In this document: in pieces, positions 1 to 31,125 of the stretch
Position numbering within the stretch: the first letter of the stretch is position 1
Layout of the letters: each line of letters starts with the position of its first letter
Source of the DNA: Bryobacteraceae bacterium
GTDB lineage: Bacteria > Acidobacteriota > Terriglobia > Bryobacterales > Bryobacteraceae
Direction: 5' to 3'
DNA length: 31,125 bases
NCBI GenBank assembly: GCA_049521275.1
Contig: JBEKOZ010000008.1
Location: forward strand, 1 to 31,125
The notes under the pieces: generated by a model
What the model saw: only the letters and a program-made list of their open reading frames with translations
What the model was told of the DNA's origin: nothing
Databases searched by the model: none
Made by a program: the position numbers and the translations under genes

Positions 1-191
1 CAGCGCCTCTCAACGGCCGAGTCGCAGCTTTGCCCGGCGTCATTCAATCGTCCGGCGATACGCTGTTCACCTCGGGGTCGCTCACCAAGTATTCCAAAAT
101 TCTGAACGAAGTGATGGAATCCCCGGGAGGCTTGTACGGGACCAACACAAAGAGCCACGAGCCTGTGGAACCAGGGGCCGTCCAATCGTGA
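1..191 (+). CDS. nuoG: NADH-quinone oxidoreductase subunit G, C-terminal fragment (5' truncated by window edge)
   Basis: Frame from nt 3 is open: APLNGRVAALPGVIQSSGDTLFTSGSLTKYSKILNEVMESPGG...VQS*. Its TGA (189-191) overlaps the GTG start of nuoH (GTGA). Identity is inferred mainly from position directly upstream of nuoH. Confidence 0.7.
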   Translation, partial: APLNGRVAALPGVIQSSGDTLFTSGSLTKYSKILNEVMESPGGLYGTNTKSHEPVEPGAVQS

Positions 192-1381
192 ATTTCTTCA
201 TTGTCAGCTTAATAAAGTCCGCATTGGTGGCCTTTGTCCTGCTCACCGCCCTCGCCTATATTCAATGGGTCGAGCGAAAAGTCCTCGCGCACATCCAACT
301 CCGCATCGGACCCCGCCGCGTCGGTCCGCACGGATTGTTGCAGCCCCTGGCCGACGTCATCAAGCTGATCACGAAAGAGGACATGATCCCGTCTCATGTC
401 AACAAGTTTTTTTACCTCCTCGCGCCCTTTCTGGCGGTGATGTTCGCGCTCATCTCCATCGCCGTCATCCCGTTTGGAACCGAAGTGAAGATCGGATCTT
501 TCTCCACCCCGATGCAGTTGACCGACCTCAACATCGGCGTCCTGTTCATCCTCGGACTCTCCGGCATCGGCGTTTATGGCGTCGCACTCGCCGGTTGGGC
601 GTCGAATAATAAATATTCGCTGATCGGCGGATTGCGCAGCTCCGCGCAGATGATCAGCTACGAACTGCCGATGGCCATGGCGATCGCCGCGCCGCTGCTG
701 ATGCTCAATTCCCTCAGCTTTCGCGAGCTGGTGGACGGCCAGGCCGGCTTCTATCTCGGCTTCATCCCACGCTGGAGCATTTTTCAAGGACCGTTCCCGC
801 AGATCGTCAGTTTCGCGCTCTTCATGGTCGCCGCGTTCGCTGAAACCAATCGCGTGCCCTTCGATCTTCCCGAAGCGGAAAACGAACTGGTCGCCGGATT
901 CCACACCGAATACGGCAGCATGAAGTTCGCCGCGTTTTTCATGGCCGAATATTGCAACATGGTGACCGTATCCTGCGTCGGCGCGCTGCTGTTTCTCGGC
1001 GGATGGCAGCCGCTATGGCCCGCCGAGTACGGCTCGCAGTTCGTGCCCACGCTGGTTTTCCTGATCGCCGGATTGATCTGCCTTTATCACGGATTTCATC
1101 CCGCCCGCCCCTTCGACCGCTTCACGCTGCCCGTGTTCGGCGTGATATTTCTCGGCATCGCGGGTATCTTTCTGGTGCCGATCCTGGCGGCGTTTCTCCT
1201 GCCCCTGTTCTGGTTCCTCGCGAAAGTCGGCATCATTTTATTTATCTACATCTGGATTCGCGGCACCCTCCCGCGCTTCCGCTACGATCAGTTGATGAGC
1301 TTCGCCTGGACCTTCATGTTCCCCGTCGCGATCGTCAACCTTTTTGTCACAGCCCTGATGGTGGCCGTTACCACGAAATAA
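188..1381 (+). CDS. nuoH: NADH-quinone oxidoreductase subunit H
   Basis: ERKVLAHIQLRIGP..VGPHGLLQPLADVIKL, GGLRSSAQMISYE, ETNRVPFDLPEAENELVAGFHTEY, RGTLPRFRYDQLM motifs. Confidence 0.98.
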   Translation: MNFFIVSLIKSALVAFVLLTALAYIQWVERKVLAHIQLRIGPRRVGPHGLLQPLADVIKLITKEDMIPSHVNKFFYLLAPFLAVMFALISIAVIPFGTEVKIGSFSTPMQLTDLNIGVLFILGLSGIGVYGVALAGWASNNKYSLIGGLRSSAQMISYELPMAMAIAAPLLMLNSLSFRELVDGQAGFYLGFIPRWSIFQGPFPQIVSFALFMVAAFAETNRVPFDLPEAENELVAGFHTEYGSMKFAAFFMAEYCNMVTVSCVGALLFLGGWQPLWPAEYGSQFVPTLVFLIAGLICLYHGFHPARPFDRFTLPVFGVIFLGIAGIFLVPILAAFLLPLFWFLAKVGIILFIYIWIRGTLPRFRYDQLMSFAWTFMFPVAIVNLFVTALMVAVTTK

Positions 1382-1383
1382 TT

Positions 1384-1884
1384 ATGGACGCGATTCTCTT
1401 CCTGCTCTTTGCCGCCATCGCCGTCGTCTGCGCCCTCAACCTGGTGCTCCAGTCGCACCCGATTTCGAGCGCTCTGTCGCTGGTCGGCGTCATGGGATCC
1501 CTCGCCGTGCTTTACCTCCTGCTCGGCGGAGAGTTCATCGCCGCCGCGCAACTGATCGTCTACGCCGGCGCGATCATGGTGCTGTTCATCTTCGTCATCA
1601 TGTTGCTCAACGCCGGAACCGAGCGCAAAATGCCGCGCCGCCTCTGGGTGAAATACGCCGGCCTGCCTCTACTCGCCGTCTTCATCGGGATCGCCGCGTT
1701 CGTGATCCAGCGCATGCTGCCCGTCACCGAAGGCGTCAAATTTGGCGCCATGACGCACGGCAACCCGCAGGAAATCGGACGCGCTTTGTTTCAGGTCTAC
1801 CTGCTGCCGTTTGAAGTCACCAGCGTGTTGATCCTGATCGCGATTCTGGGCGCGGTCGTCCTGGCCCGCAAGGAGATCGACTAA
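1384..1884 (+). CDS. nuoJ: NADH-quinone oxidoreductase subunit J (166 aa)
   Basis: True start is ATG at 1384 (MDAILFLLFAAIAV...), inside the longer tracked ORF 952..1884. Motifs HPISSALSL, AAQLIVYAGAIMVLFIFVIMLL, LPFEVTSVLILIAILGAVVLA. Confidence 0.96.
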   Translation: MDAILFLLFAAIAVVCALNLVLQSHPISSALSLVGVMGSLAVLYLLLGGEFIAAAQLIVYAGAIMVLFIFVIMLLNAGTERKMPRRLWVKYAGLPLLAVFIGIAAFVIQRMLPVTEGVKFGAMTHGNPQEIGRALFQVYLLPFEVTSVLILIAILGAVVLARKEID

Positions 1885-2211
1885 ATGCCCGAGATTCCGC
1901 TCCCGCCAAGCGTCCCGCTGGCCTGGTATCTGATCCTCAGCGCGATCCTGTTCACTCTGGGTGTCGCCGGATTCCTGTTCCGCCGCAACGTGATCACCGT
2001 GTTCATGTCCATTGAGCTGATGCTCAACGCGGTCAATCTCAGCTTCGTGACGTTCTCCTATAAATTCAAACAGGTCGACGGACACATTTTCAGTTTCTTC
2101 GTGATGGTGGTCGCCGCGGCCGAAGCCGCCGTCGGCCTGGCCATCATTCTGACGATCTTCAAAAATCGCCAGACACTCGAAATCGACGAGGTCAGTTCGC
2201 TTAAGAACTAA
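1885..2211 (+). CDS. nuoK: NADH-quinone oxidoreductase subunit K
   Basis: [32 protein letters not shown] motifs. Confidence 0.98.
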
Positions 2212-2214
2212 ACG

Positions 2215-4077
2215 ATGCAGCATCTCTGGATCATTCCCCTTTTTCCTCTCGCGGGCTTCGCCATCAACGGCCTGTTTGGCCGCCGTCTATCGAACCGCGT
2301 CGTTTCGGCCATCGCTGTTCTGGCCGTCCTGATGGCCTTCGTCAAAGTTCTGGTGTCCCTCATGGACCTCGGAGCCTTCTCCGGCGGACTCGAAGACACC
2401 CACGTCGAGCATTACTTCACCTGGATCCAATCCGGCGCCCTGAACATCAGCGTCGATTTCGCGGTCGACCGCCTCACCGCCGTCATGCTGCTGATCGTCA
2501 CCGGCATCGGCACGCTGATCCATATATATGCGGTCGGCTACATGGCGCACGAAGGAGGCTACTACCGCTTCTTCGCCTACCTGAACCTGTTCATGTTTTT
2601 CATGCTGACCCTGGTGCTGGCCCAGAACTTCCTGCTGCTGTTCGTCGGATGGGAAGGTGTCGGCCTGTGCAGCTACCTGCTGATCGGCTTTTACTTCACC
2701 GAAAAATACGCCACCGACGCCGGCAACAAGGCGTTCATCGTGAACCGCATCGGCGACTTCGGCTTCTCGCTCGCCATCTTCCTCATCGCGATTCACTTCG
2801 GCTCCCTCGATTTCGGCCGCGTATTCTCGCAGGCCAAACTGCTGCCCGTCGAAGCCGATCCCGGCTGGATCACCGCGATCGCCCTGCTGCTTCTCGTCGG
2901 CGCCACCGGCAAATCCGCGCAGATCCCTCTCTATGTCTGGCTGCCGGACGCGATGGCCGGCCCCACCCCCGTCAGCGCCTTGATCCACGCCGCAACCATG
3001 GTCACCGCCGGCGTCTATATGATTGCGCGCAGCTCCTCGATCTTCCTGCACTCGCCGGTCGCGCTCAGCTTCGTCGCGATCATCGGCATCGCGACCGCCT
3101 TCTTCGCCGCCACCATCGGCCTGGTCCAGAACGACATCAAGAAGGTATTCGCCTATTCCACCGTTTCGCAGCTCGGCTACATGTTCGTCGGTCTCGGCAC
3201 CGGAGCCTTCTCCGCCGGAATCTTCCACGTGATGACCCACGCCTTCTTCAAGGCCCTGCTCTTCCTCGGAGCCGGCAGCGTCATCCACGCGCTCTCGGGC
3301 GAACAGGATCTGCGCAACATGGGCGGTCTCGCGAAGAAAATCCCGATCACCTGCGCCGTGCTCCTGTGCGCCAGCCTCGCCATCGCAGGATTCCCATTTA
3401 CATCGGGCCACTATAGTAAGGATGCGATCCTCGAATCGGCCTTCCAATATGCTCCGTGGATCTTCTGGGTCGGCGTCTTCACCGCCGCCATGACCGCCTT
3501 CTACGTCTTCCGGGCCTTTTTCATGGCTTTCTTCGGCGATTACCGCGGCCATCATCATCCGCATGAATCGCCCTTCGTCATGTGGGGACCCCTTGCCATC
3601 CTCGCCGCCCTCAGCCTCGGTGGTGGATTCATCAACATCCCGAAATATCTGGAGCCCATGTTCCCCTTATCCGAAGGCGCGTTGCCTTCCTATGTGACCT
3701 GGACGCCGATGGTCGCAGGCCTCGGCGGCATCGCACTCGCCTACGTGCTCTATGTCCTCTCACCCGGGCTTCCTGAATCGATCGCCAACGCCTTCCGCCC
3801 CGCCTACACGCTGCTCTACAACAAATATTTCATCGACGAGGCTTACGATTCGGCCGTCGTCAATCCCACCATCGATGGATCGCGCTCGCTGCTCTGGCGC
3901 ACCATCGACGCCGGAGCGATTGACGGGACCGTCAACGGCGTCGGCAAAACCGCCCGCGTGATCGGCAATGTTCTGCGCCACGCGCAATCGGGCTACATAC
4001 GAAGCTACGCCGGCTGGGTCCTCGCCGGAGCCATTCTCGTCGTCATCGTGATGGGCCTCACGGGAGCCACCCGATGA
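2215..4077 (+). CDS. nuoL: NADH-quinone oxidoreductase subunit L
   Basis: GWEGVGLCSYLLIGF, KSAQIPLYVWLPDAMAGPTPVSALIHAATMVTAGVY, THAFFKALLFL motifs. Confidence 0.98.
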   Translation: MQHLWIIPLFPLAGFAINGLFGRRLSNRVVSAIAVLAVLMAFVKVLVSLMDLGAFSGGLEDTHVEHYFTWIQSGALNISVDFAVDRLTAVMLLIVTGIGTLIHIYAVGYMAHEGGYYRFFAYLNLFMFFMLTLVLAQNFLLLFVGWEGVGLCSYLLIGFYFTEKYATDAGNKAFIVNRIGDFGFSLAIFLIAIHFGSLDFGRVFSQAKLLPVEADPGWITAIALLLLVGATGKSAQIPLYVWLPDAMAGPTPVSALIHAATMVTAGVYMIARSSSIFLHSPVALSFVAIIGIATAFFAATIGLVQNDIKKVFAYSTVSQLGYMFVGLGTGAFSAGIFHVMTHAFFKALLFLGAGSVIHALSGEQDLRNMGGLAKKIPITCAVLLCASLAIAGFPFTSGHYSKDAILESAFQYAPWIFWVGVFTAAMTAFYVFRAFFMAFFGDYRGHHHPHESPFVMWGPLAILAALSLGGGFINIPKYLEPMFPLSEGALPSYVTWTPMVAGLGGIALAYVLYVLSPGLPESIANAFRPAYTLLYNKYFIDEAYDSAVVNPTIDGSRSLLWRTIDAGAIDGTVNGVGKTARVIGNVLRHAQSGYIRSYAGWVLAGAILVVIVMGLTGATR

Positions 4078-5621
4078 GCACCCTCGATCTCGTCTTATTC
4101 CTGCCGCTGTTCGGCTTTCTTCTCCTCCTGCTCACCCCCAAGGACAACCCGGTTGTCCTGCGCTGGACCGCGATGGCCATCTCGCTGGTCGTCTTCGCCG
4201 TCTCGCTCGGCCTCCTCGCGCCTTATTGGTTCGCCTATCCGTCCGGCTATACTTTTCAGACCTATAAAGCCTGGATCAATTTCCCGCCGATTCACTATCA
4301 CGTCGGCCTCGACGGCCTCAGCCTCTGGCTGGTCCTGCTGACCACCTTCCTCACTCCCATCGCCGTCGCGATCTCCTGGAAGTACATCGAGCTCCGCGTC
4401 AAGGAATATTTCGCGTTCCTGATCCTGCTCGAATTCGGCCTCATCGGCGTCTTCATCTCCATCGACCTGTTTCTGTTTTACGTCTTCTGGGAAGTCGCGC
4501 TCGTGCCCATGTATTTCCTCATCGGCATCTGGGGCCACGACCGCCGCATCTACGCCACCGTCAAGTTTTTCCTTTACACGATGACCGGCTCCGTGCTGAT
4601 GCTCGGCGCCATCGTTTATATCTACAATCAGACCGGCACCTTCGATTACGCCGTCCTCCAGAACCTCGTCGCGGCCGGACACTTCGCCCTCTCCGCGCGG
4701 GAGGAGATGGTGCTGTTCCTGGCCTTCTTTGTCGCCTTCGCCGTGAAGGTCCCATTGTTCCCTCTGCACACCTGGCTGCCCGATGCGCACGTCGAGGCGC
4801 CCACCGCCGGTTCCGTCATGCTGGCCTCGGTCATGCTGAAAATGGGAACTTACGGCTTGCTCCGTTTCTGCGTGCCCCTGTTCCCCAACGCCGCGCATCA
4901 GTCCGCGCCCTGGGTGAACGCCCTCGCCATCACCGGCATCATCTTCGGAGCCCTCGTCGCTCTCGTCCAGCCCAACATGAAGAAGCTGGTCGCGTACTCC
5001 TCCGTCAGCCACCTCGGATTCGTCGTGCTCGGAATCTTCTCTTTCACTCAGCAAGGCCTTGACGGAGCCGTCTTTCAGATGCTCGCCCACGGCATCTCGA
5101 CAGGAGCTCTCTTCATCCTGGTTGGATATCTTTATGAGCGCCGTCATTCGCTTGAAATCTCCGCTTACGGAGGCGTCTCGACGCCCGCCCCGAATCTCGC
5201 CGCGGTGTTTCTGATCACCACGCTCGCCTCCATCGGCCTTCCCCTGCTCAGCAACTTCGTCGGCGAATATCTGGTTCTCCAGGGCGCAGCCACTGCGAAT
5301 TTCAACTGGGCCATCGCCGCTGCGCTCGGCGTGATTCTCTCAGCCTGCTACATGCTGTGGCTCTACCAGCGATTATTTTTCGGAAAAACCTCGGCATCGG
5401 TCACCCATCACGTCACGGATCTGACCCCGCGCGAATGGGCCGTCATGATCCCCATGCTCGCCCTGATGCTCTGGATGGGCAGTTTCCCCCAAACCTTCAT
5501 GCCCGCGATCAGCACGCAAAATGCGGCGATCTTGCAGCAAATCGAAAAGCCCCCGGCGTTCGTGGCGCACGCACTCATGCGTGCCGCGTCGACACTCGTG
5601 TCGACGCAGGGGGCGCGCTAG
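4074..5621 (+). CDS. nuoM: NADH-quinone oxidoreductase subunit M
   Basis: FWEVALVPMYFLIGIWG, KVPLFPLHTWLPDAHVEAPT, KMGTYG, AYSSVSHLG motifs. ATGA overlap with the nuoL stop. Confidence 0.98.
   Translation: MSTLDLVLFLPLFGFLLLLLTPKDNPVVLRWTAMAISLVVFAVSLGLLAPYWFAYPSGYTFQTYKAWINFPPIHYHVGLDGLSLWLVLLTTFLTPIAVAISWKYIELRVKEYFAFLILLEFGLIGVFISIDLFLFYVFWEVALVPMYFLIGIWGHDRRIYATVKFFLYTMTGSVLMLGAIVYIYNQTGTFDYAVLQNLVAAGHFALSAREEMVLFLAFFVAFAVKVPLFPLHTWLPDAHVEAPTAGSVMLASVMLKMGTYGLLRFCVPLFPNAAHQSAPWVNALAITGIIFGALVALVQPNMKKLVAYSSVSHLGFVVLGIFSFTQQGLDGAVFQMLAHGISTGALFILVGYLYERRHSLEISAYGGVSTPAPNLAAVFLITTLASIGLPLLSNFVGEYLVLQGAATANFNWAIAAALGVILSACYMLWLYQRLFFGKTSASVTHHVTDLTPREWAVMIPMLALMLWMGSFPQTFMPAISTQNAAILQQIEKPPAFVAHALMRAASTLVSTQGAR
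5562..5607 (+). repeat. 46-bp double-hairpin REP-like element, copy 1 (inside the nuoM 3' end)
   Basis: GTGGCGCACGCACTCATGCGTGCCGCGTCGACACTCGTGTCGACGC. Matches 23147-23192 at 42/46 and 11781-11825 on the opposite strand. Confidence 0.85.
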
Positions 5622-5622
5622 C

Positions 5623-7089
5623 ATGACGCCCACCAATGCCGAATACCTCCGCTTCCTGCCGGAAATCATCCTGACTCTAACCGGCATCCTCATCATGTTT
5701 GTGGAAGCATTTCAACCCGCGCCCGGCGCCCCTTCCGCCCGCCTCGCCCACGCCTCGCGCCTTTTCGCTCCCATCTCGATCGCAGGCCTGGCCGCCGCGC
5801 TTATAGCCGCCGCCAAAGCCGACGCCGGCACTGCCTTTCACGACATGCTGATAGTCGACCCCTTCGGAACCTTCTTCCGCGTCCTCGTCATCGGCGTCGG
5901 CATTCTCGCCGTCTTCAGCAGCTCCGAATATTTGCGCCGCGAAAATTCCCCCGGCGGAGAATTCTACGCCTTGCTCCTCTTCAGCGTCATGGGCCAGTGC
6001 ATCATGGTCACCGCCAACGAGCTGATCATGATTTTCATCGGCCTCGAAATCTCCTCCATCTCCAGCTACATTCTGGCAGGCTATCTGCGCGACGATCCGC
6101 GCAACAATGAATCCGCGCTCAAGTATTTTCTGCTCGGATCCTTCGCCACGGCATTCTTACTTTACGGCGTCGCCTGGATCTACGGCCTCACCGCGACCAC
6201 TAATCTCGAACTGGTCCGCAAAGCGATTGAGACACCCGGTTTCGATTCCTTCGCCCTCGCCGGGATCGCCGCCGCGCTGATCTTCGTCGGCCTCGGATTC
6301 AAAATCTCCGCCGCGCCTTTCCAGATTTGGGCGCCGGACGTCTATCAAGGCGCGCCCGCTCCGGTCTCCGCGTTCTTGTCGGTCGGCCCGAAAGCCGCCG
6401 CCTTCGCGATTCTCCTCCGCGTCTTCCTCACCGCCTTCGGACCCATCTCCGAACGCTGGACCCCTTTCGTGTGGGGCTGCGCGCTAGCGACCATGATCGT
6501 CGGAAATTTCGCCGCCTTAAAGCAGTCGAATGTGAAGCGACTGCTGGCCTACAGCTCCATCGCCAACGCCGGATATATGCTGGTCGCGGTCACCGCCCAT
6601 TCAGACGCAGGAGCCGCTGCAGTGATGTTCTACCTGGCCGCCTACGCGCTCACCACCATCGGCGCCTTCGCGGTAATCGCCTACTTCGCGCGCAAAGGGG
6701 AACGCTACGTGGCGATCGACGATTTCTCGGGCCTGGCCCAGCGCCAGCCGGTGATGGCCGCCATGATGACCATCTTCCTGCTGAGCCTGATCGGCGTCCC
6801 TCTCACCGGCGGATTCTTCGGCAAGTTCTACATCTTCAAAGCGGCGCTCGACGCCAACCTGGTGTGGCTCACTGTGCTCGGATTGCTGAACACCGCGGTA
6901 GCCGCCTATTACTATTTGCACATCTTGGTCGTGATGTACATGAAGGAGCCCGGCGAATCCGTAGAAAACCTCCCGCCCGTCGGCTTCGGCGTTCAAGTAG
7001 CCGTCTACGCCAGCGCCATCGGAACCCTCATCCTAGGCATCTTCCCGTCCTCGATACTAGACTACGCCAGCCGAACAATCCTGAAATAA
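5623..7089 (+). CDS. nuoN: NADH-quinone oxidoreductase subunit N (488 aa)
   Basis: Start ATG at 5623 (MTPTNAEYLRFLPE), 1 nt after the nuoM stop. Motifs GLEISSISSYIL, ESALKYF, FKISAAPFQIWAPDVYQGAP, KRLLAYSSIA, GFFGKF. Confidence 0.97.
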   Translation: MTPTNAEYLRFLPEIILTLTGILIMFVEAFQPAPGAPSARLAHASRLFAPISIAGLAAALIAAAKADAGTAFHDMLIVDPFGTFFRVLVIGVGILAVFSSSEYLRRENSPGGEFYALLLFSVMGQCIMVTANELIMIFIGLEISSISSYILAGYLRDDPRNNESALKYFLLGSFATAFLLYGVAWIYGLTATTNLELVRKAIETPGFDSFALAGIAAALIFVGLGFKISAAPFQIWAPDVYQGAPAPVSAFLSVGPKAAAFAILLRVFLTAFGPISERWTPFVWGCALATMIVGNFAALKQSNVKRLLAYSSIANAGYMLVAVTAHSDAGAAAVMFYLAAYALTTIGAFAVIAYFARKGERYVAIDDFSGLAQRQPVMAAMMTIFLLSLIGVPLTGGFFGKFYIFKAALDANLVWLTVLGLLNTAVAAYYYLHILVVMYMKEPGESVENLPPVGFGVQVAVYASAIGTLILGIFPSSILDYASRTILK

Positions 7090-7142
7090 GCTGGACTTCG
7101 CGAACAGAACTGTGTTAAGTTTGCCCAAGGAGTTTTGCCCGT

Positions 7143-7301
7143 ATGAGACGAAATCTTCTGTCCTTAGGAATCGCTTTTCTCTGCCTTGCCGCCCCCGCGT
7201 TTGCCGGCATAACCGTCACACCAGAACCCACCACCATGCTTCTGATCGGTGGAGGACTTGGCGCCATCCTGGTGGTCCGCCACGTTACGAAGAAAAAGTA
7301 A
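7143..7301 (+). CDS. Minimal PEP-CTERM-like protein, copy 1 (52 aa; absent from the ORF track)
   Basis: MRRNLLSLGIAFLCLAAPAFA-GITVT-PEPTTMLLIGGGLGAILVVRHVTKKK*: Sec signal, 5 residues, PEP + hydrophobic helix + basic tail. AAGGAG lies upstream. Confidence 0.85.
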   Translation: MRRNLLSLGIAFLCLAAPAFAGITVTPEPTTMLLIGGGLGAILVVRHVTKKK

Positions 7302-7308
7302 GACGCCG

Positions 7309-7470
7309 ATGAGACAAAATCTTCTATCCTTGGGAATCGCCCTGCTCTGCCTTGCAGCTCCCGCGTTTGCCGGAGGCACCATAACACCCGAACCCACCAC
7401 CATGCTTCTCATCGGTGGAGGACTTGGCGCCATCCTGGTAGTCCGCCACGTGACGAAGAAGAAGAAATAA
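7309..7470 (+). CDS. Minimal PEP-CTERM-like protein, copy 2 (53 aa)
   Basis: MRQNLLSLGIALLCLAAPAFA-GGTIT-PEPTTMLLIGGGLGAILVVRHVTKKKK*. Tandem paralogue of 7143..7301 with mostly synonymous differences. Confidence 0.85.
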   Translation: MRQNLLSLGIALLCLAAPAFAGGTITPEPTTMLLIGGGLGAILVVRHVTKKKK

Positions 7471-7536
7471 TCCGTTACGCGATCTGCCACTGAGCCGCGA
7501 CCGGGGTGCCCTCTGGGCCGAGCGACCTAAAAGGAC

Positions 7537-8331
7537 ATGCTACCGGGCCGTTTGGAATCCTACATTTTTTTGGGCGCTCTTTTCTCCTTCGCCCTCGTCG
7601 AGACGTTTCGACCGCTGCGTCCACCCCAACTCTCCACACCTCGCCGCTGGCTGAATCACACCGTCCTGCTGGCTTTGAATACTGTTCTGAGCGTGCTGCT
7701 GTTTCGCGGCGGGCTGGTTGTGTTCGCGTCCCTCATGGCCGCCGGAGGCCACGGACTCTTGAACCACTTCGCGTCGTTTTACGCCCTTCGCTTCGCCGTC
7801 GGATTCTTCGCGGTCGATCTGGTGCATTACGCCTCCCACTACACTTATCACCAGATCCCCTTCCTATGGCGTTTCCATCAAGTCCATCATGCCGACCCGG
7901 AGTTCGACGTCACCACCGGCTTCCGCTTCCATCCCGCCGAAGCGCTGCTCACGCAAAGCTGCAATTTCGCGTTGATTGCCCTGCTCGGTCCACCGGCGCT
8001 CGCCGTCCTCGCCGCCGAAGCCGCCACGCTGTTCCAGGATATCTTCGAACACGCCAATATTGAAGTCCCGCCGCGCCTCGACCGGTTCCTGCGCTGGTTC
8101 CTCACCACTCCCAACATGCACCGCATCCACCACTCCGTCCAGCGATCCGGCCAGGACCGCAACTTCGGCACCATCCTGCCATGGTGGGACCGTCTCTTCG
8201 GAACCTACGCGCAACCGTCGATCGAATTAAAGCGGATGGAAACCGGCCTGGAAGGTTATCCCGCCCCCCAAAGCGCCAGCATCGGCCGCACCCTGGCGAT
8301 GCCCTTTACTGCCTCGTCACCCGGATCGTAA
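7537..8331 (+). CDS. Sterol desaturase / fatty acid hydroxylase superfamily membrane protein
   Basis: His boxes HYASHYTYH, HQVHH, EHAN and HRIHH; D.TT.FRFHP.E; NFGTILPWWDRLFGTY. AAGGA RBS. Confidence 0.9.
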   Translation: MLPGRLESYIFLGALFSFALVETFRPLRPPQLSTPRRWLNHTVLLALNTVLSVLLFRGGLVVFASLMAAGGHGLLNHFASFYALRFAVGFFAVDLVHYASHYTYHQIPFLWRFHQVHHADPEFDVTTGFRFHPAEALLTQSCNFALIALLGPPALAVLAAEAATLFQDIFEHANIEVPPRLDRFLRWFLTTPNMHRIHHSVQRSGQDRNFGTILPWWDRLFGTYAQPSIELKRMETGLEGYPAPQSASIGRTLAMPFTASSPGS

Positions 8332-8367
8332 ACGAGTCCTTATCGGGCCATAATTTCCTGTTTTTGA

Positions 8368-9048
8368 CTAAAATAGAGCCCTTAATTGACCAAAACTAGC
8401 TACGATTTTGAGCCTTTCGCCGCCCTCGCGTAACTCCTGATGCTCCAACACCCAGGTATGGGCATGCGGCACCAGCACCGCGTTCAACCCCGCTTCGAGC
8501 GCCGGATTGATGTCCGACTTCGGCGAATTTCCGATCATCCACGTGTCCCGCGGATCGAAGCGCCTTTCTTCGACAAGTCTTTGATAAGCCGAGGCGTCTT
8601 TCTCTTTCACGATCGCCAGGTGGCTGAAATATCGCCCCAGGCCGGAGCGGTCGACCTTCATCCGCTGCTCCTCGGGATGCCCTTTGGTGAACAACGTAAG
8701 TTCATGACGCCCGGCCAGTTCGGCGAGCGTTTCCTCCACGCCGTCAATCACTTCGAGCGGCTGCTCCAGAATCCTCTCCGCCAGCGCCATCACCCGCTCT
8801 AGATCGTGCGGGCGAATTTCACGCTCGGCCAGATGCCGGTAAGCCTGCTGCAAATTGCGCCCAAAGCTTTTCGATCCATAGCCATACAGCTTCGCATTTA
8901 CCAGTTCGATCTCATTCAGCACCTCGCGAACCTGGACCGGCGTCAGCCTGGAATGATCTAAAAATGAGCAAAAATCGTCAAAAGCACGCTCGAAATAGAT
9001 GTTATTTTCCCAAAGCGTGTCATCCGCGTCGAATACCAGCCAGCTCAT
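8368..9048 (-). CDS. HAD-superfamily hydrolase
   Basis: Motif I FDADDTLW, motif II TKG, K in VKEKD, motif IV variant IGNSPKSDI. Start overlaps the upstream gene's stop (ATGA). Confidence 0.92.
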   Translation of the reverse strand: MSWLVFDADDTLWENNIYFERAFDDFCSFLDHSRLTPVQVREVLNEIELVNAKLYGYGSKSFGRNLQQAYRHLAEREIRPHDLERVMALAERILEQPLEVIDGVEETLAELAGRHELTLFTKGHPEEQRMKVDRSGLGRYFSHLAIVKEKDASAYQRLVEERRFDPRDTWMIGNSPKSDINPALEAGLNAVLVPHAHTWVLEHQELREGGERLKIVASFGQLRALF

Positions 9049-9656
9049 TCGATTTTGCTCAGTCCCCGACCGTGCCCGTTGCGCGGCGCGACCTCTTTCA
9101 CATGCTGAATGCGGCGCTGACGGAGGTTGTGAACGGGAAAGAAATCAGCAAGTTGGCGCATCCGGTCGGCCTCGCTGCGGGTGGCGAGCAGAGCCTGCCG
9201 GAAGCCCAGATCGGACACCTCCCGCGCCAGCCGAAAGCTCAACTGCGGTTGATCCAAATCAATGGCTTCCTTCGAAATCTCGTGATATCCGTCGATCGCG
9301 CGCTGGCGGATGTCGGGCGCGACGGGCGATTCCTCGTCATCGTCGAAAAACTCCACCGCGCCGCGCAAAAACGACCGTTCGTCGTTGAGCGTCATGATCT
9401 CGAAGCGCCGGCGTCCGCGCGCCAGAATGTCCATGCGTCCGTCCGGGTACTCGCGCAACACCTTATCGATCAGCGCGGTGCAGCCGGTGTTGACGATCCC
9501 TTTTTCGCTGGCCAGGATCACGCCGAACTCCTGGCGGTCGCGCACCACTTCGCCGATCATTTCCTTATAGCGATCCTCGAAAATATGCAGCGGCAGTTCG
9601 GCGCCGGGCAACAGCACCACCTGGAGCGGAAATAGAGGCAACAAACCCGGCTGCAT
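9045..9656 (-). CDS. Stand-alone LON peptidase substrate-binding (LON N-terminal) domain protein (203 aa)
   Basis: Start at MQPGLLPLFPLQVVLLPGAELPLHIFEDRYKEMI, followed by GCTA and DGRMDILARGRRRF. No AAA+ or protease domain. The upstream extension in the ORF track is the antisense of aroK. Confidence 0.88.
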   Translation of the reverse strand: MQPGLLPLFPLQVVLLPGAELPLHIFEDRYKEMIGEVVRDRQEFGVILASEKGIVNTGCTALIDKVLREYPDGRMDILARGRRRFEIMTLNDERSFLRGAVEFFDDDEESPVAPDIRQRAIDGYHEISKEAIDLDQPQLSFRLAREVSDLGFRQALLATRSEADRMRQLADFFPVHNLRQRRIQHVKEVAPRNGHGRGLSKIE

Positions 9657-9698
9657 GCTACCATTATCACTTTCGCGCGTTCGCAATGTTAGAACAAC

Positions 9699-10200
9699 AT
9701 GATTCTTAAGCTCAAACGCACGCCTGGTATTTATCTGGTGGGATTCATGGGCTGCGGCAAATCGACGGTCGGCCGGGCCCTGGCCGACGAATTGGGCTGG
9801 AGCTTTTTCGATCTGGACGACGAGATCGAGAGCTGCGCGGGCTCGACCATCAGCGAAATTTTCGACCGGCAAGGCGAGGAAATATTTCGCGCGCTCGAGG
9901 CCTCGGCGCTGGCCAAGCGCGTGCGCGCGGTACAATCCGGGCATCCACAGGTTGAGCGATAAAAACTTCGAGCTGGTTTCAAATCACGGCATCCTGGTGT
10001 GGCTGGACGCTCCATTTGAGTTGATCGAGAAGCGGGTGGCGGCCGAGTCGCATCGGCCGCTGGCGCGCGATCCTCGAAAAATGCGGGAGCTGTTCGAGAT
10101 TCGCTGCCCGCGGTACGCGCTCGCCGATTATCGCGTGGAGGCTCCTGACGAGGAAGCCGTGGCGACGGTGCAGCGGATTCTCAAGCTTCCGCTGTTTTGA
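9699..10200 (+). pseudogene. aroK: Shikimate kinase split into two frames by an internal deletion
   Basis: 9699..9962 carries the P-loop GFMGCGKSTVG, DLD and FRALE. 9952..10200 carries VWLDA, RPLA, R.P.Y. The junction CAG GTT G|AGC GAT lacks the conserved (S/A)LGGG segment in every frame. Confidence 0.8.
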
Positions 10201-10207
10201 TCGGTTT

Positions 10208-10225
10208 CACAGACTGAAGTCTGTG
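10208..10225. repeat. REP-like hairpin CACAGAC-TGAA-GTCTGTG
   Basis: Perfect 7-bp stem just after the aroK stop. A related inverted copy at 10234-10387 is interrupted by an insertion. Confidence 0.6.
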
Positions 10226-10247
10226 CAGTCTTGGTGGCACAGGTTTA

Positions 10248-10376
10248 GAGGTTGCGGAAAAAGTCGTCCGGATGATCGCTCCCTGTGGTCGCGGCTCGGT
10301 AAGCGTTTGATTTTACGTAGTGCCGATTCCGAGCCGCGACCGCAGGGAGCGATCTCTACGACTTTTCCGCAGCCTC
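10248..10376. mobile_element. 129-bp non-autonomous MITE-like element with TIRs and a 4-bp TTTA target duplication
   Basis: Left end GAGGTTGCGGAAAAAGTCGT; reverse complement of right end GAGGCTGCGGAAAAGTCGT. TTTA at 10244-10247 and 10377-10380. Internal 26-bp inverted repeat at 10274-10299 / 10329-10354 (1 mismatch). No transposase in the window. Confidence 0.7.
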
Positions 10377-10400
10377 TTTAGACTGTGAAGGGGCGCAAGA

Positions 10401-11690
10401 ATGAGTCACAACACACGCCGCAAACACGCGCTTCAGATTTTTCGCGCCGCTTTGGCCGCGGCCGATCCGCAGGAAGCGGTGCTGCGTCATCTGAAATTCG
10501 ATGGACGGACGATCACTGCCGGACGCCGGAAGTATTCCATAAAAAAATTCGACCGCGTTCAAGTGATCGGCGCCGGGAAGGCGAGCGCGGCCATGGCTCG
10601 GGCGGTGGAAAGGCTGCTCGGCAAGCGCATTGCCGGCGGATGGATCAACGTCAAGGACGGACATACGGCTCATCTGCGGCGGATTCATCAACAGGAATGT
10701 GGGCATCCGGTTCCCGATGAGCGCGGCGTCGAAGGCGCGCGCAGGATGGCGGAAATCGCGCGTGAGGCAGGCCCGCGCGACTTGCTGATTTGCGTAATCT
10801 CCGGTGGCGCATCCGCTCTGACGCCCGCGCCCATACCGCCGATGACGCTCGGCCAGAAACAGGAGCTGACGAAAAAACTGCTGGCGAGCGGGGCGACGAT
10901 TCATGAGATCAACACCGTCCGCAAACATTTATCGTCGATCAAAGGCGGGCAACTGGCGAAGCTGGCGTATCCGGCGACGACCATCGCGCTGATTCTATCG
11001 GACGTGATTGGCGACGATCTGGACGTGATCGGCTCGGGTCCGACGGTGGGGGACCGGTCGACGGTCGCGGACGCACGCGCGGTGCTCGGGAAGTACGGGA
11101 TTGCGCAGGTGGAATTTCACGAGACTCCGAAGCCGGGCGATCGAGAGCTGGAGGGCGTCCAAAACATCATCGTCGGCAGCAACCAACAGGCGATCGACGC
11201 GGCAGCACGGCAAGCGAAGGCGCTGGGGTACCGGACGATGGTGTTGTCGACCCGGATCGAAGGCGAGACGCGCGACATCGCGGGCGTGCACGCGGCGATC
11301 GCAAAAGAAATTCTAGCGACCGGCCGTCCGTTGCGCACGCCGGCATGCGTGCTCTCGGGCGGCGAGACTACGGTGACGATTCGCGGGTCGGGGATGGGCG
11401 GCCGCAACCAGGCGTTTGTGCTGGCAGCCGCGATTGCGCTCGATGAGTCAGGTCCAGTAACGGTGTTGAGCGCGGGCACGGACGGCACCGACGGACCCAC
11501 AGATGCGGCGGGAGCGATTGCGGATTCCACGACGGTGTCGCGTGCGCGAGCGCTCGGCCTGGATGTGGGGGCGTTCCTGGTTGAGAACGACTCGTATCAT
11601 TTTTTTGAGAAGGTCGAGGGGCTGATTAAGACCGGGCCGACGGGTACGAATGTGATGGATGTGCGGGTGGTGTTGGTGGGAGGTGGTTGA
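10401..11690 (+). CDS. Glycerate 2-kinase / hydroxypyruvate reductase family (TtuD/GckA; DUF4147 + MOFRL)
   Basis: GAGKASAAMA, ISGGASAL, INTVRKHLSSIKGGQLA, SDVIGDDL..IGSGPT, GGETTV, GGRN, GTDGTDG, TGPTGTNVMD motifs. Confidence 0.95.
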   Translation: MSHNTRRKHALQIFRAALAAADPQEAVLRHLKFDGRTITAGRRKYSIKKFDRVQVIGAGKASAAMARAVERLLGKRIAGGWINVKDGHTAHLRRIHQQECGHPVPDERGVEGARRMAEIAREAGPRDLLICVISGGASALTPAPIPPMTLGQKQELTKKLLASGATIHEINTVRKHLSSIKGGQLAKLAYPATTIALILSDVIGDDLDVIGSGPTVGDRSTVADARAVLGKYGIAQVEFHETPKPGDRELEGVQNIIVGSNQQAIDAAARQAKALGYRTMVLSTRIEGETRDIAGVHAAIAKEILATGRPLRTPACVLSGGETTVTIRGSGMGGRNQAFVLAAAIALDESGPVTVLSAGTDGTDGPTDAAGAIADSTTVSRARALGLDVGAFLVENDSYHFFEKVEGLIKTGPTGTNVMDVRVVLVGGG

Positions 11691-11780
11691 TGTTCCAGTT
11701 GCGCCAGCTGTTCCGCCAGCCGGCCAAAAGATCTGCTTGTCCCGGCAGACGAAGCTACACCTGTGCGGGCGCAGACGAGA

Positions 11781-11825
11781 CGTCGAGAAGAGTCTCGACG
11801 CGGCACGCAAGAGTGCGTGCGCCAC
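11781..11825 (-). repeat. Double-hairpin REP-like element, copy 2 (intergenic, between convergent genes)
   Basis: Reverse complement reads GTGGCGCACGCACTCTTGCGTGCCGCGTCGAGACTCTTCTCGACG, the same family as 5562 and 23147. Confidence 0.85.
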
Positions 11826-11857
11826 AGCGTGCTAAACGATATCTCTGCGACAGGCCA

Positions 11858-12676
11858 CTAGAGCGGTGAATCCGGGCGGATCATCGATCGCCACATGTGC
11901 GCCACCGGGCTGTTATCGTATCCCAGTCCTTCTTCAGGCTGTTTCATCTGCCGTCCGATGATGTCGATGAACGGATCGATGGTCACCTTCACGTTCGGGT
12001 CGAATGCATACAGGTCGTTCACCGTTACCTGGCGCGGAAGAATGTACTTCTTGTGGTTGCGCACCATCTTGTAGGTGTCCTCAATGTACTTCTCCGGCTT
12101 GTAATCGGCGCCAAACATGTTCCGGTACAGGTCGGGGTACTCGTAGCCGGCTTCCTTGTCCTCGTAAAAGCGCAGCGCCTGGTGGTAGCGAATCGCGAAC
12201 GTCACGTTCTCGGAAACGTAGGGTTCGAACATCTGCGCGCCCCACCAGCCGTGGTCTACCTTGATGAGCGCGTGCACCAGATCGTGGCAGAGGCAGGCGA
12301 ATATGATCTCGTCGCTCATGCCCGTCTTCATGGCTTGGTTGGCGCTCTGCAGGCAGTGATTCGCCGCGCCGCTCATACGGAGGTTAAAAAAGTCGAGGAA
12401 CGTAGGCTTATCCGGCATCCTGGGCAGAATCTTCACCGTCGGCCGTCCGCCCACGAACAGATTGCCTACGCCTCTGCGATTGGGCCGGGTCTCAATCTGC
12501 GCCTCCACCTCCGCGGCGGTGGGAAATTTCTTCGGAGTATCGTCCAGTGCCGCGTCCAGCGCTTCGCTCAGGGCATCTTCGAGAGCGTCCGCTTTCGCTT
12601 CGTCCGACATCAAACCGACGGCTGCGGCGCCGCCCAGTGAAGCGATAAACAGCCTGCGATCCAAGTTCAAATTCAT
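11858..12676 (-). CDS. HD-domain protein (PhnZ/MIOX-like metal ligand set) with a twin-arginine-like signal (272 aa)
   Basis: Start ATG at 12676 with AAGGAG RBS. N-terminus DRRLFI + hydrophobic stretch + AKA. Motifs NHCLQSA, CHDL, DHGWWGA, RYHQ, VNDLYAFDP. Confidence 0.7.
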   Translation of the reverse strand: MNLNLDRRLFIASLGGAAAVGLMSDEAKADALEDALSEALDAALDDTPKKFPTAAEVEAQIETRPNRRGVGNLFVGGRPTVKILPRMPDKPTFLDFFNLRMSGAANHCLQSANQAMKTGMSDEIIFACLCHDLVHALIKVDHGWWGAQMFEPYVSENVTFAIRYHQALRFYEDKEAGYEYPDLYRNMFGADYKPEKYIEDTYKMVRNHKKYILPRQVTVNDLYAFDPNVKVTIDPFIDIIGRQMKQPEEGLGYDNSPVAHMWRSMIRPDSPL

Positions 12677-12800
12677 TCCGACACTCCTTTTGACCGTGGA
12701 TTGGATTCCATGATATCCCGATCTCCCGGCCGCACGCACGCTTTGTTCTTTCCCCTTCATAAAGCTTCCTCGCGCCTGTGCCGATTAACTGTTTGGACAT

Positions 12801-13580
12801 ATGTCGAGTACGAACACGGAACCTTCGCCATCAGAGAAAGGCCCATCGGAGAAAGGCCCATCGGAGAAAGGCCTATCAAAGATGGGCTTCGCCTCTCTGC
12901 TGACGTACCTCGACTGGAAAAAAGATAAGAAGCGCATTCTGCTGATAGCTGGCGGCGCTGTGCTGGCATTGGTCATCGTGGTGCTGATTCCCGGCGGCGG
13001 CGCGAACGCCAACGGCTATAGCGAGAGCCAGATGAAGAGCAATCCCATCCAGGCCCTCGCGAGCATGGCGGCCAAGATGCGGCCGGATCTTGAGCTCGCT
13101 TCCGTTGATGGCGCCAGGCAGACGGTCACACTCAAAGACAAGAACGGCGCTTCCTTCACGTTCCAGTTCGATCCGCAGACGAAAGCGCTGGTCCCTGTCC
13201 CGGCCGCTCAGCCGAAAGTGGCAGAACACGCGTCGCCTCCGCCGCCGGAACAGCCTGCCTCGACACTTCTTAGGGGGTTGCCGGACTGGATGCCGGTCTA
13301 TCCCGACACAACCCCCGAAATCGTGTCCTCCGCCGTCACCCCCGAAGGAGATAAAGAAACCATCGCGACGTTTAAGTCCGGCGCCAAGCCCCCGGAAATC
13401 GTTCAGTTCTACGAGACAAAGCTACAGGCAAGCGGATTCCAAATCGAAGTCGCTTCGAGTGGCGAGCAGAGCGGCATGATTCAGGCCCAGGATGGTGAAA
13501 AAAAACGCATGCTGATCCTGAACGTCAGCCCTGAGGAGACCGGAACGCTCTCGCGCGTGGTCACCGTCCAGAAGAAATAA
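12801..13580 (+). CDS. Hypothetical single-pass membrane protein
   Basis: 259-aa ORF: N-terminal (PSEKG)n repeats, basic patch, one hydrophobic segment (ILLIAGGAVLALVIVVLIP), Pro-rich linker, globular C-terminus. No recognised family. Confidence 0.7.
   Translation: MSSTNTEPSPSEKGPSEKGPSEKGLSKMGFASLLTYLDWKKDKKRILLIAGGAVLALVIVVLIPGGGANANGYSESQMKSNPIQALASMAAKMRPDLELASVDGARQTVTLKDKNGASFTFQFDPQTKALVPVPAAQPKVAEHASPPPPEQPASTLLRGLPDWMPVYPDTTPEIVSSAVTPEGDKETIATFKSGAKPPEIVQFYETKLQASGFQIEVASSGEQSGMIQAQDGEKKRMLILNVSPEETGTLSRVVTVQKK
12828..12887 (+). repeat. In-frame 15-bp tandem repeat (3 near-perfect + 1 degenerate unit)
   Basis: CCATCAGAGAAAGGC CCATCGGAGAAAGGC CCATCGGAGAAAGGC CTATCAAAGATGGGC, encoding PSEKG x3. 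Confidence 0.9.
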
Positions 13581-13637
13581 AGCGCCTGCCCCTCGCGCGG
13601 AAACGAATCCTACTCGAGCCGCGCCACTCTCTCAGGT

Positions 13638-16526
13638 TTACAAGTGTGGTTTGAGGAATCGCCCGGTGTGGGATGTTTTGCATGCCGCGACGTTCTCAGG
13701 AGTTCCGCTCACGACCACTTCCCCGCCCGCGTGACCGCCTTCGGGACCGAGGTCGACGACGTAATCGGCGGTTTTGATGACATCGACGTGATGTTCGATC
13801 AGCAGAACGGTATGCCCTGCATCCACGAGCCGGTGCAGAGATTCGAGCAGCCGCTCGATGTCCGCGAGATGCAGGCCGGTGGTCGGTTCGTCGAGGATGT
13901 AGACTGTGTGTTTCGACCGCTGCAGCTTGCTCAACTCCGTCGCGATCTTGATGCGCTGCGCTTCGCCGCCGGAGAGAGTCGTCGCCGACTGGCCCAGCGT
14001 GAGGTAACCCAGTCCGAGATCACTCAGCACCTGAATCTTCTTGCCCACGGCGGGTTCGGCGGCGAAGAATGTTACGCCTTCTTCAATCGACATGTTGAGC
14101 ACGTCGTCGATGGTTTTTCCGTGGAGCGTAACATCCAACGTTTCGGCATTGAATCGCGCGCCTTTGCAGGCGCCGCAAGTAACTTCCACATCGGGCATGA
14201 AATAGAGCTGCGTGGTGATGGTGCCTTCGCCCTGGCATTCCTCACAGCGGCCTCCTTTCACGTTGAAACTGAATCGTCCCGCCTTGTAGCCTCTCTCGGC
14301 CGATAGAGGAGCTTCCGTGAACATGTCACGGATATTGTCGTAGAAGCCGATGTAGGTTGCCGGATTCGAGCGGCTGTTTCGTCCGATCGGAGATTGATCG
14401 ATGTTTACAACTTTGTGGACGTGCTCGATGCCGTCGATGCCGTCGTGATCGCCGGGTAGAGTGCGGGTATCGACCAGGCGCTTCCATAACGCCTGATAGA
14501 GGATCTCATTGATCAGCGTGCTCTTGCCCGAGCCGGAGGCTCCGGTAATCGCCACCATGACGCCGAGCGGGAACGTCACGTCGATGTTCTTGAGGTTGTT
14601 TTCGCGCGCGCCGCGCACGGTGAGCGATTTGCCATTGCCTTGGCGGCGCTGCTTCGGCGTCGCGATCCTCCGTCTGCCTGACAGGAACTGACCGGTCGGC
14701 GACGCTTTACAGGCGAGCACGTCCTTTATGGTCCCCTGGACCACCACTTCTCCGCCGTGCACGCCAGGGCCTGGTCCCATTTCCACGATGTGATCGGCCG
14801 CGCGAATGGTGTCCTCGTCGTGCTCGACCACGATGACCGTGTTGCCGATATCCCGCAAACTTTCGAGCGTCGCGATCATCTTCACGTTGTCTTTCGGATG
14901 GAGGCCGATGCTCGGCTCGTCGAGAACGTAGAGCATTCCCATCAGACCGGAGCCGATTTGGGTGGACAAGCGGATTCGCTGGGACTCACCGCCGGAGAGC
15001 GTTCCAGAGCGCCGGTTGAAACTCAGGTAATCGAGTCCGATGCCCAGCAATAATTTCACCCGGGCGCGGATCTCGCCCAGCACATGCCGGCCGGCGTCCG
15101 CACCGCGACCCGTGGGCTTGATGGCGCCGAGAAACGCGTGCAGTTCGTCGAAGTGAAGCTGCCCCATGTGGTAAATCGTCCGGTCATCGATCGTGAACAG
15201 CAGACGCGTCGCCCGCAGGCGCGCTCCTTTACAATCGGGGCAGGTGTGTTCGACCATCACTTTGTCGAGCCACGCCTCCATCCCTGAGCTGGCTTCGCCG
15301 CGTTGGCGATAGCGGCGGTATTGGCGTTCGATTCGCCGCGCAATTCCGCCGAAGCCGACCTCTTTGCCCACCGAATCCTCGCGCTTGACCTTTGCGTCCG
15401 GTGGCATGACGATCACGACCTTCTTGCCATCAAGGCCGTTCAGGATTATGGTTCGCACGCTCTCGGGGAGCTCCCGCCAGGGAGTTTCGAGAGAGAAGCG
15501 GAAAGCTTTTGAGAGGCTATAGATCATTCGTCCGTCCCACGTGTCGGGGTTGTATTTGAAGGCCTCGCGAACGAAGCAGCCTCCGGCGATGCTACGGCGC
15601 GGATCCGGAACCAACAATTCGGGATGGGTCAGTTTATGGACGCCGAGTCCGCCGCAAGTCCGGCAAGCGCTCTCGGGGTTGTTGAACATGAAGTATTCGG
15701 GCTGGATGTCGCCATAAGTGAAATGGTGGGTCCTGCTGGAGAGCCCCTTGTAGAAACGGTCGGCGGCCGCGCTGCCGACGCCTTTGACGATGTGCACCTG
15801 GACGAGTCCGTCGCCAACGAGAAGCGTTGCGGCGATTCCCGCTTTCATCGCTTTTTCATGCTTTCGGGCAACAATAAACCGATCGACCACCGCATCCATA
15901 TGGTTGACTTTCGAGTCGTCGAGTTCGATCACCGCCGAAATGTCGACGAGCTTGCCGTCGAAAATCATGCGGCGGCAACCTTTCTTGCGGATCTCGGTGA
16001 GGACGAAGTCCAAGTCCTCGCCGTACTGTTTGAAGACGGGTGCGCGAAGTTCGATCTCGGCGCCTTCGGGCAAAGACATGATCGCTTCGAGAATCTGGCT
16101 GGAACTGCGGCTCGGAGTCGGCTCGCCCGTGCGGGGACAGTGCGGCTGGCCGATGGTGGCGTAAAGAAGATTGAGGTAACTCGCGATGTCGGTCATGGTG
16201 CCGACGGTTGAGCGAGGATTGTTGGCGATGGTTTTCTGCTCGATCGAAATGACCGGGGAGAGGCCGTAGATGAAATCGACATCGGGCTTGGCCACCTGAG
16301 CGACGAAACGCTTCGCGTAGCTCGAAAGCGATTCCATGAAGCGGCGCTGTCCTTCGGCGTAAATCGTATCGAAGGCGAGGCTCGACTTGCCCGATCCCGA
16401 GAGCCCGGTAACGACCACGAGTTTGTCGCGCGGAATCTCGAGCGATACATTCTTGAGGTTGTGCACGCGCGCGCCGTGGACTGCGATCGTGGTGCGCACC
16501 GCGGTCTTCGGCGTTCTAGAAGCCAT
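13638..16526 (-). CDS. uvrA: UvrA-family ABC ATPase (excinuclease ABC subunit A or paralogue)
   Basis: [62 protein letters not shown]-terminal Zn finger CEECQG...[25 protein letters not shown]. Confidence 0.92.
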
Positions 16527-17457
16527 CGGGCGTTGCTCCCAAGTGAACGAACGCCAGCTCCAGGACCTGAATATTGCTCTTCTTGGTCAGCTGCACCGGC
16601 GTCGAAGCGACTCCAATCAAGCCGCGATCGGCAAGATACTCGCAGGCGGAAGTAATCCCTTCGATATTTAAGCTCCTCTTAAAGTCGGCCTCGATCTCCG
16701 TCGCGGATCGCGCCTCACCCACCTCTTGCAAATAGTCCAGAATGGGGCGAAAGAGCGCGTCCGTCCGATCCGCCAGATAGCGGTCGACTGCGTCTAAAGC
16801 GCCTTGCACAGCTTTGCGCGTTTTTTTCTGATTCAGCAGATCCGAATAGATCGTGCGGAAGAATGTAGGGTTGAGCTTCAGCGCTTGCGGAATCACCTCG
16901 CGATCCGCGAGTAGCCGCGCCGCGATGACCTCGATCCGGGCCAGAGGAGTGGCCGCGTAGAGAATCCAGAGCGCGGCGTAGTCCAGATCGCCGCGAGTGA
17001 TGAGCCATTTGTGAGCCTTGTAGATCGAGCCGACAGCCTGTGTCGCCGCACTCAACAGTTGCACTTGCACGTCACGCTCGCCGATCTCGTGCAGCCTTTC
17101 GCAGAGATGGGCGATCGTAGGATCGTGGGTGTAGAGCAACCGGCCCTTCGCCAGCAATGAGTGCATGAAGGAGTTTCGCACTGCTCCTTCCACGGTCTTG
17201 CGGAACTCGGCACGCGGGATCAGGAATGCGTGGACGTTGACGTTGCCGGCGAGCAGCGCGAGGCTTCCCGTTTCCGCCTTCTTTTCGTCGACCGTAATCA
17301 AGGCCAAGTCGATATCGGACTTCGCCCACACCGTATCGTGCGACAGACTACCGCAGAGGATGGCAGCCAGGATCGTCCTGTCGCCCTTCACCTGCGCGAC
17401 GAGATGGTCCAGCGCCTCGGTGAACTGCTTCCGAATCTCAGGTATCGAAGCGCTCAT
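16516..17457 (-). CDS. Pol-beta-superfamily nucleotidyltransferase-domain protein with helical middle and predicted C-terminal wHTH
   Basis: hGS-x10-DhD signature ([19 protein letters not shown]). C-terminal [28 protein letters not shown] is wHTH-like (inference). Stop overlaps the uvrA start by 11 bp. Confidence 0.72.
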
Positions 17458-17475
17458 GTTCGACGATCACTTCGG

Positions 17476-17507
17476 ATTATCATAACCTGAACGAAGTTGA
17501 TTAGAAC
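17476..17507 (-). promoter_or_regulatory. Candidate -10 (TATGAT/GATAAT) plus a near-consensus GTTC-N7-GTTC LexA box upstream of the NTase-uvrA pair
   Basis: Minus strand reads GTTC-TAATCAA-CTTC-GTTC-AGGT-TATGATAAT. Plus-strand 17493-17507 is GAAG-N7-GAAC (1 mismatch). Confidence 0.35.
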
Positions 17508-17517
17508 TCGCTTGGAC

Positions 17518-25063: not shown

Positions 25064-26461
25064 TCATTTAAGGGCTATTAAGCGCGTGGAATCCCACCCT
25101 CCACCAAGCGCCTTGATCAATAATACGCTCGCGTCCAGGCGCCGCCGCATCAAATCGATCTCCGCGCGCTCATTCAACAAAGCGGCCGTTTGCCAGGTAA
25201 CTACCTGTAAATACGTGTCCACGCCGCCCTCATAGCGCGTTTGAAACAGATCGAGCGACTGTTCTGCCGACGCCGTGGCGTCTTTCTGCTGCTGCGTTTC
25301 CGTTTCCAAAACACGCAAAGCGGCTAAGTTATCTTCAACTTGCTGAAATGCGGTGAGAGCGGTTTGGCGATAATTGGCGACCGCGGCATCGTAGTTTTCA
25401 AGAGCAATTTGGGAAGTCGCGCGGCGGCGTCCTCCGTCGAAAATGGTCTGTGCCAGTGTCGGCCCGACGGCCCACATGGCGCCGGGCCAGAAACCGCCCG
25501 CCACACCGCCCAGCGCGCTTAGGCTAACTTCAGGATAATAAGCGGCTTTTGCGATTCCGATCTGCTCGTTGGCGGCAGCCATCCGCCGTTCCTCGGCGGC
25601 GATGTCGGGACGGCGCTCCAGCAGTTGGGAGGGCACGGCGCCGGGAATATCGGGAATCGCGGCGGAAACTGCTGCAGGCGGTAAGGTCAGGTCGGCAGGC
25701 GGTTTGCCGGTCAGAATCGCGATGGCGTGTTCGTATTCGGCGCGCATCACGCCGACGTCGGTCTGTTGGACACGCGCGGTGTCGAGTTGCGTTCGGGCCT
25801 GCGTCACATCGGATTCCGGAGCAGCCCCGCCTTCGAAGCGATCTTGCGTTAATTGAAGAGCTTGCGTATAAGCTTTAATGGTTTCGTTGAGCAACTTGGT
25901 TTGCGCGTCGGCGCTCCTAAGTTCGAAATAATCAACTGCGAGTTCGGCGTGCAGACTGAGCCGGGCGTTTTCGAGATCCGCGGCGCTGGCTTGGGCCTGC
26001 TCGCGGGCCGAGGTGACGCCGCGGCGCAGGCGGCCCCAGAGGTCGAGCTCCCATCCTAAGTCGATAGGAAGACTGATGCTTCCCGGACCAGCTTGAACAG
26101 TTTGGCCACTCGCGGTTTGTCCTACGGTTTCATGCACCGCGGCGATCCCAGGCTCGGTGCCGATGGTGGGCTTGAGCTGCGCACGGCTAAACAGGATGGC
26201 GGCGCGGGCGGCGCGATAGTTTGCTTCAGCGGCTTTCAGTGTTTGATTCGCCGAGTCGACTTGAATTTCGAGCGCGTTGAGCTGCGGGTCCTGGAACATG
26301 GTCCACCAGTCGCCACGCAATGCCTGGTCGTTGGGTGTCGCGGTTTTCCAGCCATCGCCTTCTTTGAAGGCTGGGGCAATGGGAACGTCTGGCTTCACGT
26401 ATTTCGGGCCGACCATGCAGCCGCCCAGGAGGAGCATCAAGGGGAATATGAGGTATTTCAT
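25064..26461 (-). CDS. RND efflux outer-membrane factor (NodT/OprM-like lipoprotein)
   Basis: Lipobox LLGGC-MVGPKY, WW..FQDPQL, WELDLWGRLRR, PSQLLERRPDIAAEERR, LIKALGGGW. Confidence 0.95.
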   Translation of the reverse strand: MKYLIFPLMLLLGGCMVGPKYVKPDVPIAPAFKEGDGWKTATPNDQALRGDWWTMFQDPQLNALEIQVDSANQTLKAAEANYRAARAAILFSRAQLKPTIGTEPGIAAVHETVGQTASGQTVQAGPGSISLPIDLGWELDLWGRLRRGVTSAREQAQASAADLENARLSLHAELAVDYFELRSADAQTKLLNETIKAYTQALQLTQDRFEGGAAPESDVTQARTQLDTARVQQTDVGVMRAEYEHAIAILTGKPPADLTLPPAAVSAAIPDIPGAVPSQLLERRPDIAAEERRMAAANEQIGIAKAAYYPEVSLSALGGVAGGFWPGAMWAVGPTLAQTIFDGGRRRATSQIALENYDAAVANYRQTALTAFQQVEDNLAALRVLETETQQQKDATASAEQSLDLFQTRYEGGVDTYLQVVTWQTAALLNERAEIDLMRRRLDASVLLIKALGGGWDSTRLIALK

Positions 26462-27570
26462 AGCGTGTGTACCAAAGTTCCATTGGTTAACGAATCCGAT
26501 GGATCGACAACTATCGAGTCTTTCACGGTCAGGCCGGAGAGGATTTCTACCGCGTTTCCGAAATCGTGGCCGATCGAGACCGGCATCAGCTGGATGCGGC
26601 CGTTGCGGACTACGCCGACGCGCAATCCTTCGGAGCGGAATAAAAGGGTGTTAGAGGGAATGGTGACCGAATGCGATGCACCCGGCGTTCGGAAGTGAAC
26701 GAAGAGATATGCGCCCGGTAGCAGACGGCCGGTGGAATTGTCGACGTCCACTTCGACGTTCAGAGTGCGCGTGGTCTGGTCGATGGCGTTCGAGTTGCGC
26801 ACGATGGTGCCGGTGAAGATCTGGCCTGGATAGGCATCCTGCGTAAGCGTGACCCTGGCTCCGTTCTGGACCGCCGCGGCGTCCACTTCCGGAACTGATG
26901 TGTATACGCGAAGCTGCTGGATGGAAGCCAGGTGAAAGAGCTCTTTGGATGCTCCCGCGTTAATTAACGCTCCGATATCGGTGTTGCGGGCGGTGATGAC
27001 GCCGTCAAAAGGGGCTGTCACTTTTTCAAAATCCTGCAACTGCTTCAGACGGCGAACATTGGCCTCATTGGCGGCGACCATGGCTTGTTTGCCGACGAAA
27101 TCGCTTTTCGCCTGATCGGCTTCCTGCATGGAAACGGCGCGTTTCGCGACCAGTTTCTGCCAGCGGTTGTTGGTGATGTCGGCGATTTCGAGCGTGGCTC
27201 GCGCGCTGTTCAGATCGGCCTCGGCCTGCTGGAGCTGCTGGTCCAGTTCCGGAGTTTCGATTTCCGCCAGCAATTGTCCTTGTTGCACGCGCGCGCCGAT
27301 GTCGACATGCCATGCCTTGAGGTAACCGTTGGTGCGGGCGTAGATGGGCGTATCGGTGAACGCCTGCGCGTTGCCGGGCAGCACGATTTCCTGGGACGGA
27401 GAGCCGAGTGTGGGATGCACGACCGCGACCGATGGAATGGCCGCGGCGTCGGTCTGGGTAGTCAGAGCCGCTTCGGCGTCGACGCGCGATCCGATGCCGC
27501 GGTAGACGATCAGGCCGATCAATAGCGCCACTGCCGCGGTGAATGCGAAGATGCCTTTATTGTTTTTCAT
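26458..27570 (-). CDS. RND efflux periplasmic adaptor (MFP)
   Basis: N-terminal TM, IYARTNGYL, GARVQQGQLLAEIETPELD, APFDGVIT, TRTLNVEVDV, LLPG motifs. Confidence 0.95.
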   Translation of the reverse strand: MKNNKGIFAFTAAVALLIGLIVYRGIGSRVDAEAALTTQTDAAAIPSVAVVHPTLGSPSQEIVLPGNAQAFTDTPIYARTNGYLKAWHVDIGARVQQGQLLAEIETPELDQQLQQAEADLNSARATLEIADITNNRWQKLVAKRAVSMQEADQAKSDFVGKQAMVAANEANVRRLKQLQDFEKVTAPFDGVITARNTDIGALINAGASKELFHLASIQQLRVYTSVPEVDAAAVQNGARVTLTQDAYPGQIFTGTIVRNSNAIDQTTRTLNVEVDVDNSTGRLLPGAYLFVHFRTPGASHSVTIPSNTLLFRSEGLRVGVVRNGRIQLMPVSIGHDFGNAVEILSGLTVKDSIVVDPSDSLTNGTLVHTL

Positions 27571-30500
27571 GATTCAAATTCCTCCCATGAATGAGCGCGA
27601 AGACCGACGGCACGAAGACCAGTGTGGCCACGGTTGCGCACAGTAATCCGCCGATGACAGCGCGTCCCAGAGGCGCATTCTGCTCGCCGCCATCCCCCAG
27701 GCCGAGGGCCATGGGAACCATGCCGATGATCATGGCAAGCGCGGTCATCAGGACGGGACGAAAACGCGTGGCGCCTGCCTGGAGAGCTGCGCGAACAGCG
27801 TCGCCATGTTCGGCGAGCTGCTGCTTGGCGAAAGAAACCACCAGAATGCTGTTGGCGGTGGCGACGCCCATGCACATGATGGCTCCCATCAAGGCGGGGA
27901 CGCTCAGCGTGGTGCGGGTGACGAAGAGGAACAGAACGATGCCCGCGAGCGCCGCCGGCAGGGCCGTGACGATGATGAACGGATCCAGCCAGGACTGAAA
28001 ATTCACGACGATCAGCAGGTAGACCAGCACGATGGCGAAGGCCAGTCCGGCCAGCAGCGCGACATAGGAGCTGCGCATGGTGTCGATCTGCCCGTGAAGC
28101 GACACGAAGGTTCCGCGCGGCAGGGAGCCTTTGCTCGCGTCGATAATTTTCTCTACATCGCGGCCAGCTGCGCCGAGGTCGCGGCCCTGCACCGCGCCGT
28201 AAATGTCGACCACGCGGCGGATGTTGTAGTGATTGACGACGGCCATTTCGTGATTTCTTTTGAGCGACGCGATATCAGCCAGAATTTCCTGTGTGGCCCC
28301 AGCACTCACGCCCGCGGTGCTGCGATTGATGGGAATATTCTGCAAGTCCGCGATGGCGTCCATCTTGTATTGGGGCGTCTGCGCGACCAGGTTATAGTTC
28401 ACGGCGTTCTGCCAATTCAAAAAGAACATCGGCGTCACCTGGAAGCTGCCGGACAGAGTGTTCAGGACGCTGGTCGTCACATCGTGCTCCGTAAAACCGC
28501 CCTGCGACGCTTTGGTGCGGTCGACGGCGATGTCGAGCGTGGGGTAATCGAAGGGCTGCTGGACGCGAACGTCGGTTAATCCGGGAACGCGGCGAAGCTT
28601 GGCCAGCATGGCGTTGGCGAGTTCATAGCTCTTATTGACGTCGTTGCCTTCGAATTGAACGTCGAGCGGCGCGGGCAAACCGAAGTTCAGGATCTGCGTG
28701 GTGATGTCGGCGGGCAGAAAATAGAAGGTCGCTCCGGGGAAGGCTCGCGGCAGTTTGGTGCGCAGCGCGCGGACGTAATCGGCGGTTGGCCGGTGATTTT
28801 CCTTTAATGACACCATCACGTCGGCGTCGCCCGCGCCCAGCATGCCGTTGGTGAGGTGCTGGGTGTTCATGGTGCTGTAGGGCAGGCCGATGTTGTCCAG
28901 AATATTGTCCAGTTCGGAAGCTGGGATCTGACGGCGGATGAAGGTTTCGACCAGATCGCACAGCCTGGCCGTTTCTTCAATGCGGCGGCCGGAGGGAGCG
29001 CGCACGTGCAGAATGAATTGGCCGCTATCGGTGGCGGGGAAAAAATCCTGGCCCAGCCACGGGACGAGAAGGAAGGCGCACATGCAGGGCGCGAGGAAGA
29101 GGGGGATAAAAATGCGGCGATGCTCGACCAGTTGCTCCAGCGTGCGCTGGTAGGCGGCGCGGAGGCGTTCGAAGGCTCGGTTGAAGGATTGTTGAAAGAG
29201 GGTGAGAATGTTGTGCGAACCGGAGAGGTGGTTCTTGACGCGCAGAAGGTACATGGCGAGCGTGGGCACCAGCGTTCGGGACAAGATGTAGGACGCGAGC
29301 ATCGCGAACACTACGGCTTCGGCCAAGGGGACGAACAGGTAGCGGGCTACGCCACTGAGAAAGAACATGGGCAGGAACACGATGCAGATGCACAGCGTCG
29401 AGACCAGGGCCGGGACGGAAATCTGCGAGGCGCCTTCGAGAATCGCGTCGCGCAGCTCGTGACCTTCTTCGAGAAAACGCTCGATATTTTCAATGGTCAC
29501 GGTCGCGTCGTCGACCAGAATGCCGACCGCCAGAGCCAGCCCGCCGAGGGTCATGGTGTTGATGGTCTCGCCCAGAAAACTGAGTACGATTACCGAGGTG
29601 AGAATCGAAAGAGGAATGGAAACGGCGATGATCAGAGTGCTGCGCCAGCTGCCCAGGAACAGCAGAATCATCAGGCCGGTGAGGGCGGCGGCGATGACCG
29701 CTTCGCGAATGACGCCCGAAACCGCGGCGCGGACGAAAATCGACTGGTCGCCGAGCGGAACCATGCGCAGATCCGGCGGAGCGATGCTCGCCACGCGCGG
29801 CAGCAGGTTGCGAACGCCCTTTACGACATCGAGCGTGGAAGCGTTTCCGCTCTTCAGGACGGTGACGAGAACGCCGCGATGGCTGTCCTGACGCACGATG
29901 TTGGTCTGCACCTGAAAACTGTCGCTGACGCTGGCCAGATCGCGGAGATAAATGGTGGTGCCGGGCACCTGTTTGATGGGCAGATTGCCGAGCTGGTCGA
30001 CGGTGCGCGGCGTACCGTTGGTGCGGACGTCGTACTCGCTCTCCCCGATCTTGATGGTGCCTGACGGCATCACGACATTCTGTAAGGAGACGGCGTTCAA
30101 AATATCGCCCGGCGCGATGCCCTTCGACTGCATCGCATTCTGATCCATGTTGATGGTGACCTGGCGTTGCTTGCCGCCATAAGGCGAGGGCACCACCGCG
30201 CCCGGAACCGTGACCAGCTGCGTGCGCACGGTGTTGGTGGCGATGTCGTTCAGCTCCTGCTCCGAGAGGTTCTTACCGGACAGGCCGATTTGAAGAATCG
30301 GCACCGATGACGCGCTGAAGTTAATAATCTGCGGCGGAAGGGTTCCCGGAGGAAGCTGGCGGACCAGGAATTGCGAAGCGGCGGTGATTTGCGCGTTGGC
30401 GGTATCGAGACTGGCGCCGGGCTGGAGGAAGATCTTGACCACCGACATGCCGTTGTAGGTGGTGGATTCAATGTGCTGAATGTTGTCGACCAGCGTGGTA

Positions 30501-30712
30501 AGCGACTTTTCGTAAGGCGTGGTCAGGCGCCCTTCCAGCTCCTCCGGATTGAGGCCGGTGTAGGTCCAGCCGACCGAGACGACGGGAATATTGATGTTGG
30601 GGAAAATATCGGTCGGCGTGCGGAGGATGACGACGGGGCTCAGCAGGATGATGAGCAGGGCAAGAACGATGAACGTATACGGGCGATTTAACGCAACTTT
30701 TACAATCCACAT
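27557..30712 (-). CDS. RND efflux permease (AcrB/AcrD/AcrF family), 1051 aa
   Basis: Start ATG at 30712 (MWIVKVALNRPYTF) with AGGAG RBS. GILVDDATVTIENI, ANSILVVSFA, RFRPVLMTALAMIIGMVPMALG motifs. Confidence 0.96.
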   Translation of the reverse strand: MWIVKVALNRPYTFIVLALLIILLSPVVILRTPTDIFPNINIPVVSVGWTYTGLNPEELEGRLTTPYEKSLTTLVDNIQHIESTTYNGMSVVKIFLQPGASLDTANAQITAASQFLVRQLPPGTLPPQIINFSASSVPILQIGLSGKNLSEQELNDIATNTVRTQLVTVPGAVVPSPYGGKQRQVTINMDQNAMQSKGIAPGDILNAVSLQNVVMPSGTIKIGESEYDVRTNGTPRTVDQLGNLPIKQVPGTTIYLRDLASVSDSFQVQTNIVRQDSHRGVLVTVLKSGNASTLDVVKGVRNLLPRVASIAPPDLRMVPLGDQSIFVRAAVSGVIREAVIAAALTGLMILLFLGSWRSTLIIAVSIPLSILTSVIVLSFLGETINTMTLGGLALAVGILVDDATVTIENIERFLEEGHELRDAILEGASQISVPALVSTLCICIVFLPMFFLSGVARYLFVPLAEAVVFAMLASYILSRTLVPTLAMYLLRVKNHLSGSHNILTLFQQSFNRAFERLRAAYQRTLEQLVEHRRIFIPLFLAPCMCAFLLVPWLGQDFFPATDSGQFILHVRAPSGRRIEETARLCDLVETFIRRQIPASELDNILDNIGLPYSTMNTQHLTNGMLGAGDADVMVSLKENHRPTADYVRALRTKLPRAFPGATFYFLPADITTQILNFGLPAPLDVQFEGNDVNKSYELANAMLAKLRRVPGLTDVRVQQPFDYPTLDIAVDRTKASQGGFTEHDVTTSVLNTLSGSFQVTPMFFLNWQNAVNYNLVAQTPQYKMDAIADLQNIPINRSTAGVSAGATQEILADIASLKRNHEMAVVNHYNIRRVVDIYGAVQGRDLGAAGRDVEKIIDASKGSLPRGTFVSLHGQIDTMRSSYVALLAGLAFAIVLVYLLIVVNFQSWLDPFIIVTALPAALAGIVLFLFVTRTTLSVPALMGAIMCMGVATANSILVVSFAKQQLAEHGDAVRAALQAGATRFRPVLMTALAMIIGMVPMALGLGDGGEQNAPLGRAVIGGLLCATVATLVFVPSVFALIHGRNLNHEKQ

Positions 30713-30793
30713 CGGCTGACCGCTCCTAGCTGGTCTCACAACTTTGGATGGGCGCGAGGCGATATGGACTCCTAGTTCGTTCCGGCAGCTAGC

Positions 30794-30808
30794 ATCGGAA
30801 AAACCGAT
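30794..30808. promoter_or_regulatory. LysR-type recognition site (T-N11-A within a perfect dyad)
   Basis: ATCGG-AAAAA-CCGAT, 18 bp upstream of the LysR start, in the 113-bp divergent gap to the RND operon. Confidence 0.7.
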
Positions 30809-30825
30809 AGATATAAAATGGCCGG

Positions 30826-31125
30826 ATGGAGCTGCGGCACCTTCGCTATTTCAAGGCGGTTGCGGAACAAGGTTCGTTTAGCGGGGCGGCGCGCGGGATT
30901 TATGTGTCGCAATCGGCGCTGAGCGAACAGATCGCCGACCTGGAAAGAGAGCTGGGCGTGCCATTGTTCGACCGGAGCGGGCGGAAGCTTCGCCTGACGG
31001 TGCACGGGGAGATTTTTCTACGGGAATCGAACAAGGTGCTGGAGGGGTCCGAGCGCGCGGTTGCGATGGCGCGCAGATCGTTCCGCGGAGAGGTGGGAAC
31101 GCTGCGGATTGGATTTTTCGCCGCC
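30826..31125 (+). CDS. LysR-family transcriptional regulator, N-terminal 100 codons (truncated by window edge; absent from the ORF track)
   Basis: MELRHLRYFKAVAEQGSFSGAARGIYVSQSALSEQIADLERELGVPLFDRSGRKLRLT...GTLRIGF. Confidence 0.96.
   Translation, partial: MELRHLRYFKAVAEQGSFSGAARGIYVSQSALSEQIADLERELGVPLFDRSGRKLRLTVHGEIFLRESNKVLEGSERAVAMARRSFRGEVGTLRIGFFAA

Follow-up and report, generated by a model that had tools for sequence, protein, structure and literature searches.

The window analysed here, a 31,125-nt stretch of contig JBEKOZ010000008.1 from a soil bacterium of the Bryobacteraceae, carries two overlapping genes on the minus strand. The upstream gene (16,516 to 17,457) encodes a 313-residue protein with nucleotidyltransferase (NTase), HEPN-like and winged-helix domains, of YgxA/KNTase-like type (Pfam Polbeta PF18765, E = 9e-7). 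The downstream gene (13,638 to 16,526) encodes a full-length, 962-residue UvrA paralogue (NF001503, TIGR00630) of the NTase-linked kind, termed W-type herein. The TAG stop codon of the NTase gene (16,516 to 16,518) lies inside the UvrA ORF, whose ATG occupies 16,524 to 16,526, giving an 11-nt overlap (16,516 to 16,526, minus strand); both ORFs, their strand and the overlap are located where the first-pass annotation of this DNA had placed them. Two alignments revealed an identical inter-gene offset in 15 related loci, with UvrA residue 1 beginning 7 nt ahead of the final NTase codon, and this shared offset supports both the choice of the UvrA ATG and translational coupling of the two genes. 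Neither uvrB nor uvrC occurs in the window, consistent with the reported absence of both near the pair; they were located on contigs C216 and C45.

A -10-like element, TATGATAAT (17,476 to 17,484, minus strand), precedes the NTase ATG by 18 nt and is a candidate for the pair's own promoter. The proposal that the pair has its own -10 is strengthened by the conservation of TATGATAAT in the two closest loci, L037 and L038, but a consensus scan of the minus strand found no complete sigma-70 promoter, and no terminator. Transcriptional read-through into the NTase gene from a gene 60 nt upstream is possible. Around 11 Bryobacterales loci share an upstream block, TTGACT-N18-TAnATTGGCC, that is missing from the window; it was rejected as an operator, a plain sigma-70 promoter being the simplest reading, and no operator for the NTase protein was identified among the upstream sequences. 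Likewise, a LexA-box-like GAAC-N4-GTTC just upstream of the -10 in L037, represented in the window only by CAAC-N3-GTTC (by eye), was treated as chance. Metatranscriptome contigs gave fragmentary cover of parts of both genes, which may include DNA carry-over, and none was found that spanned the NTase-UvrA junction. Genes related to type VI secretion (VgrG, DUF6931 and a C39 peptidase) lie upstream in the window; they are conserved beside the pair in no relative and were treated as coincidental.

Lineage and domains of the linked UvrA

The genome contains three UvrA-like genes in addition to uvrB and uvrC, with the others on separate contigs. One is a canonical uvrA that scores better than the window UvrA, and another is a class II-like UvrA, a 776-aa ORF on contig C4. 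The window gene is thus a paralogue, as had been suggested, rather than the only uvrA of the genome. Several full-length UvrAs per genome are the rule in this genus, and a relative assembled in 10 contigs (G044) encodes all three full-length types. Phylogenetic analysis placed the NTase-linked UvrAs in a separate clade (support 100/100) on a stem of length 2.18, under midpoint rooting only, and the window UvrA stood apart from the canonical copies in related genomes. It is 45.6% identical to the canonical UvrA of its own genome. Across phyla, NTase-linked UvrAs are 82 to 85% identical, compared with 51 to 58% for canonical UvrA.

The W-type UvrA retains much of what defines the class I protein (Escherichia coli UvrA; Geobacillus stearothermophilus 2R6F; 9GXK), with phmmer E values of 2e-301 to 9GXK and 1.5e-287 to 2R6F. 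Like class I UvrA it is full length, with two ABC modules, a UvrB-binding-type domain, an insertion domain and Zn modules 2 and 3. It also keeps both ATPase sites and the DNA-binding arginines, and the two Walker A lysines, K47 and K668, are invariant in 52/52 clade members. It scores 1,212 bits against the NF001503 equivalog model (cut-off 1,147) and 1,178 bits against TIGR00630. Class I UvrA is distinguished from it by clade, by two contact residues described below and by Zn module 1, which is C/C/C/C in canonical UvrA and C130, T133, S264 and H267 in the window protein, matching the C/T/S/H majority of its clade.

The known UvrA paralogues are class II proteins, without a UvrB-binding domain, that protect antibiotic-producing organisms. 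The first-pass annotation had likened the window UvrA to this stand-alone DrrC/UvrA2 type, but its PF17760 UvrB-binding domain and its score above the NCBI equivalog cut-off do not support membership; its bit scores to class II proteins were 632 and 478, versus 1,006 to class I. The window UvrA nevertheless resembles class II proteins (DrrC, Ecm16 and Deinococcus radiodurans UvrA2; 7SH1, 2VF7) in being an accessory paralogue beside a canonical copy. It is also likely UvrB-independent and plausibly protects against DNA-binding compounds. An ABC exporter sometimes adjoins the W-type pair, and drrAB sits with drrC. No biosynthetic cluster was seen near the window pair. To our knowledge, no class II UvrA is described as having a dedicated NTase partner.

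Divergence is concentrated in two regions. The UvrB-binding-like domain comprises residues 131 to 250 (15,777 to 16,136, minus strand; PF17760 at residues 141 to 247, E = 4.5e-19), and across residues 119 to 270 the protein is 28% identical to canonical UvrA and 77% identical within the clade. The insertion (DNA-binding) domain, residues 301 to 425 (15,252 to 15,626, minus strand; PF17755 at residues 302 to 405), shows 21% identity to canonical UvrA and 76% within the clade. R216A E222A has been named as the UvrB interaction surface (PMC3025350). In the window protein both equivalent positions are alanine, namely A226 for R216 (15,849 to 15,851, minus strand) and A232 for E222 (15,831 to 15,833, minus strand), and alanine occupies them in 51/52 and 50/52 clade members, respectively. 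Four distant NTase-linked UvrAs have Q, Q, S and Q at the R216 position. In total, the arginine is replaced in 56/56 NTase-linked UvrAs and present in 17/17 other full-length UvrAs. The loss of the R216/E222 contacts in every NTase-linked UvrA is consistent with the proposal that the NTase stands in UvrB's place. A change at one or two contact positions is no proof that UvrB binding has gone, and residual use of UvrB by the W-type protein is possible, given its recognizable UvrB-binding domain and equivalog score.

Distribution and neighbourhood of the pair

Among 61 genomes surveyed in the genus, eight encode a W-type UvrA, and in 8/8 the NTase gene lies directly upstream. A wider search for related loci, based on a 10-sequence NTase alignment, found UvrA downstream in 64 of the 80 best NTase loci, in at least four phyla (within 150 nt in 44), and six distant NTase homologues with 30 to 47% identity are also followed by UvrA; in six other loci with 4 to 6 kb of downstream sequence, no UvrA was present. 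The NTase neighbour, whose conservation had been left as a point to check, is therefore kept in different phyla and in NTases of as little as 30% identity. The homologues of 30 to 47% identity that precede UvrA include variant forms of the NTase, namely tandem duplicates and N-terminal fusions to an ECF sigma factor (in two separate 50%-identity clusters) or to an AraC domain. Distances between NTases correlate with those between UvrAs (Mantel r = 0.77, p = 0.001).

It is highly improbable, in light of these data, that the window gene is an ordinary second housekeeping uvrA that feeds UvrB and UvrC, with an upstream gene that is unrelated or merely co-transcribed. Such a reading would account for the score above the equivalog cut-off, for the presence of every UvrA domain and for the multiple full-length UvrAs usual in the genus, but it is already largely refuted because the NTase-UvrA pairing is conserved, with the two genes adjacent in different phyla and at identities between 30% and 92%. 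The separate long-stem clade, its specific loss of the arginine that contacts UvrB and Mfd, and a sparse, horizontal-looking distribution also speak against it.

The NTase family occurs in 8/61 genomes of the genus and in only 1/250 other genomes sampled across the phylum. Given this sparse distribution and the near-identical copies in different phyla, the pair appears, from sequence comparison, to have spread horizontally between soil phyla. Searches of plasmids and phages found no copies of the pair.

The neighbours that recur are genes for VOC (glyoxalase/bleomycin-resistance) proteins, ABC exporters and AlkZ-like glycosylases; these and DUF1801, PNPOx and aldo-keto reductase genes lie in one strand run with the pair. 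Detoxification-type neighbours are found at a minority of loci and at none in the window. The recurrent VOC, exporter and glycosylase genes are in keeping with the connection to DNA damage or drug tolerance that had been suggested. Two loci are surrounded by HEPN, PIN, toxin-antitoxin and methyltransferase genes, a setting that invites a reading as defence against phages or mobile elements, in which the UvrA-like ATPase would sense foreign or modified DNA and the NTase would make a nucleotide signal or modify a target. A patchy distribution in which copies from different phyla are nearly identical would agree with this, as would the resemblance of the NTase fold to the Hailong HalB NTase and the presence of UvrA-like proteins in the MADS system (mad3 match). 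However, the matches to mad3 and mad8 reflect UvrA homology only, and PADLOC returned no convincing match for the NTase (the best, at E values of 3e-4 and 6e-4, were to unrelated candidate models). The pair also lacks a nuclease, pore or other effector, its recurrent neighbours are repair and detoxification genes, and phages and plasmids yielded no copies, so that we regard a defence role as quite improbable.

Architecture of the NTase protein

Residues 1 to 120 (17,098 to 17,457, minus strand) form a Pol-beta-type NTase domain. The GS...DID motif read from the sequence by the first-pass annotation was confirmed, with GS (G36-S37) and DxD (D48, D50) each kept by at least 90% of the homologues in a diverse set of 40, and D112 is invariant. 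Also as described there, the NVHAF strand has a histidine (H76) where a third carboxylate is expected, with no acidic residue; H76 is invariant in close relatives and variable in the wider family. In the KAEKW helix, the window protein has His at the family-consensus Glu. The helical HEPN-like/KNTase-C-like domain spans residues 121 to 235 (16,753 to 17,097, minus strand), with D129 invariant and K147, K150, R186 and E187 near-invariant, and residues 236 to 313 (16,519 to 16,752, minus strand) are modelled as a C-terminal winged helix of three helices and a beta-hairpin. The alignment of 40 sequences contained no conserved block of 7 to 10 columns. A confident AF2 model (pLDDT 94) bears out the helical middle and wHTH-like end that had been proposed; a model of the winged helix folded in isolation, without an alignment, reached pLDDT 55 and was discarded.

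The fold matched the YgxA-like type (Bacillus subtilis YgxA; 3C18), with a Z-score of 21.7 to 3C18 over residues 11 to 307 (282 residues aligned) and TM-scores of 0.67 to 0.72 (0.68/0.72 for the YgxA model). The entire three-part architecture of YgxA (PF22339) superposes on the window NTase, at only 14 to 17% identity. The PF22339 model (YgxA-like_sub_bind) did not match the window protein at E <= 0.1, and in relatives its matches, with E values of 1e-7 to 8e-3, were sub-threshold only or without a qualifying stretch (P0122). We know of no documented link between YgxA and UvrA. HEPN-domain structures matched residues 129 to 237 (Z = 10 to 11.5). An MNT/HEPN type VII toxin-antitoxin (MntA) identity was considered and rejected, with 24 bits to NF047752 against a cut-off of 60 and a helical domain that reads R186-E187...Q191, without the Rx4-6H motif. 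The winged helix matched those of Hop2 (Z = 9.1) and the BlaI-like Rv1846c (Z = 7.7); its recognition helix is acidic and hydrophobic (consensus ACEWLA), an uncommon make-up for a helix that reads DNA sequence-specifically.

ANT(4') was a further fold match (Z = 15.7), and ANT(4')/KNTase (1KNY, 6UN8) and LinB share with the window protein an NTase and a helical HEPN-like domain in one chain, along with GS and DxD. They differ from it in sequence (11 to 12% identity) and lack its additional C-terminal winged helix, and the best NCBIfam ANT model gave 14.4 bits against a cut-off of 560, so only the fold is in common; unlike ANT(4'), the window NTase shows no connection with aminoglycoside resistance. 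ANT(4') works as a dimer whose active sites lie at the interface, and the tandem-duplicated relatives of the window NTase, which retain the nucleotide/metal motif in exactly one half, fit a dimer arrangement of this type.

These features bear on whether the NTase is purely an enzyme partner and not a regulator, being recruited by UvrA to nucleotidylate a bound drug, a lesion, a DNA end or UvrA itself in UvrB's place. The retention of GS and DxD, including in one half of tandem forms, is what such an enzyme would show, and its closest characterized folds are drug-modifying NTases, ANT(4'), LinB and ANT(6). That the genes overlap by 11 nt and are co-inherited suggests that the two proteins are made in stoichiometric amounts, and the loss of UvrB contact residues in the linked UvrAs points the same way. 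Yet the ECF-sigma and AraC fusions indicate a transcriptional role, the expected third-carboxylate strand is not acidic, the KAEKW helix of the window protein has His for the consensus Glu, and no acceptor substrate can be inferred. We therefore consider a purely enzymatic role doubtful. The alternative idea that the NTase acts as a DNA-binding regulator gains support from the same fusions. Ada combines an enzyme domain with an AraC HTH, and BirA an enzyme with a winged helix, and in both, reactions at a ligand or at the protein itself govern transcription; by analogy and without homology, the AraC- and sigma-fused relatives suggest an enzyme-regulator logic of this kind.

A putative two-gene cassette

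Gene neighbourhood, sequence and the structural model together point, at a little under even odds (about 45%), to a horizontally mobile, two-gene accessory cassette that would provide a second, UvrB-independent way of handling DNA-binding or DNA-reactive compounds. The NTase protein would act as a dimer and as the sensor-transducer of the pair, binding or transferring a nucleotide when it meets a ligand or a damage signal. It may control the operon through its winged helix or, in the lineages with an ECF sigma or AraC fusion, through the fused domain, and it probably also docks on the remodelled UvrA domain. UvrA, for its part, would scan DNA and remove or flag the adduct or bound drug, as reported for DrrC and Ecm16. 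VOC, ABC-exporter or AlkZ-like crosslink-glycosylase genes would often extend the putative cassette.

A damage- or drug-sensing signalling device, amounting to a UvrA-centred adaptive response that needs neither LexA nor UvrB, is also conceivable, though we consider it unlikely. The remodelled UvrA would then be the DNA-scanning sensor, an NTase at the UvrB site would give a nucleotidyl mark or a transcriptional output, and sigma- or AraC-fused forms would drive RNA polymerase directly.

As a protective cassette, the pair may represent an undescribed form of protection against DNA-damaging compounds. Our literature search found no paper on an NTase-UvrA pair, and YgxA appeared only in incidental mentions. 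Relative to known UvrA paralogues, what is new is a full-length lineage that keeps a UvrB-binding-type domain, has lost the UvrB/Mfd contacts and in every case comes with the gene of a dedicated NTase-like partner. If the two proteins work together, they would constitute a new route for dealing with genotoxic natural products or for DNA-damage signalling, and would offer a first functional handle on the uncharacterized YgxA-like family. Resistance-guided mining of Acidobacteriota, Planctomycetota and Gemmatimonadota for DNA-targeting compounds would then gain a further marker in the pair.

Conservation and distribution of the gene pair

The window's UvrA gene (13638-16526, minus strand, 962-aa ORF) follows that of a 313-aa nucleotidyltransferase (NTase; 16516-17457, minus strand), and the 11-nt overlap reported in the first-pass annotation was confirmed from the ORF coordinates and from the minus-strand stop and start codons (NTase TAG at 16516-18, UvrA ATG at 16524-26). 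A convergent ORF lies downstream. Directly upstream, on the same strand, is an orphan T6SS-type island (17518-22878, minus strand) encoding an 862-aa VgrG (Phage_GPD, Phage_base_V, Gp5_C), a 199-aa ORF, a DUF6931 protein and a 354-aa C39-like peptidase. These island genes, VgrG to C39, were found beside the pair in no relative, and none of the window's other neighbor genes was conserved around it in the eight genus genomes with the module.

The NTase gene was directly upstream of the window-type UvrA in 8 of the 8 genus genomes carrying that UvrA. Both genes appear N-terminally shortened in one of them, G068 (L029:4935-8570), where the NTase ORF (221 aa) aligned from residue 120 and the UvrA ORF (893 aa) from residue 83; decay and assembly error are both conceivable causes. 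A scan restricted to a single genome for each species identified at least 559 loci encoding an NTase relative. Neighborhood counts rest on the best 80 of these (66-85% identity), which by record title came from Acidobacteriota (Bryobacterales, Blastocatellia, Vicinamibacterales, Terriglobia), Planctomycetota, Gemmatimonadota and Latescibacterota, with some from MAGs labeled Heliomicrobium, a doubtful label. Among these best 80, 64 had a downstream UvrA gene whose product shares 79-92% identity with the window UvrA; the distance was ≤150 nt in 44, and 15 repeated the window's overlap offset, in which UvrA residue 1 begins 7 nt ahead of the last NTase codon. Ten of the 16 loci missing UvrA break off <3 kb past the NTase. 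Among 1.84 billion cluster representatives searched, 748 NTase-related clusters were recovered (E ≤ 0.001), and all six distant members with DNA context (30-47% identity) had a UvrA gene directly after the NTase. Pairwise distances of the two proteins were correlated in a set of 49 loci (Mantel r = 0.77, p = 0.001), with the NTase diverging ~1.8 times faster. The partnership anticipated at first pass is conserved within the genus, among the best loci and in distant members, and these results show the NTase and UvrA to be a co-inherited two-gene unit.

The unit also appears to have spread horizontally, as indicated by the 82-85% identity of linked UvrAs between phyla (versus 51-58% for canonical UvrAs of the same genomes) and by the sparse distribution of the NTase family, detected in just 1 of a phylum-wide sample of 250 other genomes versus 8 of 61 in the genus. 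Plasmid and phage searches found no copies of the module on either, and we found no paper on the pair in the literature.

An accessory UvrA lineage with remodeled partner-binding surfaces

The window UvrA is complete (NF001503, 1,212 bits against a cut-off of 1,147; TIGR00630, 1,178 bits). Its genome, a MAG of 5.46 Mb in 827 contigs (79.6% complete) that the names of close homologues assign to Bryobacterales / Candidatus Solibacter, encodes a canonical-type UvrA that scores higher (1,312 bits; contig C303), as well as uvrB (1,002 bits, C216) and uvrC (C45), bearing out the initial reading of the protein as a paralogue. Two other full-length UvrA types, ~45% and ~40% identical to it over their full length, occur in nearly all 61 genus genomes, and the window type (≥80% identity) in only eight (the window's own G000, G009, G012, G016, G022, G044, G067 and G068); the tally includes G021 and G052, both flagged unpublished and without the module, and neither contributed sequence to this analysis. 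The extra copy is not a product of mis-binning, because all three full-length types are present in G044, an assembly of 10 contigs.

The suggested likeness to the DrrC/UvrA2 class was wrong. Those class II proteins lack the UvrB-binding domain, whereas the window UvrA has one of that type (UvrA_inter, PF17760, residues 141-247), together with UvrA_DNA-bind (PF17755, residues 302-405). A maximum-likelihood tree with 33 UvrAs, rooted by midpoint only, placed the NTase-linked proteins in a 100/100-supported clade with a stem length of 2.18 and a very shallow crown, apart from the genus's canonical clade and third ("B") clade. Divergence from canonical UvrA was concentrated in the UvrB-binding region (residues 119-270; 28% identity to canonical UvrA, 77% inside the clade) and the insertion domain (21% and 76%, respectively). 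At the position of canonical R216, 51 of the 52 crown members had Ala, four distant UvrAs linked to the NTase had Gln, Gln, Ser and Gln, and 17 of 17 other full-length UvrAs examined had Arg; at that of E222, 50 of the 52 crown members had Ala. The mutation R216A E222A is cited as disrupting the UvrB interaction surface, in a domain described as likely also binding Mfd (PMC3025350). In zinc module 1, His replaced Cys as fourth ligand in all linked UvrAs, and two further ligands were lost in the crown group. Both Walker A lysines were invariant and the basic QSPIGR...R motif was kept. These data show an accessory lineage in which the ATPase and DNA-binding motifs are intact and the partner-binding surfaces remodeled; that it is simply an ordinary second uvrA, for which its completeness might speak and the altered contact positions do not, is very improbable.

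Other UvrA arrangements were also observed. The window's genome has a shorter, class II-like gene on contig C4 (776-aa ORF, without the UvrB-binding region; L003:742-3987), grouped with genes for an ArsR-family HTH protein (111 aa) and a ligand-binding AHSA1/SRPBCC protein (151 aa), a second arrangement of small regulator or ligand-binder with accessory UvrA. The ~40%-identical "B"-clade type (L027:4073-7827 and L032:2895-6658; G044 and G063) keeps the R216/E222 equivalents and adjoins a divergent MutY-like HhH-GPD/NUDIX_4 glycosylase (315 aa) in G044, with a divergent ORF of the same size at the same position in G063. Module-carrying Planctomycetaceae and Latescibacterota genomes contained tandem-fused double UvrAs with open frames of 1,899-2,141 aa (L118/L122, G079:C2:389826-395585; L119/L123, G080:C148:12378-17966), matching a UvrA fusion described in Planctomycetes (PMC8567305).

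Fold and conserved residues of the NTase

The NTase matched Pfam Polbeta (PF18765, residues 24-113, E = 9e-7) but reached the cut-off of none of the curated NCBIfam families (MntA, 24 bits versus 60; ANT, 14 versus 560). A confident AlphaFold2 model (pLDDT 94, pTM 0.88; alignment of 40 homologues) had three parts, an NTase domain (~1-120), a helical part (121-235) and a winged helix (236-313). Its best whole-chain fold match was 3C18, a structural-genomics protein (Z 21.7 over 282 aligned residues), and a model of B. subtilis YgxA superposed on the whole chain (TM 0.68/0.72). Next ranked ANT(4')/kanamycin nucleotidyltransferase (Z 15.7, TM 0.57/0.68), ANT(4')-IIb, LinB and Hailong HalB. The middle part matched HEPN domains (Z 10-11.5) and the tail matched both the winged helix of Hop2 (Z 9.1) and, with a lower score, a BlaI-like regulator (Z 7.7). 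A search of defense-system models gave no convincing match for the pair, and we consider it unlikely to be a defense system despite the HalB-like fold.

Across 40 diverse homologues, G36, S37, D48 and D50 were each ≥90% conserved, W44, D112 and D129 invariant, and K147, K150, R186 and E187 nearly so. The NVHAF strand lacks an acidic residue, as first noted; this is true of most family members, and H76 itself is conserved among close relatives only. In the KAEKW helix, the window has His where the family consensus is Glu. Eight of the 150 best representatives were tandem duplications (625-657 aa), and the four examined all kept GS...DxD in exactly one half, the pattern expected of a dimeric protein in which a single nucleotide site is sufficient and under selection. 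A purely catalytic partner of UvrA would suit this retained site, sits less easily with the ECF-sigma and AraC fusions described below, and is a possible but weaker reading.

Fusions, neighboring genes and proposed role

The complete NTase module was fused to an ECF sigma factor (regions 2 and 4) at its N-terminal side in two distinct clusters defined at 50% identity, and to an AraC-type HTH in another cluster. One sigma-NTase fusion occurred on three contigs, each with UvrA as the next gene, and this UvrA also lacked R216. Such fusions next to UvrA tie the NTase module to transcription control. About 11 Bryobacterales loci (L041, L043, L044, L049, L051, L052, L055, L061, L065, L066 and L069) share a sigma-70-like block upstream of the NTase, TTGACT-N18-TA(A/C)ATTGGCC with the conserved spacer ..GAAAAGCG.., which is probably the promoter and may be overlapped by an operator; the block is absent from the window.

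No universally conserved third gene was found around the pair, though some co-directional neighbors turn up repeatedly. Blastocatellia-type loci have alpha/beta hydrolase, VOC (glyoxalase/bleomycin-resistance family) and DUF1801 genes preceding the NTase, and an AlkZ-like crosslink glycosylase adjoins it in three loci (L067, L087, L109). Downstream of one tandem NTase form come genes for a PNPOx-like protein, an aldo-keto reductase and then UvrA. The short gap between NTase and UvrA behaves like a cargo slot within the operon, holding unrelated inserts (ABC exporter, DUF4886, LRR and ankyrin-repeat proteins, papain C1 protease, PQQ beta-propeller, PhyH dioxygenase) in L057, L068, L071, L092, L098, L104 and others. 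The recurrent neighbors are of kinds usually associated with detoxification and genotoxin tolerance, but they occur in a minority of loci that excludes the window; the VOC, ABC exporter and AlkZ-like genes suggest that DNA damage or drug tolerance, the field of function first proposed, is likely right.

Four peat, permafrost or wetland metatranscriptomes contained short contigs 95-100% identical to clade-specific uvrA parts and part of the NTase gene, none bridging the NTase-UvrA junction. Contigs of one wetland metatranscriptome, X23, had 0-1 differences over a clade-specific uvrA part and across the uvrA stop codon (window 13608-13757 and 15230-15477), which suggests in situ expression, though DNA carry-over may be the source of any of these metatranscriptome contigs.

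Ahead of the purely catalytic partner, then the defense system and lastly the ordinary second uvrA, we tentatively place a combined regulator and partner. With a probability of roughly 45%, the NTase depends on a nucleotide or ligand, exerts control over the operon and probably also docks on UvrA. In our view the UvrA would act without UvrB, with the NTase protein as its putative sensor, regulator or partner.
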